DNA from: an uncultured bacterium
Lineage (GTDB): Bacteria > Eisenbacteria > RBG-16-71-46 > CAIMUX01 > WJJG01
Direction: 5' to 3'
Assembly: GCA_964482205.1 (NCBI GenBank)
Contig: CAYZWI010000007.1
Span: 25,740-89,739 of the forward strand
DNA length: 64,000 nucleotides
Shown: positions 1 to 64,000 of the stretch, in pieces
How positions within the stretch are numbered: position 1 is the first letter of the stretch
Layout of the letters: each line of letters opens with the position of its first letter
Notes under the pieces: model-generated
Database searches by the model: none
Told to the model about the DNA's origin: nothing
The model's input: only the letters and a program-made list of their open reading frames with translations
Translations under genes and position numbers: made by a program

Positions 1-557
1 AAGGCCAGCAGGCGATCGGCGCATGCCTCGCGCGCACCCATCAAACCGAGAAGGCCACTTCCTATCTTCAACGCGCGCTCGCGGGACGGCCGCAATCGGT
101 CGCGGCGCTCCTGGAATGGGGAATGATGCTGCAGGGACGGGGTAACTTCGACGACGCGGAGAAGAACTATCGCCGCGCGCTCGAGCTTCGGCCGGATCTT
201 CCCGAAGTCTATCTCTTCCTCGGCTCCTGCCTGCATGTCGCCGGCTTTCTGATGAAGAGCCAGGAGATCTACACGGAAGGATTGCAGCACGCGCCTCACG
301 CGGCCCGCTTGCACGCGAACCTCGGCGGCCTGTACTTCGCGCAGAGCAGAAACGCCGAGGCGGAAGCGTCTTTTCGTGAAGCGCTGCGATGGAATCCCGA
401 TCTCGGCATCGCGCACTTCAATCTCGGCATGCTGCTCAGCGCGCAAGGACGCCCGCGCGAGATGAACGAAGTGCTCGATCACTTGCGCGCGCAGCGCAGC
501 GGGTACGCAGGGCACCTCACCAGGGGGATCGCGAGACGCGCCAGCGCTCCGCGTTGA
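1..557 (+). CDS. TPR-repeat protein, C-terminal fragment (5' end lies upstream of the window)
   Basis: Reading frame is open from position 3 through the ORF 123..557. The translation shows tetratricopeptide-like repeats (ALELRPDLPEVYLFLGSC..., EALRWNPDLGIAHFNLGMLL). Confidence 0.55.
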   Translation, partial: GQQAIGACLARTHQTEKATSYLQRALAGRPQSVAALLEWGMMLQGRGNFDDAEKNYRRALELRPDLPEVYLFLGSCLHVAGFLMKSQEIYTEGLQHAPHAARLHANLGGLYFAQSRNAEAEASFREALRWNPDLGIAHFNLGMLLSAQGRPREMNEVLDHLRAQRSGYAGHLTRGIARRASAPR

Positions 558-896
558 GCGAGGCACGCGCGCGCGACGCGACCATGGGCGGATGCGCTTG
601 CGCAAAGAAGCGTCCTGTTCGCGTCACCGCGAATGAGAGAACTGAGCCGAACCGGCCGAACAGAAAGTTCTCGCGGCGAAAAAAGCCTGAAGTGAGCCAT
701 GTTCAGAAGAGCGAGCGGTGTCGCACCGGGCCTCCGAATGCGTATCCGCTCGCGCCTGCATCTCCTTGCCAGAGTTGCCCTTCCGGGATCGCAGCCAAAG
801 GCCTGGAACGGGGCGTCGGATCTCGCGCAGCGCGCGCAAATCGCCTAACCTATCTTCTCCTATGAAGAAAGGCCGACCCATCCTCAGCATTCCTGC

Positions 897-926
897 TTGA
901 CCCCATCTCGACCGATTCTCTATACT
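897..926 (+). promoter_or_regulatory. sigma70-like promoter candidate (TTGACC-N18-TATACT) about 200 nt upstream of the 1134 CDS
   Basis: Read directly from the sequence: ttgacc at 897-902 and tatact at 921-926. It sits in a lower-GC, non-coding-looking stretch (about 850-1130) ahead of a gene that has a strong RBS. Confidence 0.3.
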
Positions 927-1133
927 TGGTCCCGAAAGAGTCCTGAACCGGGACGGTCGAGCTTCCTGCTTGTAACCCTCGCGGTGAAGGTCCTCGTTGC
1001 GGAGAGAGCGGCAACCGTCGGACAGACTCCGTAGGGAGAGGCGATCCTTCAGGTTCGGGTGACGCCGAGGTCATTCGGGGGAATTGGCGAGAGCGCTTCT
1101 CCCCAGGTTCCTGGGCAAAAGGAGGACAGCATC

Positions 1134-1703
1134 ATGAGGTACGCAGTACTGGTGGCGGCGATTTGCATGGTGGTCGGGGCGGTGGGCGCCACGGTTCCCG
1201 ATCAGAATCTTTGCACAGTGACTCCGTGCGACACCTACGGTGGAGTGATCATTTGCCCGTCCACGATTCCCGACGGACAGTTCACGGTCAACGTCCGCAA
1301 TGCCAACAACGACCCGATTCCCAACGCGTACGTCGAGTTGGTGTTCGGGACGCCCGGCAATCACTGGCTCTGCAATGATGCGGTGCTCACGGGATCGTCC
1401 GATGCGCTCGGCAATGTGACCTTCAACATCTCCGGCGGCGGCTGCACGATGGGCGCCGACGCCCTGAGAATCATCGCGAACACCTACCCGATCCGCTCCT
1501 TCTCGTGGGTGAAGAGCCCGGACTTCGCGGGCGGCGCCGGCTCGAACGGCTATGTCGATCTGCCGGACTTCAGCTACTTCGCGACCGCGTACGGCCTGTC
1601 GACCTATCCGTGCACGGACTACAAGGGCACCGGCGCCACCGACCTCGACGACTTCAGTCTCTTCGCGGGCTCGTACGGCAAGAAGTGCCCCGAGCTTCCG
1701 TAG
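1134..1703 (+). CDS. secreted cysteine-rich hypothetical protein with a duplicated dockerin-like (EF-hand-like) C-terminal segment
   Basis: ATG at 1134 is preceded by aaaggagga (RBS). The N-terminal signal peptide is MRYAVLVAAICMVVGAVGA. It contains several Cys pairs. The C-terminus has two copies of N-G-x-V-D-L-x-D-F-S-x-F-A-x-x-Y-G (GYVDLPDFSYFATAYG / ATDLDDFSLFAGSYG), resembling dockerin calcium-binding repeats. Confidence 0.6.
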   Translation: MRYAVLVAAICMVVGAVGATVPDQNLCTVTPCDTYGGVIICPSTIPDGQFTVNVRNANNDPIPNAYVELVFGTPGNHWLCNDAVLTGSSDALGNVTFNISGGGCTMGADALRIIANTYPIRSFSWVKSPDFAGGAGSNGYVDLPDFSYFATAYGLSTYPCTDYKGTGATDLDDFSLFAGSYGKKCPELP

Positions 1704-1834
1704 ATCTGTCGCGCAACTGCCAGACAGTGAAATGCGGCTCCGGCTTCGCCGGGGCCGCATTATTCCGCCCGGAATCCGCCCTTCGTCCGCCGCCCGGCCG
1801 CGCCGCTCGATGATGGAGAGGCGTGGCGAAGAGG

Positions 1835-2479
1835 TCAGCGGGAGCCGGCCGCTTTCCTGCGGCCGCGGGCGGCGAGCTGATCGCAGCGTTCGTTGAGCGG
1901 ATGGCCCGCATGCCCGCCGACCCGTTCCCAGACGATTCGCCTTCCCTCGCGCAATTCGACCAGGCGCTCCCACAAGTCACGATTCCCGACCGGCTCGTCG
2001 TTGACGGTCCGCCATCCGCGCTTCAGCCATTGATCCACCCAGCGGCGCATGCCTTCGATCACATAGTGGCTGTCGCCGATCGCATGCAGGGGACCGCTCG
2101 TCTCTCCGAGCAAGCGGATGGCAGCCGTCAGCTCCATGCGGTTGTTGGTCGTGTGCGCCGCGCCGCCCCAGAGCTCCTTGCCATCGGGAAGCACCACTCC
2201 CCATCCGCCCGGTCCCGGATTGGGACTCGCTCCCCCATCGAAGGCCCCGATGGGAATGCCCTCGTCGTCCACCATCGAGGGATTCGCCTGCGCCCCAGGC
2301 TGCATCGCCGCCTGGATCTCCTCCAGGCGCGAAGCGGCGCGAGGAAACCGGAAGCCATGGGGATTCTTTTCGGCGTGCACGGTCTTGCGCCGGCCGTCGC
2401 GGTACCAATTGACGACTGTGCCGTCGTCGAAGATCAACTTGACCCCATAGGCGATCGCTTCTTCCCGAAAACCGGCCAT
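1835..2479 (-). CDS. rnhA: ribonuclease HI with an approximately 75-aa N-terminal extension
   Basis: The RNase H domain (GASPNPGPGGWGVVL ... MELTAAIRLL ... HAIGDSHYVIEGM ... VWERVGGHAGHPLNERCDQLA) is clear. The start was chosen at MAGF (ORF position 42) because GGAGGTG lies just upstream. The longest ORF would start with GTG at 2602. Confidence 0.8.
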   Translation of the reverse strand: MAGFREEAIAYGVKLIFDDGTVVNWYRDGRRKTVHAEKNPHGFRFPRAASRLEEIQAAMQPGAQANPSMVDDEGIPIGAFDGGASPNPGPGGWGVVLPDGKELWGGAAHTTNNRMELTAAIRLLGETSGPLHAIGDSHYVIEGMRRWVDQWLKRGWRTVNDEPVGNRDLWERLVELREGRRIVWERVGGHAGHPLNERCDQLAARGRRKAAGSR

Positions 2480-2609
2480 GCGCACCTCCGGCCGGGATTC
2501 TTTCATTGGGCTGCGAGCGGGGCAACGATTGTGATCTCCCGGCCGGCCCGGCCGGGATGGCCGCAAGCCGGGATGGCTTCCCGGAGGCCTCTCGTGGTTC
2601 ACTCACGCT

Positions 2610-3656
2610 ATGACTGATGCCCCCCGCATCAGCATCCTCCTGCCCGCGCGGAATGCGGGAGGGTGCCTCGAGGAGGCCTTGCGCAGCCTCTCGGCGCAGA
2701 CGATCGCCGATTGGGAGTGCATCATCGTCGACGACGCCTCTTCCGATCGGACGCCCGCCGTCATCGCGCAATGGGCGGACGCGGACCCGCGCTTTCGTTC
2801 CATTCGTCTGCGCAGCCATCGCGGGATCGTCTTCGCGCTCAACCGCGCGGCCGAGGAGGCGCGCGCTCCCTGCCTGGCCCGCCAGGACGCCGACGACCGC
2901 TCGCTTCCCGAGCGGCTGGCCCGCTCGCTGGCCTTGCTCGAATCGGACGCGCGTCTCGGCGCCGTGGCGACCGGCGTGCGCTTCGTTCCCGCTCCGCAGC
3001 CGGGAAGCGGATGGGAGGCCTACGCCTGCTGGCTGAATGCCGCTCGCAGCGCCGAAGAAATCGAGCGCGAAATCTGGATCGAGAGTCCCCTTCCCCATCC
3101 GGCCGTGATCATGCGGCGCAAAGCGTTCGATCAAGCTGGCGGATATCGCGAGGTGCCCTGGCCCGAGGATTACGATTTGTGGCTGCGCATGCGGGCGAAG
3201 AAGTGGCGCTTCGCAAAGACGCCGGAGATCCTCTACGAATGGGCGCTCCACGAGGAACGCCTGACGCTCACCGATTCGCGCTATCTGCCCGCGGAATTCC
3301 TGGCGTGCAAGCTTCATCACTTGAGGATGCGGCTGCGCAAGCGGCCGGTGTTCATCTGGGGGGCGGGCAGAGACGGACGCCGGCTCGCGCGGGCGCTGAT
3401 CGCGCGCCGCATCGACCTCCGCGGATTCATCGACATCGATCCGCGCAAGATCGGCCGTTCGCGCCTCGGCAAGCCGGTGATCGGAGCCGACGATGCGCTC
3501 GACAGCCTGCATCCCCCTGATGCGCCCAACGTCCTGCGGCCCGGCGATGCGCTCCTGCTCGTCGCCGTCGGCACGCGCGGGGCGCGCGAGCTCATTCGCG
3601 CGCGCCTAGCCGGAAAGGGCTGGCGCGAGCCGGAGGACTTTCTCTGCCTGCATTGA
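2610..3656 (+). CDS. family 2 glycosyltransferase (GT-A fold)
   Basis: ISILLPARNAGGCLEEALRSLSAQT...ECIIVDDASSDRT is an N-terminal GT2 signature, and the downstream region is a conserved GT2 region. The gene is divergent from rnhA. Confidence 0.8.
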   Translation: MTDAPRISILLPARNAGGCLEEALRSLSAQTIADWECIIVDDASSDRTPAVIAQWADADPRFRSIRLRSHRGIVFALNRAAEEARAPCLARQDADDRSLPERLARSLALLESDARLGAVATGVRFVPAPQPGSGWEAYACWLNAARSAEEIEREIWIESPLPHPAVIMRRKAFDQAGGYREVPWPEDYDLWLRMRAKKWRFAKTPEILYEWALHEERLTLTDSRYLPAEFLACKLHHLRMRLRKRPVFIWGAGRDGRRLARALIARRIDLRGFIDIDPRKIGRSRLGKPVIGADDALDSLHPPDAPNVLRPGDALLLVAVGTRGARELIRARLAGKGWREPEDFLCLH

Positions 3657-3765
3657 GCAGGCGTGCGCTCCCCGGGCCGGTCGCGCTCGGGTTGGAGGTT
3701 GCCGCTGATCCGCCGATTTCCTACCATCGAGCCCGGATGATTCATAAAGCTCGTCGCGAGACAGC

Positions 3766-3874
3766 GGAGATGCCCGCAGATACAAGGCGCGCGCCGCGCC
3801 GCCGACGCAGGCGTACTCCGCAGTACGTCGAGGAGGCGGCGCCAGCGTAACGCAGGAGATGCGGGCAGATACGA
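3766..3874. repeat. two 19-nt near-identical motifs (GGAGATGC-CCG/GGG-CAGATAC) spaced about 90 bp apart, upstream of the AmmeMemo fusion gene
   Basis: ggagatgcccgcagataca at about 3766-3784 and ggagatgcgggcagatacg at about 3855-3874. The flanks are direct repeats and the GCCCGC core is inverted to GCGGGC in the second copy. Confidence 0.4.
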
Positions 3875-3933
3875 TGTCGCAGCAGAGATTTCATGAATCA
3901 TCCGGGCTAGGATCGGGAGCTGGGGAAAGAGCC

Positions 3934-5667
3934 ATGCGTCGTTCGAATCGTTTGTCCGCTTCATTTCTTCGTTCGGCGGCGTTCGCCTTCTTGCGCGCGG
4001 CTGCGCTTCTCGCGCTCGTTGCCGCGGCGGGCGACATCCAATGCGAGGCCCAACCGATGAACTCCATTCGTCCGAGCGCTCTGGCGGGCAGTTGGTACCC
4101 CGCCGATCCCGGCAAGCTGACGGCCGAGGTGGATGCGCATCTCGCCGCGGGCCAGGGGCTGGAGGCGATCGCCTTGCACCGCCCGATCGCGCTCATCGCG
4201 CCGCATGCGGGCCATCAATGGTCGGGAGATGCGGCCGGCCAGGCCTTTCGCTTGATCGAAGGCTCCGCCGGAAATGACATCACGCGCGTCATCCTGCTGG
4301 GGCCCTCGCACTATCAGGGCTTTCGAGGCGCTTCGGTTCCCGATGCCTCCGCCTTTGCCACGCCCCTGGGCAATGTGCCGGTCGATGTCGAGGTCGCCGC
4401 CGCGCTCGCGAGATCCCCCGGCTTCGTTTCCGCGCCCGCGGCCCACGCGCGCGAGCATTGCCTGGAGATCCAGCTGCCCTTCCTGCAGCGCGCCCTCGGT
4501 CATCCCTTCCGGATCGTCCCCGTGCTCGTCTCCTCTCTCGATCCGGCCGGCCGCGACGCGCTCGCGCGCACGCTCGCGCGCCATGTCGACGAGCACACGC
4601 TCCTCGTCGCGAGCTCCGACTTCACCCACTTCGGCGGACGCTTCGGGTACCTGCCCTTCGTGAGCGACAGCGCGGCGGCGCTCGATCGCGATCTGCGCTT
4701 GCTCGACAAGGGAGCGCTCGCGCCCATCCTCGCGCTCGACGCGGCGGCCCTCGACGCCTATCATGACGAGACGGACATCACCGTGTGCGGCATCCACCCG
4801 ATCGGGACCCTGATCCAAATCCTCTCGCAGCCCGATCTCCAGAAGGCGTGGAAGGGAACGCCACAGGGGCGCGTGCTCGACTACTATCGCTCGGCCGACT
4901 TGACGGGCGATTTCGACGGCTCGGTGAGCTACGCGGCGGTGGCGTTCTTCCGTCCCGGCGAGTTGAAGCCGGGAGCCGACTATCCGGAGAAGCTGGCGGC
5001 GGTGAAATTGGCGGGCGAGCGCGCCGGCGGGGCTTCTGCTTCCCGCGCATCCGCGCCCGATTCGTCCGATTCCGCCGCTTCCCCGATGCGATTGACGAAG
5101 GACGAAGAGCGTTTCCTGCTCGCGCTCGCGCGCGACACGGTCGAGCGTTTGACATCCGGGCGCAAGCCCGCGAAGGAAGTCTCGTTCCCGGCCGATGTGT
5201 CGGCCGAGAAGATGCGCACGCCCTGCGGCGCGTTCGTGACCTTGACCCGAAACGAGCGCCTGCGCGGTTGCATCGGCAGTCTCGCGGGCGACGAGCCGCT
5301 CTACGCGTGCGTGATCGCCAACGCCGGCAACGCGGCCATGCGCGATCCGCGCTTCTCTCCCGTGACGGCCAAGGAAGTGGACGGGCTGGCCATCGAGATC
5401 TCGGTGCTCACCCCGATGCGCGCGATCGCCGGGCCGGAGGAGATCGAGATCGGACGCCACGGAGTCGTATTGGAAAAGAGCGGCCATCGCGCGGTCTTCC
5501 TGCCGCAAGTCGCGCCCGAACAAGGGTGGGACCGCGACACGATGCTCGATCATCTCGCCGTCAAGGCGGGACTCGCCCCCGGCGATTGGCGCAGCGGAGC
5601 GCGCTTTCAGGTGTTCGAGGCGCTGGTCTTCTCCGAAGAGCGGGAAGGCGCGCCGGGCGGACGATGA
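3934..5667 (+). CDS. fusion of AmmeMemoRadiSam system protein B (MEMO1-like, N-terminal) and protein A (AMMECR1 domain, C-terminal), with a signal-peptide-like N-terminus
   Basis: MEMO motifs are present: GSWYPADPGKL, IAPHAGHQWSG, LLGPSHY, ASSDFTHFG. After a Ser/Ala-rich linker of about 50 aa comes the AMMECR1 core (PCGAFVTLTRNERLRGCIGS ... HGVVLEKSGHRAVFLPQVA). The start at the in-frame ATG 3934 (MRRSNRLSASFLRSAAFAFLRAAALLALVAAAG) has a ggggaaagag RBS. The ORF as given in the track begins at 3859. Confidence 0.8.
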   Translation: MRRSNRLSASFLRSAAFAFLRAAALLALVAAAGDIQCEAQPMNSIRPSALAGSWYPADPGKLTAEVDAHLAAGQGLEAIALHRPIALIAPHAGHQWSGDAAGQAFRLIEGSAGNDITRVILLGPSHYQGFRGASVPDASAFATPLGNVPVDVEVAAALARSPGFVSAPAAHAREHCLEIQLPFLQRALGHPFRIVPVLVSSLDPAGRDALARTLARHVDEHTLLVASSDFTHFGGRFGYLPFVSDSAAALDRDLRLLDKGALAPILALDAAALDAYHDETDITVCGIHPIGTLIQILSQPDLQKAWKGTPQGRVLDYYRSADLTGDFDGSVSYAAVAFFRPGELKPGADYPEKLAAVKLAGERAGGASASRASAPDSSDSAASPMRLTKDEERFLLALARDTVERLTSGRKPAKEVSFPADVSAEKMRTPCGAFVTLTRNERLRGCIGSLAGDEPLYACVIANAGNAAMRDPRFSPVTAKEVDGLAIEISVLTPMRAIAGPEEIEIGRHGVVLEKSGHRAVFLPQVAPEQGWDRDTMLDHLAVKAGLAPGDWRSGARFQVFEALVFSEEREGAPGGR

Positions 5668-6752
5668 TGGACCGGCGCCGGTTTCTTGCGCTCGGCAGCC
5701 GGGCGTTGATCGGCGGGATCGCCGCGCACGCGACCGGAAGCTTGGCGCACCCGCCGGCGCATGCGCAGCGGAGTTCGCGCGAGGGCGCAGCCGCAGGCAC
5801 AGCCGCCGGCGCGCTTGCGCAAGAGACAGCCGTTTCGCTCCCCGTACTCGACAAGCTCCAGGGACGGGCGACGGGACGGGTGGCCATCGCGCGCGATCTC
5901 ATTCCCGCCGGCCGCGCGCTCGCGAGCTCGAGCGACGCGCTGCCCGCCGAGCGCGTGCGTGAACGCCTCGAGGCCGCCATGCGGGCGCTGCTGGGCAACG
6001 ATCCCTGGCCGCAACTGGTCCGCCCCGACGATACCGTCGCGATCAAGATCAACGGGCTCGCGGCCGGACGGCTCTCGCCGCGGCCCGAGCTCGTCGAAGC
6101 GATCGCCCGCGCGCTGATCGCGGCCGGAGTGGCGCCGGGCCGCATCATCGTATGGGATCGAACCAGCCGTGAGGTGGAGGGCAGCGGATTTCCCCTGCAG
6201 ACCGCCGACGGCGCGGTGCGGCACTATGGGACCGACGCGCTGCGCGACGGATACGGCCGCGATCTCGAGACGAGCGGATCGGTGGGAAGTCTCGTCACGC
6301 GCATCCTGCGCGAGTACGCGACCGTGCTCGTGAATGTCGGCGTGTTGAAGGACCACGACTTGTGCGGCGTGTCGGCGGGCATGAAGAATCTCTACGGTGC
6401 GATTCACAATCCGAACCGCTACCACGCCAACGGATGCGATCCCTTCGTCGCCGAGGTAGCGGCCTTGCCGTCGATTCGCGCGCGCCTCGCGCTGACGGTG
6501 ATCGATGGTGCGATCGCGCAGGCCGAAGCGGGGCCCGCTTTCGCGCCGGCGTGGATCTGGCCGTGCGACGCATTGCTGGCCGCCTGCGATCCGGTGGCGT
6601 GCGATCGCGCCGCCTGGGGTCTGATCGAGGCGCGCCGCGGCGAGCTCGGGCTTCCCTCTCTCGCGGAAGCGGGCCGCGCGCCGCGCTGGATCGAGACCGG
6701 CGCGCGCCTGGGCCTCGGCCGCGCGGAAGGAATCGCGCGCGTGGAAGTGTGA
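5664..6752 (+). CDS. DUF362-family protein with a twin-arginine (Tat) signal peptide
   Basis: It starts MMDRRRFLALGSRALIGGIAAHATGSLAHPPAHA (RRxFLA Tat motif, AxA cleavage site). The ATG overlaps the upstream stop (ATGA). DUF362-like core blocks are present (VAIKINGLAAG ... GVLKDHDLCGVSAGMKNLYG ... LTVIDG). Confidence 0.7.
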   Translation: MMDRRRFLALGSRALIGGIAAHATGSLAHPPAHAQRSSREGAAAGTAAGALAQETAVSLPVLDKLQGRATGRVAIARDLIPAGRALASSSDALPAERVRERLEAAMRALLGNDPWPQLVRPDDTVAIKINGLAAGRLSPRPELVEAIARALIAAGVAPGRIIVWDRTSREVEGSGFPLQTADGAVRHYGTDALRDGYGRDLETSGSVGSLVTRILREYATVLVNVGVLKDHDLCGVSAGMKNLYGAIHNPNRYHANGCDPFVAEVAALPSIRARLALTVIDGAIAQAEAGPAFAPAWIWPCDALLAACDPVACDRAAWGLIEARRGELGLPSLAEAGRAPRWIETGARLGLGRAEGIARVEV

Positions 6753-6759
6753 GGACAAG

Positions 6760-7905
6760 ATGGACCGGCGGATTTTTCTGACGGCGTTGTCGGCGGGGCT
6801 CGCGGGCGGAACGCTCTTGCCCCGCATGTTGGGAGGCGAACTGTCCGCGCAGGACGCGGTCGACTTCGCGCTGCCCCAAGGCGACAGGCGCATCGGTCTC
6901 GCCCCCGCGCTGCATTACGAGAAAATCGCAGGAAAGAAGATCGTCTGCCGGCTCTGCCCGCGCGAGTGCCGCGTGGCCGCCTCCGAGCGCGGCTTCTGCG
7001 GCGTCCGCGAAAACCGGGACGGCGAGTACCTGACGCTGGTTCACGATCGCGCCAGCGCGGTCCACCTGGATCCCGTCGAGAAGAAGCCCTTCTTTCATGT
7101 GCTTCCCGGAGCGCAAGCGCTCTCGCTCGCAACGGCGGGCTGCAATTTCGAGTGCCGCTTCTGCCAGAACTGGGAGATCTCGCAGTCGCGCCCCGAACAG
7201 CTCGATTCGATGGAAGCGACGCCGGCCATGCTGCTCGACGGCGCGCGGCGCGTGGGCGCGCGCGCGATCGCCTACACCTATTCGGAGCCGACCGTCTTCT
7301 ACGAATACATGCTCGCCATCGCGCGCTACACGAGCGCGGCGGGCATTCCGAACCTGGTCGTCTCGAATGGATACATCCAGGAAAAGCCGCTGCGGGAGCT
7401 CGCTCCCCATCTGGCCGCTTACAAGGTGGACCTCAAAGCCTTCACCGAGGACTTCTATCGCGAACAGTGCAACGGCTCGCTCGCCCCCGTGCTCGCGACC
7501 CTGCGCACCTTGAAGTCCCTCGGACTGTGGACCGAAATCGTGACCCTCGTCATTCCCACCTTGAACGACGACGAGGCGAGCAACCGCGCAATGTGCGCCT
7601 GGATCCTGGAAAACCTGGGGCCGGATGTGCCCTTGCACTTCACGCGCTTCCATCCCACCTACAAGATCACGAACCTGCCGAGCACGCCCGCCGCCACGCT
7701 CGAGCGCCTGCGCGCGCTCGCACTCGAGAGCGGGCTGCACTATGTGTATGTGGGAAACCTTCCCGGTCACGCGGGCGAATCGACCTACTGCCCCGCGTGC
7801 GGGGAACGCGTGATCGAGCGGCACGGCTATCTGGTGGCCGAGGTGACACTGAAGGCAGGCCGCTGCCCGAAGTGCGCGACGGCGATTCCGGGCGTCTGGA
7901 GTTGA
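6760..7905 (+). CDS. AmmeMemoRadiSam system radical SAM enzyme (PFL-activase-like) with a Tat-type N-terminal signal
   Basis: CNFECRFCQNWEIS is the radical SAM CxxxCxxC motif. It is preceded by the family-typical CRLCPRECRV...ERGFCGVRE and DPVEKKPFFHV blocks. The N-terminus MDRRIFLTALSAGLAGGTLLP is a Tat motif. A GAGGA RBS lies 5 nt before the ATG. Confidence 0.85.
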   Translation: MDRRIFLTALSAGLAGGTLLPRMLGGELSAQDAVDFALPQGDRRIGLAPALHYEKIAGKKIVCRLCPRECRVAASERGFCGVRENRDGEYLTLVHDRASAVHLDPVEKKPFFHVLPGAQALSLATAGCNFECRFCQNWEISQSRPEQLDSMEATPAMLLDGARRVGARAIAYTYSEPTVFYEYMLAIARYTSAAGIPNLVVSNGYIQEKPLRELAPHLAAYKVDLKAFTEDFYREQCNGSLAPVLATLRTLKSLGLWTEIVTLVIPTLNDDEASNRAMCAWILENLGPDVPLHFTRFHPTYKITNLPSTPAATLERLRALALESGLHYVYVGNLPGHAGESTYCPACGERVIERHGYLVAEVTLKAGRCPKCATAIPGVWS

Positions 7906-7936
7906 GGCGCGCGCGTGGAATGCGCGCCCCAGGACA

Positions 7937-9007
7937 TCAGCTCTTTTCCGGCGCCGCCGCGGCCGCGCGGCCGAACGCCTCCCAGAAGGGATCGACGCGC
8001 GGATGCTCCAGCGCGACGCGGCGGCCTCCCTCGCGAATCCAGCAGCCCTTCTCTTCGGCCAGCACTTCTCCCACGATACCTACGGGGATGCCCGCCTCGC
8101 GAATGCGCCGCTCCACTTCCGCCGCTTTGTGCGGGCGCGCAGTCAGCAGCAGCGTCCCTTCGCTGATGGAAACGAAGGGATCGATGCCGAACATCTCGCA
8201 GATCTTCACGACCGGTTCCTGCGCCGGAATGCGCTCCTTCTCGACGATCATCCCCACCCGCGACGCGGAAGCGATTTCGGCGAGCCCTCCCCAGATTCCG
8301 CACTCGGTCGCGTCGTGCATCGCGGTCACGCCCTCGTCGCGCACTCCCACGCCCGCCGCGATGCGCGCCTCTTCCACCACGCTCATCTGCCAGAAGATCT
8401 CCTGGGCCTCGCGCGCGAAAGGTTCGCCGAAGCGTTCGGCGATCCGGCCGGGGAAGGTGGCCGCAAAGAGGCCGGCCGCTTCGATCGCCGGGCCCTTGGT
8501 GACGAGAATCGCATCTCCCGCCCGCGCCATCTCGGGCGTCACGTACGCGTCGCGCGGGCCGATCGCGATCACGGTCGCGCCTCCCACCATCGGATAGTCG
8601 CAGCCTTCGTACCGGCCGGTGTGTCCGGTGACGATCGCGACGCCCAGCCGCTCGCATTCCTCGTGCATCGTCTGCCACATGCGGGCGAATTCCTCGCCGG
8701 CGATGGAGCGCGGCAGATTGAGATCGATCGTCATGTAGGCCAAGGGCAGCCCCGATGTGGCGGCGTCCGAGCAGAGGATGTTGACCGCGAACCACGCCGA
8801 GCGTTCCCAGCCGTACGGGGGAACGATGAAGACCGGATCCGTGGTCACGGCCATTACCTGCCCGCCGCCGATCTCCACGATGCCGATGTCGACGCCGTGA
8901 CGCGGGCCCACGAGCACTTCCGGCCGACGCCGGCCGAGCCGCGGATAGATCACCTGATCGAAGACTTCCGCGGAGATCTTTCCGATTCGGGGAAGCTCAG
9001 CGTGCAT
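7937..9007 (-). CDS. AIR-synthase-related (PurM superfamily, HypE-like) protein of unknown function
   Basis: The PurM-like N-domain (GVDIGIVEIGGGQVMAVTTDPVFIVPPYGW ... AVNILCSDAATSGLPLAYMTIDLNLP) is followed by a C-domain. It lacks the C-terminal Cys of HypE proper. The third codon ATG was chosen as the start (GAGGAA RBS). The ORF as given in the track begins with TTG at 9013. Confidence 0.7.
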   Translation of the reverse strand: MHAELPRIGKISAEVFDQVIYPRLGRRRPEVLVGPRHGVDIGIVEIGGGQVMAVTTDPVFIVPPYGWERSAWFAVNILCSDAATSGLPLAYMTIDLNLPRSIAGEEFARMWQTMHEECERLGVAIVTGHTGRYEGCDYPMVGGATVIAIGPRDAYVTPEMARAGDAILVTKGPAIEAAGLFAATFPGRIAERFGEPFAREAQEIFWQMSVVEEARIAAGVGVRDEGVTAMHDATECGIWGGLAEIASASRVGMIVEKERIPAQEPVVKICEMFGIDPFVSISEGTLLLTARPHKAAEVERRIREAGIPVGIVGEVLAEEKGCWIREGGRRVALEHPRVDPFWEAFGRAAAAAPEKS

Positions 9008-9077
9008 GTGCAATTCCTCATCGCAAGCGATGCCCGTGCCGCCGCCTTGCGGACCAAACGTCCCCCTGCGGCGACCG

Positions 9078-11570
9078 TCACCGCGCGGGCGCTCCTCGCC
9101 CGCCGGGCAGGAGCCAGAGCGTTGCCGCGGTCAGCTTCACGCAAGCCAAGGCGAGCAGCGCGCCGGCAAAACCGAGCAAGGGAATGAAGAGAATACCAGT
9201 CAGCAACGCTCCAAGCAATGCGCCCGCGTGATCGGCCGCGTTGGCGCGCCCGCCCGCGCCGGCCGCGGTCGTGAGCGCGCGTTCGCGCACGCACTGCGCC
9301 ACGGCCGCGAAGGGCAGCGCGGTCAGGGCGCCCGCGAGAAACGCGAGAGCGAGCAGCGCCCCGGCGATTCCCGTTTGCGCGCAGGCGGGCATGAGGCGCA
9401 GGAAGGGAACCCAGGCGACGAGAAAGACGACCCAGGCGACATCGGCGGTGAAGATCACGCGCCGCATGCCGCCGTCGCCGGATGCGCTCGAGGCCGTGCG
9501 GCGCCTGGCGATCCAGCGCTCGCCCAGCAACCCTCCCGCGCCGAGGCCCATCATGTAGAGGGCGATCACGAGGCCGACTTCGAGATACAGCGTGCCTTTC
9601 AGGGTTTGATAGAGGAGAAGAACGATCAGGTCCGCTCCCATGCCCGCCATGCCGGTGGTGGCGAGGCTGACGAGCGGCGCGCCTCCGCCTCGCGACAAGA
9701 TCAAGCTCACGCACGCAAGCAGGAAGAGGACACCGATCGTCCAACGCCAGGGATGACGATGCCAGGCGTCCAAGAGCGCCGTCATGCGGCTCCCCGAGAA
9801 ACGGTCCCAGCGGCGGATCTCCTGGTAGTAGACGAACGGCCGCCCGTCGCGATTCTCCTCGACGCGCGCGGCCTGCCGCTCCATCTCCCCGGCCAGCGCG
9901 GCGACGCGTTCGGGAGGAAACTCGAGGGCGAAGAGCGCAGGCGGCCAGGAACGGATGCCCGGCAGGGCGCGCGCCCAGCGGGCCGCGAGGGTGTCGGGGT
10001 CCCAGGAGAGCGGCGTCGCGGCGGGGCTCGATCCGAGCGGGCGCGCGGCGAAGAAGAGCAGCGTCGTCCCCGGTGTGGCGCGCACATCGCCGAACACGCT
10101 CTTCAGCGCGGCGAAGATGGAGGCGCGCATCGCCGCCGTTTCGGGGCTGGCCACATTCGCCGACCCGGGCAGGCGCACGACGAACGCGCCCTCTTCCTTC
10201 ATCGCGGCCGCGCAGGAGGCGAAGAATTCGCGCGTGTACAACCGGTTGCTCGATCCGCTCTCGGGACCCGAGTGGAGCAGCGCGATGAGATCGAACCGTT
10301 CGGCGGCCGCAGCCGCGGGGCGCGCATCGCCAAGCGAGCAGACGAACGCACGCGGGTCGGCCGTCACGATTTGCGCCGGCGAAGAGGGATGCGCGAGCGG
10401 GGCCCGCTCATCGAGCCGCGGCTGCGCCAGGCGATCGACCATCGGGTCGGCTCGCACCAGCCTGATCGCGGGCGCGCCCCCGCGGGCGAGCTGCGCTTCG
10501 GCGAGCAGGCGCGCCGGCCCGATCATTCCGGGCGCGAAGAGGAGCATGCGTTGCGGCGATGGATGTTGGGTGACGACGAGCGCGGCGGCGAGACTATCGC
10601 TGTAGGGATCGCCCAACGCGCCCGCATAGAGCCCGTCCAGATAGAGAAAGGCCTCCCCTTCGCGCTCCGCGAGCGTGACTTGATGATAGGGAGTGGCTTC
10701 ATCAGCGACGATCGCCGTCCCCGTCTTCATCGCGCTCCAGCGCGCGTGAGACCAACACTGATCGAGACGCGCGGCGACGCCAGAGAGGAAGAGCAACGCG
10801 AGACCGAGAGCGCCGATCCAGGCAAGATGCCACTTCCATGAAGCGCGGACACGCGCGCCCTCGCGAGGAGTCGGTGCGCGCAGGCGAAGGAGGGCCAGCG
10901 GGAGCGCAACGGGAATCGCGCAGGCCGCGAGCAGAGCGACGGGGCTGATGCGGGAGAGCGCGTAGAGCGAAGCGAACGCGCCGCCCGCCATCGATCCGAG
11001 CGCCTCGATCGCATACGCGTTGCCCGGCGCGGGAGCCGGCGAGCGCAAGCCGACGGGAAAGAGAGCGCCGGTCATGAAGCCCGCCGGTCCGGCGGTGACG
11101 GCGAGAAGGAGGAGGTAGGCGGCAGCGGGCAGATACGCGCCCGAGGAAAGCGCGAGAACCAGACGATGATGGCGAAACAATCCGACCGCGATCAGCGCCC
11201 ACCACGCGAGCAGGACCCATCCGAGCCAGAAGATCTCTTCGCCTCGTTCGCGATCGCCCGCGCGCAAGGAGCCTGCGGCCTTCGTCGTCGCGGCGGACAC
11301 TCGTGGCCCGGAAGAAAGCGAGCGTGGCCGCGCCTCGTTCGAGCGATGCGCCGCGACCGCGGCGCCGGCGGCGATGGCTCCCAACCAGACGGCATAGAAG
11401 AGCCCCAGCGACACCTCTCCGCCGTGAAAGGCGAAGAGCGCCTCGCGCGCGAGCACCGTCTGGATGGTCAGCGACAGAAAGCCGAGCAGGAAGAAGCGCA
11501 GGATTCCGAGCGGGCGATGCAGCCTCTCGGCGCTGGGGCTGGGGCCGGCGCGCATCCGCGCGGAAAGCAA
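9078..11570 (-). CDS. membrane-embedded spermidine-synthase-like (polyamine aminopropyltransferase-like) protein with N- and C-terminal polytopic membrane domains
   Basis: The N-terminal multi-TM region (ILRFFLLGFLSLTIQTVLAREALFAFHGG...) is typical of fused membrane SpeE proteins. The central class-I MTase / aminopropyltransferase fold includes QVTLAEREGEAFLYLDG, RMLLFAPGMIGPARLLAEA and FDLIALLHSGPE. A second TM-rich region follows. The start is TTG at 11570 and is uncertain. It lies 12 nt downstream of the methyltransferase gene stop. Confidence 0.65.
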   Translation of the reverse strand: MLSARMRAGPSPSAERLHRPLGILRFFLLGFLSLTIQTVLAREALFAFHGGEVSLGLFYAVWLGAIAAGAAVAAHRSNEARPRSLSSGPRVSAATTKAAGSLRAGDRERGEEIFWLGWVLLAWWALIAVGLFRHHRLVLALSSGAYLPAAAYLLLLAVTAGPAGFMTGALFPVGLRSPAPAPGNAYAIEALGSMAGGAFASLYALSRISPVALLAACAIPVALPLALLRLRAPTPREGARVRASWKWHLAWIGALGLALLFLSGVAARLDQCWSHARWSAMKTGTAIVADEATPYHQVTLAEREGEAFLYLDGLYAGALGDPYSDSLAAALVVTQHPSPQRMLLFAPGMIGPARLLAEAQLARGGAPAIRLVRADPMVDRLAQPRLDERAPLAHPSSPAQIVTADPRAFVCSLGDARPAAAAAERFDLIALLHSGPESGSSNRLYTREFFASCAAAMKEEGAFVVRLPGSANVASPETAAMRASIFAALKSVFGDVRATPGTTLLFFAARPLGSSPAATPLSWDPDTLAARWARALPGIRSWPPALFALEFPPERVAALAGEMERQAARVEENRDGRPFVYYQEIRRWDRFSGSRMTALLDAWHRHPWRWTIGVLFLLACVSLILSRGGGAPLVSLATTGMAGMGADLIVLLLYQTLKGTLYLEVGLVIALYMMGLGAGGLLGERWIARRRTASSASGDGGMRRVIFTADVAWVVFLVAWVPFLRLMPACAQTGIAGALLALAFLAGALTALPFAAVAQCVRERALTTAAGAGGRANAADHAGALLGALLTGILFIPLLGFAGALLALACVKLTAATLWLLPGGRGAPAR

Positions 11571-11582
11571 GACCCGCTCCCG

Positions 11583-12773
11583 CTAGCGCCGGCCGCTTGC
11601 CGGCCGCCGGCGTGAGGGAGCAGGCGTCCGGCCCGCCGATGCCCCGGCCGTGGCCTTTCGCTTCGAGGCCGGCTGGGCGCGTTTCCTGGGAGGCGTGGCC
11701 GCCGCGCGCTTGCGCGGGCCGCTCGCTTTGCGTGCGAACAGTTCGCCGGGCCGGGACGTGGGCAGGCCGACGCCGATGCGCGCAGCCGCGCGGCACAGCT
11801 CTTCCAGGAGCGGCGCCGTCGCGGCGATCCTCTGGCTTCTCCGCATCTCCTCGGCAATGCGTTGCGCGGGCCATCCGCCTCCCGCCACGAAGCGAGCGTC
11901 CACGAATCCGGCCGCGTCCAGGTCCCGCAACCATTCCGCGGCGCGCGAGTGGCGCAGCGAGAAGACGCGCGCCTGCACGATCTCGCGCGATTCGATCGCC
12001 GTCACGGCCGCCGCCAGCCCGCGCTCCAGGCGAGGATCGCGATCGACCGATGCATGCGCGCCGCAACGCTGGGCGGAGCGCGCCAGGCGTTCGCGCCGCT
12101 CGCCGGTGGCCGGGCGCACCTCCAGGAGAAAGCCGCGCTCGCGCGCCCGCTCGCGCTCCACGATCCGGTACGCGATCGCAAAGCCGCCGTCGTCGTTCGC
12201 GCGAATCTCGATCCCCTCGCGCACCGGCTCGCTCTCCTCTTCCACGACTTCGTACGACAATCGCAAGGGCGCTCCCGGACGCAGGACGCGCTGGACTTCG
12301 CGCAGGGCGGCCAGCGGATCGGGAGTCTGCTCGAGCGAAAACGCCGCGACCGCGCCGTCGAAATGCTCGTCCGGAAAGGGCATCGCGCAAGCGCTCGCCT
12401 GCTCGAACGACGCGTTGCGCAGGCGCAGGCGTTCCGCGTTGGCGCGGCAGGCGGCGATTCTGCGAGGGCCCGGCTCGATGCCCACCACTTCCTCGACCTG
12501 CGGCGCCAGCAGCAGCGCGGGCCATCCGTCTCCCGGCCCCACATCGAGAATGCGGCGCGCCCCTGCGAGAGAGAGCAGATAGTCCTGCACCAGTCCGAGG
12601 GCCTGCCAGTGCGCGGGATCCGCGGCATCGGGCATGAGATGAATGCCCGGCCGCGCGGGGGGTGCGCAGATCTCCATGCGCTCGTAGCGAACGGTGGCCG
12701 AATCGGAAACGGCCGGCCGCGCGTGATCCATCAGCCACTCGAGGATTCCACTGGGACTCGTTTCGCGCGCCAT
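11583..12773 (-). CDS. class I SAM-dependent methyltransferase with a basic Pro/Arg/Lys-rich C-terminal tail
   Basis: Motif I is ILDVGPGDGWPALLLA. The post-I and motif II/III region (FDGAVAAFSLEQTPDP ... VLRPGAPLRLSY) is present. It is the first gene of a minus-strand three-gene operon. Confidence 0.65.
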   Translation of the reverse strand: MARETSPSGILEWLMDHARPAVSDSATVRYERMEICAPPARPGIHLMPDAADPAHWQALGLVQDYLLSLAGARRILDVGPGDGWPALLLAPQVEEVVGIEPGPRRIAACRANAERLRLRNASFEQASACAMPFPDEHFDGAVAAFSLEQTPDPLAALREVQRVLRPGAPLRLSYEVVEEESEPVREGIEIRANDDGGFAIAYRIVERERARERGFLLEVRPATGERRERLARSAQRCGAHASVDRDPRLERGLAAAVTAIESREIVQARVFSLRHSRAAEWLRDLDAAGFVDARFVAGGGWPAQRIAEEMRRSQRIAATAPLLEELCRAAARIGVGLPTSRPGELFARKASGPRKRAAATPPRKRAQPASKRKATAGASAGRTPAPSRRRPASGRR

Positions 12774-13080
12774 GCGAATCCTCCTCTTCCAAGCCGCCAG
12801 CCGATCTCTGCGGGCCTGGGCTCAAGGCCGCCTTGATCACGGGTGGCATACCACAGGGCGCGAAGCCTCGCAAGGACGCGCCGGGCACGCACGGCCTGCC
12901 CTGCAAGCGGCGGACGGTGGCAGGGCATCCGCGCCTTCTTGCCGCATGAGGCGAACGCGGCTAAGGTGCCGGTGCGGAATCTCCGTCGCCTTCCAAGATG
13001 AGGCCTGCCGCGCGCGCGAGAGAAGGCGCGCACCTTGGTCGCACGACGACGGGCGCCATGGCTTTCGTGAGACTCCGGAG

Positions 13081-13893
13081 ATGCGAGTGAAGGAGAGGAC
13101 GGACAACGCTGCCTCCCATTGGATGCTTCTTCGCGGCGATGCGCTCTCATGCACGCGCGCGTTTCCCTCCGAGAGTTTCGACCTCCTCTACGCCGACCCT
13201 CCCTTCTTCACCGGCCGCTCGCATCGGGTGCTCGAGGGCGCTTCCTTTCCGGACGGGCGCGCGGGCGGAATGGAGGGCTATCTTGCCTGGCTCGAACCGC
13301 GCATGGTCGAGATGCGCCGCCTGCTCGCTCCCAGCGGAAGCCTCTTCGTCCATCTCGACTGGCACGCCTCGCACGCGGTGAAGCTGCTCCTCGATCGGAT
13401 CTTCGGGCCGCGCAGATTCGTGAATGAAATCGTCTGGGCGTATCGCACGGGTGGAACCAGCGGACGACGGCTCGCGCGCAAGCACGACACGATCTTCTTC
13501 TACTCGCGCAGCGCCGAGTACAAGTTCCATCCACTGCGGGAACGCTCGGATCTGCGCCACAACTACGGCTTCGCCAACGCCGAAGTGCAGCGGGACGAAC
13601 GCGGGCCCTTTCGCATGACGCTCCTGCGCGATGTCTGGGAGATTCCGGCCCTGCGAGGCAACATGCCGGAGCGCGTCGCCTACCCCACCCAAAAACCTCT
13701 CGCCCTGCTCCGGCGCATCGTGCGGCTCGCCAGCGATCCGGGCGACTTGATCGGCGATTTCTTCTGCGGGTCGGGCACGACTGTGGCCGCCGCGTTGCTC
13801 GAAAGACGCAAGGGAGTGGGAGCCGATGTGGAGCCCGGGGCCTTGCGCATCGCCGCCGCCCGCTTGCACGCAATCGAGCCGCGATTGTTGTGA
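13081..13893 (+). CDS. DNA methyltransferase (beta-class N6-adenine / N4-cytosine type), apparently an orphan
   Basis: DLLYADPPFF (motif IV DPPF) precedes the C-terminal motif I DFFCGSGTTVAAA. The ParB-less MTase fold resembles CcrM / M.PvuII-type enzymes. No restriction endonuclease candidate lies on either side. The start at ATG 13081 (MRVKERT) is not certain. The ORF as given in the track begins at 12772. Confidence 0.7.
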   Translation: MRVKERTDNAASHWMLLRGDALSCTRAFPSESFDLLYADPPFFTGRSHRVLEGASFPDGRAGGMEGYLAWLEPRMVEMRRLLAPSGSLFVHLDWHASHAVKLLLDRIFGPRRFVNEIVWAYRTGGTSGRRLARKHDTIFFYSRSAEYKFHPLRERSDLRHNYGFANAEVQRDERGPFRMTLLRDVWEIPALRGNMPERVAYPTQKPLALLRRIVRLASDPGDLIGDFFCGSGTTVAAALLERRKGVGADVEPGALRIAAARLHAIEPRLL

Positions 13894-14111
13894 CGATGAC
13901 CCCGGCCTTGCATCGTTCCTCTTTGCGATCGCCTTGAAGCCTCCGAGACACCTCCCCGCGGCTTCCGTCCGAATGCCTTCTCCCCACCTTCCTGCCGCTC
14001 AAAGAACGAGCGTCCCGGCCCGATAACAGGGAAAGCAGGGTTCTTGGTAGCTGCCTAGAGCCTTCCACCTCTTTGTGAACGGAAGAACGCAACCGGCACG
14101 GAGGCAAACAG

Positions 14112-15209
14112 ATGCGCTTTCGCACGACTAGAGCTTTCTCTCATCGCTTGGCAAAGGATGCCGGAATCGCGCACGAGCGGCGGCACTCCCCATCTGTCCG
14201 GCGAGGGTCGCTTTCGCCAAGGCCGGGCCGTTTTCCTGCGAACCCGCTTCTTCCCGGGTGGCCCTGGCTCCTGATGGCGGGGATCCTGCTCGCGCTCACG
14301 CCCGCGCCCGTCGCGGCGCAAGCCGGGCCGGTCGAAATGGCGCCCCTCGGTTTCCAGCCCCTGCCCGAAGACTACGCCCAGCGGTTTTGCCAACCGGTCG
14401 GCAACCAAGCCGAACGCGATCTGCCGACCTTCCTCGACTGGCGGGAGCGAGGCATCGTCACCCGCGCCAAGAGCCAGCAGACCTGCGGCGCTTGCTGGGC
14501 ATTTGCGGGCATCGCCTGCATTGAATCGATGTGCATCCTCGCGGGAGGCGACGCCCGGCTCGATCTCTCCGAGCAGCAGGCGATCTCCTGCGATGTGCAA
14601 TTCCGGTCCCAGTACGGTGTCCGAAACGATGGCTGCTGCGGTGGAACCGTGACGATCTTCGAGTACTTTCGAGAGAACTACGCGATCCTCGAGAGCGCCT
14701 TCCCCTACGGCAACGGCGACTTCGACGGCGAGAACGCGCGCTCGTGCGATGTGACTCCCTCGTGGGATACGGTGCCGTGTCCCACTTCCCTTCCGGAACC
14801 AACCGGTTGGCGGGTGGAGTCGTGGACCTTGATCGCGCCGCAACCGATCCCGACAGTCGATGCGCTGAAGCGCGCCCTGCAACAGGGACCGGTGTGGCTC
14901 GGCTACCGGGTGTACGAAGACTTCGTGGACTACTGGTACTACGATCGAGATCCAAGCCCCTACCGGCATGTCGATGGAGCGTACCTCGGCGGCCATGCGG
15001 TGCAACTGATCGGCTACGATGACGCGCGCCAATGCTGGATCGCGAAGAACAGCTGGGGAACGACCGGGCCGTTTCGGGACGGGACCTTCCTGGTGGCGTA
15101 CGACGGCAATTGCGACTTCGGCATCAATGCGGCGAGCGTGGTGGTCGCGCCCGCGCAGACGCCCACGAGGACGGCAACGCTGGGAAGCATCCGCTGGCTC
15201 TTCCGCTAG
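14112..15209 (+). CDS. secreted papain-family (C1) cysteine peptidase
   Basis: The catalytic Cys region is QQTCGACWAFAG. The His region is GGHAVQLIGYD. The Asn/Trp region is WIAKNSWGTTG. A hydrophobic signal-like segment (WLLMAGILLALTPAPVAAQA) lies about 50 aa in. GGAGG lies 8 nt upstream of ATG 14112. Confidence 0.8.
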   Translation: MRFRTTRAFSHRLAKDAGIAHERRHSPSVRRGSLSPRPGRFPANPLLPGWPWLLMAGILLALTPAPVAAQAGPVEMAPLGFQPLPEDYAQRFCQPVGNQAERDLPTFLDWRERGIVTRAKSQQTCGACWAFAGIACIESMCILAGGDARLDLSEQQAISCDVQFRSQYGVRNDGCCGGTVTIFEYFRENYAILESAFPYGNGDFDGENARSCDVTPSWDTVPCPTSLPEPTGWRVESWTLIAPQPIPTVDALKRALQQGPVWLGYRVYEDFVDYWYYDRDPSPYRHVDGAYLGGHAVQLIGYDDARQCWIAKNSWGTTGPFRDGTFLVAYDGNCDFGINAASVVVAPAQTPTRTATLGSIRWLFR

Positions 15210-15225
15210 CCTGTCAGGGCGCTGA

Positions 15226-16170
15226 TCAGAACTTGATGTTCTGGTGGGGGATCAGGTACAGCCCCGCCGTCACCACCGTCAGCGCGATCACGGCGATCGC
15301 CCAGGCGCGATCGGTCGGCCGCCCGAGCGCGACGCGCTTGCCGAAGATCTCGCGTCCTCTGATCCAGATCATCGCCAACCAAAGGACGAGCAGCAGTCCG
15401 GTCTTGGTGTCGGTGACATCCCGGCCGAACGGCCATCCTTCCCAATAGGTGCCGTACACCTGGTACTCGACGGGCATGCCGAGCAAGAGCCCGCCGATGG
15501 CAAGGCAGGCGAAGCCTCCCAGCACCGCGCGGCGCATCCATGCCAGCGCCTGCGAACGCGCGAGGTAGCGCCACGCGGCGATCAACGCAATGCCGAGCGA
15601 CACAATCCCGAGCATCATGAAGATCACATGCGTGACCAGCAGCGGCGTGGAAGGCCGGCCCTTGAACATGACGGCGGGCGATGCGCCCGCGCGATCGGAG
15701 GATCCCTCGGAGGCCGGCGCGGCCGACGGCCCCTCGTTCGAGGAAGCCGGCAACGAATAGCTGCTTCCGTCACGCAAGTCCAGGCGGACACGATAGGGAA
15801 CCCGCGTCCCGCGCGACTGATGAGGAATGCGCGCGATCCAGACATCCCCGCGACCGCTTGCCAGGGTGTCGCTGCGGACCTCGGGGCGCGGAGCGAAAGC
15901 CGTCTCGACCCAGCGATCTTCCAGCGAATAGAGGAGGACCAGCCGGGCCATGGAGAACTTGCCGGGCACGCGCGCCTGGATGTTCGCTTCCCCTTCTCCC
16001 AAATGCTCGCCGGGGGTCCGCACATGGATCGTGCCGGCGGGCGTGGAAAGCGCGACTTCGGGAATGACTCTTTCGCGCGCCGGCGAAGAGGAAGGTGCCG
16101 CGAGAAGAGCGAAGAGCACCATGGAGGCGCAGAAGACGAGTCGAGCGCGGGTCGCGATCTTTCGATGCAT
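15226..16170 (-). CDS. hypothetical membrane protein (signal peptide, about 170-aa extracytoplasmic domain, C-terminal 4-TM bundle)
   Basis: The start was chosen at MHRKIATRARLVFCASMVLFALLAAPSSSPA (ORF position 83) with a GGAAGGAAGGA RBS. The C-terminal hydrophobic helices include LLVTHVIFMMLGIVSLGIALIAAW. It is convergent with the peptidase gene. Confidence 0.5.
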   Translation of the reverse strand: MHRKIATRARLVFCASMVLFALLAAPSSSPARERVIPEVALSTPAGTIHVRTPGEHLGEGEANIQARVPGKFSMARLVLLYSLEDRWVETAFAPRPEVRSDTLASGRGDVWIARIPHQSRGTRVPYRVRLDLRDGSSYSLPASSNEGPSAAPASEGSSDRAGASPAVMFKGRPSTPLLVTHVIFMMLGIVSLGIALIAAWRYLARSQALAWMRRAVLGGFACLAIGGLLLGMPVEYQVYGTYWEGWPFGRDVTDTKTGLLLVLWLAMIWIRGREIFGKRVALGRPTDRAWAIAVIALTVVTAGLYLIPHQNIKF

Positions 16171-16505
16171 CGATCCTTCCTTCCTTCGTCTCCGACGCTG
16201 GCGAGCAGGCTTTTCGGCGACTTCGACCTTCTCTGCGATCCGTTGCTGCAGCGAGCAGTCTCTTCCAGTGCGGGGGCTTGACACAATGGGTCCGATGCGC
16301 AAGAAGGACCGCTTCGAGATGAGCCCCCTTCCGAAGCGGACGGCAGCTTGGCCGGCTACGACGCGAACCGTCCTTGTCACACCACCGCCACTGAGATTTG
16401 CCCGCTTCAGAGCCACGAAGCGCCGAAAAGAGAGCCCGGGACTGTAGCAAGGGCGCGGCTCTCAAACAAGGGGGCGGACGCTACGATGGCATACCGTCAC
16501 GATCC

Positions 16506-16577
16506 AGGAAGGGAACGAGAAGGAAAGGAAGAGAAGAAGGGAAGAGAAGAAGGGAAAGGAAAGCAAGCGAGCGCGTT
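16506..16577. repeat. approximately 70-nt polypurine (GAA/GGA-rich) tract; polypyrimidine on the minus strand
   Basis: Direct reading: aggaagggaacgagaaggaaaggaagagaagaagggaagagaagaagggaaaggaaagcaagcgagcg. It is almost exclusively A/G in a window of about 70% GC. It lies in an intergenic position between two minus-strand genes. Confidence 0.8.
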
Positions 16578-16617
16578 GAAGATTCGGCGTCCGGTGGCGG
16601 CCGCCTCACCGCTTTGG

Positions 16618-16851
16618 TCATGCGGGCCGGTTTTCGTCGTCGATTCCCCGGGCGGCGAACATGCGCCCGCGGCGGACGCCTCCGGCCTCATCCCCGACGG
16701 GCCGGTAACACCAGAAGAAGAGCGCGTCTTTCGATTGCTGGGCACGGTCGCTGGCCGCGCCGGCGCGGAAACGCCCGGCCGATCGGATCCACCAGCGCGC
16801 GAACCAGGCCAACGGAAGACCGACTAGAACGACGACCACCCATTCCCACAT
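16618..16851 (-). CDS. small hypothetical membrane protein (77 aa) immediately downstream of the KaiC-like signaling gene
   Basis: An in-frame ATG (MWEWVVVVLVGLPLAWFARWWIRSAGR...) has GAGGAG 5 nt upstream. It contains one predicted TM helix. It may be a GC artefact. Confidence 0.35.
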   Translation of the reverse strand: MWEWVVVVLVGLPLAWFARWWIRSAGRFRAGAASDRAQQSKDALFFWCYRPVGDEAGGVRRGRMFAARGIDDENRPA

Positions 16852-16900
16852 ACGATCTCCTCGATCTTCGACTCGACGCACCACCGGTTGCGCCGCCCCG

Positions 16901-18535
16901 TCAAGCCCCGTCGGTTCCGGTCGCGGCCGGAGACAAGGAGAGCCCCGTGCCGGACGCGAACACCTGCATCTCCTCGAACATCTCTTCCAGCAGGATGCGG
17001 GGCGCCGCTTCGCCGTCCGCGTCGCCGTCGAACGCGCGGGTCGACGCTTCGATCTGCCAGTCGCCGTGCGTCTCCCCCGCCGCGCGCACCTCGTCCTGCA
17101 GCTTGCGCCGGATGCGGCGCGCGAGCGAGCGCGCCCCTCCTTCGTTTTCGTGGCAGAGAAGCACGAGCGCGCGTCTCGGTTCCGAGAAGCAGAGAAGATC
17201 GCCCTCGCGAATCCCCGTCTCGAGCAGCGCGAAGAGCCGGTTCATCACCGCGACGCCTCCCGGATCCATTCCCGGATGGCAGCGAAACGCCACCACGCTG
17301 ACGGGGCTCGCAAAGTGCCGCGAACACCGCAAGGCGGTGCCGAAGGCCTCGGTGAAGTCGGCTTTGCGCATCTCGCGGCCGCGGGAGAGCCCCTGCAGCG
17401 CCGCGAGGCGCGCACCGTCGCCCGACGGCTCCGCGGCCCGCGTCAGACGCAGCATGCCGGCCGTCTGGATGCGCGCCGCGAGGACATCGAGGTCGAAAGG
17501 AGACTCGACGAAATCGGTCGCTCCATGAAGCAGCGCGCGGATGCGGTCCGAACGGCGGCGCCCGCCGAGCGACATGCAGATGATCGGCATCGTGTAGCGC
17601 CCGTCACGCAGCGCGCGCGCGACCATCAATCCCGAGATCCCGGGCAGGTCCTGTTGAAGGAGGATCACATCGGGCATGGAGGTCGCCGCCAGCGAGAGCG
17701 CTTCCGCGCCGTCGCCGGCGAGATCGACGCGCATGCGAGGACTGAGCAGCTTGACCAGTTCGCCGACCCACGGCCCTTCGCGCGAGGCGATCAACACGCG
17801 CTTGGAATGCGGAGCGCGCGCCGGTTCGCTCCCCTTCGCCGCGGCCGCGCGGTCGATGGGAATGAGTCCCGTCTCGAGCGCGATCGCGTACGAAAGCAGC
17901 CCGCCCGAAACGCTCGCCTGCCGCGACCGCTCCACCCGCATGACGAAGGGCCCCGGCTGGCCGGTGCCGCGCGCGACGGCCAGCTCGGCCGCGCCCCAGC
18001 ACCGGTCGCGCAAGGCTTCGAGCAATCCCGAGTGGCGGTGCAGCGAATCCGTTCTCGCGAGCAGGAGCGCGCTCCAGCCCATTTGCTCGCAGCGGCCGAT
18101 CAGGGTCTCGACATTGTGACGGATCTCGTCCTTGCGGCCATAGGCGCGGAAGAGAGGAATGAGCGGATCGAGCACGATCGCGCCCACATCCGGCCCCTTC
18201 GAAGCGAATTCGGCGAGATGATCGAGAAACGCGGTCATGCCCAGCGCCCCGATCTGATCGCTCACTTCGTTCGCGTACGGGCAAAGGACGAAACGGTCGT
18301 GGCGCCAATCCGCCTCGAGCGACAGGCCGAGTAGCGAGGCCTGTTGCAGCACATGTTCCGGAGGGTCGGTGGTGAGAAAGAGGACCCGGCGGTCGACGGC
18401 CGTCCACGCGTGCGCGACCTGCAACGCGAGCACCGTCTTCCCCATGCCCGGATTTCCGTGGAAGAGATATGAGCGCCCGGGCAAGAGCCCGCCCAGCACC
18501 GCCTCGATGATCGCTGGCTGCCGGAATTCCGACAT
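16901..18535 (-). CDS. multidomain signaling protein: KaiC/RecA-like ATPase + response-regulator receiver + degenerate GGDEF-like domain
   Basis: The Walker A motif is FHGNPGMGKTVLALQVA, within a KaiC/RecA-like fold. The receiver domain is KRVLIASREG...DVILLQQDLPGISGLMVARALRD...PIICMS. The C-terminal region has a GGDEF-fold pattern, but the GG(D/E)EF motif is replaced by FSEPRRA (VSVVAFRCHPG ... GDLLCFSEPRRALVLLCHENEGGARSLARRIRRKL). The start is the ATG at ORF position 24. Alternative starts are GTG 18604 and ATG 18574. Confidence 0.7.
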   Translation of the reverse strand: MSEFRQPAIIEAVLGGLLPGRSYLFHGNPGMGKTVLALQVAHAWTAVDRRVLFLTTDPPEHVLQQASLLGLSLEADWRHDRFVLCPYANEVSDQIGALGMTAFLDHLAEFASKGPDVGAIVLDPLIPLFRAYGRKDEIRHNVETLIGRCEQMGWSALLLARTDSLHRHSGLLEALRDRCWGAAELAVARGTGQPGPFVMRVERSRQASVSGGLLSYAIALETGLIPIDRAAAAKGSEPARAPHSKRVLIASREGPWVGELVKLLSPRMRVDLAGDGAEALSLAATSMPDVILLQQDLPGISGLMVARALRDGRYTMPIICMSLGGRRRSDRIRALLHGATDFVESPFDLDVLAARIQTAGMLRLTRAAEPSGDGARLAALQGLSRGREMRKADFTEAFGTALRCSRHFASPVSVVAFRCHPGMDPGGVAVMNRLFALLETGIREGDLLCFSEPRRALVLLCHENEGGARSLARRIRRKLQDEVRAAGETHGDWQIEASTRAFDGDADGEAAPRILLEEMFEEMQVFASGTGLSLSPAATGTDGA

Positions 18536-18705
18536 GATCGCCCCACTGGCCTGTTCGTCGCCCGCCGCGCGCATGCAGGGGCCGCGCGCGGCGACGGAAT
18601 TCACCCCCCGGATTTCCCAACGCTTTCTCTATCGGCAGGAAGGGGGCGTCTCTCCATCGATTGCGGGAATTTCACGCCGCTTGCTCCCGCCGCTCCACGA
18701 GTCCT

Positions 18706-19470
18706 ATGCTGTTTCCCGCACGGCGCCTGAATGATTCCCTGGGCGAGCCGTCCAGGCGGGCAGGCCGGCGCCGGGATCCGTTCCAGGAGGCAGCGCTGGA
18801 GCTCATTCTCGCAAGCACATCGCCATACAGGCGCGCCTTGCTCGCGCGCCTGGGGCTCCCCTTTCGGTCGCTCGAACCGCGCTTCGAGGAAACGGCCGGC
18901 CGTCCAGGGGACGATCCCGCCCGGCTCGTCGTCCAGAACGCGCTCGGCAAGGCCCTGAGCGTCGTGGCGGAGTGCCCGGGCGGTCTCATCATCGGCAGCG
19001 ATCAAGTGGCGGAATGCGAGGGCGAGATCCTCACCAAGCCGGGCGCGCCGCAACGCGCCGTCGAACAATTGATGCGCCTCGCCGGACGCGAGCACCGGCT
19101 CTTCGGCGGATTGGCGGTCGTGCGCGCGCCGGGAACGCCAGCGCCGCCGTCGATCTCGAACCCATCGCCCGAGGACGGGGGCGTCGATCGGTCCGCCATG
19201 TCGAACGAAGATCTGGCCACGCGCACGGCGCTGGTCGTGAGCCACCTTCGCATCCGGCCCTTGGCGCGAGCGGAGGCCGAGGAGTATGTGCGGCGCGAGA
19301 GCCCGCTCGATTGCGCGGGCGCATACAAGTCGGAAGGCCTCGGCATCGCGCTCTTCGACCACCTGCGGGGCGATGACCCCACCGCGGTGATCGGGCTTCC
19401 GCTCATCGCGCTCACGCGTTTGTTGCGCGCCTTCGGGTGCGATCCCCTCGGAAAGGCGCCGACGCCATGA
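18706..19470 (+). CDS. maf: Maf-family nucleoside-triphosphate pyrophosphatase (septum formation protein Maf)
   Basis: LILASTSPYRRALLARLGLPF, IIGSDQV and ILTKP are Maf blocks. There is an approximately 35-aa insertion before the C-terminus. The start is uncertain: an AGGAGG at about 18785 precedes only a CTG. ATG 18706 was used. Confidence 0.7.
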   Translation: MLFPARRLNDSLGEPSRRAGRRRDPFQEAALELILASTSPYRRALLARLGLPFRSLEPRFEETAGRPGDDPARLVVQNALGKALSVVAECPGGLIIGSDQVAECEGEILTKPGAPQRAVEQLMRLAGREHRLFGGLAVVRAPGTPAPPSISNPSPEDGGVDRSAMSNEDLATRTALVVSHLRIRPLARAEAEEYVRRESPLDCAGAYKSEGLGIALFDHLRGDDPTAVIGLPLIALTRLLRAFGCDPLGKAPTP

Positions 19471-20102
19471 CGCGATTCAGCGCGGCCGACATCGAGCGCT
19501 TCTGGAGAAATCAGAACGACCGCCGCCGCGCCCTGCGCGCCCGCATGAACGAGCGGCGCCTGCCGTATGCGGTCGCGGTCGAGAGTCTGAGCAAAGACGC
19601 CAACCTGGGCAATCTCATCCGCACCGCGAACGCGTTCCTGTGCGGCGAGATCTTTCTCATCGGCAGCCCCGTGTTCGATCCGACCGGCGCGGGATCGGTC
19701 TATCGCTTCGAGCGCATGCGCCACTTCCCCGATCGCGAGGGATTCCTGCGCGCGGCGGCCGAGGGAGGCTATCGCATCGTCGCCGTCGAGATCGACGCGC
19801 GCGCCGAGCTGCTCCATCGCTTCACCTTTCCGCCCAAGCCGCTCTTTCTCTTGGGGAGCGAGTTGCACGGGCTCTCCGCGGAGCTCGCGGATCGCGCCGA
19901 GGCGCGGGTGATGATTCCGCAGTACGGCCTCGTGCCCTGCCTGAATGTGAATGTGAGCTGCAGCATCGTGCTCCATCACTATGTGACGACGACATTCCCC
20001 GAACTCGAACCGGTTCCGATTTCGGGAGCCAAGTTCCAGGCCGATCCGGGAAGCGGCCAGAGCAAAGGCACGCCTCCTTCGCCTGCGAGAGGCGGCGGGT
20101 GA
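19467..20102 (+). CDS. SpoU/TrmH-family RNA 2'-O-methyltransferase
   Basis: SPOUT fold blocks are present: YRIVAVEIDARAELLHRF, LFLLGSELHGLS and LNVNVSCSIVLH. The ATG overlaps the maf stop (ATGA). Confidence 0.75.
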   Translation: MTRFSAADIERFWRNQNDRRRALRARMNERRLPYAVAVESLSKDANLGNLIRTANAFLCGEIFLIGSPVFDPTGAGSVYRFERMRHFPDREGFLRAAAEGGYRIVAVEIDARAELLHRFTFPPKPLFLLGSELHGLSAELADRAEARVMIPQYGLVPCLNVNVSCSIVLHHYVTTTFPELEPVPISGAKFQADPGSGQSKGTPPSPARGGG

Positions 20103-21382
20103 GCGAGCGTTTCGCAGACACCGCCTCTCCCGCGGAGGCCTTTCTCGAGCGCTTCGGCCGGGCGCTCGACGAAGCCCTCGGCGCGCCGCTGCGCGACTGC
20201 GACGCGCTTCCCGTAGGCCACCCGCAACCGGGCGCCTCGCGCCAAGAGGCGCGCATCGTGGCGGCGTTGTCGGGGGGATGCGATTCCGTCGTTCTCGCCT
20301 GGGCGCTGCGCGCCCTCCTCCCCGCCCGCTCTGCCGATCGGGCGCGCGATGGCGACTCGGCGATGCGCGCGGCGGCGCGCGAGGCCGAGCCGCAAGCCGG
20401 CCGCCTCCTGCTCGCACACGTGCACCATGGATTGCGCCGCGAGTCGGACGAGGAGGAGCGCTTCGTCCGCTCGCTGGCCGAGGCTTGGGGCCTCGAGATC
20501 CGGGTGGCGCGCATCGATGTGCGGGCCGCGGCCGCCGAGCACCGCTGGTCGCGCGAACAGGCGGCGCGCATCCTGCGCCTGCGCGCGCTCGAGAAGATCT
20601 GTCGCGACGAAGGGCTCACCGTTCTCGCGCTCGGCCATCAGATGGATGACCAGGCCGAAACGATGCTCCTGCGTCTGCTGCGAGGCACGGGACCGCGTGG
20701 ATTGGGGGCCATGGCTCCGGCGGTGGCGCTTTCTTCATCGACCAAGACGCTCGAGGCGGAGAGCGAGCGCGCTCCGGTATTCGCGCCGCCTTTGCGCGTC
20801 ATCCGGCCCCTGCTCGGATTTCGCCGCGCCCTGCTGCGCGAAGTTGCCCAATCCGCCAAGCTCGAGTGGCGCGAAGACCGCACGAATCTCGACCCTGAAA
20901 TCCTTCGCAATCGCATTCGCCTCGAGCTCCTGCCCCACCTCGCCGAGCGCTACAACCCGCGCATCGTGGAATCGCTCGCCGATCTCGCCCGCCGGCAGAG
21001 AATCGAGCGCGAGTACATCGCCGAGAAGGCGGCCGCGTTGAAAGCCGCCGCCTGGCGTGCGCCTTCCCCCGACGACGGCGACGGCGAGATCACGCCGCCG
21101 GGCATCGCGGAGGGCGAAGAGAAGGCGCGGCCGATCGTGACGCTCGATGCGGCGATCTTGGCTCGCGAACCGGACGCGGTCGCATCGCAGGCGCTCTGGC
21201 TCGCCTATCAAGAGCTGGCCGGTCCCGAAGCGGCCCTGCCCGGGCGCCGCGTGGAGGAGTTGCTCGATCTCGCCCGGCGCGCAGCCCGCCGCGAGCGTGG
21301 CGAGGTGCACCTCCCGGGAGAAATCCGCGTGCGCGCCCGCCGCGGGCGCCTGCTCTTTGAGCCGCATGTCGCGAGACCGTGA
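20099..21382 (+). CDS. tilS: tRNA(Ile)-lysidine synthetase
   Basis: The PP-loop is IVAALSGGCDSVVLAWAL. Downstream blocks are LALGHQMDDQAETMLLRLLRG and RPLLGFRRALL. The GTG start overlaps the trmH stop (GTGA). Confidence 0.8.
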   Translation: MSERFADTASPAEAFLERFGRALDEALGAPLRDCDALPVGHPQPGASRQEARIVAALSGGCDSVVLAWALRALLPARSADRARDGDSAMRAAAREAEPQAGRLLLAHVHHGLRRESDEEERFVRSLAEAWGLEIRVARIDVRAAAAEHRWSREQAARILRLRALEKICRDEGLTVLALGHQMDDQAETMLLRLLRGTGPRGLGAMAPAVALSSSTKTLEAESERAPVFAPPLRVIRPLLGFRRALLREVAQSAKLEWREDRTNLDPEILRNRIRLELLPHLAERYNPRIVESLADLARRQRIEREYIAEKAAALKAAAWRAPSPDDGDGEITPPGIAEGEEKARPIVTLDAAILAREPDAVASQALWLAYQELAGPEAALPGRRVEELLDLARRAARRERGEVHLPGEIRVRARRGRLLFEPHVARP

Positions 21383-21508
21383 GGGCGAAGCGGTCAAGCG
21401 CTTCCGCGGGAGTCGCATAGCCGCCCGACGAGTCGAAGAAATCTCCTTGATGGCCCTTCCCCGGCTCTCTAAACTTCATCGGTTGGACAGGAATCGGGAA
21501 TGGGGAGC

Positions 21509-22099
21509 ATGATCGAGACGGTACGCAAACTCCACGCGGGTGACACTCTCCGCCTCGCCGACGGCACGGGACGGGTGTTGTTCAGCGTGGACGACATCCG
21601 CGCGCGAGTCGAAGAGCTCGGGCGCGAGATTTCGCGCGACTACCAGGGCAAAGTGCCGGTGCTCGTCGCCATTCTGCGCGGAGGATTCATCTTTCAGTGC
21701 GATCTCGCGCGCGCGATCTCCCTCCCCCAGGAATTCGATTTTCTCTCCGTGAGCCGCTTCCACCCGCAACAGAAGGAGCGGACCGCGGTCAAGATCCTCA
21801 ACGATTTGCGGTCGGATGTGCGCGGCCGGGATGTGATCGTGATCGAGGGCATTCGCACGGACAGCACCAAGACCGAATACATCCGGACCTTCCTGCAACT
21901 GCGCGAGCCCGCTTCGTTGCGCTTCGCCGCGCTGGTGGCTCACGCGGCCGCCCGGAACCATGCGGTTCCCGTGCAGTACAAGGGCTTCGAGATCGGCAGT
22001 GAATTCGTGATCGGGTGTGGCCTCGATTTCCAGGAACGCTATCGCAATCTCCCCGTCATCGCCACGTTCACCCCGGCGGGAAGATCCATGAAGCCGTAG
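21509..22099 (+). CDS. hpt: hypoxanthine-guanine phosphoribosyltransferase
   Basis: VLVAILRGGFIFQCDLARAI ... FDFLSVSRF and DVIVIEGI form the PRPP-binding region of the type I PRTase fold. Gene order tilS-hpt-ftsH is conserved. Confidence 0.8.
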   Translation: MIETVRKLHAGDTLRLADGTGRVLFSVDDIRARVEELGREISRDYQGKVPVLVAILRGGFIFQCDLARAISLPQEFDFLSVSRFHPQQKERTAVKILNDLRSDVRGRDVIVIEGIRTDSTKTEYIRTFLQLREPASLRFAALVAHAAARNHAVPVQYKGFEIGSEFVIGCGLDFQERYRNLPVIATFTPAGRSMKP

Positions 22100-22204
22100 C
22101 CGCCGGAGGGAAGGCGCGGTCCTCGGAGACGGCGCATCTTCCGGCCATCCACCCGCGTCAGGGCGTCGCGCAGGCGGGCGCCCGGACCTCAGAGAAGGAA
22201 TGGA

Positions 22205-24373
22205 ATGAGTTCGATCCAGACACCCGCGACGACGCCCCGCGCGCAGCGGAGCGCCGCTGAGAAAGGATCCGGCCGGCGGCACGAGCCTGCGGATCCTGGG
22301 GACCGCAGCCGAGACCTGGCCGCTCGCTTGACATCGGACGACCCGGGGGAACCGGGCGGCCCGGGAGGACCGCGTGGATCCGGGGGCCCGGGCGGAGCGG
22401 GGGGCCCGGGCGGATCGGGCGGGCACGGGGGAGGAGGCCCTCGCAGGCCGATCCCCGGCGCCGGGCGTTCCTTTCGCGCGTTGAGCATCTGGTTGCTGGT
22501 CGCCCTCACACTCTTCCTCATCGCCCAGCATGTGTTCAACGAAAGGTCAGCGGGAACGGAGATCTCGTACACCCGGTTCTGGCAGGCGGCGGAGAAACAG
22601 CAGCTGAAGGATGTGACCCTCGTGCGCCGGGAGGCGATGGGGCATTACCAAGAGAGCGAAGGCGGCGAATGGAAGCGCTTCCACACCTATCTTCCGGCGG
22701 AAGCCGACGCGGAGTTGTTGAAGCTTCTGCGCGAGAAGGGCATTGAAGTCGAGTCGAAGCCCGATCCCACGCCCTGGCTCACCGTGCTCCTGTCCTGGCT
22801 TCCCTTCGTGCTTCTGATCGGGGTCTGGTTCTTCATGATCCGCCAGATGCAGGCGGGAGGATCCGCGGCGCTGAAGTTCGGGCGCAGCCGCGCGAAGCTG
22901 CTGCACGAAAGCCGCGTGCGCGTGACCTTCGACAACGTCGCCGGCGCGGATGAAGCCAAGCAGGAATTGCAGGAAATCATCGAGTTCCTGCGCGACCCGA
23001 AGAAGTTCGCGCGCCTGGGCGGCCGCATTCCGAAGGGCGTGCTGCTCATCGGACCTCCGGGCACCGGCAAGACCTTGCTCGCCCGCGCCGTCGCGGGGGA
23101 AGCGAATGTGCCCTTCTTCAGTATCAGCGGAAGCGATTTCGTCGAGATGTTCGTGGGTGTGGGCGCCGCCCGCGTGCGCGATCTCTTCGAGCAAGGCAAG
23201 CGCCACGCGCCCTGCATCGTCTTCGTCGACGAGCTCGACGCGGTCGGACGCCACCGGGGCGCCGGCCTGGGCGGCGGCCACGACGAGCGCGAGCAGACCC
23301 TCAATCAACTCCTGGTCGAGATGGACGGCTTCGACGCCAACGAAGGCGTGATCCTGCTCGCCGCCACGAACCGCCCCGATGTGCTCGATCCCGCGCTCCT
23401 GCGGCCCGGCCGCTTCGACCGCACGGTGGTCGTCGACCGGCCCGACGTGCGAGGCCGCGAAGGCATCCTGCGGGTGCATTGCGCCGGCAAGCCCCTGGCG
23501 CCCGATGTCGATCTCCAGATTCTCGCGCGCGGAACTCCGGGCCTCTCGGGCGCCGATCTCGAGAACCTGGTGAACGAGGCGGCTCTGCTCGCCGCGCGGC
23601 GCGGCCACGAAGCGATCGCGATGGCCGAGTTCGAGGAAGCCAAGGACAAGGTGATGATGGGCACCGAGCGAAGAAGCCTCCTCATCACGCCCGAAGAGAA
23701 GAAGATCACCGCGTATCACGAGGCGGGCCACGCGCTGGTCGCCTGGTTCCTTCCCGACACCGATCCGCTGCACAAGGTGACGATCATCCCGCGCGGACAA
23801 GCGCTGGGCCTCACCCACTGGCTGCCGGTGGATGAACGCCACATGCATTCGCGCGACTATCTCGAGCAGGTCATGGCCGCGACGATGGGCGGCCGGGCGG
23901 CCGAAGCGATCGTGTACGGCCACTTCACCACCGGCGCGGCGAGCGACATCACTTCGGTGACCGGGCTCGCGCGGCGCATGGTCTGCCAATGGGGCATGAG
24001 CGAGCGCCTCGGCCCGATCCAATTCGGCAGCCGCGATGAGTTGATCTTCCTCGGCAAGGAGATCGCGCAGCAAAAGGACTACAGCGAGGAGACCGCGCAG
24101 ATCATCGACGAGGAAGTCCATCGCATCATCGGAGAGGCCTACCTCCGCGCGCGCCAGATCCTGGAAGAAAAGCTCGACAAGCTGCACGCCCTCGCCAAGG
24201 CACTGCTCGAACGCGAGATCCTCGATGGAAACGCGGTCGGCGAGATTCTCGGCAACGGGGACCGCCCACAGGAATTCAGGAAGGAGACGGGCCTGCCCCC
24301 GGCCGAGGGCGCGGTCGAGCATCCCTTCCCCTCCGTCGAGAGCGAGCGCCCCGACAGCGGGAAGAACGAATGA
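22205..24373 (+). CDS. ftsH: ATP-dependent zinc metalloprotease FtsH with a Gly-rich low-complexity N-terminal extension
   Basis: Walker A is [11 protein letters not shown]+ SRH and Walker B blocks are present, and the zinc motif is HEAGHAL. The N-terminal roughly 90 aa carries [32 protein letters not shown] ahead of the first TM. Confidence 0.9.
22334..22450 (+). repeat. GC-rich short tandem motif (ggcccgggcgga-like) encoding the (GGPGG)n tract of FtsH
   Basis: Direct reading of 22330-22450 shows repeated ggcccggg / ggcgga units. Confidence 0.6.
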
Positions 24374-24434
24374 GCCCCGGCGGGGTGCCCGGCCCGTTGC
24401 CCGGCGGGGCGCCCGGCCGCATGGGGACGACTCC

Positions 24435-25385
24435 ATGACCGCAGGCCCTGCCCCGCCTCGCCCGCGTCTTCCGCTTCGCATCGGAAACCGCGTGGTGGAG
24501 TTGGGCGAGCGCACGCTCATCATGGGAATCGTCAACTGCACGCCCGACTCCTTCTATCCCGGGGGACGGAATTTCGAACCCGCCGGCGCGATCCGCCGCT
24601 ACGAACAAGTCGTGGACGAGGGCGCGGACTGGGTCGATGTGGGCGGCGAGAGCACGCGGCCGGGAGCGGAGCCGGTCGAGGCCGAAGAAGAGTGGCGGCG
24701 CATCCGCCCGGTCATCGAAGCGGCGCGCCGGAGGGGCCATCCGATTCCCCTCTCCATCGATACCACCAAGCATGAGGTGGCCGCCCGCGCGCTCGATCAA
24801 GGCGCGGCGATCGTGAACGATGTGAGCGGTCTCGCCTTCGATGCGCGCCTGGCCGAGCTCGCCGCGCGCTATCAGGCCGCGCTCGTCCTCATGCACATGC
24901 GCGGCGATCCGCGCACGATGCAAAAGGACCCGCGCTACCGGGATGTGGTGCTGGATGTGCGCTCGTTCCTGGCCGCCGCGGTCGCCCGCGCGCGCGAGCG
25001 CGGGGTCGCAGAGAACCAGATCCTCGTCGACCCGGGCATCGGATTCGGCAAGACCCTCGCGCACAATCTGGAACTGTTGCGCCGGCTGCACGAGTTTGCC
25101 TTGCTGCGACGGCCGCTCCTGATAGGATGCTCGCGCAAGGGATTCATCGGAGCGCTGACCGGCGCTCCGCTGGAGGAGCGCCTGGAAGGCAGCCTCGCCG
25201 CGCACGCGGCCGCCGTCTGCGCGGGGGCGCATGTGGTGAGGGTTCACGATGTCCGCGCGCATGTGCGCGCGATGCAGGTGCTCGATGCCGTGCGTGCGGC
25301 GAACGATCCCGCGCGGACGGGCGGCGCCGCGGAAACGGGCGGCTTCGTGCGGAAGAGCGGCCCCGAGCAAACCAGCGGCGGTTGA
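24435..25385 (+). CDS. folP: dihydropteroate synthase
   Basis: The pterin-binding domain is present (LIMGIVNCTPDSFYPGG ... DVGGESTRPGAEPV ... SIDTTKHEVA ... LVDPGIGFGKT). The start is the ATG at ORF position 71 (24435). Confidence 0.85.
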   Translation: MTAGPAPPRPRLPLRIGNRVVELGERTLIMGIVNCTPDSFYPGGRNFEPAGAIRRYEQVVDEGADWVDVGGESTRPGAEPVEAEEEWRRIRPVIEAARRRGHPIPLSIDTTKHEVAARALDQGAAIVNDVSGLAFDARLAELAARYQAALVLMHMRGDPRTMQKDPRYRDVVLDVRSFLAAAVARARERGVAENQILVDPGIGFGKTLAHNLELLRRLHEFALLRRPLLIGCSRKGFIGALTGAPLEERLEGSLAAHAAAVCAGAHVVRVHDVRAHVRAMQVLDAVRAANDPARTGGAAETGGFVRKSGPEQTSGG

Positions 25386-25394
25386 GGAACGCGT

Positions 25395-26198
25395 ATGCCC
25401 TGGCCGGTGCACATCGGTTGGCTGAGGGATGTGGCCGACATCCTGATCGTCGCGTTCCTCTTCTATCGCCTCCTCATTCTCGTGCGCGGCACGCGCGCCG
25501 CGCAGATGTTCATCGGGCTCGTCACGATCGTGGTTCTCTCCGTGCTCGCGCAGTGGTTGCGCCTCTCCGCGTTGAACTGGCTGCTCACCAGCCTGCGCAC
25601 CGTCTGGGTGATCGCCTTCATCATCATTTTCCAGCCGGAGCTGCGCAAGGCGCTGGGACAGATCGGGCAGAGCCGTCTGTTTCATCGTTTCGTCGGGGTG
25701 GAGGAGTTCGCCTACTTGAGCGAGGTGCAGAACGCGGTCGAGCGTGCGAGCCGCAAAGGGCTCGGCGCGCTGATCGTCCTCGAACGCAATGTCGGATTGA
25801 AGAACTACATCGAAACGGGAACGCAGGTGGACGCGACCGTGAGCGCCGAGCTGCTCGAGACGATCTTCACTCCCCCTTCGCCGCTGCACGACGGCGCGGT
25901 GATCCTGCGCGGCAGCCAGATCGTCGCGGCCGCGTGCATCCTGCCGCTGTCGGACAATCCCGACCTGGATCGGACGCTGGGCACGCGCCATCGCGCCGCG
26001 GTGGGGTTGACGGAAGAGACGGATGCGATCGTGCTGGTCGTCTCCGAAGAGACGCGCTTGATCTCGATGGCCGAGGGCGGACAACTGAGCCGCGGGCTCG
26101 AGATCGGTGATTTGAAGAGCCGCTTGAGCGCGCTCCTGAAGACGAAACCCGGACGGCTGGAAGCGCGCGAGGCGCGTCATCCGCAGGCCGCCCGGTAG
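25395..26198 (+). CDS. cdaA: diadenylate cyclase CdaA (c-di-AMP synthase)
   Basis: N-terminal TM helices are followed by a DAC domain (HDGAVILRGSQIVAAACILPLS ... GTRHRAAVGLTEETDAIVLVVSEETRLISM). Confidence 0.85.
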   Translation: MPWPVHIGWLRDVADILIVAFLFYRLLILVRGTRAAQMFIGLVTIVVLSVLAQWLRLSALNWLLTSLRTVWVIAFIIIFQPELRKALGQIGQSRLFHRFVGVEEFAYLSEVQNAVERASRKGLGALIVLERNVGLKNYIETGTQVDATVSAELLETIFTPPSPLHDGAVILRGSQIVAAACILPLSDNPDLDRTLGTRHRAAVGLTEETDAIVLVVSEETRLISMAEGGQLSRGLEIGDLKSRLSALLKTKPGRLEAREARHPQAAR

Positions 26199-26243
26199 AC
26201 GAAGCCGCTCGAACGAAGCAATCCGGCGGCGCGTTGGCTTGGC

Positions 26244-27266
26244 CTAGAAGTTCTCGATGCGCGTCGCGATGATCCCCTTCCAGTTCTCGACCCGCGCCAG
26301 ATACGCATCCAGCGAGACCTTCTCCACCTTCCCGCCCGCGTAGTAGCCCTCGAGCGGACGCGCGGCCGCGTGAATGATCATCGGCCCGCCCGCTTCCAGT
26401 TTGACGATTCCGATGTGGCCGATCATCCCGCCGTTTTCGCGCACGTGCCGGCCCGCATCGCTCTTCTCATCGGCCACGAAGAAGATCAGATCCCCATCCT
26501 GCAGGCGATCCTTGCGCACGTCCTTCTTGGGCACATACGAGACGCTGTCGGCGGGGTAGCGCGCGGTGCCCGCATGATCGAGCGTCGCCGGTCCGAGGTC
26601 CGCGGTGATGTCGCGTCCCCAGATGCCCGAGCGGACGATGTCCTCGCTGTAATGCAAGTAGACCGGGGCGCGATAGTCGACGCGGCCCTGGCCGTCGACG
26701 ACTTCTTCCAGGATGGCTCCATAGAAGCGCGTGCCGAAGGCGAACTGGACCGCTTCCAGCGCGCTGCTCGACCGGCCGAGCTCGGTGGCGCGATAGAAGA
26801 AGAGCACGCAATCGGTGTGGCAATCATCGATGAGACGGCCGTCTTTCGCGTAGCCGCCCTCGGCTTCGCCGAAGCGGTAGGCCGCATCGCCGCGTTTCCA
26901 GAAGTAGTCGGCCCAGGCGGCGATCTTGGCGCCCAACGAGAGACCGGCCCACTCGTCCATGAGCGAATCGATCACCGCGCTGCTCAGCGTGTGCTCGTTG
27001 TCCAGATTGAACTGCACCATCTTCTCGTACAAGTTCATCAACCTCGCCTGCGCGGCCGCTTCCTCCTGCTCGCTTCGCTGCGAGCCGGCCATCGATCGAT
27101 CGCTTGCCGCAGAAGCGCGATCGCTCAGGAGACCTTGGCGCTCCTGGGCGCCAGGGCCGTGCAGCCCGGCCAAGAGGGCCGCGGGCGCCAGGAGGACCAG
27201 GATCCCTATCCTCCACGCGGCGCGGCTCATCGGCGCCGCCCGGCGGATCCCGTCAGAACATGGCAT
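26244..27266 (-). CDS. secreted hypothetical protein with a papain-fold (NlpC/P60- or DUF1460-like) putative amidase/peptidase domain
   Basis: After the signal peptide (MSRAAWRIGILVLLAPAALLAG) there is a Cys block (DDCHTDCVLFFYRA) and a His block (GDLIFF...GHIGIV), resembling NlpC/P60 GDLxFF/GHVGIY. The start is ATG 27266 (GAGGAG 5 nt upstream). The family assignment is tentative. Confidence 0.5.
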   Translation of the reverse strand: MPCSDGIRRAAPMSRAAWRIGILVLLAPAALLAGLHGPGAQERQGLLSDRASAASDRSMAGSQRSEQEEAAAQARLMNLYEKMVQFNLDNEHTLSSAVIDSLMDEWAGLSLGAKIAAWADYFWKRGDAAYRFGEAEGGYAKDGRLIDDCHTDCVLFFYRATELGRSSSALEAVQFAFGTRFYGAILEEVVDGQGRVDYRAPVYLHYSEDIVRSGIWGRDITADLGPATLDHAGTARYPADSVSYVPKKDVRKDRLQDGDLIFFVADEKSDAGRHVRENGGMIGHIGIVKLEAGGPMIIHAAARPLEGYYAGGKVEKVSLDAYLARVENWKGIIATRIENF

Positions 27267-27380
27267 GATCGCTCCTCGCCCCATTCCCCGTGCGCGCGCT
27301 CGCGCTCGAAAGGGCCTCGTCCGTTCCAGCTGCGCCTGCGTCCCGTTTCCCGAAAGGGGAAGAAAACCACTCGCGGGCGC

Positions 27381-29534
27381 TCACTGCAACTTGATCAACT
27401 TCCCGGAGAAGCGTTGTGTTCCGGCCGTTGCGGTCACGAGATAGAGGCCGTTGGCCACCGGCTGGCCGCGCTCGTCCCGGCCGTCCCAGTGCCAGATCAG
27501 GCTCTGCTCGCCTCCCGTGCCGATGACCGGGAGCGGAGCGGGAAGCCTGCGGATCAATTGCCCGTGCACGCTGAGCACGAGCAGATAGGCGCCTCCCTCC
27601 AGGGAAGCGCCGCCAGGAGGCGCGCCCGCCGTCGCATTCGGATTCGCTCCTCCGCTCCCCCGCTTGCCGGAAGCGACGGCTTCCGCATTCTCGGGGCTCA
27701 ACACGCAGCGCAGCACGACCGTCTCTCCGAAGGGATTCGGCGATGCGTGCAGCGGTTCGAGGGCGGCGAGGATGCGATCCTCTTCCGGCAGTTGCGCGGC
27801 GAAGAGCCCGAAGCGATAGGTGCCTAGCAGGAGACGGCGATGGACGAGATCGATCGCCATGCTCGTCACTGAAAGAGGCGCCGGCACCGGCAACGCTTCC
27901 CACGAATGCCCGCGATCGCGCGAAGCGTACACGCCGTCGGCCGCGCGCGCGAACAGCCAATCGTGGCCCAGCGGAGCGAGCGCCCACTCCAGGATGCGCT
28001 TTCCATCGAGAGCCCTCGCGGCTCCCTGCTCGTCGAAAGGCGCCTGCAAGGCCGTCTGGGCGGCGAGCAGGGAATCGGCCCAGGCTCCGGCCGGCTCGCA
28101 CTCGAACGCGCCTTCCCCTTCGCGCAGCGCATACGCGCCCAGGTCTGTGCCGAGAAGAATCGCGGCCGCCTCCGCCTTCCCCGATGATCTCCACCCGGTC
28201 GGGCCGGCTCCTTCTTCCGCGCCGGGCGACGACACCAGGCGGATCGACTCGACAGACACGCGGCGAAGGCCTCGGTTCTCGTAGCGCCAACTCAGGCCGC
28301 CGTCGTCCGCGCTCAAGATTCCCCGGGAGCTCGCCAATCGAACCTGCTCGCCGTCCGTGGCCAGCGCGCGAAACCGGGCCGGCTCTTCCGACAAACGGCG
28401 TTCCCAGCTTGCTCCCCGGTCCGCGCTTCTCAGGAGCAGGCCCGCGCGCGTCACGGCGAGCAGGATGCGCCCGCCGGAAAGGCACGCGAGCGCGCGCACT
28501 TCATCGGCGCTTTCCTCCTCATGCGGCGCAAGGCGGCCGCACAATTGCCAGCTCTGCGCTCCATCCGCGCTTCGAAACACCCGGTCGGCGGTCGCGGCGT
28601 ACCACAGACCGCTGCTGTCCGGAACCGGCGCGATCGTGCGCGTCTCTTTCGGCAGCCCGTTCTCCACGGGGAAGGCGAGATGCCCTCCGTCGAGGCTCGC
28701 GTACAGCCCTTCCCATTCCGTGAGAAGGAAGAGCGTCCCATGCGGGCTTCGCCACGCTCCGCGAAGCGTGTATCCCGCCTCGCTCGATTCCGCCCCCGGC
28801 TCGAAGGCGATGCGCCACGCGCGCGAATTCGAGAGGGCGACCTCGAACACCTCGCCCTCGCGCGTGATCAAGGAGACGGGACCATTCGCGCCCCGCGATG
28901 GGCCGGGCAGGAGCGCGACGCAGGCGCGCGCGGCCGAGCAAGGGACGGTTCCCAGCTTGCGAAAGCCGGAAGGCAAGAGCCGCTCGACGGAAGGGCCTTC
29001 CGCGCAGGATGGGATGCGCACGCGGACATGGCTGGCGAGCGAAGCGCCGCGAATCGCCTCCGCGGGATCGACTTCGAAGAGGACGCCGTCGGAGGTGAGG
29101 AGCAGAAGATCGGAGCCGCTCCCCGCCATGCTTAGGACGGCTCCCGCCTGGCCTTGGGCGCCCGGCACGGCGAGAAGCTCCCAGCCTCCTCCCGCCGCGC
29201 CCCCGGCCGGTTCCCACAGGCAGAGTTCGCCGTCGGTCGTGCGGGCGGCCCAGCGGCCGGCGCCGAGGCTGCGGATGTCGGCGGCATCCGCGCCTTCCGG
29301 GCCGAGAGGCTGGAACGACCACGGAGAATCGGGATGCGAAGAGGCCTGCGCACCGCACGCCAGGAAGAGAAGCAGGAAGAGCAGGCCCAGCGATGGGATG
29401 GCTACGGAGAGAAGGCGCGAGAAGCCGCCATGAAGATCGAGGCGGGCCGGCCGCCCAGGCAGCGAGGGCCGGCGGCCGCGACCGGGCGGACGCGCGCTCG
29501 AAAGACGCCGCCGACCTCGGATGGCATCCGGCAT
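27381..29534 (-). CDS. secreted BNR/Asp-box beta-propeller-repeat protein with a C-terminal T9SS (Por) sorting domain
   Basis: There are multiple S-x-D-x-G-x-S-W Asp-box motifs (SADGAQSW, SADRGASW, SADDGGLSW, SRDRGHSW). The C-terminal roughly 90 aa (NPFGETVVLRCVLS ... GLYLVTATAGTQRFSGKLIKLQ) matches the Por_Secre_tail pattern. A strong GGGAGG RBS precedes ATG 29534. Confidence 0.7.
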   Translation of the reverse strand: MPDAIRGRRRLSSARPPGRGRRPSLPGRPARLDLHGGFSRLLSVAIPSLGLLFLLLFLACGAQASSHPDSPWSFQPLGPEGADAADIRSLGAGRWAARTTDGELCLWEPAGGAAGGGWELLAVPGAQGQAGAVLSMAGSGSDLLLLTSDGVLFEVDPAEAIRGASLASHVRVRIPSCAEGPSVERLLPSGFRKLGTVPCSAARACVALLPGPSRGANGPVSLITREGEVFEVALSNSRAWRIAFEPGAESSEAGYTLRGAWRSPHGTLFLLTEWEGLYASLDGGHLAFPVENGLPKETRTIAPVPDSSGLWYAATADRVFRSADGAQSWQLCGRLAPHEEESADEVRALACLSGGRILLAVTRAGLLLRSADRGASWERRLSEEPARFRALATDGEQVRLASSRGILSADDGGLSWRYENRGLRRVSVESIRLVSSPGAEEGAGPTGWRSSGKAEAAAILLGTDLGAYALREGEGAFECEPAGAWADSLLAAQTALQAPFDEQGAARALDGKRILEWALAPLGHDWLFARAADGVYASRDRGHSWEALPVPAPLSVTSMAIDLVHRRLLLGTYRFGLFAAQLPEEDRILAALEPLHASPNPFGETVVLRCVLSPENAEAVASGKRGSGGANPNATAGAPPGGASLEGGAYLLVLSVHGQLIRRLPAPLPVIGTGGEQSLIWHWDGRDERGQPVANGLYLVTATAGTQRFSGKLIKLQ

Positions 29535-29915
29535 CCCGACCTCCCTTCCACGCCGTGCGGAAGTCTAGTTTCGCTTCCAGCCTTCTCGCAAGCGCTTTTG
29601 CCCGAGCGGGCGCGAGCAGGCGCCCTCGGCGCCGCGTGGAGGGAGCCGCGTGACCCCTGCAGCGTGGCTCTTCCCGAGCGGCAGCGCGCGGTCCGGTCCA
29701 TGGCTGCGCCTCGCTTGACCCTGTCGCAAAACGGCTGATAGTGTTCGGAAACTCGAGCCATGGGGAACGCGCGGACCCATTCGCTGATCGTCCGCGCAAG
29801 CGGCCGCGAACGTCGATTCGATTGGAATGGCCGGCCTCCGGCCGGGAATCGACCGGCCGACTCACGGGAGAGGTTCACGGGCGGCCGGGCGCCCGGCACG
29901 CGAGGGATCGAGCAG

Positions 29916-31310
29916 ATGTCATTGCCCTTCGATCGCTCGCTCGCGTCCCGGGGATCGCGTCCCCGTTTCCTGCTCTTCATCGTCATCGCGCTCGTTCTTC
30001 TGCGATGGTGGCTCGGCTCCCTTCCGGGCTACCCGCCCGATTTGCATGCCTACAAGCAGTGGGCCCTGGTCGCCGGCACCGAAGGCGTGCACACGATCTT
30101 CGATCGATCCTCGTACGATTATCCGCCCCTCTATGCGTATCTGCTCGCCCCGTTCGGCTGGCTCTATGCGACCCTCGCTCCCGGCGCGATCACGGATTTC
30201 GAGTCCACGAGGCGATTCGGCGATTCGGCGCTCTTCTCGATTCTGGTCAAGATTCCTCCGCTGGCTTTCGACATTCTGCTCGCCTTTCTGCTCGCCGTGC
30301 TGGCGTGGCGTTTTCGCCTCTGGGAGACGGACACGAAACGCGGGTGGCTTCCCGCGCTCCTCTATCTCTGCCTGCCTCCCGTCCTGTTCAACTCGGGCTA
30401 CTGGGGGCAGCCCGATGTGGTCCATACCTTCTCGATCCTGCTGTCGCTGGCGTTGATCCTGGCCGGCAAGGCGGAACTCGGTTGGGTGGCCGCCGCGCTC
30501 GCCTGCATGATGAAGCCGCTCGCGACTCCCTTTCTTCCGCTGCTCGCCTGCGCGACGCTGGCCTGCAGCGGATGGAAGCGCATGTTGCGAGGATGGGCCG
30601 CGGGGCTGGCAGCGGCAGTGCTCGTTCTCGCGCCTTTCTTCCTCACCGGGCGCGGCGAGCGCGTGGTCTCCCGCCTCGTCGGCGATGTCGATCTGATGCC
30701 TTTCGCTTCGGTGAACGGCCACAACCTGTGGTGGCTGCTCGCCCCCTGGAAGCCGGCCGAAGAGCCGTGGATCGGCCCTATCACCCGCACGCAGGCGGGA
30801 CTCGCGATCTTCGCGCTCGCGTATGCGGCGATTCTTCTTCTCGTCTATCGCGTCGAGCGCGGCCGCGCGCGGGGCTCGCTGCTGGCGCGGGGCCCGCGAC
30901 CGTTGAACGAGGAGATGCACTGGTTCTGGGCGGGCGCGGCCGTTCCGTGGGCGTTCTTCTCCTTCTCGACCCACATGCACGAGAACCACTTGTTCGGAGT
31001 GTTGCCGTTTCTCGTGCTCCTGGCGGGCAGAGGCAGGCGCTGGCTCGCGCTCTGTGCGCTCGTCGCGCTGGGCGTGGCGTTCAACATGGCCGTCCACGAC
31101 ATCGCCCTGGCCGAAGGCGTCTTTCGTCATTGGGGCGGCGCATCTTCCTTCTTCCATCCCGACATGGGCCGGATGCTCTCGCGCTTCGAATGGTGGGGAT
31201 CGACGCTCAACAGCCTGGCCCTGCTGGCGCTGCTGGCCCTCTTCTTCGTCTGGGGATTCCGGCGGCGTTTCGATGCCGGCTCGCGAATCGCCAGCGCGAG
31301 GATGCGCTGA
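29916..31310 (+). CDS. polytopic membrane protein, GT-C-fold glycosyltransferase-like (DUF2029 / PMT-ArnT-like)
   Basis: There are about 11 TM helices. The first extracytoplasmic loop carries the DYPPLYAYLL motif typical of DUF2029/GT-C enzymes. The start is ATG 29916 (MSLPFDRSLAS...). The ORF as given in the track begins at 29760. Confidence 0.55.
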   Translation: MSLPFDRSLASRGSRPRFLLFIVIALVLLRWWLGSLPGYPPDLHAYKQWALVAGTEGVHTIFDRSSYDYPPLYAYLLAPFGWLYATLAPGAITDFESTRRFGDSALFSILVKIPPLAFDILLAFLLAVLAWRFRLWETDTKRGWLPALLYLCLPPVLFNSGYWGQPDVVHTFSILLSLALILAGKAELGWVAAALACMMKPLATPFLPLLACATLACSGWKRMLRGWAAGLAAAVLVLAPFFLTGRGERVVSRLVGDVDLMPFASVNGHNLWWLLAPWKPAEEPWIGPITRTQAGLAIFALAYAAILLLVYRVERGRARGSLLARGPRPLNEEMHWFWAGAAVPWAFFSFSTHMHENHLFGVLPFLVLLAGRGRRWLALCALVALGVAFNMAVHDIALAEGVFRHWGGASSFFHPDMGRMLSRFEWWGSTLNSLALLALLALFFVWGFRRRFDAGSRIASARMR

Positions 31311-31314
31311 GCGA

Positions 31315-32244
31315 TCACGCGGTCGCGAGCAGCTCCTTCATCATGCGCGCATTCACGACCGCGTGCCCGGCGTGGCAGTTGTTGAAGAAGACATAGGTCT
31401 GGCGCGCGCCGTCGGCGAGACGGCGAATGGTCTCGGCCCACTCTTCCAGCTCCGCGGGCGCGTACAGGTAGTTGTAGCGCAGCCCTCCGCCCTTGTTCCA
31501 GTCGCGCGCGTTGCGCCCGTGCAACCGCACATACGCGACCTCGCCCACTCGCTCCGCCCAGCGGGGGATCAATCCGGGCAGATCAGGCTCGTCGATGGAA
31601 CAGAAGCCCAGCCCGGCATCGTCGAGCCGGGTGAGCGTCTCGGCGTTCTTCCACGAGTCGTGGCGGAACTCGACGAAGAGCGGCAGGCCGGGGAATGCAT
31701 CGCGCATCCAGGCGAGGTAACGGTGCGATTCGTCCTCCCGGCGAAAGGAAGGCGGAAACTGCGCCAGCGCACCGGTGAACCGCTCGGCCGCGCGCAACGG
31801 CTCGATCGTTCGAAAGAACCCTTCCACCGGCTCGGGGTCCCGGTCGCGCCGGTGGGTGACGCCGCCCGGAAGCTTGACCATGAAATGAAACCCGGGCGGA
31901 GTGCGCTTGATCATCCCTTGCATCGTGGAAGGAGGAGGAAGCCGGTAGTAGGTGGCGTTGATCTCGACGGTGGAGAAGGATTGCCGGTAAAAGTCGAGCA
32001 TTCGGCCGCGCGGAGTCCCGGCGGGATAGAAGGGCCCCACCCAATCGGCGAAGCTGTAGCCGGAGGTGCCGACGCGAATGGGCCCTTCCACGACCGGCGC
32101 AAGCGGCTCCGCGGGGCCCGGGGGATGGCGCGGCGCGCCTGCCCCTTGCGAAGGAGCATCGCCGGCGCCCGCATCCCGCGGCCCGATCGGGAAGAGATCG
32201 GGCTGGCGTTCATCGCTTCGCTCGCGTCGCCGACCGGCCATCAT
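31315..32244 (-). CDS. DUF72 (UPF0759, YecE-like) family protein, translationally coupled to dinB
   Basis: DUF72 blocks are present: IRVGTSGYSFADW, FYRQSFSTVEINATYYRLP, TPPGFHFMVKLPGGVTH and VRLHGRN. The ATG at 32244 overlaps the dinB stop (ATGA), and AGGAG lies 4 nt upstream. Confidence 0.75.
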   Translation of the reverse strand: MMAGRRRERSDERQPDLFPIGPRDAGAGDAPSQGAGAPRHPPGPAEPLAPVVEGPIRVGTSGYSFADWVGPFYPAGTPRGRMLDFYRQSFSTVEINATYYRLPPPSTMQGMIKRTPPGFHFMVKLPGGVTHRRDRDPEPVEGFFRTIEPLRAAERFTGALAQFPPSFRREDESHRYLAWMRDAFPGLPLFVEFRHDSWKNAETLTRLDDAGLGFCSIDEPDLPGLIPRWAERVGEVAYVRLHGRNARDWNKGGGLRYNYLYAPAELEEWAETIRRLADGARQTYVFFNNCHAGHAVVNARMMKELLATA

Positions 32245-33464
32245 CCGCTCCTCTGATTGCGCGGCGGTTGCCGCATCGCGCCCGCGGGCAGGATGCTGCG
32301 CGGCCCGTAGAGATCGCGAATCGTGTCCATCGCCTCGAGCCATTCGCGATAGCGGCGGTCTTCGGGAAAGAGCTTCAATTGTTCGCGTCCTTGCGTCACG
32401 ATCAATTCGCCCACGGTCACGCCGAGCAGGCGAACGCCTCCTCCGCAATAGTTCTCGCGAAAGAGATCGCGCGCCACGCGAAAGATCTCGCGCGTCTCCT
32501 GGGTGGGAGAGGCGATCACGCGCTGGCGGGTGAGCGTGCTGAAATCGCTGTAGCGAATCCGGATCGCGATCCGCCTGCCCGCGTACCCTTCCCGGCGCAA
32601 GTCCTCCCCCACGCGATCGGAGAGCGCGAGCACGAGCGAGAGGCCTTCGTCCAGCGTCTCCAGATCGCGTCCCACGGTGTGCTCGTGGCCGAGCGATTTC
32701 GCCGGAGCCGCTTCGTGGCTCGCAACCACCGGCGCATCGTCCCGGCCCCAAGCCATCGAAGCGAGCGCGTCTCCATAGACCCCGAAATGCCGATGGAGAA
32801 GATCGGGCGGCGTCTGGGCGAGATCGCCGATCGTCTCGATGCCGAAGATCATCAGCGAGGAAGAGGTCTTCGCTCCCACGCCGTAGAGATCGTCCACCGG
32901 CTTGGGCCAGAAATGGCGGCGAAACGATTCCTCGCCCATCACCATCACGCCGCGCGGTTTCTTCACGTTGGCCGCCATCTTCGCGATGAGCTTGTTGGGC
33001 CCCGCCCCCACCGAACAGGAAAGCCCGAAGGCCTGCTCGATGGAAGCGGCCGTCTCCCGGGCGAGATCCTCCAACTTCCCCCAGGCCGGCGATTCGGGGG
33101 AATTCCCGGTGGAGCCGATGCGATCGGTCACTTCGAGGAAGGCTTCGTCGATGCTGAACATCTCGACTTGCGGCGTGAAGGAAAGCAGATGGCGGAGGAT
33201 CCGCCTCGAGGTGTCGATGTAGAGCCCCGGATGGCAGGGCACGAACTGCGCCTCCGGACAGAGACGCCGGGCGACGGCGGCGGGCATGCCCGCGCGAATG
33301 CCGAACGCGCGCGCTTCGTACGAGGCGGACGCGACCACGCCCCGGCTCCCGGGCATGGCGCCGACCACCAGCGGAAGGCCCTTCAACGAAGGGCAGGCCT
33401 GCGCTTCGAGCGAGGCGAAGTAGGCGTCCATGTCCATGTGCAGGATGCTGCGCTGCCCGGGCAT
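32241..33464 (-). CDS. dinB: DNA polymerase IV (Y-family translesion polymerase)
   Basis: ILHMDMDAYFASLEA matches the palm motif (DMDxFFA). Catalytic blocks are SIDEAFLEV and VGAGPNKLIAKMAANVKKP, followed by the little-finger domain. A GGAGG RBS is present. Confidence 0.9.
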   Translation of the reverse strand: MPGQRSILHMDMDAYFASLEAQACPSLKGLPLVVGAMPGSRGVVASASYEARAFGIRAGMPAAVARRLCPEAQFVPCHPGLYIDTSRRILRHLLSFTPQVEMFSIDEAFLEVTDRIGSTGNSPESPAWGKLEDLARETAASIEQAFGLSCSVGAGPNKLIAKMAANVKKPRGVMVMGEESFRRHFWPKPVDDLYGVGAKTSSSLMIFGIETIGDLAQTPPDLLHRHFGVYGDALASMAWGRDDAPVVASHEAAPAKSLGHEHTVGRDLETLDEGLSLVLALSDRVGEDLRREGYAGRRIAIRIRYSDFSTLTRQRVIASPTQETREIFRVARDLFRENYCGGGVRLLGVTVGELIVTQGREQLKLFPEDRRYREWLEAMDTIRDLYGPRSILPAGAMRQPPRNQRSG

Positions 33465-33477
33465 CGCGTTCCTCCGG

Positions 33478-34293
33478 CTATCTCATCTCCCGGTACACGC
33501 CCATCACTCTTCCGAGAATCCTCGCGGGAGGCGAGGAGGCGTCGATCACGATGGGAGGAAAATCGGGGTTCTCCGCTTGGAGCACCACGCGCCCCGGCTC
33601 CCGGAACAAGCGCTTCACCGTGGCCTCGTCTCCGATCAAGGCGACGACGATGTCCCCGTCGGGCGGAGCGGAATCGCGCCGCACGAGCACGAGATCTCCC
33701 GGCAGGATGCCCGCCCCGATCATGCTCGTCCCTTGCACGCGCAAGGCGAAATCGCAGCCGAGGCGCGCGAGGCTGTCTCCGTCGAGATGTCCGGCGAGAT
33801 GCCCGCCGATGCGCTCGTCGACCTGCCCATCGATCTGCATATCGAACCGCTCATCGAAGCGCTCGTCGGCAAAGAGCGGCTCTCCGGCCGCAATTCTTCC
33901 GAGAATCGGGATTCCGCGAAATGCGGTGGATGAGCGAGGCGTTCGCGACGAGCGAAGCCCGGCGGACGAGCGAAGTGCCGGGGATGAATCGCGCGAGGAG
34001 GAAGCCCGTGCCGAAGATGAGACTCGCGCCGAGGAGACGATCGCGATTCCACGCGCCAGATTCTTGCGGCGATGGATGAGTCGCTCGCGTTCGAGAAGGC
34101 GAAGGTGATACTCCACCCCGTTCGTCGAGCGGATCCCGAAGCGCTGCCCGATCTCGCGAACGGTGGGCGGCGCGCCGGTGGCGCGACGAACCGCCTCGAT
34201 GAAAGCGAGGATGTCGTTCGACCGGCGAGGAACCCGCCCGGAATCGGAGCGCGGATGTCGCCGACCCGTCTTTCCGCGCGCTTTCGTTCCCAT
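33478..34293 (-). CDS. lexA: LexA repressor (S24 peptidase) with a long Ser/Arg-rich interdomain linker
   Basis: The N-terminal wHTH is TVREIGQRFGIRSTNGVEYHLRLLERERLI. The cleavage site is IAAGEP. The catalytic Ser is GTSM and the catalytic Lys is VKRL. The linker is SSARVSSSARASSSRDSSPALRSSAGLRSS. Confidence 0.85.
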   Translation of the reverse strand: MGTKARGKTGRRHPRSDSGRVPRRSNDILAFIEAVRRATGAPPTVREIGQRFGIRSTNGVEYHLRLLERERLIHRRKNLARGIAIVSSARVSSSARASSSRDSSPALRSSAGLRSSRTPRSSTAFRGIPILGRIAAGEPLFADERFDERFDMQIDGQVDERIGGHLAGHLDGDSLARLGCDFALRVQGTSMIGAGILPGDLVLVRRDSAPPDGDIVVALIGDEATVKRLFREPGRVVLQAENPDFPPIVIDASSPPARILGRVMGVYREMR

Positions 34294-34359
34294 CGTCCTG
34301 CCCTGCTTTCGTTCGATCGCTCGTGCCCCGCGCTCCTCTTCGACTCGAGAAGAGTCTAG

Positions 34360-34373
34360 TGAACATCTGTTCA
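34360..34373. promoter_or_regulatory. Cheo-type LexA box (TGAACATCTGTTCA, GAAC-N4-GTTC) about 68 nt upstream of lexA
   Basis: Read directly at about 34360-34373. It is palindromic in its half-sites. It lies in the lexA promoter region of the lexA-dinB-DUF72 operon. Confidence 0.6.
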
Positions 34374-34556
34374 GTTCCGCAAGGTGAATTTCAGGCCGGA
34401 AAGAACCCCTGAGCCGAAGAGGAAGAACCCCTCAATGTACTGGATGACAGGCGGTTGCAGGCAGCCGGGCGCGGCGCCGGCAGATCATGGCGAGACTCGC
34501 TGCGGGGCACGCTGGGCGGCGGGAAGCGGGACCGTGGGGGCAAGCCCCGGCCGCCG

Positions 34557-35870
34557 TCACTTGACCAGGAAGAGGCTCAACTCGGGAATGTAGGTGATCA
34601 GCATGAGGCCGACGAAGAGGACGAGCAGGAAAGGCAGGACCGACCCGTACACGCGCAGGATCGGCTGCCGGAAACGAAACGCCGAGATGAAGAGATTGAG
34701 GCCGAGGGGCGGAAGCATGAAACCGATCTCGAGATTCGCAAGGAAGATGATCCCCAGGTGGGTCAAGTCCACGCCGTAGCGCTGCGCGATCGGAATGATG
34801 AGCGGCAGGACGACGATCAATGCGCCGAAGACTTCGGTCACGCTTCCGATCACCAGCAGGAAGAGATTCAACGCGAGCAGGAAGACGAACCGGTTGGTGA
34901 TCAGCCCTTCGATGGCGGCGAGCAGGCGCATCGGCACTTCGGCGTCGACCAAATAGTTCGTCAATCCGAGCGCGCAGGCGAGCAGAATCAGGATCCCGCC
35001 GACGAGGACCATCCCCTCCGCCGCCACGCGCAGCAGATTGCGCCAGGGAATGTCGCGGTAGACGAAGACTTCCACCACGAGCGCGTAGAAGGCGGTGGCC
35101 GCGGCCGCTTCCGTGACCGTGAGGCGCCCTCCGTAGATCGCCCAGACCAGCAGAATCGGCAGCGGAATTTCCCAGATCGCCTCGCGCGCGGCGGCGATCA
35201 GTTCCCGGCTCGAGAAGCGCGTGGTCGCGCCCGCGCCATCGCGTCGCAGCCGGTACTGGGCGTAGATCGAGAGCAGCACGATGAGCAGGATGCCGGGAAC
35301 GATGCCGGCGACGAAGAGCCGGTCGAGAGTGGGCCCGGTGCCCACTTCCATGATGGCATTGCCCGCATTCTGCATGGCGACATAGCTGTAGATGATGAGC
35401 GCGAGACTGGGAGGAAAGAGGATCCCGAGGCTGCCTCCGGTCGTGAGCAGGCCGAGCGCGAAGCGTTCCTTGAAGCGATCGCGCAAGAGCGCGGGCATGA
35501 GCAGGCCGCCGAGGGCGATGATCGTGACCCCGCTCGCGCCCGTGAACGCGGTGAAGATCGCGCACGCGATCATGGCGACGATCGAGACCCCGCCGGGGAC
35601 CCATCCGAACGCCGCCCGGATCAAGCGCACGAGCCGGCGGGGCGTGCCCGCCTCGGCGAGCAGGAATCCCGCGAAGGTGAAGAGGGGAATGGCGACGAGC
35701 ATCGGTGAGCTCGTCAAGCGGCCCATCTCAATCACGACCGCGGCCGAGTTGATCCCGTTGCCCCAGAAGGCGACGAGCGCGACGAGGCCCAGCATGGTGA
35801 AGAGCGGCGTGCCCGCCAGCGCGAGCGCGGGAATCCCGATCCACGCGAGCAGCGTCCAGAGACCGCTCAT
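34557..35870 (-). CDS. dctM: TRAP transporter large permease subunit
   Basis: It is a 437-aa polytopic permease with typical DctM blocks (GIPALALAGTPLFTMLG ... LPLIIPIAQRYGVDLTHLGIIFLANLEIG). Confidence 0.9.
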   Translation of the reverse strand: MSGLWTLLAWIGIPALALAGTPLFTMLGLVALVAFWGNGINSAAVVIEMGRLTSSPMLVAIPLFTFAGFLLAEAGTPRRLVRLIRAAFGWVPGGVSIVAMIACAIFTAFTGASGVTIIALGGLLMPALLRDRFKERFALGLLTTGGSLGILFPPSLALIIYSYVAMQNAGNAIMEVGTGPTLDRLFVAGIVPGILLIVLLSIYAQYRLRRDGAGATTRFSSRELIAAAREAIWEIPLPILLVWAIYGGRLTVTEAAAATAFYALVVEVFVYRDIPWRNLLRVAAEGMVLVGGILILLACALGLTNYLVDAEVPMRLLAAIEGLITNRFVFLLALNLFLLVIGSVTEVFGALIVVLPLIIPIAQRYGVDLTHLGIIFLANLEIGFMLPPLGLNLFISAFRFRQPILRVYGSVLPFLLVLFVGLMLITYIPELSLFLVK

Positions 35871-36571
35871 GCCGTCCCCTCCGGTTCGGCGGTCGGCGGG
35901 AGGCCCTTGGAGGAGTAGCGGCCGGGGTCCGGGCCGCCTTCCTCGGGAGCGGCGAGGCCATCATCGAGCGGCCCGCTCTCGACATTCAAGCTTGCGAGCA
36001 AGGCCGAGCTCGAGAGGGCGCGGATGGCAAAGCGCATGGCGCACAGGAAGAATCCGGCGAAGGTCGGGAACATCAGGATCCAATTCGGAATGCCGAGGAG
36101 CCCAGCCGAAGCGGCCGCCTGCTCCTCTCCGAGAAACATCCATGCGGCTCGCGAGAGGGCGAGGCAGATGATCGCGGCCGCCGCGAGCGTCAATCGCAGC
36201 AGGCGCACGCGGGCCGGCTGAGGAAGGAGCCGGCCGAGCAAGTCCATCTGAATGTGGCGCAGGCGGCCGGTGGCGGTGACCGCTCCGGCGAAACCAATCC
36301 ACAGCACCAGCACCCGCATCATCGGCTCCACCCAGACGATGCCGGTGTGGAAGAGATTGCGCAGGACGACTTGCAGCATGCCGAGGCCGACCATGCCGAG
36401 GATCAGAAGCGCGAGGAAGGTCTGCTCGACCAGCCCGACCGGCCGGCTCCAGGAAGACGCGCCCCAACGGCGGCGCACGAGCCAGCGCAGGAGCGAAGCG
36501 GCCGCGATCACGATGAGGGCGACCGCGTAGTAGACGCCCGCCGGAGCGAGCGTGGCGAAGAGGCCGTTCAC
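35867..36571 (-). CDS. dctQ: TRAP transporter small permease subunit
   Basis: It has four predicted TM helices. It overlaps dctM by 4 nt and dctP by 4 nt, in the classic P-Q-M order. Confidence 0.8.
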   Translation of the reverse strand: MNGLFATLAPAGVYYAVALIVIAAASLLRWLVRRRWGASSWSRPVGLVEQTFLALLILGMVGLGMLQVVLRNLFHTGIVWVEPMMRVLVLWIGFAGAVTATGRLRHIQMDLLGRLLPQPARVRLLRLTLAAAAIICLALSRAAWMFLGEEQAAASAGLLGIPNWILMFPTFAGFFLCAMRFAIRALSSSALLASLNVESGPLDDGLAAPEEGGPDPGRYSSKGLPPTAEPEGTA

Positions 36572-37617
36572 CGGACCGCGCCTTGTCCGCTGCGCGCCTG
36601 GCTGACGACCGCGATCAGCCGGTCGAGAAGCTCCTTGTCGTACAGCTTTCCGGTGAGGGTGTCCCAGACGCGCGTGCCGATCTGCTTGAATTCGGCGACC
36701 GCCGAAGGATCGGGCGCGAGCGACTGGATCTTGGCCTCGCCCATGGCCGCGATCGCTTCTTCATTCTGTTTGCGCGTCGCCTGGTTCAGGCGCGAGAAGA
36801 CATCGGCCGCGATGCGGTTCAGGATTTCCTTCTGGGATTCGTCGAGCTGGTCGTAGGTCTTTCCATCCAGAACGACGGCGCCGTTCGAGAAGGTGAGCGG
36901 GAAGTCGACGCGATACTTGAGACGGCTGAACCACTGCAGCGAGAGGCAGGCATAGGGAGTGACATAGACCGTGTTCACGATCCCCGACTGCAGGCTGATG
37001 AGCACATCGGTGATGTCGAGCGGAATAGGCGAGACGCCGATCGCGTCGAGCAGCGCCTCCGCGAGAGGATCGCCCTGCCACAACCACACCTTCTGCGCGC
37101 GAAGATCGTCGGCCGTGCGGATGGGCTGCTGGCTGAAGAGATAGACGAAGCCGACTTCGGCCCAACCGAGCAGATGATAGCCGCGGGCGCGCAGGCGCTC
37201 CGCGAAGATGGGATCGAGCGCCGCGTGGGCCGCCTCGAGCTCATCGGTGTTGTTGAACATGAAGGGCAGCTCGAGAATCCGCATCGAGGGCTCGATCTCC
37301 CCCATCCCGACGCCCGCGATGCCGCCGCCCTGAAGCTGGCCGCTGCGCATCTTGCGCAGCACGTCGAGATCGCTCCCCTGCTGCCCGCCCGGATAGAAGC
37401 GAAACCCCACTTCCCCGTTCGTCTCTTCGCGCACGCGGCGATCCAGCTCCTCCATGAGCGTCATCCAGGTCGAGCCTTGAGGGGCGATCGTCGCGACCTT
37501 GAAGAGATGCTTGGGATTCGCCGCGCCGGCCGTGGAGGCGAGCGACAGGGAGACGAAGAGCGCGAGGAACAGGAGGATGAGCCGGCGGCCTCTCGCCATC
37601 CGCGGGATTCGCGCCAT
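36568..37617 (-). CDS. dctP: TRAP transporter solute-binding protein (DctP family) with signal peptide
   Basis: DctP blocks are present: FKVATIAPQGSTWMTLMEEL, RMRSGQLQGGGIAG, LPFMFNN and QKVWLWQGDP. The signal peptide is MARGRRLILLFLALFVSLSLASTAGAA. The start (37617 or 37599) is uncertain. Confidence 0.85.
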   Translation of the reverse strand: MARIPRMARGRRLILLFLALFVSLSLASTAGAANPKHLFKVATIAPQGSTWMTLMEELDRRVREETNGEVGFRFYPGGQQGSDLDVLRKMRSGQLQGGGIAGVGMGEIEPSMRILELPFMFNNTDELEAAHAALDPIFAERLRARGYHLLGWAEVGFVYLFSQQPIRTADDLRAQKVWLWQGDPLAEALLDAIGVSPIPLDITDVLISLQSGIVNTVYVTPYACLSLQWFSRLKYRVDFPLTFSNGAVVLDGKTYDQLDESQKEILNRIAADVFSRLNQATRKQNEEAIAAMGEAKIQSLAPDPSAVAEFKQIGTRVWDTLTGKLYDKELLDRLIAVVSQARSGQGAVR

Positions 37618-37791
37618 CCGCGAGACACGCGGCCTTTGCGCAACCGAGGCCATGCGCGAGCCGCTCGCCCTTCCCAAGACCGAACGCATGTGCATCACCA
37701 TCGCCATGTTCACCACCTTCCCGCCGGCCGCGTGTGCCCCGGCCGGCCGGCCGCCGGGGAAGTCGGCCGGCGGCGGTTTGTGCAGATCTCG

Positions 37792-38700
37792 CTAGAACAA
37801 CTCGTCCTGACGGCGCAAGAGAGCCTCGGCCTGCTTGTGCGCAAGCCGGTTGATGAAGCGGATCTCAGGGATGACATCCGGCGGCGTCGCCAGCACTTCG
37901 TTCAACGCGTTCACAAATTTCTCTTTGTCCTGCCCGGCCACCGCTCGATGGCGGGCGTAGAGCACACGATGCAACAGAAAGCCACGCCCTCCGATCTCCA
38001 TCGCTCGTTGGAAGTACCGGTCGGATTCCTGAAGGTTCCCCCCGAGCCCTTGGGGAATCGTGGCGAACATGATGCCCTTGACCGCATATGGCATGCCGTA
38101 GAAGTAGTCGCCCTGAAGCGCGATCGCCGCATCCAGGAGAACATCGACGAAGGGCAGTCCGAGCATCTCGCGCGGCTGGTCCTGATGCGCGAGCACATGT
38201 TGGCCGAGACACGCGCCGGTCCACAGAAGGAGCGGCGCGAGCTCGCGCGGCTTGCGTTCGTCCAACTCCGCGCGCATACGATCGGGCCCCGCGTCCCACG
38301 CCTCAGCGAACCACTTCTTGCGCATCAGGAAGCGCAAGCCGACATCCTTGCCTTCGGCATACAGCGCGGCCGCCCATTCTTGATCCTCGTCCTGGGCGAA
38401 CATCATCGCGTAGGAGGCATAGAGCTGCACCGTCGTCGTGTGGATGTCGAGGTGATCCGGATCGGAGCGGCACATCCCGCGCAGGAGCAGAAGCTGGCCG
38501 GGCAGGCCTTCCTGCACGGTGCGGACATCACCCGAAGCGAACGACTCTCCCATGGAAGCGTCGATCAGAGGCGCGGTCATCCCGGCCACCAGGCGCTGGC
38601 GCGAGCAGCCCGATCCTCCCAAGACCAGCAGAGCTGCCAGGCAGACGAGCGCCGCGAGCCTGCGGGCCGCCGCACGGCCCTGTGCGAATTCTCCCCGCAT
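37792..38700 (-). CDS. TRAP-transporter-associated TatT-family lipoprotein (TPR-like)
   Basis: The lipobox is LVLGGSGC. The all-alpha TatT-like fold region is WAAALYAEGKDVGLRFL ... GDYFYGMPYAVKGIMFATIPQGLGGN. It lies immediately upstream of dctPQM. GAGGA lies 4 nt before the ATG. Confidence 0.7.
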   Translation of the reverse strand: MRGEFAQGRAAARRLAALVCLAALLVLGGSGCSRQRLVAGMTAPLIDASMGESFASGDVRTVQEGLPGQLLLLRGMCRSDPDHLDIHTTTVQLYASYAMMFAQDEDQEWAAALYAEGKDVGLRFLMRKKWFAEAWDAGPDRMRAELDERKPRELAPLLLWTGACLGQHVLAHQDQPREMLGLPFVDVLLDAAIALQGDYFYGMPYAVKGIMFATIPQGLGGNLQESDRYFQRAMEIGGRGFLLHRVLYARHRAVAGQDKEKFVNALNEVLATPPDVIPEIRFINRLAHKQAEALLRRQDELF

Positions 38701-39077
38701 CGCATCCTCGGTTGACGAAAGCCGACGAGCCCGGACGAGCCGTCGAACGCTATCGCGGGCACCCTTGCGCTTCGGGCCCGCGAGCGGCCGCCGGATCCCG
38801 CGAGAACGCCCCGGGATTCGGGCAGCAGGGCACTCTACGGGAGCGGAGAGCCCAAGTCAAAGCGTGAAGGGCATCAGACCCTTGGGTTCCGCGGCGCCTG
38901 CTCTGGAAGCACCCGGAAGTCCTCCTAACCTGCCACCGGGAACCTTGCTACGCCCTTTATTGTGAGCTACTCCTTGGCGGCTTGACGGGGAGGAACTTCT
39001 TTTCTAGGATGCCTCGCATTCTCGATGTAACCAGTTGTCCCCGTTCGAATTGAAGCACTGTCTGACGAGGTGTTTCC

Positions 39078-40064
39078 ATGATCGAGGTACGCAATCTCTC
39101 CAAGTTTTTCGGAGCGACGGTCGCGCTTTCGGATGTCACTTTCGATGTTGCGAGCGGAGAAGTGCTCGGCTTACTCGGGCCCAACGGCGCGGGCAAGACG
39201 ACGGCCATGCGCATCATCACCTGCTACATCCCGCAGGACGGGGGCACGGTGCGCGTCGGCGGTCTCGACACTGTGACCGACAGCGTCGAAGTCCGGCGCA
39301 AGATCGGGTACCTGCCCGAGAGCGCTCCACTCTACCAGGACATGGGCATCGTCGCGTACCTCGAGTTCATCGGCCGCATCCGCGGACTCACGAACGCGCG
39401 CCTGCGTTCGCGCATCGACGAGATGATCCAGGTGTGCGGGCTGCGCAAGATGGCCCATCGCACGATCGGCACGCTGTCGAAGGGTTATCGCCAGCGCGTG
39501 GGCCTGGCCCAGACCCTGATTCACGACCCCGATGTCCTCATTCTCGACGAACCCACCACCGGCCTCGATCCCAACCAGATCGTCGAGATCCGGGACTTGA
39601 TCCGCAGCATCGGCAAGCAGAAGACGATCGTGCTCAGCACGCACATCCTGCCCGAAGTCGAAGCGACCTGTTCGCGCGTGCTGATCATCAACGAAGGGAA
39701 ACTGGTGGCGAGCGGCGCCCCCGGGGAACTCGCCGCGCAATCGCAAGGGGAAGCCAAAGTCTTTCTCACGGTGCGCGGCACTCCCGAGATGATCGAACCG
39801 GTTCTGCGCCGGAGCGGGTTCGCCACCGACCTGCGCCTGCTGGAGGCCCCCGCGGGCAAGGTCCGCTACGCGATCGGCAGCGTCGAGGACGAGCCGGAAG
39901 AGCGGCTGTACGCGCTCGCGGTGGCGAACGGCTGGACGGTGAGCGAGCTGATGCGCGAGTCGATGAGCCTCGAGCAGGTCTTCACTCACTTGACGACGCG
40001 CGAAGCGGCCGCGGCGCGCGAAGCGGAGCCGGCCCAGGTTTCGGAGCCGTCGCCGGTGTCGTAG
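39078..40064 (+). CDS. ABC transporter ATP-binding protein (GldA-like)
   Basis: Walker A is GPNGAGKT. The signature is LSKGYRQRV. Walker B is ILILDEP. The H-loop is present, followed by a C-terminal extension. Confidence 0.85.
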   Translation: MIEVRNLSKFFGATVALSDVTFDVASGEVLGLLGPNGAGKTTAMRIITCYIPQDGGTVRVGGLDTVTDSVEVRRKIGYLPESAPLYQDMGIVAYLEFIGRIRGLTNARLRSRIDEMIQVCGLRKMAHRTIGTLSKGYRQRVGLAQTLIHDPDVLILDEPTTGLDPNQIVEIRDLIRSIGKQKTIVLSTHILPEVEATCSRVLIINEGKLVASGAPGELAAQSQGEAKVFLTVRGTPEMIEPVLRRSGFATDLRLLEAPAGKVRYAIGSVEDEPEERLYALAVANGWTVSELMRESMSLEQVFTHLTTREAAAAREAEPAQVSEPSPVS

Positions 40065-40133
40065 GCGCCGCGGGATGCGCGCCGCGGGGGGCGCGAGGGG
40101 TTTGGGGCCGCCAGGCGGCCCTCGGACGAAGAG

Positions 40134-40865
40134 GTGCGCGGGATGAACAATGTGCGGACGATTGCGGCGAGGGAGTTTCAGAGCTACTTCAGCTCGACCA
40201 TCGCCTACATCTTCATGGTCGTGTTCCTGGTGCTGACATCGCTGCTCTTCTTCGAGCTGCAGAAGTTCTTCGTGATCGGCCAGGCGACCCTGCGCGATTT
40301 CTTCGGGCTCGTGCCGATCGTCTTCCTCTTCTTCGTGCCCGCCATCTCCATGCGCATGTGGGCCGAAGAGCGCAAACTCGGCACCCTCGAGATCCTGATG
40401 ACCCTGCCGGTCAAGGACTGGGAGGTGGTCATCGGGAAGTTCGTGGCCGCCTTCCTCTTCCTCGCCATCACGATCGCCTTCACCCTGCCCCTGCCGATCA
40501 TGGTCTCCTGGCTCGGGAATCCCGACACCGGCGCGATCGTGGGCGGCTACCTGGGCCTGATCCTGCTCGGGGCGACCTATCTCGCGATCGGGCTCTGGAT
40601 CTCGAGCCTGACCGAGAACCAGATCGTCGCCTTCATTCTCGCCGCGGTCGTCTGCCTGTTCCTCTTCATCATCGGCGTCGACATCTTCCTCACCGCGCTG
40701 CCGAAGTGGATCGTGCCCTTCTTCAAGGGCATCGCGCTCGGCAGCCGGTTCAATTCCATCGAGCGCGGAGTCATCGATGTGCGCGATCTGGTCTATTACC
40801 TGTCGATGATCGGATTCTTCCTGTTCCTGAATGTGCGCTCGGTCGAAGCGCGGCGCGGCGCCTGA
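40134..40865 (+). CDS. ABC-2 family permease (GldF-like)
   Basis: It is a 6-TM ABC-2 type permease immediately downstream of the ATPase gene. Confidence 0.75.
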   Translation: MRGMNNVRTIAAREFQSYFSSTIAYIFMVVFLVLTSLLFFELQKFFVIGQATLRDFFGLVPIVFLFFVPAISMRMWAEERKLGTLEILMTLPVKDWEVVIGKFVAAFLFLAITIAFTLPLPIMVSWLGNPDTGAIVGGYLGLILLGATYLAIGLWISSLTENQIVAFILAAVVCLFLFIIGVDIFLTALPKWIVPFFKGIALGSRFNSIERGVIDVRDLVYYLSMIGFFLFLNVRSVEARRGA

Positions 40866-40916
40866 CGCCAGGCGCGGGATCGCCCTCGAAGAACGGGCCA
40901 GAAGGAGAACGGAACG

Positions 40917-42704
40917 ATGCCAGCAGCCCCTGACAAGAGCCGCCGCTCGGCGAAGACGATCGTGGCGGTCGCCCTGGTCGCCGCCATCCTGGTGCTGCTC
41001 AATGTGATTCTCGCGGGCATGCCCATGCGGCTCGATCTGACGGAAGGCAAGGAGTTCACGATCTCGCGCGCCACCCGGGATGTGCTCGGCGATTTGCGCG
41101 ACCTCGTCACCGTCACCGTCTACATGTCTTCCGACCTTCCGCCGCAGCTCTCCACGCTTCGCCGCCAGGTGAGCGATCTGCTGGACGAGTACCGCAATTA
41201 CGGCAAGGGGCGGGTGCAGATCGACTTCGTCGATCCCGCCAAGAATCCCGAGATTGAAGCGCGCCTGCGCACGCTCGGCATTCCCCAGATCACCGCCCAG
41301 ACCGTCGAGCAGGATCAGCTCCAGGTGGTGAACATCTATCTCGGATTGCAGGTCAGCTATCTCGATCGCCAGGAAGTCATCCCCGTCGTTCAGGACACCT
41401 ACACGCTCGAGTACGATCTCACCTCGGCGATTCTCAAGGTCAGCCGCGAAGAGAGTTTCGTGGTCGGGTTGCTGGCCGGGCCGACCGTTCACGATCCGGC
41501 CACGCAACTGACCGGACTACGCAGCCTGCTGGAGAGGCAATTCGAGGTCCAGGTCGTCAATGTGGGCGCGGGCGACGAGGCGGTTTCCGAGGAAGTCGAT
41601 CTGCTCCTCGTGGCAGGCCCTTCGCAAGTCCCGGATGCCGTCAAGTACCAGATCGATCAGTTCATCATGCGCGGCGGGCGGGTGATCTTTCTGGTCGACC
41701 CGGTGCGCCTGCCCGAGGGAGGCGGGCTGCAGGCCTTTCCGCTCGAGTCGGGGATCGAGGACCTGCTCGCCCATTACGGCGTGCGCGTGCAGAACGCGCT
41801 CGTCGTCGACCGGGCCCTGAATGCGCCGGCGAGCTTCAGCAGCGGATTCCTGCGCTACACGCTCCCCTATCCCTACTGGCCGAAGGCGGTGCCCGATCTG
41901 CTCAACTCCGAGAATCCCGTGACCAGCCGGCTCGAGTCGCTCGTGCTTCCCTGGGCGGCGCCGATCGAAGTCGACGTGCCCGTCGGCCCGGGCGATCCGC
42001 TGTCGAGAATCGAGAAGCTGACCAAGGCCGACCGGCAGGCGCGCGAAGAGATGGCCCAGAAGCTCGGCGTCGACTTGCCTCCCGACCCGTCGGTCGCGCA
42101 GGAGCCTCTCGCGCAGGCGGCCGCGGACGGCAGCGACGCGGTGACCGCGAGTGTGCTCGCGCGCACCTCGCCGCGCGCGTGGTCGGTGAGCGGGCGCTAC
42201 GATTTGAATCCGCAACAGGACTTCGTGCCCGGCAAGGCCTCCGCGCAAATTCTCGCCGTCGCGCTCTCGGGAAAATTCCACAGCTTCTACGAAAACCATC
42301 CCGTGCCCGGCGTCGGCGGCGGCGAAATGCCCGAGGCCGGGACGGGCGCCGTGCCGCCCTCGCGCGCACTTCCCGCGCCGGCGCTCGAAAGCCCCGACAC
42401 GCGGATCATCGTCGTCGGCAACGCGCTCTTCGCCACGGACAGCTTTCTCGGCCAGTTTCCCGAGAACTCGCTCTTCCTGCAGAACTCGATCGACTGGCTG
42501 ACTCTGGGAGATCGCCTGATCAGCATTCGTTCGCGGGGCGCGACCGACCGGCCGCTCAAGCCGCTCTCGGAAGGAGCGAAGTCCACCGTGAAGCTGCTCG
42601 TGATTCTCGGAGCTCCGTTGCTCGTGATCGGCTTCGGACTCGTGCGCATGTCGCTCAAGCGGCGAACCACCGGCGCGCTCGAAGTCGCGATGCGGGAGGC
42701 GTGA
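40917..42704 (+). CDS. GldG-family ABC-transporter auxiliary protein
   Basis: An N-terminal TM is followed by GldG-like blocks (LDLTEGKEFTIS, VTVTVYMSSDLP, VDPAKNPEIEARLRTLGIPQ) and a C-terminal TM. It forms the usual GldA/F/G triad. Confidence 0.75.
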   Translation: MPAAPDKSRRSAKTIVAVALVAAILVLLNVILAGMPMRLDLTEGKEFTISRATRDVLGDLRDLVTVTVYMSSDLPPQLSTLRRQVSDLLDEYRNYGKGRVQIDFVDPAKNPEIEARLRTLGIPQITAQTVEQDQLQVVNIYLGLQVSYLDRQEVIPVVQDTYTLEYDLTSAILKVSREESFVVGLLAGPTVHDPATQLTGLRSLLERQFEVQVVNVGAGDEAVSEEVDLLLVAGPSQVPDAVKYQIDQFIMRGGRVIFLVDPVRLPEGGGLQAFPLESGIEDLLAHYGVRVQNALVVDRALNAPASFSSGFLRYTLPYPYWPKAVPDLLNSENPVTSRLESLVLPWAAPIEVDVPVGPGDPLSRIEKLTKADRQAREEMAQKLGVDLPPDPSVAQEPLAQAAADGSDAVTASVLARTSPRAWSVSGRYDLNPQQDFVPGKASAQILAVALSGKFHSFYENHPVPGVGGGEMPEAGTGAVPPSRALPAPALESPDTRIIVVGNALFATDSFLGQFPENSLFLQNSIDWLTLGDRLISIRSRGATDRPLKPLSEGAKSTVKLLVILGAPLLVIGFGLVRMSLKRRTTGALEVAMREA

Positions 42705-42843
42705 GCGCGCGTCCGCGAGCCGGCTACGCAAATGAGCGGGCGATCCGCATCAGCAAGCCATGTGGAATGAGCAAGCCATACGCGACAGACAAGCGGTGCG
42801 CTTTCCGGCAAGGGAGAAGTCTCGTCCAGGAGGTCTCAAGCCG

Positions 42844-43779
42844 ATGAAGGACCGAACGATCCTCATCCTCGCCATCGTCGCCGTCGGGCTCGTCGGGCTG
42901 GCGCTCTTGACGCGGCGTGTGGAGCATTCGCGCGAACAGATCAAGTCCGGAATGATCTTCCCCGAAGCCCGGGCGGAGAAGGTGGCCGCCATCGAGATGA
43001 TCGCCCAGCAGGACACCGTGCGTCTGCGGCGCGAGATGGGCCGCTGGCTGGTGGCTACCGAAGGCGACGAGCCCGCCGACACCGCCGCGGTGCGAGGCCT
43101 GCTGGAGAAGCTCTCCTCGTTCGATCGCAAGTACCGCGTCTCCAACAATCCGGCGATGCAGGCGACCTTCGAAGTGGACGACGCCTCGGGCATGGAGGCG
43201 CGCCTCCTGGACGCCCAGGGAAAGACCCTGGCCGACTTCCGCCTGGGCAAGAACGGGCCCGATTTTCGCAGCCAGTATGTCCGCCCCGCGGCCTCTTCGG
43301 AGGTCTACCTGATTCCCGAGTACCTGCGCGGCAGCTTCGATGTGAATCGCGCCACCTGGCGTGAGCGCACGATCTTCGCCTTCGATCCCGTCCGCGTGCA
43401 GCGAGTCTTCATCCAAGGCGGGAAGGAATCGTTCCAGATCGACAAGACGCCCGCCGGCGAATTCGTCTTCGCGGGCCCCGACAGCGTGCGCGCGAAGAGC
43501 AACCTCGTGCAGGCGATCGCGCGAACGCTCTCGACGCTGCGCGCGGACGACTTCCCCGACTCCGTCCTGACCGCGCAACAGGCCGGACTCGCTCCCCCGC
43601 GCCAACGCGTGCGGGTGGATATGGAAGACGGCGGCAGCCACGAGCTGCGCATCGGGCGGGAGACCTCGGGATCGCGCGTCTTTGTGGCCCGGGATCAGGA
43701 CGAGACGCTCATGCTGCTGAGCGCGGGACGCGTGAGCGCGCTCATTCGCGACGCGGCGACCCTGCGCGAGGAATCGTAG
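42844..43779 (+). CDS. DUF4340-like protein (commonly found downstream of gldG) with an N-terminal TM anchor
   Basis: It starts MKDRTILILAIVAVGLVGLALLT, and AGGAGG lies upstream. The assignment rests on position and general similarity, so it is tentative. Confidence 0.5.
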   Translation: MKDRTILILAIVAVGLVGLALLTRRVEHSREQIKSGMIFPEARAEKVAAIEMIAQQDTVRLRREMGRWLVATEGDEPADTAAVRGLLEKLSSFDRKYRVSNNPAMQATFEVDDASGMEARLLDAQGKTLADFRLGKNGPDFRSQYVRPAASSEVYLIPEYLRGSFDVNRATWRERTIFAFDPVRVQRVFIQGGKESFQIDKTPAGEFVFAGPDSVRAKSNLVQAIARTLSTLRADDFPDSVLTAQQAGLAPPRQRVRVDMEDGGSHELRIGRETSGSRVFVARDQDETLMLLSAGRVSALIRDAATLREES

Positions 43780-43780
43780 C

Positions 43781-44782
43781 CTACGGAACGGTCACCTCTC
43801 GTTCTTCGTCGAGCTTGACCCGCGTTCCGTGCGCGACCCGCAGCAGGCGCCGCATCACCGCTTCCAGCGCGCGCGCGGAAACGGGGCGGCCGAGAATCGA
43901 GATCACGCTGCGGGGAATCGCGTGCGGAGAGGCGTGCGCGATCCACTCCCGGTCGCCGGTCACGAGAACGACCGGCAGCGGCTGCCCGCGGTTCTCGATC
44001 CATCCCCAGAGGGCGCTCCCCTCGTCGGTCCTCAGCGTGAAATCCTCGCAGACGAGCATGCCCGGAGGCCGGAAGCGGATGCTCTCCAACGCCTCTCGCT
44101 CGCCTTCGGCGGCGCGCGCCTGTAAACCCCGCGCGCCGAAGTACCGCGCGAGGTAACTCGCCTCGGCGCGCTTCTCCATCAAGATGAGCGCGCCTTCGTC
44201 GCGAGCGCTCACGGGCAGGAGGCGCTCCTCGCCGAACGAGGCGGCCATCCGTTCGGCAAGCACCGTGGCTCCCGACGGCGCGGACACGAGTTCGATGTCG
44301 AGTCCCAGGCTCTCGATTTGCGGCGCGTACTTCGCGGGACGGTCGGTCAGGGCCCAGAAGGGCGGCGGCGAGAGCGCGACGAAGGAATGACCGAGCAACT
44401 GATACGCGGCGAGGGTCTCGAGATCGATGAGCGAGGGGCCATGGCCCGTGAGCGTGCAAGCCACGGCGCGAGGGAATTCGCGATCGACCGAAGCGATCGC
44501 TTCCGGCAGCGAAGCGGCCCAAACGGAGCGCAGCCCTCGCTCGCCCAACGCGCGGGTGAGCCGGCGGGCCGTGCGAAAATCGCTCGTCCAGACCAGAATG
44601 GAGCCCCGCCCGGCGACGCTGGCCAAGGTCTCCGTTCCTTCTTCTGCGCTCCCTGCCTCTCCTGTGCCCGCTCGGGAAAACGGGCGCAGGACGAGGGAGA
44701 ATAGCCGAAGGGCGGGGCGGCGCAATGGTCCTTTTCTTGTGGATCGAAGATTCGGTCTGGCCTGGCGGTAAGAGCGAACCAT
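43781..44782 (-). CDS. hypothetical protein with two tandem receiver-like (pseudo-receiver) domains
   Basis: The first REC-like unit is ILVWTSD ... AVACTLTGHG ... FVALS, and the phospho-acceptor Asp is absent. The second is ALILMEKR ... MLVCEDFTL ... VVLVTGD. The start is uncertain (no internal ATG near the N-terminus). Confidence 0.45.
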   Translation of the reverse strand: MVRSYRQARPNLRSTRKGPLRRPALRLFSLVLRPFSRAGTGEAGSAEEGTETLASVAGRGSILVWTSDFRTARRLTRALGERGLRSVWAASLPEAIASVDREFPRAVACTLTGHGPSLIDLETLAAYQLLGHSFVALSPPPFWALTDRPAKYAPQIESLGLDIELVSAPSGATVLAERMAASFGEERLLPVSARDEGALILMEKRAEASYLARYFGARGLQARAAEGEREALESIRFRPPGMLVCEDFTLRTDEGSALWGWIENRGQPLPVVLVTGDREWIAHASPHAIPRSVISILGRPVSARALEAVMRRLLRVAHGTRVKLDEEREVTVP

Positions 44783-44897
44783 TCATTGGCTTCGGCTGGT
44801 TTTTGCGGGTCTTGCCGACCGCGAGGGCAGAATCCTGGCAATGGACTGCCTTGAATCAGGTTGCATCCGTGCAGGCCGAATCATCGACCCACAAGGG

Positions 44898-45989
44898 TCA
44901 GAAGAGGTCCTTGAAGCGGCTCAAGTCGAACACGCGCTGCACGTCGTTCACGAGCACGAGGATGATGAGCCCGAGCAGAAGGAACATCCCCACCTGCTGG
45001 ATCGCGAGACGGGTGCGGATGGGCATCTGCCGGCGGGTGATGCCTTCTCCCAGAATGATGAGCAGGTGCCCGCCGTCGAGGGCCGGAACGGGCAGCAGGT
45101 TCAGGCATCCGATGTTGATGCTGATGAGGGCGATGAAGCTCGCGAGATAGACGAGGCCTCTCCTGGCGCTCTCGCCCGACATCTTGGCGATGATGATCGG
45201 CCCGCCCAGTTCCTTGACCGAGATCTGCAGGGTGATGAGCTTCCAGAGATTGGTCGAGACGAGCGCGATCACATTCGCGGTGCCGGTGACCCCTGACAGA
45301 AGCACTTCGCTGGCCGACGCTTTTCGAAAGACGGTCTCGGGAGCGATGCCGATCAGCCCCCACTGCTCCTTCTTCCCTTCGATCTCGATCTCGTGCGATT
45401 GCGAGACGAGCTGCACATCGGTTTCCTGTCCGTCCCGCAGATAGCGCAGATGGATTTCCTGATTGGGACGAGGGTGGATCTGCTCGAGCAGATCGTTCCA
45501 GCTCTGAATGGCCTGGCCTTCGATCGCGACGATCCGGTCGCCCGGGCGCAGGCCCGCCTGCTCGGCCGGCCAGCCGGGAGTGAGGTCGCCGACGACCGGC
45601 GCCGAGCTTGCCTCGGGCATCCCCTTCACCGCGGCGATCCCCGTGTACACGAGGACCCCGAGCAGCAGATTCATGATCACGCCGCCGCTGATCACCCAGA
45701 TCTTCTGCAGCGTGTTCTTCGACGCAAATTCCCAGGGAGCCCCGGTGAGCGCGACGCCTCCTCCCGAGCTCTCGTCGATCATCCCGGCCATCTTCACATA
45801 GCCGCCGAGGGGCACCCAGCCGATGCGGTACTCGGTCTCGCCTCTCCGGCGGCCCACCATCTTCGGCGGATACCCGAGGGAAAAGACTTCCACGCGAATG
45901 CCGACCGACTTCGCCGCAACGAAATGCCCGAGCTCGTGCACGAACACGATCACGCCGAGAACGACGATGAAGGCGAGAAATGTCAGCAT
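44898..45989 (-). CDS. rseP: RIP metalloprotease RseP (site-2 protease)
   Basis: HELGH is in TM1. It has a PDZ domain (GDRIVAIEGQAIQSWNDL) and the LNLLPVPALDGGH motif (LDG). Confidence 0.85.
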   Translation of the reverse strand: MLTFLAFIVVLGVIVFVHELGHFVAAKSVGIRVEVFSLGYPPKMVGRRRGETEYRIGWVPLGGYVKMAGMIDESSGGGVALTGAPWEFASKNTLQKIWVISGGVIMNLLLGVLVYTGIAAVKGMPEASSAPVVGDLTPGWPAEQAGLRPGDRIVAIEGQAIQSWNDLLEQIHPRPNQEIHLRYLRDGQETDVQLVSQSHEIEIEGKKEQWGLIGIAPETVFRKASASEVLLSGVTGTANVIALVSTNLWKLITLQISVKELGGPIIIAKMSGESARRGLVYLASFIALISINIGCLNLLPVPALDGGHLLIILGEGITRRQMPIRTRLAIQQVGMFLLLGLIILVLVNDVQRVFDLSRFKDLF

Positions 45990-46022
45990 CGGCTCCTCAA
46001 AGTTCAGGAAGACGAACGCGAG

Positions 46023-46715
46023 CTATTCATCCCGGCTTCCGAGAAAGCCGGCCCGCATCAGGAAGTAGATCAATTGGAGCACGGCCGCCGCCGCCGCGGC
46101 AATGTAGGTGAGCGCCGCCGCGGAAAGCACCTTGCGCGTGCCGTCGAGCTCGGGCCCGCTGAGGATCCCTTGCGATCCGAGAATGGCGACCGCGCGCCGG
46201 GAAGCGTCGAACTCCACCGGAAGCGTGACGAGCTGAAAGAGCACCGCGGCCGAGAAGAGAATGATCCCGGCCAACAACAATTGCTGGCTCTGCAATAGGA
46301 ATCCGATCAGCAGGAGCGGCCAGGCAAGCCAGGAGCCGAACTGCGTCACCGGAACGAGCGCCGAGCGGACCTGCAGGGGGAAGTAATTCTGCGCATGCTG
46401 GAGCGCATGCCCCGCTTCATGCGCGGCAACACCCAGCGAGGCGATCGACTTGCCCTGGAAGACATCGGGCGAAAGGCGCAGGACGCGCTTGCGCGGATCG
46501 TAGTGATCGGAAAGGAACCCCTGCGTCTGCTGGACATCGACATTCCCGATGCCGAAGGACTGCAGAATCCGGGCGGCCGTTTCCGCCCCGTTGATGTTCG
46601 AATGAGTCGCAACGCGCGAATAACGGGCGAAGGTGGACTTCACCTTGATCTGCGCCCAGATCGAAAGCAGCAGAGCCGGACCGACGATGAGAAGATACAA
46701 CGGGTCGAAGAACAT
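46023..46715 (-). CDS. membrane zinc metallopeptidase (YpfJ / Zn_peptidase_2-like)
   Basis: It has an N-terminal TM and HEAGHALQH (HExxH). The C-terminal TM helices are a typical 'putative neutral zinc metallopeptidase' layout. The start is ATG at ORF position 4. Confidence 0.75.
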   Translation of the reverse strand: MFFDPLYLLIVGPALLLSIWAQIKVKSTFARYSRVATHSNINGAETAARILQSFGIGNVDVQQTQGFLSDHYDPRKRVLRLSPDVFQGKSIASLGVAAHEAGHALQHAQNYFPLQVRSALVPVTQFGSWLAWPLLLIGFLLQSQQLLLAGIILFSAAVLFQLVTLPVEFDASRRAVAILGSQGILSGPELDGTRKVLSAAALTYIAAAAAAVLQLIYFLMRAGFLGSRDE

Positions 46716-46837
46716 GAGCCTCACGCTCCTTTCCGCCCGCCTCCCGCCCGATGCGGAACATCTCGCAGGAAGCCGAGCTGTCAGACGCTACCCGCTTCCG
46801 GTCGACAATTCAACCTTCACCGCGACCCGAGGGTTCC

Positions 46838-49165
46838 TCAGCGGGAAGGCGGGGCGGGGCGTGCACGGCCCGCCGGGCGCATGTCGCCCGCGTCATCCGG
46901 GTTCAGGCGCTCCACGATTCTCGCTCGCAAGGAAGAGGCTTCGGGCCGCGCGCCCGCAAGCGCATCGAGTCGATCGAGAATCGCCACAGCTTCGCGCAGG
47001 CGCGCTTGCCCGCGCGCATCCGCGCAGGCGTTCCGATCCTCGGCGCACGGCAGCCACAAGGCCGAGGCGAGCCCCAGCAACGCGTCGGCGCTCGCCGGAT
47101 CGAGGCGCAGGGCGGCGCGAAAGGCCTGCTCGGCCCGCGGAGCTTGGCCGGCGAGCAACAGCGCGCCTCCCCACCGTTCGAGGTAGTCGCGAGTGCCCGG
47201 TTCCGCGGCGGCCGCGCGCTCGTACGCCGAGGCCGCTTCCGCGTACAGGCCGAGCATGCCCGCCAGCCGTCCGTGCACCGCGGCCGCGGCGGCCGATTCC
47301 CCTTTGCGACCGGCCAGCCGGCGCGCGAAGGCGATCGCCGCCTGGGGCGCGTTTCTTTGCGCGTGAATGCGCGCCAGTGTCTCGAGAGCGATGGTGTTCG
47401 TGGAATCCAGCTCGTAGACGCGTTCGAACCTCGCGAGGGCCTTGTCAATATCGCCCGCATTGTAGTCGAGCGCCCCGAGCAGCGCGTGAAAGCGGGGATT
47501 CGTGGGATGGATCGCGATGCTCGTCTCGTATTCGCGCCGGGCCGCCTCCGGCCGGTTCGTCTTGCGATAGTACTTGCCGATTTCCTCGTGGGCATACGCG
47601 CGAGGAAAAGGAGGAAGATCGGCGATCGCGTCCCGGAATCGCGCGAGCGAACGCTCCTCCCCCGCATTCAACCAGAACCAGGGCAGGCAGAGGGAGAGCG
47701 CGGCGACCGCCACCATCGTCGCGAGGGCCGCGCGCTCGCGTGCCAGCGCGCCCGAACGCCAGACCAGGAAAGCTGCGACGGCGAAAAGCGACGCGCAGGC
47801 GGCGAAGAGGTCCCAGTCGCGCGCCGCGCCCAACGCGAGGTGCAGCGTCGCGGCCAGCGCCGCGATCCAGACGCAGCCGGCCAGGAGGATGCGAGCGCCA
47901 GGCGGCAGGCCCGCGGGACCCGGCGGGTTCGGATCGTGCGACGGTGGGGTCTTCCCGTCGCGCCCGCCTCCCGCAGCGCTCGCTCGCGCCGGTTCGCCGG
48001 ACGGCCGCGCGCCGCGCCGCACGAACAGGCGCCCGCTGCCCCGCAAGGACAGGCGCGCGAGAATGGCCATCAGGGGAACTCCGGCCAGCAGCAAGAGCAG
48101 ATTCGCGATGTCTTTGGCATGTCGAAGCGAGAAGAAGTTCGAGGGCGAGACGAACAGCCTCTGGGTCTCCCGGTGTTTGAGGAAGTCGGTTCGGAACCAC
48201 CCGGCACTGTATCCGAGCGCGAAGAGCAGCGCGCAGGCGAGGAGCAAGGCAATGGCGACGGGCGCCGCCATCGTCAGGAATCGCTTCCATGCGCCCGAGG
48301 GGGACGCTTTTGCACGCGAGGCAGGGTTCGCTTCGGGGCGATTGCCGTGGGCGCGAGCGCGCGCGGGAGCAACCACCGGAGCGAAGGCCAGCGGAGCGAG
48401 GAACAACGCATCCAGATGAAGAGCGAGCGCGAGGCCGAAGGCGATCGCCGGGGCGATGAGCGGCGCGCGCCCTTCGTAGTAGAGCGCCAGGAGAATCACG
48501 AACGCGAGTTGCAGAACGGCGAGCCGCGCGTAGCACTCGGTGTATCCGAAGAAGATCTGCAGCGGACCCGCGCACGCCACGAAGGCGAAGAAGAGCGCGC
48601 GCTCGGCGGGCTGCTCGCTCATGCGGCGCGCGCCCCATGCGGCCAGGGCGGCATAGGCGCCTCCCGCGAGCACGCTCGTCCAGGCGAAGAGGCGAAAGGC
48701 CTGCTCTTCGGATTCCCATCCCAGCAGGCGAAAGAGGCGCGCATGCAGCGCGTAGTCGAGGAAGTCGAATCCGTGAAACGGCATCCCCAGCTTCACGAGC
48801 TCGCCGAGCAGCCAACCATCGCCCAGGAAATGGAGCGCGATCCTGCCCGCCCAGAAGAGCGCCATGGCGATGCAGGGCAGGAGTCCGTACGCGATCGCGG
48901 CGCGCTGGAAGAGCGCCCGGCCCGCAATATCCGCAATCCTGGAAAGAGGCGTGAGCGAAGAGGCCCACACGAGCAGGATCGCGACGAGCGGGACGAGGAG
49001 ACGGACCGCCGGCAGCGCATAGGCGAGATGGTTGATTCCCCAGAGCCCGGGACCCGGCAGCCAGGCGGCCACTCCTTGCAGCACGAGGAGCGCGGTCAGC
49101 GCCAGGCGCAGGCGCGCGAGACCGGGCGAAAGCGCGCGGCGTTGCCGTTCGATGGACTTCGTCAA
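46838..49165 (-). CDS. large polytopic membrane protein with C-terminal TPR repeats
   Basis: There are more than 10 predicted TM helices followed by TPR-like repeats ([65 protein letters not shown]...). The start is TTG 49165 (GGGGAG upstream), or upstream as far as 49279. Confidence 0.55.
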
Positions 49166-49430
49166 AGGATCTCCCCAGGTCCTGCCGGCCGATCGCGCAT
49201 GGGGCGATCGCGGTCCGCGCGCCCGGCGCCCGCAGGGCGCGCGAGGCTGCGGATGCGGCGAATGCGGCAACGCTATCAATGTGCGCGCCCGCCGTCCAGA
49301 CCGGCGCTTCGCGCGGCTTGACCCGCCCGGGCGCCCTTTCTATTCTCACGCGACTTCACGCATTCGATTCGCCGGACCGGAGGAACGCCAGCGGCGTTCG
49401 GGCCGGCGCTCGCCGAAAGGAGCTGCAAGC

Positions 49431-51497
49431 ATGGATCCCACCGACCGCGTGTGCATCGACACCATTCGCATGTTGAGCGCCGACGGTGTGCAGGCTGCCC
49501 GCTCGGGCCATCCCGGAATGCCGATGGGCGCGGCCGCCATGGCCTTCGTGTTATGGACCCGCTTCCTCAAGCACAATCCCGCCGATCCCTCCTGGCCCGA
49601 CCGCGATCGCTTCGTGCTCTCCGCGGGCCACGGCTCGATGCTGCTCTATTCGCTTCTGCACCTCAGCGGGTACGATCTCTCGCTCGATGACCTGCGCCGC
49701 TTCCGCCAGCTCGGCTCGCGCACGCCCGGCCATCCGGAAACGGGACTCACTCCCGGAGTGGAGGCGACCACCGGCCCGCTCGGGCAGGGCTTGGGCAACG
49801 CGGTCGGGATGGCGATGGCGGAACGGTTTCTCGCGCGCCACTTCAATCGCCCCGGACACGCGATCGTCGATCACTTCACCTACGCCATCGCGGGCGACGG
49901 CGACTTGATGGAAGGCATCTCGCACGAAGCGGCCTCGCTCGCCGGGCACTTGAAGCTCGGCCGCCTGATCTGCCTCTACGACGACAATGGGATCACGATC
50001 GAGGGGCCCACTTCTCTCGCCATGAGCGACGCGACCGCGCAGCGCTTCGAAGCCTATGGATGGCAAGTGCAATGCGTGAACGGCGACGATGTCGACGCGG
50101 TCGCGGCGGCGATTCGGGCGGCGCAGGAGGCGACCGACCGGCCGAGCCTGATCGCGGCGCGCACCCACATCGGCCACGGAAGCCCGAACCGGCAGGACAA
50201 GTGCAAGGCGCATGGGGAACCGCTCGGCGACGAAGAGCTGCGGCTGACGAAGGAAGCGCTCGGCTGGCCGCTCGAGCCTTCGTTCCACGTTCCCCGCGAA
50301 ACGCGCGAGGCCTTCGGGCATCTGCGGCACCGGGGCGCGCACTGGCAGGCCCAGTGGAACGAGCAGCTGGCCGCGTATGCCGCGTGCTATCCCGAAGAGA
50401 AACGCGAGTGGGACCTATGGCAGAAGGGAGGGTTGCCCGAGGGCTGGCAGCGCGGGCTCTTCGAGCTCGAGCTGGAGGCGAAACCGCTGCCCACGCGAGT
50501 GGTCTCGGGCATGGCGCTGAACGCGCTCGCTCCGCGGGTGCGCAACCTCATCGGCGGCTCGGCCGATCTCGGCCCGTCGAACAACACCGCCATCGCGGGG
50601 CAGGGAGATTTCCTGCCCGGCGAAGTGTGCGGGCCGAACATCCATTTCGGCGTGCGCGAACACGCGATGGCCGCGGCGATGAACGGCATGGCTCTCCACG
50701 GAGGGGTGCGCCCCTACGGCGGCACCTTCCTGGTCTTCTCCGATTATCAGCGGCCGGCGCTGCGCGTGGCCGCGATGAGCCACGCGCGAGTGATCCATGT
50801 CTACACGCACGACAGCATCGGCCTGGGGGAAGATGGGCCCACGCATCAACCGGTCGAGCAGCTTCCCTCGTTGCGCGCGATTCCCGGCTTGACGGTGATT
50901 CGCCCGGCGGACGCGCGCGAGACCTGCGAGGCCTGGGCCACCGCGCTGATGCGGCCGGGGCCCGTGGCCTTGCTTCTCACCCGTCAGGCGGTTCCTCCCC
51001 TGCCGCGCCATCGCATGGCGCTGCCGGGCGGGCGCGGAGAACCCGGGCACGGCATCCTGCTGGCCGCGCGGGGCGCGTACGTGATTTCCGAGAGCGCGCA
51101 TTCGCCGGAGGAGCGCCCCGATCTCATCCTCATCGCGAGCGGTTCGGAGGTCTCTCTCTGCATGCAGGCCCAGGAGATTCTCGAAAGCGAGGGAATCGCG
51201 ACGAGGGTCGTCAGCATGCCGAGTTGGGAGCTCTTCGAAGAGCAGCCCTCCGAGTATCGCGCCTTCGTGCTCCCTCCTCGCGCGACCGCGCGCGTGGCCG
51301 TGGAAGCGGCCTCGCCGCTGGGTTGGGAACGCTATGCCGGTGATGCGGGCGCGGTGATCGGGATCGGGCGTTTCGGCGCTTCGGCTCCCGCCGACGCGCT
51401 CTTCCGGCATTTCGGCTTCACCGCGCAGGCGATTGCCTCCCGCGGGGCGGAGATCGCGCGCGCCTGCCGGACGGAAACGGCGGAAGGCCGCTCGTGA
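49431..51497 (+). CDS. tkt: transketolase
   Basis: The ThDP-binding N-domain is [18 protein letters not shown] ... [16 protein letters not shown] ... [21 protein letters not shown] lies 8 nt upstream of ATG 49431. Confidence 0.9.
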
Positions 51498-52405
51498 GCG
51501 CGCGTGTAGGCAAAGGGGCGAGCGCACGAGCATGCAAACGCGCGCGCACCGCCGCGCGCGCACGAGCAAGCACGGGCGCGTGGGCGGAGCTTGCCAAGCC
51601 GGCCACACGCATCCGGACGGCCATCTTCACCAACGAGCTCGGCATTCCCGCGCGTCTCGATTTCGATGGCCGGGACGCGAGCGCGATCCATGTGGTCCTT
51701 TGGCGCGGCCGGCGCGCGGTCGCGACCGGACGCCTGGACCACAAGGGAACGCGGATCGGGCGCGTCGCGGTGCTGCCCGCCTGGAGAAAGGGGGGCCTTG
51801 GAGCCGAAGTGGTCGATCGATTGATCCGCGAAGCCGTGCGCATGGGGAGCGCATCGGTGAGCCTGCACGCGCAGGAGACGGCGGTCTCCTTCTATCGCAG
51901 GCTCGGCTTCCAAGAGAATGGTTCCTCCTTCATGGAGGCGGGCATCCTTCACTTCCCGATGGTCCGAACGCTTTCCTGGCTCGATTCCACCGCCGCGGTC
52001 CTCTTGCGAGGGAACCGGTTCCTGCTTGGGAAAAGAGCCGAAGGCTTGATCATGGGAGGCCGTTGGGATCTCTTCGGCGGCAAGCGCGAGCCGGGCGAAA
52101 CGGCCCGGATGACGCTGCGCAGGGAGCTTCGCGAGGAACTCTCGATTCGCGCACGCATCGGGCCCGAGATCGCGGTCAGCCTCTACGACGATCCCCGAGG
52201 GCGCGGCATCTTTCGCTGTCCGGTGCATCTCGTCAGCGAATGGACGGGAACCGTCCGCTTGAACGAGGAGCATTCGGAAGCGGCCTGGTTTTCGCGCGCA
52301 AGGCTTGCGCGCCTGGCCCTCGCCCACCCCGACATCGTCGCCCTCTGCCGGTCGGCGCAGGCGATGTCGGGAGAAGCGGGAGGAAGGGGAGCCCACGGCA
52401 GGTGA
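51494..52405 (+). CDS. bifunctional-architecture protein: GNAT N-acetyltransferase (N-terminal) fused to NUDIX hydrolase (C-terminal)
   Basis: The GNAT motif A is [22 protein letters not shown]. The Nudix box is [24 protein letters not shown]. The GTG start overlaps the tkt stop (GTGA). Confidence 0.75.
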
Positions 52406-52722
52406 TTCCTCTGGGGCGACCTCGCCCGTACGCCTCCCGCTCCATTGAACTTTTTTCTTCCTCCAGGCGTCCTAGTTCTTGAGACAAGGGCAGTTCGGGG
52501 CGCCAGGGAGGGCGGCCACGGCCCCTGCCCCTTCGTCCGCGAAACCGGCCTTTCTGCCGTTTCGTACAGCCATGGGATGAAGGCACCGGGGCCGAAGAGG
52601 CCCGCTCGCAAAACATGGAACCGGCGGTCCGGCCTCGCTATTCTGCCTGGTCACGCTCGAGGGGCAAGGGCGAGGCAGGCAAATGTCGCGAAACGGCTCG
52701 GGCGCATTTCGAACGAGTGATC

Positions 52723-53463
52723 ATGCCGCGAGGAATCGGAGTGACGCGTCAGGATGACCCTTCCGATGAGACGAGCGGGGTGAAGCCGGAGCTGCTCCGT
52801 GGCCGGGCGGGCCGCAAGACCGGCGTGCTGATCGCAGCCGTCAGCATCCTGATCGCAGCCATCACGATGATGACGACTGCCGCCGCATGGGCAGGGCCGC
52901 GCGTTTCCGTCCGAGCCTTCTCCCTTCCGCTCGATGGCTTCGTCTTCCCGCGCGAAGCGCTTGAACTTCCGCAGCGCGCGTCTTCTCTCGCCCGCGACCT
53001 GGCCGAGGATCTCGTTTCCCAAAGCGCTTCGCGGCTGCCCTCCTTTCCCGTGTCCGTCGCGGCTGCGGAAGAGAGCGGACCGGCCGCGCGGGATGAGGGC
53101 CGCAAAGAAGAGCGCGTTCAAGCAGCCGGCGTGAGCGGGACGAGTCCGTTCACGCGATTCTGGACGAGCGTGCGCGGCATTCCGATCGTCTCGAAGGCGA
53201 TCAGCGTGGGCGGATGGATCCGGAGCTTCCTTCATTTTTTGTGGACGATTCCGCAGTCGCTTTCCAAAGGCGATTCCGACGCGACCATCGATGCCTTGGG
53301 AGACCTTCTCGAACGCACATCGCCGTCGGCCGAGGCCGGCAGCCCGGCGCAGGGAGAAGGCTCCGCGTCCGAAGCGCCCGGCGGCCTCGATCCCGCGCCG
53401 GCCGAGATCGATCGCCGGGCGTCGGAGCCGCCGGAAGGTTCCCTCGAGACGACCGGCTCCTGA
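52723..53463 (+). CDS. hypothetical membrane-anchored protein with an acidic low-complexity C-terminus
   Basis: There is one TM (TGVLIAAVSILIAAITMMTTAAAWA). It could instead be a GC artefact; the opposite strand also has an ORF. Confidence 0.3.
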   Translation: MPRGIGVTRQDDPSDETSGVKPELLRGRAGRKTGVLIAAVSILIAAITMMTTAAAWAGPRVSVRAFSLPLDGFVFPREALELPQRASSLARDLAEDLVSQSASRLPSFPVSVAAAEESGPAARDEGRKEERVQAAGVSGTSPFTRFWTSVRGIPIVSKAISVGGWIRSFLHFLWTIPQSLSKGDSDATIDALGDLLERTSPSAEAGSPAQGEGSASEAPGGLDPAPAEIDRRASEPPEGSLETTGS

Positions 53464-53467
53464 GCGT

Positions 53468-56035
53468 TCACCATAGACCGATCTGATCTCCGCGACCCAG
53501 AATCCCGTCCAGGCTCTTTCCCACATGCATCAGCACCGCATCGGCGATCGGGCGAATCTGGCGCTCGAGATAGTGCTCGTGATCGAGCGGCGCGGTGATG
53601 CGGCCCACCGGTTGCGGGCCGAGCCGGGTCATCACATAGGCGATCACGCGGCCGTGCCTCCCTTCCATCATGCGCGCTGCCTTCACATGCGGAGGGCTCG
53701 TGCGATCGTAGGAGGCGAGAGGCTTGCGAAGCGTCTTGCGATACACGAGCTCGCCGTCTTTCCGGCCCTCCTGCAGATCGCGCACGAAGCCGCGCACGAA
53801 TTCCTCCACCGGTTGCTCCTCGAGCACCAGACGCAGAAGCGCGCGCTGGAAGTTCCGCGCGAGCGGCGTCCAGTCGCGGCGCACCGACTCCAGCCCCGCG
53901 ATCACGAGCTCGACACCCGACGGCGTCTCGACCAGACCGGCGTAGCGCTTCTTGCTTCCTTCGGAGCTGCCTCGGTGGCTCGGGAGGAAGAACTTGAGGA
54001 AGGTGCGTTCGAAGATCAGCTCCAAGCGGCTCTCGACGCCGTATTCGCGCCGCACCCACGCGGCCAGCGAGGCGTTGAGGGACTCGACGACCCGCCGGCC
54101 TTCCGCTTCCACTTTCCGGCGCAGGTCCGCGCTCGACATCCCGCCGCCGCCCCGCTCCACCTTCGCGAGCGCGAAGAGCGAATCGGTGTCGCCGTAGATG
54201 ACGGGATGGCCCATCGCCTCCAACTCGTCGCGCGTCCAATGCAGGATCGCCTGTCCGAAGGTCGTGATCGCGTTCGACACGCGCAGATCGTGGAAGCGGC
54301 AGCGGGGAGTGGCGAGCACGCCGTAGAAGGAATTCATCAGGATCTTGATCGCCGTCGATCCGGTTGCGTCGTCGCGTTCGCGCGCCTCCCTTCTCGCGCT
54401 CAGCAGACGCGCGATGATGGCGGGGAGAATCGCCTCCTCGCGGGAGAAGAGCGCTCCGTTCGGGGCGCGCACAAATTGTCCCCGCTCGACCGCGTCCATG
54501 GGCGTGCGCGGGGCCTCCGCCTCGCCTCGTCCCCCCTTCCCCGGCTCCGCGCCCCAGGGCCGGCCGTCCGCCAGACTTGAAGCCCCAACCTCCTGCCGTG
54601 CCTTTTGATGCGCGAGGGGATCAATGTTGAATGTGAGGATCACGCTCGGGTACAAGCTGCGAAAATCGAACAGCCACACATGCTGGTGGATGCCGGGAAC
54701 CGAATCGAGCACTTCGCCACCGATGGCGATTTCGGGAGCGGGCTCGATGGCGGGCGGACCCGCCGCCCGGCCGGCCCTCCACGACGCACCGGGAACCTGC
54801 TCGACGCTCGGGGCGACGATGCCTTCGCGATGCAGCGCGCCGATGTACAGCAGGTCGAAGGCGGCGATGCTCGCGCCGCCGCGCTCCAGCGGCAGGCCCG
54901 TGAGCCGCACGCGTTGCACCGCGAGCTCGAGGAGGCGCATCTTGACCACGATGTCGAATACCAGCCGGGCATCGGCGAGGTTGTACAGCAGCAGTTGGAC
55001 GAGATCCTCGCGATACATGCGCTCGATCTCGTCGCGCCGGTTCTCGGACTCGATGCGCTTGCCCTCTCCCAGGATGGCGCGCGCCGCGGTGTCGAGCGAG
55101 TAGTCGTCGAGACGCACGAACGCTCCCCGCACGAGATCCATCGCGTCCAGGGCCGCTCTGCCCGGAACGCTCGCCCGCCCCGTCATCCAGTTCTCGTCGG
55201 CGGGGCGCAAGCGCACGGGAAGATCGGCGCGCCCGAGATGGAAAGGCAGGTCCCATCTCCGGCAGGCGCGATCCAGCACGGCCAGATCGAAGCCGATCAG
55301 GTTCCAGCCGGTGAGGATGTCGGGATCGAGCTCGCGCACGCGCGCAAGGATCGCGCCGAGCAGCTCGCGTTCGGTGGAGTGATAGAAGCAAGCCGCTTCG
55401 ATGCCGCCTTCCTCCAGCGCCGCGGGCCTTTCCGCATGATCCGGCCGCGCGAGGGCGTGCGCTTCGGCGTAGCGCGCCCCCGAGGCCGCGCGACTGTGAA
55501 AGGCGCAGGCCCGCACTTCGGCGGCACGCGCATCGGTCTCGACATCCAGCGACAGGAACGCGAGCTCGGGCGCCCATTCGGCGGGATGGATGGCGGGATC
55601 CTGAAAAATGCGATAAACGCGGCGGCCCGGACGGGACGGACCTTCGAGCCGCATCGCGCCGCGCACGCCGAGATCGATCAAGTAGCGCGTGACGAAGGGC
55701 ACGTCGGCCTCGTGGCACACGATGCCTTCGCCGCGCAGGCGTTCCCGCAGCGGGGGAACATCCGGGGGAACGGCGAGCTCGATCTCGTTCGCGGGCTCGC
55801 CTTCGAGCGTGCGCCAGGCGCGCCCGCCGACGCGGGGAAAGCCGTCGGGATTGCGCATCTCCGCCAGGATTCGTTCGGCCTTTTCGCGATCGCGCGCCGG
55901 GATGAAGAAAGACGGGCGCGCGCGCGTGTCGCGGACCACGAAGCTGCGGTGCGCATCGTCGACGCCGAAGAGGTGCACCACCGGGCGGCCACGCTCGATG
56001 CGATAGGTCGCTTCGAGAAGAAAGCCTCGTTCCAT
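53468..56035 (-). CDS. polB: DNA polymerase II (family B)
   Basis: Motif A is FDFRSLYPSVILTFNIDP. Motif C is VIYGDTDSLF. The exonuclease domain blocks are LSLDVETD and YNLADARLVFD. Confidence 0.85.
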   Translation of the reverse strand: MERGFLLEATYRIERGRPVVHLFGVDDAHRSFVVRDTRARPSFFIPARDREKAERILAEMRNPDGFPRVGGRAWRTLEGEPANEIELAVPPDVPPLRERLRGEGIVCHEADVPFVTRYLIDLGVRGAMRLEGPSRPGRRVYRIFQDPAIHPAEWAPELAFLSLDVETDARAAEVRACAFHSRAASGARYAEAHALARPDHAERPAALEEGGIEAACFYHSTERELLGAILARVRELDPDILTGWNLIGFDLAVLDRACRRWDLPFHLGRADLPVRLRPADENWMTGRASVPGRAALDAMDLVRGAFVRLDDYSLDTAARAILGEGKRIESENRRDEIERMYREDLVQLLLYNLADARLVFDIVVKMRLLELAVQRVRLTGLPLERGGASIAAFDLLYIGALHREGIVAPSVEQVPGASWRAGRAAGPPAIEPAPEIAIGGEVLDSVPGIHQHVWLFDFRSLYPSVILTFNIDPLAHQKARQEVGASSLADGRPWGAEPGKGGRGEAEAPRTPMDAVERGQFVRAPNGALFSREEAILPAIIARLLSARREARERDDATGSTAIKILMNSFYGVLATPRCRFHDLRVSNAITTFGQAILHWTRDELEAMGHPVIYGDTDSLFALAKVERGGGGMSSADLRRKVEAEGRRVVESLNASLAAWVRREYGVESRLELIFERTFLKFFLPSHRGSSEGSKKRYAGLVETPSGVELVIAGLESVRRDWTPLARNFQRALLRLVLEEQPVEEFVRGFVRDLQEGRKDGELVYRKTLRKPLASYDRTSPPHVKAARMMEGRHGRVIAYVMTRLGPQPVGRITAPLDHEHYLERQIRPIADAVLMHVGKSLDGILGRGDQIGLW

Positions 56036-56107
56036 GCGCCTTTCCGGGAATATCCCGCGCGCGGCGGCGTCCTCACGCGCGGCGCAAGCCGGCGCCTCCT
56101 CGCGCTT

Positions 56108-57202
56108 CTACTCGTCGCCGAAGCGCGTCCCGATGCTTCGCGCCGTCGCGACGAGATCCGATGAGGGATCGACTCGGCGCAACTGGCGGATCGCGTCCTC
56201 GAGCGGCACCTGGGTCACTTCGGTGCCCTTCAGCGAGACCATGATGCCGCGCAACCCTTCGGCCGCGCAGTGGGCCGCGTGAACCCCGAAGCGCGTACCG
56301 AGGATGCGGTCGAACGCCGTGGGCGATCCGCCGCGTTGCAGGTGGCCGAGCACGGTCACGCGCACTTCGGTGTCGAGCCGTTTCTCCAACTCCGCGGCCA
56401 GCCAGTGGCCTACTCCCCCGAGCCGGATCGTGTCGGTCGAGGCCCCCACCACTTTGGAGACGACCATTTCCCCCGTCTCGGTGCGCGCCCCTTCGGAGAT
56501 CACGATCAGCGTATACCGGCGGCCGTGGAAGCTGCGCTCCTTGATGGCGGCCACGACCTGGTCGACGCGAAAGGGAATCTCGGGCAGGAGGATCACATCG
56601 CCGCCGCCCGCGAGCCCCGCTTGCAGCGCGATCCATCCGGCGTAGCGCCCCATCACCTCGAGCACCATGATGCGATGGTGCGATTGCGCGGTGGTGTGCA
56701 ACTTGTCGAGCGCATCGGTGGCCGTCTCGAGGGCGGTATCGAAACCGAAGCTCACATCGGTGGCGGCCAGATCGTTGTCGATCGTCTTCGGGATCCCGAT
56801 CACCGGCAGCCCCTTCTGCGCCAGCTGATGGGCGATCGTCAAGCTGCCGTCGCCGCCGATGACGATCAGCATCTGCAGCCCGTAGCGATCGAACACCCGC
56901 AGGGCATCCTCCGAGCGGTCGGCGAAGCTCAAAGCGTCTCCCGAGCCGACGGGCACGCGAAAGGGATCGTCGCGATTGGAGCTCCCGAGAATCGTGCCTC
57001 CGCGCGACAGGATGCCCGAGACCGTCTCGAGATCGAGACGCATCGTGCGGTCGTTCAACATGCCGGCATAGCCGTCGAGAAAGCCGACCACCTGCATCTC
57101 GTGATTGAAGGCCGCCGCCTTGACCAGCCCGCGAAGGACGCCGTTCAATCCCGGACAATCTCCTCCGGCAGTCAAGACTCCCAGGCGTTGAATGCGCGCC
57201 AT
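56108..57202 (-). CDS. pfkA: 6-phosphofructokinase
   Basis: Blocks are LTAGGDCPGLNGVLRG, IVIGGDGSL, GIPKTIDNDL and MGRYAGWIA. Confidence 0.9.
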   Translation of the reverse strand: MARIQRLGVLTAGGDCPGLNGVLRGLVKAAAFNHEMQVVGFLDGYAGMLNDRTMRLDLETVSGILSRGGTILGSSNRDDPFRVPVGSGDALSFADRSEDALRVFDRYGLQMLIVIGGDGSLTIAHQLAQKGLPVIGIPKTIDNDLAATDVSFGFDTALETATDALDKLHTTAQSHHRIMVLEVMGRYAGWIALQAGLAGGGDVILLPEIPFRVDQVVAAIKERSFHGRRYTLIVISEGARTETGEMVVSKVVGASTDTIRLGGVGHWLAAELEKRLDTEVRVTVLGHLQRGGSPTAFDRILGTRFGVHAAHCAAEGLRGIMVSLKGTEVTQVPLEDAIRQLRRVDPSSDLVATARSIGTRFGDE

Positions 57203-57388
57203 CGTTTCCTCCCATCAGCGGTGCGCTCGACCGCGGCACCGGGACTGGATTCGTTCACCGCCGGCATTTTAGGCCTCCCGGCGATGCGCGGAAAGCTTTC
57301 CGTCCCCGTGCGGGGCTGATATCCTCGCGCCTCTTTCGTTGCCGGAGGCGCGCCGCCTGTGAAATCGTTCCCGAAAGAAGGAGTCGGC

Positions 57389-60004
57389 ATGCATCGCCTG
57401 GTCGCCGCCTGGATGATCGCTGTGTGCGCCTGGAGCGCGGCGCTGGGCGCAAGCCTCGCCGGCTCGGCCGCCCAAGCGCAGAGCGCCTGGCTGGGCATCT
57501 ACACCGAGCCCGTGTCCCAGGCGCCCGATTTCTCGGGGATCGCCGAGGTTCCCGCGCCTCTGCGAAGCGTGCGCGCGGGACTGCGCGTGACGGGCGTGTT
57601 TCCGGGATCCCCCGCGGACGAGGCCGGGCTGCTCGCCGGTGATTGGGTAGTCGCGCTCGCCGGCTCGCCGTTTGCCTGCCCGGCGGAAAGCCTCCAGGTC
57701 CTGCTGCGGCGGGAAGTCGCCAAGCGCAAGCCGGGCGATCCGCTGCCGTTCACCGTCGTTCGCGACGCCCAACGGCGCGATCTGCGGATCGACAACCGCA
57801 TGGCCTCTCCCGATGTCGAAGAGCGTTTTTGGAGCGCGCCCTCCGGGCTTCTCGACAGCTTGCCCCCGCCCGCGCGGGTGGAAGCGCGCGTGGAGAAGAA
57901 ACGCGCGCTGCTCGTCCTCTCCGTGACGCTCGGGGTGAGCCCGGAAGAACAATGGGGCTCGACCGGGCGCGATGCGGCGCTCTTTCCCGAACATCTCTTC
58001 CCCGAGAACGAGGCAGGCCCGGCGTTTCGCCTCTTGTCGCGCGCATACGGATTCGAGAACGACAACCTGGACCTTCTCGCGCGTCTGGCGGCCTGTCACG
58101 CGAGCATCGATCCGTATCGCAACGACTGGACGATCCAGGCCCACCGCAGTCCCTTCCGCTTCGAGAGCCTGGCGCGCCATGTCGCGGGCGCGATGTCCGC
58201 TGCGCGCTGCGCGCTCGACATCGTGCTGCGAGGCAGCCTGCTGCTCTCGCCCGCCCACCCTCTCAGCCTGCCCGCCAATCGCCGCCTGCCGCCCTTCCAG
58301 GGCGCCGACGACGAAGCGGTGCAAGCAGGCGGCGCGCCCGCGCGCCTCGCGGACGCGCACGCGGACGGCGCGGCCCTTACCCCCGCGCAGGTGGCCGCCC
58401 TTGCCGATGTGATCGGGCAAGCGCTCGAGGTCTTCGAGGAAGCGAAGGCGTGGCACGATCTCGCCTTTCGCGCGCTGACGCCCGAGGAGCGCGCCTTCCT
58501 TGCGCAGCGGCGCTGGGAGCTGCCGAAGGCCTTCGCCGAGGAGATCTATCTCCACCTCGATTCCGATGCGCGCCGCTTTCGAGACAACCGGCGGCTGATC
58601 GGAATCGCGGCGCTCGTCGATCAGGAAGCGCTCGGAGAGGCGGCCGCGCGCCTCGCCCTGCTCTGCGATCCCGCCTGGGCGCGAGCCGCGGGAGCACGCA
58701 TCCGGCAAGCGCTCGGAGACTCGGCGGACACCGAGATCATCCTCGATTACGCGAGCCCGCACGGGCGCTTTCTCATCGGGGGAACGGCGGGCCATTGGTA
58801 TCGCGAGCAGGATGTCGCCTTCCTGCTCGATCTCGGAGGCGACGATCTCTACACCGGCAACGCGGGCGCGGCCGCATCCTGGGAGCTGCCGCTCGCGGTG
58901 GCGATCGATCTCGAAGGCGATGACGCGTATGAGGCGACCGGCCCGGCCGCGCAAGGCAGCGGATGCCTCGGTGTGGGCGGGCTCGTCGATCTCGCGGGCG
59001 ATGATGAATATCTCGGCGTCGATTGGTGCCAGGGCACGGGCTACTTCGGCATCGGCTGGCTGCACGATCTCGCGGGCGACGATGTGTATCGCGGGCGCAG
59101 CTATTGCCAGGGCGTGGGGCTCTTCGGCCAGGGCACGCTGCTCGATTCCGCGGGCGACGATCGCTACGAGGCGCATTCGCACGCGCAGGCGCTCGGGCTG
59201 CCGCGCGGATTGGGAACGCTAGCGGACGCGGCGGGAGACGACGGCTTCTACGCGAAGGGGCTGCATCCCACCGGCTACGGCGATCCGGGGATCTTCGACT
59301 CCTGGTCGCAAGGTTGCGGGCTCGGATTTCGCACGCTCGCCTCGGGCGGTTTGGGGCTGCTCCTCGACGGCGGCGGACGAGATCGCATGGAAGCGGGCAA
59401 TTTCTCGCAGGGCGGCGGCTACTATTACGGATTCGGGCTGGTGCAAGCGTTGGGAGACGATCCGGATCTGTACATCGGCTCGCGCTACGATCAGGGCTTT
59501 TCCGCGCATCAAGCGATCGGCGCGTTCCTGGAAGAAGGAGGCGACGATCGTTACACCACGCGCCAAGGCGTTGCCCAAGGCCTCGCGTGGGACGAATGCG
59601 TGACGCTCTTCATCGATGCGGCGGGAAATGACCGCTACGAAGGGGGCGGCTTCTTCTCCCAAGGCGCGGCCGCCCACAACAGCATCACGCTCTTCTTCGA
59701 TCGCAGCGGAGACGATGAATACCGCTACGCGCCCGGCCCGGCGCGCGCGGGCGGCAACGAGTATCATGGCGGCACGAGCTTCGCGCTCTTCGTCGATGAG
59801 GGCGGCGGCCGCGACCGCTACCTCTCGTCCGCCAGATCGCCGGGCGGCGCGGGCGCCGAGGAAGCGGGCAACGACACGCTGCGGTACGAGCCTCAACACG
59901 GAGTCGCGATCGATCTCGCCGGCCGCTTCAGCGATTGGCTCGCCGATTTCTCGAAGAGCACGACAGAAGAAGGAGGTGGCCGCCCGGGCGATCCCATCCG
60001 GTGA
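57389..60004 (+). CDS. large secreted protein: signal peptide + PDZ domain + central helical region + about twelve 26-30-aa repeats with a D-x-x-G-D-D-x-Y core
   Basis: The signal peptide is MHRLVAAWMIAVCAWSAALGASLAGSAAQA. The PDZ domain is GLRVTGVFPGSPADEAGLLAGDWVVAL. The repeats are LDLGGDDLY, IDLEGDDAY, VDLAGDDEY, HDLAGDDVY, LDSAGDDRY, ADAAGDDGFY, LDGGGRDRM, LGDDPDLY, EEGGDDRYT, IDAAGNDRYE, FDRSGDDEYR and VDEGGGRDRY. AAGGAG lies 6 nt upstream of the ATG. Confidence 0.75.
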   Translation: MHRLVAAWMIAVCAWSAALGASLAGSAAQAQSAWLGIYTEPVSQAPDFSGIAEVPAPLRSVRAGLRVTGVFPGSPADEAGLLAGDWVVALAGSPFACPAESLQVLLRREVAKRKPGDPLPFTVVRDAQRRDLRIDNRMASPDVEERFWSAPSGLLDSLPPPARVEARVEKKRALLVLSVTLGVSPEEQWGSTGRDAALFPEHLFPENEAGPAFRLLSRAYGFENDNLDLLARLAACHASIDPYRNDWTIQAHRSPFRFESLARHVAGAMSAARCALDIVLRGSLLLSPAHPLSLPANRRLPPFQGADDEAVQAGGAPARLADAHADGAALTPAQVAALADVIGQALEVFEEAKAWHDLAFRALTPEERAFLAQRRWELPKAFAEEIYLHLDSDARRFRDNRRLIGIAALVDQEALGEAAARLALLCDPAWARAAGARIRQALGDSADTEIILDYASPHGRFLIGGTAGHWYREQDVAFLLDLGGDDLYTGNAGAAASWELPLAVAIDLEGDDAYEATGPAAQGSGCLGVGGLVDLAGDDEYLGVDWCQGTGYFGIGWLHDLAGDDVYRGRSYCQGVGLFGQGTLLDSAGDDRYEAHSHAQALGLPRGLGTLADAAGDDGFYAKGLHPTGYGDPGIFDSWSQGCGLGFRTLASGGLGLLLDGGGRDRMEAGNFSQGGGYYYGFGLVQALGDDPDLYIGSRYDQGFSAHQAIGAFLEEGGDDRYTTRQGVAQGLAWDECVTLFIDAAGNDRYEGGGFFSQGAAAHNSITLFFDRSGDDEYRYAPGPARAGGNEYHGGTSFALFVDEGGGRDRYLSSARSPGGAGAEEAGNDTLRYEPQHGVAIDLAGRFSDWLADFSKSTTEEGGGRPGDPIR

Positions 60005-60037
60005 TTGGCACCGGGCAAGCTGCAAGGCGGCTTGCAG
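59998..60037 (+). terminator. two adjacent GC-rich hairpins overlapping or following the stop codon of the PDZ-repeat gene (putative terminator)
   Basis: Hairpin 1 is CCGGTG-attgg-CACCGG at about 59998-60014. Hairpin 2 is CTGCAAG-gcgg-CTTGCAG at about 60020-60037. No U-tract follows. Confidence 0.3.
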
Positions 60038-60231
60038 TCTGCGTCGTCATCCGGCCGCTCGCGCCGCGCGCGGACAGCGCCGGCGTGCTTCCCTTCGCGG
60101 CGTCAGCGCGCGCGCCTTCAAGCGCTTCCCGCCCTTCGGCTGGAAACGGCCAGTCCTCATGATCCCCGGCACCCATCTTGCATCGGGTCCCATGGGTGAA
60201 CCCGCGCGAGCGGCACGGGTGAGGAGGACAT

Positions 60232-62091
60232 ATGCCGTCTCCCGAGAAGGGAGCTGCGAACATTGCGAAGCGGCGCGCCTGGTGGCGCAGGAGTGCCCCG
60301 GAACCGGGGCTCGCCCCTGCCCGCTTTCCATTGGGGGCCGCGTTCGGGCTCACCGCGACCTTGCTGGCGCTGGCGGTGGGCACGACCTGGCTGCTGCAAC
60401 GCGATGCGGCCCGGGAGACCCGGGCGCGCTCGATCTCGATCGCCCGTTCGGACGCCGAACTGATCGCGCAGGCGACCGCCGAAGCCGATGTGCTCGCCGA
60501 TCACGCGCGCCTGACGCGCATTCTCGAATGCACGGCGAGAAGCGGCGACATCACGGCCGGCGCGATTCTCGATCCCGCCGGCAAGGTGATCGCTCACACG
60601 GATGTCTCGCGGCTCGACCAGGTCGTTTCGCTTCCGCCGGCGGAAGATTTCGCCCGCAGCTCCCCGCCCGGGCTCTTCTCCGGCACAGGCGGTCAGGCGG
60701 TCGTGCAACCCGTGCTCGATGCCGACGGACTTCGCGGATTCGTCGTCCTGCGCCTCGCCGACCGTTCGCCGAAGCTCTTCGATCACGAGGCGCTGCGGAT
60801 TCTGCTCCCCGCCTTTCTGCTGCTGCTCGCCTTCGCCGGCGTGATTCTCGCAACCATTCGCTGGGCGGTGCGGCCGACCGCCGATTTCCTGGCGCGCCTG
60901 ACCTGCGCGATCGAGGCGGAGAGTCCGCCGGAGACCGCGGCGGCGCGCGAGGAGCCGCGGGAAGCGATCGACCGCGCGGTGCGTTGCGTGGACGCGCTGC
61001 AGCAGGAAAAGCGGGCCTTGCTGCTGCAGACCCGGCTGCTCGGCTATGAGAAGAAACGCTTCGCCGGAATTCTCGAGCACCTGCCCGATGGCCTGCTCGT
61101 GGCCGACGCCGCCGGCAAGCTCGCGTTCGTGAACCGCGCGGCCCTGCGCCTCATGCGCCTCGCGACGGATGGGCCGTCTCCCACGGGAACCGCCGAGTTG
61201 CCCGCCTCCTTTGCGCAAGCAATGAAGGAAGCGCGGCGGGTGGGCCAGGCGGAAGCGACCGGGCCGGACGACGGAGCGCGCATTCGCGTCACGCGGGTAC
61301 CGGTGAGCGCGCGCGAAGGCGAGCCCGAGGGCGACATCTTCCTCTTCCAGGACGATACCGCGCGCGAGGCGGCGCAACGCGCGCAGGCGGAGTTCCTCTC
61401 CCAGATCTCGCACGAGTTGAAGGCCCCGCTCAACACGATCGTCACCTATATCGAAGCGCTGGCCGAAGGCGAGGAGCTCGAGCCCGAAGAGCGCAAGAGC
61501 TACTTCAACACGCTGAACGAGGAAGCCCTGCGCATGGCGCGGCTGATCTCGAATCTCATGCAGCTGTCGCGCATCCAACTGGGCAACCTGTCGGCGAATT
61601 TCGGTTTCGTCAAGCCGGCGGGCCTGATCCTGCAGCAGACCGAAGCGCTGCGCGCGCAGGCCGAAGGGCGCGGGCAAGTGTTGGAAGCGCATGTCCCCGA
61701 AAATCTGCCTGCCCTGTATGGCGACAAGGACTTGCTCGGAGTGGCGCTCAGCAACTTGCTTTCGAACGCGCTCAAGTACACGCCGGCCGGCGGCCGCATC
61801 ACCGTGCGCGCGACGAGCGAGGATGCGGGCGTGCGAATCGAAATCGCCGACACCGGCATCGGCATTCCCGCCGACGAGCAGGAACGCGTCTTCGAGCGCT
61901 TTGCGCGCTCTCCCCAGCCCGAAGTGCAGGCGCAGGCGGGATCGGGGCTGGGCCTCGCGCTGGTGCGCGAGATCGCCGAAATCCACGAAGGCAACATTCG
62001 CCTCACGAGCGAGCTCGGCCGGGGCAGCGTCTTTCGTCTGTGGCTGCCCGTGCGTGAAGTGGGCACGCGCCTGGACCTGGCCGCGGCCTGA
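60232..62091 (+). CDS. sensor histidine kinase (two TM helices, periplasmic sensor, PAS-like region, HisKA + HATPase_c)
   Basis: The H-box is FLSQISHELKAPLNTI. The N-box is LSNALKYTP. The G-boxes are IADTGIGIP and GSGLGLALV. A GAGGAGG RBS is present. Confidence 0.85.
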   Translation: MPSPEKGAANIAKRRAWWRRSAPEPGLAPARFPLGAAFGLTATLLALAVGTTWLLQRDAARETRARSISIARSDAELIAQATAEADVLADHARLTRILECTARSGDITAGAILDPAGKVIAHTDVSRLDQVVSLPPAEDFARSSPPGLFSGTGGQAVVQPVLDADGLRGFVVLRLADRSPKLFDHEALRILLPAFLLLLAFAGVILATIRWAVRPTADFLARLTCAIEAESPPETAAAREEPREAIDRAVRCVDALQQEKRALLLQTRLLGYEKKRFAGILEHLPDGLLVADAAGKLAFVNRAALRLMRLATDGPSPTGTAELPASFAQAMKEARRVGQAEATGPDDGARIRVTRVPVSAREGEPEGDIFLFQDDTAREAAQRAQAEFLSQISHELKAPLNTIVTYIEALAEGEELEPEERKSYFNTLNEEALRMARLISNLMQLSRIQLGNLSANFGFVKPAGLILQQTEALRAQAEGRGQVLEAHVPENLPALYGDKDLLGVALSNLLSNALKYTPAGGRITVRATSEDAGVRIEIADTGIGIPADEQERVFERFARSPQPEVQAQAGSGLGLALVREIAEIHEGNIRLTSELGRGSVFRLWLPVREVGTRLDLAAA

Positions 62092-62150
62092 GCGAGGGAA
62101 ACCGGAAGCGCAACGAGACCGCGGGAGGGACACGACGGAGGGAAGAGATC

Positions 62151-62555
62151 ATGTCGGGCGAACGCGTCTTGATCGTGGACGACGACTCCAGCGTCTCGCG
62201 AGTGCTCGCGAGGATCTTCGAGCGGCACGGATACATCGCGACCACCGCACCGGACGGCGAATGGGCCTTGAGCCTGCTCGCCGAACAGAGCTTCGATGTG
62301 CTCATCTGCGACATCCAGATGCCGCGCATGAGCGGCCGTCAGCTCTGCGAGCGGATGGCCGCAGTCGGGCCCGAAATGCCCGCCTGCACGCTGATCGTCA
62401 CTTCGCGCTCCGAGCAGGAGGAACGCTCCTGGGTCGAAGCCTTCCCGGGCGTCGGACTGGTCGAGAAGCCGGTCGGTCCCAAGCAACTCCTGCGCATCGT
62501 GCGTGAGCGGCTCGCGACGCAGCCGTCCGCCGACCAACAGCGGAGGGCCGCATGA
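62151..62555 (+). CDS. single-domain response regulator (CheY-like receiver)
   Basis: Blocks are RVLIVDDD, DVLICDIQMPRMSG and LIVTS. Lys is present in the last block (VEKPVGPK). Confidence 0.85.
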   Translation: MSGERVLIVDDDSSVSRVLARIFERHGYIATTAPDGEWALSLLAEQSFDVLICDIQMPRMSGRQLCERMAAVGPEMPACTLIVTSRSEQEERSWVEAFPGVGLVEKPVGPKQLLRIVRERLATQPSADQQRRAA

Positions 62556-64000
62556 CGTCCAGCCACGGACCTGCGTTCCGGGCGTTCGTTTCCACGCAGT
62601 ACGCGGAATTCCTGCGCGATCTGGGCGCCGCGCTCGCAACCCCGCTCGCGATCCTGGACGCGGCCGGCATGGCCGTGTGCCGCCCGCCGGAGGAAGAGAT
62701 CCACCCGCAGCCGGCCCAGCGCCGTGCGGCGGGCCTCCCTCACACGCAGGCGATCAATGTCACCGCGCCGATCGTCTGCCACGGCGAGCGGCTGGGAAGT
62801 CTGGTCGCCTACGGCGCGCAGCCGGAACTGCAGGAAATGCTCGTGACGATGGCCGAGCAAATCGGCGAGCGCTTCCGTCTCGAGACCGATCTCGACCGGA
62901 TGACCGATCAACTCGCGCAATCGTACGACGAGATCAACCTGCTCTACGGATTCGCGCGCTTGCTGCGGCCGGAGGAGAGCTTCGGCGCCAACGCCAAGCT
63001 GCTGCTCGACGAGACCGCCGATCTGCTCGAGCACCGCCTGCTCGTGCTGCATCAGAGCGATCCTCCACTGATCGCCTGGTCGGCCGGACCGGGATTGCGC
63101 CTGGATGCCGCCCAGCATTGGGCGATGACGGCGGACGCGGCCGTCGCCGAATTCGAGCGCGCCGCCTCCGCCACCGATGCCGTGCCGGGCACCCGCCGGC
63201 CGGGCGCCCTGCAGACGCCCCACGGCACAGTCCACTATGTCGTCTGTCCCGTGCGGATGCAGGAACGCTTCGCCGGTTATGTGGGCGCGGTGCGCACCAC
63301 CTACGAGCCCTTCTTCGAGACCGGAGAGCTGCGCCTGATCGAATGCCTGGCGGCCGAGATGGGCAATGCCGCCGTCGCGCAACGGTTGAACCGCGAATTG
63401 CGCGATCTGCTCTTTCACACCGTGCGCAGCCTGGTGGCCGCCATCGACGCCAAGGACGAATACACCCGCGGGCATTCCGAGCGCGTCTTCCATCTCTCGC
63501 GCGCGCTCGGGCGGCGCCTGGGAATCTCGGCCGAGGACGAGCAGACTCTCTCGTGGGCGGCGCTGTTGCACGACATCGGCAAGATCGCGCTGCAGGGCGC
63601 GGTGCTCACGAAACCGGGGCGCTTGAGCGCGGAAGAGTTCGCCCTCGTGCGCGGGCATCCCGAGTGGGGTTGCCGCGTGCTCGACCCCATTCCTCAGCTG
63701 CGGGCGGTGCTCCCCGGCATCCGCCATCATCACGAGCGCCTCGACGGGCGGGGATACCCCGACGGCTTGCGCGGCGAGGAGATTCCCTTCATCGCGCGGA
63801 TCATTGCGGTGGCCGACGCCTACGACGCGATCACTTCCACCCGCTCGTATCACGAGGCGCGCTCCCAGGAGGAGGCGCTCGCGCGCATCTCGGCCGACGC
63901 GGGAACGCAGTTCGATCCGCAGGTCGTGGGCGCGCTGCTCGAGCTGGCCGCGGAAGGAACGCTGGCCGACATCCTCTCGCCTGCCGATACCGAGGATGCG
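62552..64000 (+). CDS. HD-GYP domain c-di-GMP phosphodiesterase with an N-terminal GAF-like sensor region (3' end beyond the window)
   Basis: The frame is open from the ATG overlapping the response-regulator stop (ATGA) to the window end. It contains HSERVF, LLHDIGKI and HHHERLDGRGYPDGL (the HD-GYP signature). The minus-strand ORF 62339..63853 is the antisense artefact. Confidence 0.8.
   Translation, partial: MTSSHGPAFRAFVSTQYAEFLRDLGAALATPLAILDAAGMAVCRPPEEEIHPQPAQRRAAGLPHTQAINVTAPIVCHGERLGSLVAYGAQPELQEMLVTMAEQIGERFRLETDLDRMTDQLAQSYDEINLLYGFARLLRPEESFGANAKLLLDETADLLEHRLLVLHQSDPPLIAWSAGPGLRLDAAQHWAMTADAAVAEFERAASATDAVPGTRRPGALQTPHGTVHYVVCPVRMQERFAGYVGAVRTTYEPFFETGELRLIECLAAEMGNAAVAQRLNRELRDLLFHTVRSLVAAIDAKDEYTRGHSERVFHLSRALGRRLGISAEDEQTLSWAALLHDIGKIALQGAVLTKPGRLSAEEFALVRGHPEWGCRVLDPIPQLRAVLPGIRHHHERLDGRGYPDGLRGEEIPFIARIIAVADAYDAITSTRSYHEARSQEEALARISADAGTQFDPQVVGALLELAAEGTLADILSPADTEDA

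Follow-up and report, generated by a model that had tools for sequence, protein, structure and literature searches.

The AmmeMemoRadiSam (Memo/AMMECR1/radical-SAM) system is widespread, and its function is unknown. SAM, flavodoxin and Fe–S assembly are all cytoplasmic. Radical SAM maturases known to modify periplasmic proteins remain in the cytoplasm or do their work there, the HXS system being an example (PMC13128918). No account of an exported variant of AmmeMemoRadiSam was found in the searchable literature. Here, we describe a Candidatus Eisenbacteria operon at positions 3934–7905 of a 64,000-nucleotide stretch of DNA (the window), which is probably an extracytoplasmic edition of this system. 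A first-pass annotation had read the operon as a rearranged AmmeMemoRadiSam system with export signals. Its interpretation is supported by the family scores, by the conservation of the twin-arginine (RR) N-termini and by the recurrence of DUF362. The operon is composed as follows, a slash marking a predicted cleavage site.

3934..5667, forward strand: fusion of Memo, a Ser/Ala linker and AMMECR1 (TIGR04336, TIGR04335, PF01875, PF01871)
3934..4032, forward strand: predicted Sec-type signal peptide of the fusion, an Arg-rich n-region and then AAALLALVAAAG, read from the sequence
~4069-4947, forward strand: Memo (protein B) part of the fusion (TIGR04336)
~5113-5631, forward strand: AMMECR1 (protein A) part of the fusion (TIGR04335)
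5664..6752, forward strand: DUF362 protein with a predicted LarA-like fold (PF04015), its start overlapping the fusion stop
5664..5765, forward strand: putative twin-arginine leader of the DUF362 protein, DRRRFLAL ... AHA/Q
6760..7905, forward strand: AmmeMemoRadiSam radical SAM enzyme (TIGR04337, 379.8 bits, cut-off 220)
6760..6849, forward strand: putative twin-arginine leader of the radical SAM enzyme, 30 residues, MDRRIFLTAL ... LSA/QD

All of these ORFs score above the cut-offs of their assigned families (TIGR04336, TIGR04335, TIGR04337 and PF04015), but the accession PF04187 previously given for DUF362 is wrong. The fusion extends from ATG 3934 to TGA 5665–5667 and comprises 577 aa rather than the 578 aa first noted, its start being the same as that of NCBI protein MBP6875913.1. 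TIGR04336 covers residues 46–338 (208.3 bits, cut-off 26) and TIGR04335 residues 394–566 (161.3 bits, cut-off 99) of this single polypeptide, in the order already described, with the Ser/Ala-rich linker GGASASRASAPDSSDSAASP between the two domains; PF01875 and PF01871 are matched as well. The polypeptide contains PHAG, GPSH, SDFTH and VCG, which are Memo motifs, as well as LRGCIG of AMMECR1, and the PDB relatives are MEMO1 (7kq8) and AMMECR1-like proteins (1zq7, 1vaj). The fusion had been regarded as an unusual rearrangement. However, such fusions are common, and the best 120 matches to it are all B-A fusions (120/120).

The start of the DUF362 gene (ATG 5664–5666) overlaps the fusion stop in an ATGA at 5664–5667, as the first-pass annotation had it, and a second ATG lies at 5667. 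PF04015 is matched with 70.8 bits (gathering score 24). The best PDB folds for the AlphaFold model (pLDDT 89.8) are those of the LarA-type nickel-pincer racemases 9q3k, 9eia and 7s91 (E 2e-6 to 1.6e-4, TM 0.34–0.41). The model thus suggests a LarA-like fold. Pfam clan CL0471 is common to DUF362 and LarA (DUF2088) (PMC11770544). The CX3CX2C motif of the radical SAM enzyme is formed by C128, C132 and C135, and N-terminal CX2CX3CX9C and C-terminal CX2C...CX2C motifs are also present; the motif cysteines are invariant among homologues. The closest solved fold is that of the PFL-activating enzyme (3cb8/8fo0, TM 0.77–0.81 on target).

Two 19-nt repeats had been noticed just upstream of the operon. 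They are a real inverted pair (3730–3748 and 3890–3908, 18/19 complementary), which encloses a direct pair of 18 nt (GGAGATGCSSGCAGATAC; 3766 and 3855). Neither pair recurs elsewhere in the window.

3730..3908, no strand assigned: long imperfect intergenic hairpin with the two inverted arms (19 nt each) and the direct pair (18 nt)

Folding of 3700–3940 gives -118.8 kcal/mol (z = -6.8), with the repeats together forming one long predicted hairpin, and the region has no Rfam match. No ATGAWTCAT boxes occur in the orthologous Eisenbacteria loci L087–L089; the hairpin is strain-specific and probably lies outside the conserved system.

An export signal is predicted on every protein of the operon. 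The leader of the radical SAM enzyme is MDRRIFLTALSAGLAGGTLLPRMLGGELSA/QD and that of the DUF362 protein MMDRRRFLALGSRALIGGIAAHATGSLAHPPAHA/QR, whereas the fusion begins at ATG 3934 with MRRSNRLSASFLRSAAFAFLRAAALLALVAAAG. The TIGR04337 alignment starts only at residue 52 of the radical SAM enzyme, and in its model residues 16–43 are of low confidence, with the predicted core from about residue 48. The twin-arginine motifs reported earlier are conserved: 97/120 DUF362 homologues carry [RK]R (strict RR in 91/120; logo (S/T/D)-R-R-x-F-L), and 96/120 of the closest radical SAM homologues match [STDNGKHQEM]RRx[FL][LIVMFAC] within their N-terminal 45 residues (logo S/D/T at -1, R, R, x, F in 78/105, L in 67/105). 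As a control, 5/1802 unrelated ORFs (0.3%) have [STDNG]RRx[FL][LIVM] within their N-terminal 40 residues; the homologue motif is slightly broader and covers a longer segment (45 versus 40 residues). The motif is thus commoner in the homologues than chance would give. The mean h-region hydropathy of the DUF362 leaders is Tat-like (1.80). The Sec-like hydrophobic N-terminus annotated for the fusion appears to be genuine: its Eisenbacteria homologues likewise keep a hydrophobic leader, with an N[CS]EA motif behind it, and nearly all full-length B-A homologues have hydrophobic leaders. The mean maximum hydropathy of B-A leaders is Sec-like (2.86).

Leaders of this kind could also arise as artefacts of mis-called starts and chance RR motifs, with the real proteins beginning downstream, as high-GC genomes yield long spurious upstream ORF extensions and several other gene callers place the fusion start at Met42 (536 aa). 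However, the leaders are conserved at the protein level in orthologues across phyla, which argues against true starts downstream of the RR motifs. Furthermore, a GAGGA Shine–Dalgarno-like sequence lies 5 nt upstream of ATG 6760, only 7 nt separate the DUF362 stop from the radical SAM start, and the control motif is rare. We consider such an artefact extremely improbable.

Leaders were surveyed in 80 genome loci, whose sources include Acidobacteriota, Planctomycetota, Omnitrophota, KSB1, Desulfobacterota and archaea. The radical SAM enzyme bears a Tat-type leader in about 53 of them, a Sec-type leader in 16 and no leader in about 10; because the survey took the relatives that score best with the query, the fractions are not those of the whole family. 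Among the best 150 representatives at 50% identity, only about 30% bear leaders. The mean h-region hydropathy is 1.88 for the Tat-type and 3.19 for the Sec-type leaders (p = 2e-9), a known difference between the two classes. All 38 B-A fusions in the loci adjoin a leader-bearing radical SAM enzyme or close relative, and every readable N-terminus of these fusions has a hydrophobic leader. In a neighbour-joining tree, the family members without leaders fall into a basal clade of their own. However, AMMECR1 in L033 and L045 and DUF362 in L012, L015 and L038 have no leader although they lie next to radical SAM enzymes with Tat-type leaders. Such partners would need to hitch-hike or require a cytoplasmic step, and they count against the export reading.

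The leaderless AMMECR1 proteins would fit a reading in which the RR leaders are vestigial or act in chaperone binding, cofactor-insertion quality control or inner-face membrane association, while the enzyme stays inside. This reading likens them to the remnant Tat motif of NarG, a non-exported protein, and neither SAM nor reductant would then have to be supplied outside. However, the tripartite design is intact, with the motif, the h-region and small -3 and -1 residues all kept, the leaderless clade is separate, and the B-A partners bear Sec or lipoprotein-like leaders. In addition, other lineages have exchanged the RR leaders for classical Sec signal peptides rather than losing them, and the N-terminal positive charges predict an outward passenger domain. 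We regard a non-export role as quite unlikely.

The neighbouring accessory genes vary with the leader type of the radical SAM enzyme. DUF362 adjoins 22/53 Tat-type loci and 0/16 Sec-type loci (p = 6e-4), whereas a DsbD_2 membrane protein adjoins 14/16 Sec-type loci and 0/53 Tat-type loci (p = 8e-13). The recurrence of DUF362 beside AmmeMemoRadiSam genes, suggested by the first-pass annotation, is thus seen in 22/80 independent genome loci and in further independently called loci; DUF362 is optional even within Eisenbacteria, being absent from L087. The cassette is reproduced in independent gene calls with precomputed Pfam matches. Two genes follow on the opposite strand, the first being a conserved partner that the first-pass annotation had missed.

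9078..11570, reverse strand: polytopic membrane protein, 825-830 aa, with a central spermidine-synthase-like domain (weak NF002956 and NF037959 matches)
11583..12773, reverse strand: class I (UbiE-like) methyltransferase (Pfam methyltransferase domains)

The membrane protein scores 641 bits against a purpose-built family HMM, and its homologues carry PF01564 in independent gene calls. Such a protein adjoins the radical SAM gene in 43/80 loci and in 0/8 clearly leaderless loci. According to a crude topology estimate, the soluble domain lies on the Lys/Arg-poor side in 25/32 of these proteins. The copy in the window has lost the canonical GGG, ELD and DxxDP motifs, and its degenerate SAM-binding motifs count against the extracytoplasmic reading. 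The order of methyltransferase and membrane protein genes is also found in L081 and L087–L089; because this synteny is limited to Eisenbacteria, membership of the methyltransferase in the system is uncertain.

Domain fusions in relatives bear on the location of the radical SAM domain. In P0403, a Sec leader precedes Memo, AMMECR1 and the radical SAM domain in one chain, and in P0382 a leader is followed by CBM_11 and the radical SAM domain. P0389 and P0404 have one N-terminal hydrophobic segment, FMN_bind with an SGAT flavinylation motif and then the radical SAM domain, without a transmembrane segment in between; the charge flanks of the single hydrophobic segment are ambiguous, which counts against export. 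FMN_bind domains, which are flavinylated by ApbE, carry electrons outside the cytosol (PMC8238504). DsbD_2 precedes the radical SAM domain in P0384 and P0402. In the NapH-like fusions P0378 and P0387, the transmembrane segments cannot be counted unambiguously and the radical SAM domain could lie inside, which counts against export.

These fusions to membrane modules (DsbD_2, NapH-like) and the conserved association with a large membrane protein are consistent with leaders that act as uncleaved signal anchors, tethering the complex to the periplasmic face in the manner of Rieske proteins rather than releasing soluble periplasmic proteins. The long h-region of the fusion and the Leu at -3 of the window's radical SAM enzyme, which makes its cleavage site only moderately favourable, point in the same direction. 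However, most radical SAM orthologues have clear AxA-type sites (AHA/QD, ASA/QD) directly followed by a conserved mature N-terminus, QDA[IV]DF, and the Tat-type h-regions are short and weakly hydrophobic. We would give signal anchors a low probability.

Another alternative is that the radical SAM step occurs in the cytoplasm, where the enzyme binds and modifies DUF362 or another client before the complex leaves via Tat, the enzyme outside being a spent escort. The cytoplasmic location of SAM, flavodoxin and Fe–S assembly, the behaviour of the HXS-type maturases (PMC13128918) and the leaderless DUF362 proteins next to Tat-leader enzymes all favour this, and Tat exports folded complexes and permits hitch-hiking (PMC10924467). 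However, the obligatory Memo–AMMECR1 partners are Sec-type and would be folded only after export, Sec-leader radical SAM enzymes (16 loci) cannot fold and act before export, and most loci, including L087, are without DUF362. Moreover, DsbD_2 and FMN_bind, modules for electron transfer outside the cytosol, are sensible as adjacent or fused parts only if the enzyme needs electrons outside. Chemistry before export is unlikely.

Under the preferred extracytoplasmic reading, the radical SAM enzyme would receive its Fe–S clusters in the cytoplasm and leave folded via Tat, as would the LarA-fold DUF362 protein, whereas Sec would carry the Memo–AMMECR1 fusion out unfolded. All three leaders are probably cleaved; small residues occupy -3 and -1, apart from the Leu at -3 of the radical SAM enzyme. 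The three proteins may then co-operate at the outer face of the cytoplasmic membrane beside the polytopic membrane protein, whose spermidine-synthase-like domain would also face outward. The substrate may be an envelope- or membrane-associated molecule, although its identity is a matter of speculation. Equally speculatively, SAM could be supplied by the transporter-sized spermidine-synthase-like protein, and electrons in relatives by DsbD_2, NapH-like or FMN_bind modules. We know of no route by which SAM or a reductant at about -450 mV could reach the periplasm, which counts against export. Nor do we know of a mechanism that assembles Fe–S clusters outside the cytoplasm, as Sec-type leaders on radical SAM enzymes that keep all 11 cluster cysteines would imply, and this also counts against export.

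Of the three readings offered in the first-pass annotation, cofactor-loaded export is the best supported. The design with a leader on each protein is found across many phyla, and this suggests radical SAM chemistry outside the cytoplasm. In the best reading of these sequences, the operon would be a conserved extracytoplasmic variant of an already known system, AmmeMemoRadiSam.

The cassette at 3934-7905 consists of three co-directional genes with overlapping or nearly abutting borders, and this arrangement is seen again in related loci. The cassette and its surroundings contain the following features.

2610-3656, upstream of the operon: GT2 glycosyltransferase, intact in the window
3730-3908, between the GT2 and Memo-AMMECR1 genes: imperfect hairpin of about 180 nt, folding z-score -6.8
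3934 (ATG) to 5665-5667 (TGA), plus strand: Memo-AMMECR1 (B-A) fusion, 577 aa
5664-6752, plus strand: DUF362 protein (PF04015)
6760-7905, plus strand: AmmeMemoRadiSam radical SAM enzyme (rSAM; TIGR04337)
7937-9013, minus strand: AIR-synthase-family gene (PF00586, PF02769), with weak, below-cut-off similarity to thiL, hypE and selD
9078-11570, minus strand: spermidine-synthase-like membrane protein, 641 bits to its own family HMM

By every curated test the cassette belongs to the AmmeMemoRadiSam system and therefore does not represent a new kind of system. The first gene encodes one chain of 577 aa in which the Memo-like protein B (residues 46-338; TIGR04336, 208.3 bits, cut-off 26; also PF01875) precedes the AMMECR1 protein A (TIGR04335, 161.3 bits against 99, residues 394-566; also PF01871), the two being bridged by a Ser/Ala-rich linker as the first-pass annotation had described. 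The Memo motifs PHAG, GPSH, SDFTH and VCG, which form the metal site, and the AMMECR1 motif LRGCIG are all intact. The nearest solved structures are human MEMO1 and archaeal AMMECR1-like proteins, and all of the best 120 matches of the fusion (120/120) are B-A fusions themselves. The rSAM reaches 379.8 bits with TIGR04337 (cut-off 220), with an alignment that begins only at residue 52, and 69.2 bits with the radical SAM superfamily profile PF04055; its CX3CX2C cysteines C128, C132 and C135 are invariant, and the auxiliary cysteine motifs are intact. The family assignments made from the sequence were thus borne out by TIGR04335, TIGR04336 and TIGR04337 alike, all of which score above cut-off. 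Proteins identical to those of the window occur in NCBI on contigs of up to 740 kb and are annotated plainly as AmmeMemoRadiSam proteins. An assignment of the rSAM as a glycyl-radical activase was rejected because only the fold resembles the activases, the family scores lying below cut-off (TIGR02494, 36.8 against 174; TIGR02493, 31.7 against 232; TIGR04041, 50.3 against 250).

The DUF362 gene lies between the fusion and rSAM genes, as had been noticed before, and its ATG overlaps the stop codon of the fusion (ATGA, 5664-5667). The rSAM gene starts 7 nt past the DUF362 stop and is preceded by GAGGA. The accession previously given for DUF362, PF04187, is incorrect; the protein matches PF04015 with 70.8 bits against a gathering score of 24, over profile positions 1-198 of 200. 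A PDB sequence search returned no solved relative for DUF362 or for the rSAM. When the AlphaFold model of DUF362 (pLDDT 89.8) was compared with the PDB by Foldseek, all top 10 matches were LarA-type or related; 9 passed E <= 0.001 (2e-6 to 2.6e-4), with a probability of 1.00 and TM of about 0.34-0.41. DUF362 is thus predicted to have a LarA-like fold, in agreement with the placement of the DUF362 and LarA (DUF2088) families in the same Pfam clan, CL0471 (PMC11770544). Since the NCBIfam model NPN_racem_MAR gives only 15.4 bits against a cut-off of 500, DUF362 is not filed as a LarA racemase, and that candidate was rejected. DUF362 homologues share a strongly conserved block, KDHD...MKN...IHNPN...H...C, with K128, K229, H231, K241, H248 and H254 invariant. 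If DUF362 binds a cofactor, this would give a reason for the use of the Tat pathway.

All three window proteins begin with a putative leader. The rSAM starts with MDRRIFLTALSAGLAGGTLLPRMLGGELSA, followed by QD (site LSA/QD), and DUF362 with MMDRRRFLALGSRALIGGIAAHATGSLAHPPAHA, followed by QR (site AHA/QR); both sites were read by inspection. Their motifs, D-R-R-I-F-L-T in the rSAM and D-R-R-R-F-L-A in DUF362, are near the Tat pattern (S/T)-R-R-x-F-L-K, as the first-pass annotation had claimed. Small residues are found by inspection at -3 and -1 in both leaders, and it is unlikely that the leaders stay uncleaved and anchor the system at the periplasmic face. In the AlphaFold model of the rSAM (pLDDT 89.7), a helical N-terminus and a low-confidence stretch at residues 16-43 precede a confident core from about residue 48. 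The twin-arginine motifs also recur in homologues. An RR pair lies near the N-terminus in 105 of the 120 closest rSAM clusters, with a logo of S/D/T at -1, R, R, x, F (78/105) and L (67/105), and the Tat-type pattern is present in 96/120; in a control set of unrelated ORFs taken from the same loci, a similar, slightly narrower pattern occurs in only 5 of 1802. An [RK]R leader motif is found in 97/120 DUF362 homologues, and most of the others look N-terminally truncated by eye. An artefact is essentially excluded as an explanation of the leaders.

The B-A fusion has a leader of another kind. Read from ATG 3934, it begins with a long, Arg-rich n-region followed by AAALLALVAAAG; the alternative starts are ATG 3859, 3934 and 4057. 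Nearly all full-length fusions among the best 120 homologues start with a hydrophobic leader that often resembles a lipoprotein signal, and at 2.86 the fusion leaders have a Sec-like mean hydropathy. In the Eisenbacteria fusions, a conserved N[CS]EA motif and a conserved Met come after the leader; in the window this Met is Met42 at 4057, directly before the Memo domain. Because this Met is kept across the Eisenbacteria, several gene callers begin the fusion there and report 536 aa, and the export signal is consequently missing from database entries; the NCBI annotation uses the 577-aa start. Met42 may also serve as a second, internal start that yields a cytoplasmic isoform of the fusion. Judged by their conservation in homologues, the predicted Tat-type leaders of the rSAM and DUF362 are real, and that of the fusion is probably so. 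A search of the 64-kb window for a TatA-like motif was negative, which at this size is uninformative on the Tat system of the organism.

ATG 3934 is favoured as the start of the fusion because the upstream hairpin covers ATG 3859. The two 19-nt repeats reported earlier do exist and form the outer arms of this hairpin (3730-3748 and 3890-3908), with an 18-nt direct pair inside and a near-palindrome, ATGAWTCAT, in each outer arm. An Rfam search of 3400-4200 gave no match at E <= 1, and a promoter and terminator scan of 3400-9200 gave nothing beyond shuffled expectation. The ATGAWTCAT boxes are absent from three orthologous Eisenbacteria loci (L087-L089), where the intergenic region differs. Because the hairpin and its boxes are absent there, the hairpin was dropped as a regulatory element of the system and is treated as strain-specific and outside it; it may represent a small insertion or else a regulatory site particular to this strain.

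To place these leaders in a wider context, one genome per GTDB species was scanned with an rSAM alignment, which gave 80 loci from Acidobacteriota, Planctomycetota, Omnitrophota, KSB1, Zixibacteria, Desulfobacterota, Verrucomicrobiota, Elusimicrobia, Chlamydiae, archaea and others. Purpose-built HMMs were used for each family, and leaders were judged by eye. About 53 of the rSAMs carry twin-arginine leaders, 16 carry Sec-type leaders (for example MKKSLLLLILLLSVLFPAIGA, followed by DQ) and about 10 are leaderless, fractions that are biased because the 80 loci are the query's closest relatives. The h-region of Tat signals is less hydrophobic than that of Sec signals. Consistently, mean h-region hydropathy is 1.88 in the twin-arginine class and 3.19 in the Sec class (p = 2e-9). 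A neighbour-joining tree places the leaderless rSAMs in a separate basal clade and groups the DUF362-linked rSAMs, that of the window among them, in one clade. An unbiased HMMER pass over 1.84 billion representatives with the leaderless rSAM core as query found 1503 relatives at E <= 1e-30; among the best 150 of these 1503, a leader or a fusion to a membrane part is present in about 30%, while stand-alone enzymes that lack a leader make up about half.

The partners of these enzymes tend to carry leaders as well. All B-A fusions of the sample (38/38) adjoin a leader-bearing rSAM or a close relative of one, and every sampled fusion with a readable N-terminus has its own leader. The DUF362 proteins of three loci (L012, L015 and L038) lack a leader and lie beside a Tat-leader rSAM, an arrangement that is compatible with hitch-hiking as a complex. 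Leaderless DUF362 or AMMECR1 partners of Tat-leader rSAMs could reflect either Tat hitch-hiking or a cytoplasmic step. A radical SAM step that takes place in the cytoplasm before co-export would fit the latter; set beside the leaders on the fusions, this is fairly unlikely. Stand-alone AMMECR1 proteins without a leader were also observed beside a Tat-leader rSAM in two Thermodesulfobacteriota/Syntrophobacterales loci (L033 and L045).

The accessory genes next to the rSAM differ with the type of leader. DUF362 is adjacent in 22/53 Tat-type loci, in addition to the window, versus 0/16 Sec-type loci (p = 6e-4), so the recurrent link of DUF362 with AmmeMemoRadiSam genes, on which the earlier proposal partly depended, is found across genomes. 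Conversely, a DsbD_2 (PF13386) membrane protein is adjacent in 14/16 Sec-type loci versus 0/53 Tat-type loci (p = 8e-13), and in two loci (L054 and L066) it is fused to FMN_bind and Fer4_5 domains. The Sec-type enzymes, too, keep every cluster-ligating cysteine of the rSAM. The pattern is read most simply if a Sec-type rSAM, which has eleven essential cysteines and is exported in an unfolded state, depends on reducing equivalents outside, whereas one exported folded does not. It is quite unlikely that the RR leaders are used for something other than export: the co-variation of accessory genes with leader type is hard to explain unless the leaders are export signals. DUF362 is an optional accessory, since it is missing from one Eisenbacteria orthologous locus (L087). 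In loci of Acidobacteriota and related groups (L086:8205-13728; L005, L016, L022 and L028), an extended cassette was seen with one or two divergent DUF362 paralogues and a DUF6599 lipoprotein; in three extended-cassette loci, the spermidine-synthase-like gene also has one for a NapH-like Fer4_5 membrane protein next to it.

Clustering of all ORFs of the loci revealed a further partner, a polytopic membrane protein of 700-830 aa whose central domain resembles spermidine synthase. Its gene lies next to that of the rSAM, often in convergent orientation, in 43/80 loci and in 0/8 clearly leaderless loci. Its homologues match PF01564 in independent gene calls, and most of them retain GGG, ELDP, DGR and PDP...NRFYTxEFF. 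The window copy has APG for GGG, RADP for ELDP, DPR for DGR and HSGPES for PDP, and because of these degenerate motifs it may not bind SAM or dcSAM. Pfam gave no match to the window protein. It was rejected as a fused MFS/spermidine synthase (NF037959, 15.2 against 40; NF002956, 56.4 against 472), and a literature search on such fused proteins found nothing. By a crude positive-inside count, the soluble domain lies on the Lys/Arg-poor side in 25/32 of the membrane-partner proteins, which is only suggestive of a domain that faces outside.

In Eisenbacteria, RNase H, the B-A fusion, the optional DUF362 and the rSAM follow one another on one strand, and the membrane protein and a UbiE-like methyltransferase lie convergently on the opposite strand, with an N6/N4 DNA methylase after them. 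The AIR-synthase-family gene sits between the rSAM and the membrane protein in this organism only and is absent from L087-L089 and from every other locus. This gene (7937-9013) and the GT2 gene (2610-3656) were rejected as members of the system, neither being conserved in any related locus. At L087:5701-5862, only about 35 C-terminal GT2 codons are left, ending in VAVGSRGARELMRERLALRGWSEPEHYLCLH and a stop codon, in unannotated intergenic DNA.

The domain fusions of rSAM relatives point the same way as the leaders, being consistent with a predicted extracytoplasmic location. One protein (P0403) has a Sec-type leader, Memo, AMMECR1 and rSAM in a single chain, and in another (P0412) rSAM, Memo and AMMECR1 come after an N-terminal anchor. 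Cytoplasmic triple fusions, of about 1000-1150 aa, reverse the order of P0403 to rSAM-AMMECR1-Memo. The rSAM is preceded by a leader and CBM_11 in P0382 and by a leader and a beta-propeller in P0377, and it is fused to DsbD_2 in P0384 and P0402. NapH-like Fer4_5 membrane parts are added in P0376, P0378 and P0387, with a topology that is ambiguous in a crude scan. In P0389 and P0404, a single N-terminal hydrophobic segment is followed by FMN_bind with an SGAT flavinylation motif and by the rSAM, with no transmembrane segment between them; the charges flanking the single segment leave its orientation ambiguous. Radical SAM clusters are usually reduced by flavodoxin, so that an FMN domain tethered to the enzyme would naturally take its place outside the cell. 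FMN_bind (PF04205) is flavinylated by ApbE and mediates extracytosolic electron transfer, and NapH-like proteins that carry FMN_bind at the N-terminus make up a modular apparatus with mostly unknown client reactions (PMC8238504). That study (Meheust et al. 2021) does not mention radical SAM, Memo or AMMECR1. The window contains no FMN_bind, Fer4_5 or DsbD_2, and no electron-supply gene is visible for its operon.

Taken together, and as inferred from sequence throughout, the window probably encodes an extracytoplasmic version of the AmmeMemoRadiSam system. The rSAM and DUF362 would be loaded with their cofactors and then exported folded by Tat, and the B-A fusion would be exported through Sec. 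The exported proteins would meet at the outer face of the cytoplasmic membrane, beside the spermidine-synthase-like protein. More speculatively, SAM may reach the rSAM via the transporter-sized membrane protein, electrons may come from quinol- or thiol-linked membrane modules, and the substrate may be an envelope lipid, isoprenoid or glycan. A wider reading, which is possible but tentative, is that a large clade spanning many phyla carries out radical SAM catalysis outside the cytoplasm, with a dedicated supply of SAM and electrons, post-export assembly and an envelope substrate. In such a scheme, the outward-facing SAM-binding (spermidine-synthase-like) domain of the membrane protein would bring SAM across, and DsbD_2, NapH-like or flavinylated FMN_bind modules would be the periplasmic equivalent of flavodoxin. 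In Sec-leader lineages the three Fe-S/Cys sites of the rSAM would be assembled after export, and an envelope lipid, isoprenoid or glycan would be the target of the Memo-AMMECR1 pair.

The cytoplasm holds SAM, flavodoxin-type reductants and the Fe-S assembly machinery, and for this reason radical SAM enzymes are taken to work there. That assumption is challenged by a conserved clade that combines Tat or Sec leaders, secreted partners and co-evolving transmembrane electron-transfer genes, and a concrete question follows, namely how the periplasm would be supplied with SAM and electrons; specialists would be surprised by an entire clade of radical SAM enzymes that appear to be exported. Literature searches found no leader-bearing AmmeMemoRadiSam enzyme and no Tat-signal radical SAM enzyme, and the mentions of AmmeMemoRadiSam that were found list the name only; Burroughs et al. 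2019 (J Biol Chem), said to be the key comparative study of Memo contexts, may already note secreted versions. Memo and AMMECR1 are conserved up to humans and disease-linked and have, to our knowledge, no known biochemical function. An exported version would limit their candidate substrates to envelope-accessible molecules, and the natural fusions, DUF362, the spermidine-synthase-like membrane protein and FMN_bind offer testable handles on their function.

The window system differs from the known one in its location signals, fusion, optional DUF362 and membrane partner. It has the same three components as the canonical AmmeMemoRadiSam system (TIGR04335/TIGR04336/TIGR04337), encoded together and with intact motifs. 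However, B is fused to A, each protein has a predicted export leader, DUF362 is inserted and a spermidine-synthase-like membrane protein is a conserved neighbour. The nearest solved fold to the rSAM core is that of the PFL activating enzyme (PDB 3cb8, 8fo0; Foldseek E = 1e-13, TM 0.77-0.81 on target). Unlike this cytoplasmic, leaderless enzyme, the rSAM bears a putative leader and additional N- and C-terminal cysteine motifs, and no glycyl-radical enzyme partner is seen. The LarA/DUF2088 nickel-pincer-nucleotide racemases, the best structural matches of DUF362 and members of its Pfam clan, are distant (12-18% identity, TM about 0.34-0.41), and LarA enzymes are cytoplasmic. In parallel with ApbE-flavinylated systems (NosR, PceC, NapH-like and DsbD), rSAM relatives are fused to or lie beside FMN_bind (PF04205), Fer4_5 (PF12801) and DsbD_2 (PF13386), modules that are proposed to carry electrons to extracytosolic enzymes (PMC8238504).

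Tat-exported Fe-S proteins, namely hydrogenase small subunits, NapG/NrfC/DmsB-type ferredoxins, Rieske proteins and HiPIP, have the same (S/T)RRxFL leader type as the window rSAM and, again like it, an AxA-type site and a weakly hydrophobic h-region. A similar rationale would apply, with the cofactor loaded in the cytoplasm and the protein then exported in its folded state. However, those proteins are electron carriers, whereas the rSAM depends on a donor of very low potential and on SAM as its co-substrate. We know of no radical SAM enzyme that has been demonstrated as a Tat substrate. Two rSAM orthologues with a Tat leader, from an Ignavibacteriaceae locus (L059:4102-5359) and a deltaproteobacterial one (L075:7658-8963), have a conserved CxxCH insert (GCADCH / NCGTCH) just ahead of the first cysteine motif. 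This insert may be a covalent haem c site, which would be matured only outside the cytoplasm. The rSAM maturases of exported proteins (anSME/AtsB, QhpD and the HXS system) likewise link radical SAM chemistry to periplasmic biology. With anSME/AtsB and QhpD, the substrate bears the export signal and the rSAM remains in the cytoplasm. The HXS system follows the same pattern: its export signal is on the substrate, and its rSAM is retained in the cytoplasm (PMC13128918). In the window, in contrast, the rSAM itself bears the putative signal.

Follow-up and report, generated by a model that had tools for sequence, protein, structure and literature searches.

A BcsE-like three-domain protein with a predicted live KaiC-type ATPase and a small membrane partner: a putative c-di-GMP receptor pair in Candidatus Eisenbacteria

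What is the function of a protein that joins a KaiC-type ATPase, a receiver and a GGDEF-like domain in a single chain, and whose gene is directly followed by one for a small membrane protein? The question is raised by a gene pair in a 64-kb stretch of DNA (hereafter, the window) from Candidatus Eisenbacteria. Our literature search found no signalling study described for this uncultured phylum. Proteins of this kind are annotated there only as ‘response regulator’, and we propose a function for them here. The open reading frame of the large gene (16901-18604, minus strand) is uninterrupted, and its maximal version in the ORF list has 567 aa from a GTG at 18604; residue numbers throughout follow this version. 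In the alignment every homologue begins where M24 stands, which makes M24 the probable true start and gives a likely protein of 544 aa from the ATG at 18535. A sequence-only reading of the window had described a single protein of 545-567 aa and had named a genuine frameshift as one of two findings that would count against it. There is indeed one unsplit frame, 98.6% identical (tblastn) across its full length to an NCBI protein from a Candidatus Eisenbacteria metagenome-assembled genome, also named ‘response regulator’ (P0001). The three-domain architecture given in that reading was also right, as the protein has Pfam KaiC and Response_reg matches and a C-terminal GGDEF homologue. Pfam, the predicted structure (pLDDT 79.7 at full length) and Foldseek place a RecA-like NTPase first, then a pseudo-receiver, then a degenerate GGDEF domain. 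Motif invariance was counted over 18 core family members; a separate alignment, A1, holds 11 members. Contig matches that might have widened the taxonomic range (L019-L027) are receiver-only or genuine KaiBC loci, not family members. One of these, L021, has a double-domain KaiC and a KaiB-like gene, and is a genuine KaiBC locus unlike that of the large gene.

Table 1. Features of the gene pair, with positions counted from the first letter of the window.
Feature	Position	Strand	Remarks
Three-domain protein, CDS	16901..18535	-	544 aa from M24, plus stop
KaiC/RecA-like P-loop NTPase domain	17855..18523	-	aa ~28-250
Walker A, G50-N-P-G-M-G55-K56-T57	18434..18457	-	GxxxxGK[TS] invariant in 18/18 core members
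Walker B strand, A-I-V-L-D146-P	18164..18181	-	D146 invariant in the 18 core members
Pseudo-receiver	17450..17809	-	aa ~266-385; canonical CheY-like fold, phospho-acceptor chemistry absent
Q317 at the phospho-acceptor position (PleD D53)	17654..17656	-	from PleD and family alignments
R350-R-S352-D353	17546..17557	-	invariant R-x-[ST]-[DE] at the start of helix alpha4 of the pseudo-receiver, beta4-alpha4 junction
Degenerate GGDEF domain	16949..17377	-	aa ~410-552
I-site R466-E-G468-D469 (RxxD)	17198..17209	-	invariant; 5 residues before the signature
E475-P-R-R-A479 at the GG(D/E)EF signature position	17168..17182	-	varies within the family
R497	17114..17116	-	invariant; aligns with the Arg of the GGDEF ‘AERIR’ motif
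C-terminal tail T562-G-T564-D-G-A	16904..16921	-	conserved extreme end
GAGGAG ribosome-binding site	16857..16862	-	5 nt upstream of the small ORF ATG
Small membrane protein, 77 aa	16618..16851	-	one N-terminal TM helix
TM helix of the small protein	16786..16842	-	aa ~4-22; basic stretch after the helix
LFF of the small protein	16714..16722	-	invariant L44-F-F...P51 motif after the basic stretch

The N-terminal domain matches the KaiC ATPase family (PF06745) above cutoff at aa 37-189 (E = 4e-10). Together with an intact Walker A motif, this bears out the earlier proposal of a KaiC-type P-loop ATPase with a GMGKT loop. An acidic residue, D80 after strand 2, stands where KaiC has its catalytic Glu, and the KaiC-type pair R228/Q229 is present. 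The structures nearest to this domain are KaiC CI and archaeal KaiC-like ATPases. From its conserved motifs, the domain is predicted still to bind ATP and probably to hydrolyse it, unlike the NTPase domain of BcsE, the E. coli protein discussed below.

The middle domain matches Response_reg (PF00072) at aa 289-380 (E = 2.6e-14), and had been read as a canonical receiver with the acceptor Asp. Alignments with PleD and within the family overturn this: Q317 stands at the acceptor position, the acidic DD pair is replaced by A-S, and the conserved Lys by S368. The acceptor position holds Q, E or T in 18/18 core relatives and never Asp. Indeed, Asp and Lys are absent from the phospho-chemistry positions in every core member (n = 18), leaving the Ser/Thr of beta4 as the sole residue of that chemistry. 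Without an acidic pair, acceptor Asp or Lys, the domain cannot undergo the usual phosphorylation, and the protein is therefore not a two-component response regulator; the database label is an error. The pseudo-receiver does carry R350-R-S-D353, 8 residues before the ‘GA’ of beta5. An RxxD in this place occurs only in members without the acceptor Asp, and R-x-[ST]-[DE] is missing in P0045 and P0012, relatives with a canonical receiver. The motif is a candidate for a second site of c-di-GMP binding.

The C-terminal domain is a GGDEF homologue, and the fold is supported by its model (pLDDT 85, pTM 0.81). At the signature position it reads EPRRA, within the loop ‘FSEPRRA’ picked out earlier. Strand beta1 ends in F-R, the metal-binding Asp being gone, and a single helix connects beta1 with beta2, so that the domain lacks the P-loop/alpha1 region found in active cyclases. 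The loss of all three elements agrees with the earlier view of a catalytically dead domain, as predicted from sequence. That view had expected the GGDEF and I-site motifs to be lost together; the signature is lost but the I-site is kept. R466-E-G-D469 aligns with the RxxD of solved GGDEF domains and is invariant in the 18 core members, and R497 falls at the third of the primary I-site positions, R390 in PleD. All three primary I-site residues (R466, D469, R497) are invariant although the catalytic apparatus has decayed, a pattern typical of domains that act as c-di-GMP receptors. Retention of the I-site makes a receptor role likely, and the earlier suggestion of a c-di-GMP or protein-interaction module is a reasonable one. 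The extreme C terminus is conserved in two forms. A TGTDG(x) ending is found in 10 of the 18 core members and in the distant relative P0045, and a basic tail of the RRWGT type closes the other 8 (five with RRWGT and one each with RRWAT, RSWGT and RRKGA). T564 is invariant in alignment A1.

The small ORF begins 49 nt past the stop codon of the large gene. Its single hydrophobic helix, GAGGAG ribosome-binding site with a 5-nt spacer and length of 77 aa are as first described, at a distance then given as 50 nt. Across relatives, the length ranges from 61 to 95 aa, and the LFF motif lies at aa 39-45 in 9 of 10 copies and at aa 62 in the other (L018). In several genomes the small ORF overlaps the stop codon of the large gene, with an ATGA overlap in the subclade that has the RRWGT tail. 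Synteny identifies it as a conserved partner that accompanies the large gene in 11 of 13 distinct organisms, a figure that spans one phylum, in which synteny is weak evidence of functional linkage.

Is this architecture new? The closest known system is BcsE-BcsF of type II cellulose secretion in E. coli (PF10995, CBP_BcsE / GIL). BcsE comprises degenerate NTPase, receiver and GGDEF domains in that order and has two I-sites, R415TGD and R306ATD; BcsF tethers BcsE, and the C-terminal tail of BcsE binds BcsQ (PMC7439463, PMC7840130, PMC11470070). The structural papers treat BcsE as an accessory to cellulose systems of the E. coli type (type II) and leave open where its three degenerate domains came from. 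Since the same order of domains with a single-TM tether of ~63 aa was already known, the architecture is a variant of a described kind, not the unusual arrangement it had been taken for.

Foldseek matched the large protein across all three domains to the BcsE chains of 9fnn, 9fo7 and 9fp0 (E = 7e-15 to 4e-14, 488-566 alignment columns), a match that may reflect just three common folds in the same order. The Pfam CBP_BcsE profile has no match in the large protein at E ≤ 1, and hhalign returned a probability of 0.2% against the E. coli BcsE sequence, 0.15% against a 14-sequence BcsE alignment and < 1% for each domain. Likewise, the Pfam BcsF profile has no match in the small protein, and hhalign against BcsF gave 1.8%, with only ‘pLFF’ aligned on ‘RLFF’. 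Given this lack of significant sequence or profile similarity, we claim resemblance to BcsE and BcsF, not membership.

The resemblance extends from domain order, a RecA/KaiC-like NTPase followed by a phosphorylation-incompetent receiver and a degenerate GGDEF domain, to the placement of motifs. Both proteins have an invariant ‘RxGD’ I-site on the GGDEF domain (R466-E-G-D here, R415TGD in BcsE) and an RxxD at the start of alpha4 of the receiver. BcsE I-site II, R306ATD, also lies 8 residues before G317A318, and is in register with R350-R-S-D353 in a low-confidence hhalign alignment. The spacing between the two RxxD motifs is 116 residues here and 109 in BcsE. The C-terminal tail is conserved here and functional in BcsE. 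The small ORF, like that for BcsF (63 aa), directly follows the sensor gene and encodes an N-terminal TM helix, a basic stretch and LFF, the last at aa 38-40 in BcsF and aa 39-45 in most copies here, although this is a post hoc match of three residues. The ATGA overlap seen in the RRWGT-tail subclade occurs in E. coli as well. There are also clear differences. The Walker A and B motifs are degenerate in BcsE but intact in 18/18 core members here, and each domain is structurally much nearer to its canonical family than to the BcsE version. No bcsA, bcsQ, bcsR or bcsG lies nearby, and the family belongs to Eisenbacteria, whereas BcsE was characterised in enterobacteria. A phylum-distant family with the domain order of BcsE, two RxxD motifs, a BcsF-like partner and a predicted live ATPase gives a plausible idea of what the ancestor of the BcsE-type sensor may have looked like.

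Other known systems share less. Degenerate GGDEF receptors of the PelD, PopA and FimX type have other partner domains (TM and GAF in PelD, two receivers in PopA), and none has an N-terminal P-loop ATPase. Single-domain KaiC-like ATPases (PH0284, FlaH/ArlH, archaeal KaiC-REC) lack a GGDEF module, and no link between them and cyclic dinucleotides has been described; our literature search found no paper joining ‘KaiC-like’ with ‘c-di-GMP’. The best match by sequence in the PDB is PleD (phmmer, E = 3.7e-15), in which a receiver likewise precedes the GGDEF domain and c-di-GMP cross-links the I-site to the adaptor receiver domain. However, PleD (REC-REC-GGDEF) is an active cyclase controlled by phosphorylation, and the large protein has neither the acceptor Asp nor the catalytic motif; its ATPase stands where PleD has the first receiver.

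We therefore favour, with a probability of roughly 0.55, the reading that the pair consists of a BcsE-like three-domain c-di-GMP receptor and a BcsF-like single-pass inner-membrane tether. An intercalated c-di-GMP dimer would sit between the I-site of the GGDEF domain and the RxxD of the pseudo-receiver and lock the two domains, as in BcsE. The cytosolic LFF tail of the small protein could dock on the NTPase by beta-strand addition, like BcsF on BcsE, which would place the sensor at the membrane. Since the NTPase is predicted still to bind and probably hydrolyse ATP, occupancy by c-di-GMP may be coupled to ATP-dependent oligomerisation or remodelling. The conserved C-terminal tail might recruit a downstream partner, as the BcsE C terminus recruits BcsQ.

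What would such a sensor control? The window itself offers no polysaccharide or Bcs context: tblastn found no homologue of BcsA, B, C, G, Q, R or Z, and neither it nor a Pfam survey found cellulose or PNAG genes. The survey returned housekeeping genes and one generic GT2 ~14 kb from the gene pair. Paralogues, however, sit in TPR / PgaC-like / deacetylase operons, and because a paralogous clade occurs in PgaC-like exopolysaccharide operons, the most likely output is control of an envelope or polysaccharide process. A search of the window for GGDEF cyclases gave none; a GAF-HD-GYP gene is present there and points to turnover of c-di-GMP in the organism.

A more far-reaching version, which we hold only tentatively and consider distinctly less probable than the receptor-tether reading as such, is that the protein is an ATP-competent ‘proto-BcsE’: a c-di-GMP-gated ATPase of the KaiC/RecA superfamily that a BcsF-like peptide keeps at the membrane. 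In that case, an evolutionary series leading to BcsE would survive among the Eisenbacteria relatives. It would begin with P0045, whose receiver is canonical and P-loop intact, whose GGDEF domain retains only the I-site, and which sits in a PgaC-like operon. The clade of the window, with a pseudo-receiver, a second RxxD gained and a dedicated tether, would follow, its effector uncoupled from the polysaccharide synthase, and enterobacterial BcsE, with all three domains degenerate, would stand at the end. The prediction is of a class of c-di-GMP effectors in which the messenger is linked to ATP turnover; if it is true, that class would be new, with a second messenger controlling a RecA-type motor or kinase.

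Could the ATPase be the whole story? The protein may be an ATP-driven KaiC-like signalling ATPase or autokinase that senses no cyclic dinucleotide, the pseudo-receiver and dead GGDEF domain serving only for dimerisation or as a scaffold, and the Thr-rich TGTDG tail could be a site of autophosphorylation or docking. The intact, invariant Walker motifs, R228/Q229, the structural proximity to KaiC CI and archaeal KaiC-like ATPases and the invariance of T564 in A1 agree with this, and KaiC-REC fusions are known signalling hubs in archaea (PMC5847659). Yet it leaves unexplained why exactly three I-site residues and the receiver RxxD should be invariant amid catalytic decay, and why that RxxD should be limited to members without the acceptor Asp; we regard it as unlikely. 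Less likely again is that the I-site pocket binds another nucleotide, such as another cyclic dinucleotide or (p)ppGpp, in place of c-di-GMP. GGDEF-family proteins do handle other nucleotides, as when Hypr GGDEFs make cGAMP (PMC6456294), PleD structures with ppGpp are among the matches (9g85), and no GGDEF cyclase was seen in the window. Against these points, the constellation of RxxD and Arg binds c-di-GMP in characterised receptor domains such as those of PelD and BcsE, and the window contains a gene of the HD-GYP type.

The sequence-only reading had floated a clock-like module, and the KaiC matches in Pfam and among structures might invite the idea of a circadian or hourglass-type timer. This is very improbable: Pfam and the predicted structure show a single RecA-like domain with no CI-CII duplication, the region matching the KaiC phosphosites S431/T432 is absent, tblastn found no KaiB in the window, and genuine KaiBC loci such as L021 look quite different. 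Although PleD is the best single PDB sequence match and the REC-GGDEF order agrees, a conventional PleD-like response regulator with a diguanylate cyclase activated by Asp phosphorylation is refuted by a sequence without acceptor Asp, acidic pair or Lys, and without GG(D/E)EF, beta1 metal-binding Asp or P-loop/alpha1, and is the least credible reading of all.

Two minor observations concern the surroundings of the gene pair. In related loci, a conserved gap lies downstream of the small ORF, a region absent from the window. It has no match in Rfam, and the distance from ATG to TAG is a multiple of three in 11/11 loci, so the gap is more likely a gene for a small protein than a non-coding RNA. 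In most genomes of the window’s clade, an ECF sigma factor adjoins the gene pair.

The gene for the large protein, which we call the sensor, is a single open frame. The sequence-only reading had allowed for a frameshift, but the frame is intact, since a 98.6% identical protein (tblastn; 99% in the homologue listing) is deposited from a MAG of Candidatus Eisenbacteria; this deposited protein is named only "response regulator". Because the residue aligned with M24 is the start in 11 of 11 full-length homologues in the family alignment, the real product is most likely a 544-aa protein beginning at the ATG at 18535. Residue numbers throughout are those of the 567-aa form. Pfam recovers a KaiC-type ATPase (PF06745, aa 37-189, E 4e-10), a receiver (PF00072, aa 289-380, E 2.6e-14) and, below threshold, GGDEF_2 (aa 432-509, E 0.009). 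The proposed ATPase, receiver and GGDEF-like layout stands, with the C-terminal homology coming from other lines. The ATPase domain looks competent.

Several independent comparisons identify the C-terminal domain as a GGDEF homologue. A profile of this domain matches the solved cyclase 6d9m (E 1.2e-5) and, with weaker scores, further GGDEFs; weak GGDEF_2 matches occur in 8 of 11 members. An exhaustive hmmsearch of 1.84 billion representatives returned the sensor family itself (10 matches below 1e-30) and a further tail at E 1e-6 to 1e-3; among 59 matches from this tail, PF00990 is carried by 48 and GGDEF_2 by 11. In the 6d9m profile alignment the GGDEF signature falls on E475-P-R-R-A479, a position that varies across the family. 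The predicted structure has a single helix between β1 and β2, and therefore the P-loop/α1 region is missing, as it is in PelD and BcsE (PMC7439463). The c-di-GMP inhibitory site (I-site) is a different matter: the RxxD of 6d9m (REVD) aligns with R466-E-G-D469 and the 'AERIR' Arg with R497, and these residues (R466, D469 and R497) are invariant in all 18 core members, the close relatives that we aligned. Loss of the active site with retention of the I-site is the signature of GGDEF domains that act as c-di-GMP receptors. On sequence grounds, the active site appears dead and the I-site live, so the earlier prediction of a degenerate, catalytically dead domain held and its expectation of I-site loss did not: no part of the domain is better conserved than the I-site. 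Adjoining the degenerate signature, codon 474 (17183-17185) is a strain-level substitution, encoding Ser in the window protein, whereas 16 of 18 core members, the near-identical MAG protein among them, have Pro (CFP).

The middle domain had been described as a canonical receiver with its acceptor Asp, a description that must be withdrawn. In phmmer alignments with PleD, Q317 lies opposite the acceptor Asp ('PDVILLQQDLPG' aligned with 'PDIILLDVMMPG') and S368 opposite the conserved Lys ('DFVESPFD' aligned with 'DFLTKPID'). Throughout the family alignment and the 18 core members the acidic pair is A-[SC], the phospho-acceptor position is Q, E or T and never Asp, the conserved Lys occurs in no member, and the β4 Ser/Thr is the sole surviving residue of receiver chemistry. 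These residues mark the domain as a pseudo-receiver. Its R350-R-S-D353 is invariant and precedes the 'GA' of β5 by exactly 8 residues; this RxxD is absent in the distant relatives P0045 and P0012, whose receivers are canonical, and present in those without the acceptor Asp.

Downstream, the predicted 77-aa ORF with its GAGGAG was confirmed, starting 49 nt past the sensor stop with a 5-nt spacer, and its product begins with a hydrophobic helix. Synteny agrees: a homologous copy follows the sensor gene in 11 of 13 distinct organisms, loci L002 and L016 having none. Every copy has a TM helix at its N-terminus, then a basic stretch and the invariant L-F-F-x4-P, LFF lying at residues 39-45 in 9 of 10 measured copies and at 62 in L018. 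The extreme C-termini of the large proteins are conserved in two kinds, TGTDG(x) in 10 core members and P0045, and RRWGT or a close variant (RRWAT, RSWGT, RRKGA) in the other 8; the window's tail is coded at 16904-16921 (minus strand). In the subclade with the basic RRWGT-type tail the small ORF's ATG overlaps the large gene's stop as ATGA, which implies translational coupling. There the tail codons overlap the small ORF's start and ribosome-binding region, so tail conservation may be partly nucleotide-level.

What known system does this pair resemble? A Foldseek search of the full predicted model against the PDB returned KaiC, PleD and E. coli BcsE chains, the BcsE matches (9fnn, 9fp0, 9fo7; E 7e-15 to 4e-14; 488-566 alignment columns) spanning all three domains. 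These chains come from the E. coli cellulose secretion macrocomplex and from the BcsE2F2 subcomplex. BcsE consists of a degenerate NTPase domain (its RecA-like fold was modelled on KaiC, and its Walker A is degenerate), a phosphotransfer-incompetent receiver and a degenerate GGDEF domain; an intercalated c-di-GMP dimer sits in I-site I (R415TGD, GGDEF domain) and I-site II (R306ATD, receiver) jointly, and BcsQ is bound by the last ~40 residues. The membrane tether is BcsF, a peptide with a single TM helix; its cytosolic tail contributes a β-strand to the BcsE N-terminal domain, and its truncation around P43 disrupts macrocomplex assembly (PMC7439463, PMC7840130, PMC11470070). The E. coli bcsF gene (63 aa) overlaps bcsE by 4 nt, and BcsF has a TM helix at ~7-25, a basic stretch, LFF at 38-40 and then P43. 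The sensor shares with BcsE the RxGD at I-site I and has a receiver RxxD, a candidate I-site II, at the same distance from the β5 'GA' (G317A318 in BcsE), with a similar spacing of the two RxxD motifs (116 versus 109 residues), and the small ORF shares with BcsF the TM helix, basic stretch and LFF followed by P.

We conclude that the sensor and its small partner are built, and probably work, like BcsE-BcsF. Membership of the BcsE family is not claimed, because every sequence-level test of a link failed (hhalign probabilities 0.15-1.8%; no Pfam BcsE match in the large protein or BcsF match in the small one) and no Bcs or PNAG homologues occur within the 64-kb window; common descent and convergence are both possible. 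From the computed domain identities, motif states and conservation we infer ligand binding, tethering, ATPase coupling and an output: c-di-GMP would bind between the I-site of the GGDEF-like domain and the RxxD of the pseudo-receiver, the small protein would tether the ATPase domain to the membrane, and ATP binding or hydrolysis, together with the conserved tail, would relay the signal to a partner. This is the most likely mechanism, at a probability of about 0.55. The main rival, a KaiC-like ATPase or kinase with the degenerate domains as scaffolds only, is unlikely. Binding of another nucleotide ligand is less probable still. A PleD-like reading is refuted by the sequence, and the clock-like one suggested earlier is disfavoured, no KaiB homologue having been found in the window. 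Our literature search found no paper with 'KaiC-like' and 'c-di-GMP' together, and 'BcsE' with 'KaiC' only in the BcsE structure paper. The BcsE-BcsF kind is known; by this comparison, what appears new is that such a pair of sensor and tether has a live P-loop and is encoded, in an uncultured phylum, away from any polysaccharide operon.

Coordinates of the sensor pair, neighbouring genes and an element of related loci
Feature	Position	Strand	Remarks
Sensor ORF	window 16901-18604	-	567 codons from GTG
Small ORF	window 16618-16851	-	77 aa
Papain-family C1 cysteine peptidase	window 14112-15209	+	PF00112, E 3e-30
Membrane protein	window 15226-16170	-	~313 aa; no Pfam match
Stand-alone receiver	window 62151-62555	+	134 aa; PF00072, E 4e-22
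GAF + HD-GYP-type protein	window ~62600-64000	+	HD_5, E 1e-39; runs off window end
Conserved element	L001 10023-10246; L002 9832-10055; L003 9946-10163		also L005, L006, L011-L016, L018

The sensor family is small: it forms ~18 clusters in the representative library at 50% identity, and the MAGs of its nine species-level loci bear the label Candidatus Eisenbacteria or unclassified "uncultured bacterium". Gene order is conserved: Maf (opposite strand), sensor, small TM ORF, a ~500-nt gap, an ECF sigma factor and further genes, then a Pfam-less membrane protein and, convergent with the sensor gene, a papain-like peptidase. Unlike the other Eisenbacteria loci examined, the window has neither the ECF sigma factor nor the conserved small ORF downstream of the BcsF-like gene; the aminotransferase that comes after the sigma factor in L001 and L005 is missing too. 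A ~450-nt gap takes their place (16170-16617, minus-strand orientation), containing a polypyrimidine (CT-rich) tract of ~60 nt (~16505-16568, minus strand). The window's C1 peptidase and Pfam-less membrane protein genes are convergent, a pairing that recurs in L001 and L002.

Two more distant relatives, P0045 and P0037 (a paralogue in the genome that also encodes P0007), have the same three-domain architecture, and their genes head operons (L007 6001-12433; L009 2130-6374). Directly downstream of both comes a gene for a TPR protein and then one for a GT2 synthase resembling PgaC/IcaA (E 2e-64 and 7.5e-62, both below the equivalog cutoff). L007 has two more genes after the synthase, a 75-aa ORF and a polysaccharide deacetylase, giving a PNAG-like exopolysaccharide gene set. 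The PgaC-like operons therefore tie the wider family to synthase-dependent exopolysaccharide systems, the biological setting of BcsE. A pattern scan also retrieved loci from Acidobacteria (Vicinamibacterales; L021 5660-7829, L024 and L026); these are true kaiB-kaiC loci in which a receiver gene lies downstream, and they are unrelated to the sensor family.

At the window's end, the stand-alone receiver and GAF-HD-GYP genes are a candidate c-di-GMP phosphodiesterase pair, and the latter is consistent with c-di-GMP turnover in the source organism. In L003, L013, L014, L015 and L018 a similar HD_5 gene is found at a distance of 3-5 kb from the sensor-family gene. Pfam also assigns, among the window's ORFs, a protein with a DAC domain (DisA_N, c-di-AMP synthase-type), an RseP-like M50 peptidase with PDZ domains and a histidine kinase, so several signalling genes are present.

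In 12 of 12 related loci a conserved element, absent from the window, lies in the interval from the BcsF-like ORF to the ECF sigma gene. It comprises a promoter-like CTTGAAA-N18-GAAAAT and two cores, GGCTAYGRCNATGTTCG on the 5' side with an ATG and GCGTAGCTCC on the 3' side with a TAG. Because a whole number of codons separates ATG from TAG (11 of 11 loci, 207-240 nt) and each frame that was checked is open, the element probably encodes a Cys-containing protein, 69-80 aa long (M-T-M-F...FC...W-x-P-x-C-A), that has escaped annotation. Rfam gave no match for it, and its 5' and 3' cores could pair over 7 bp.
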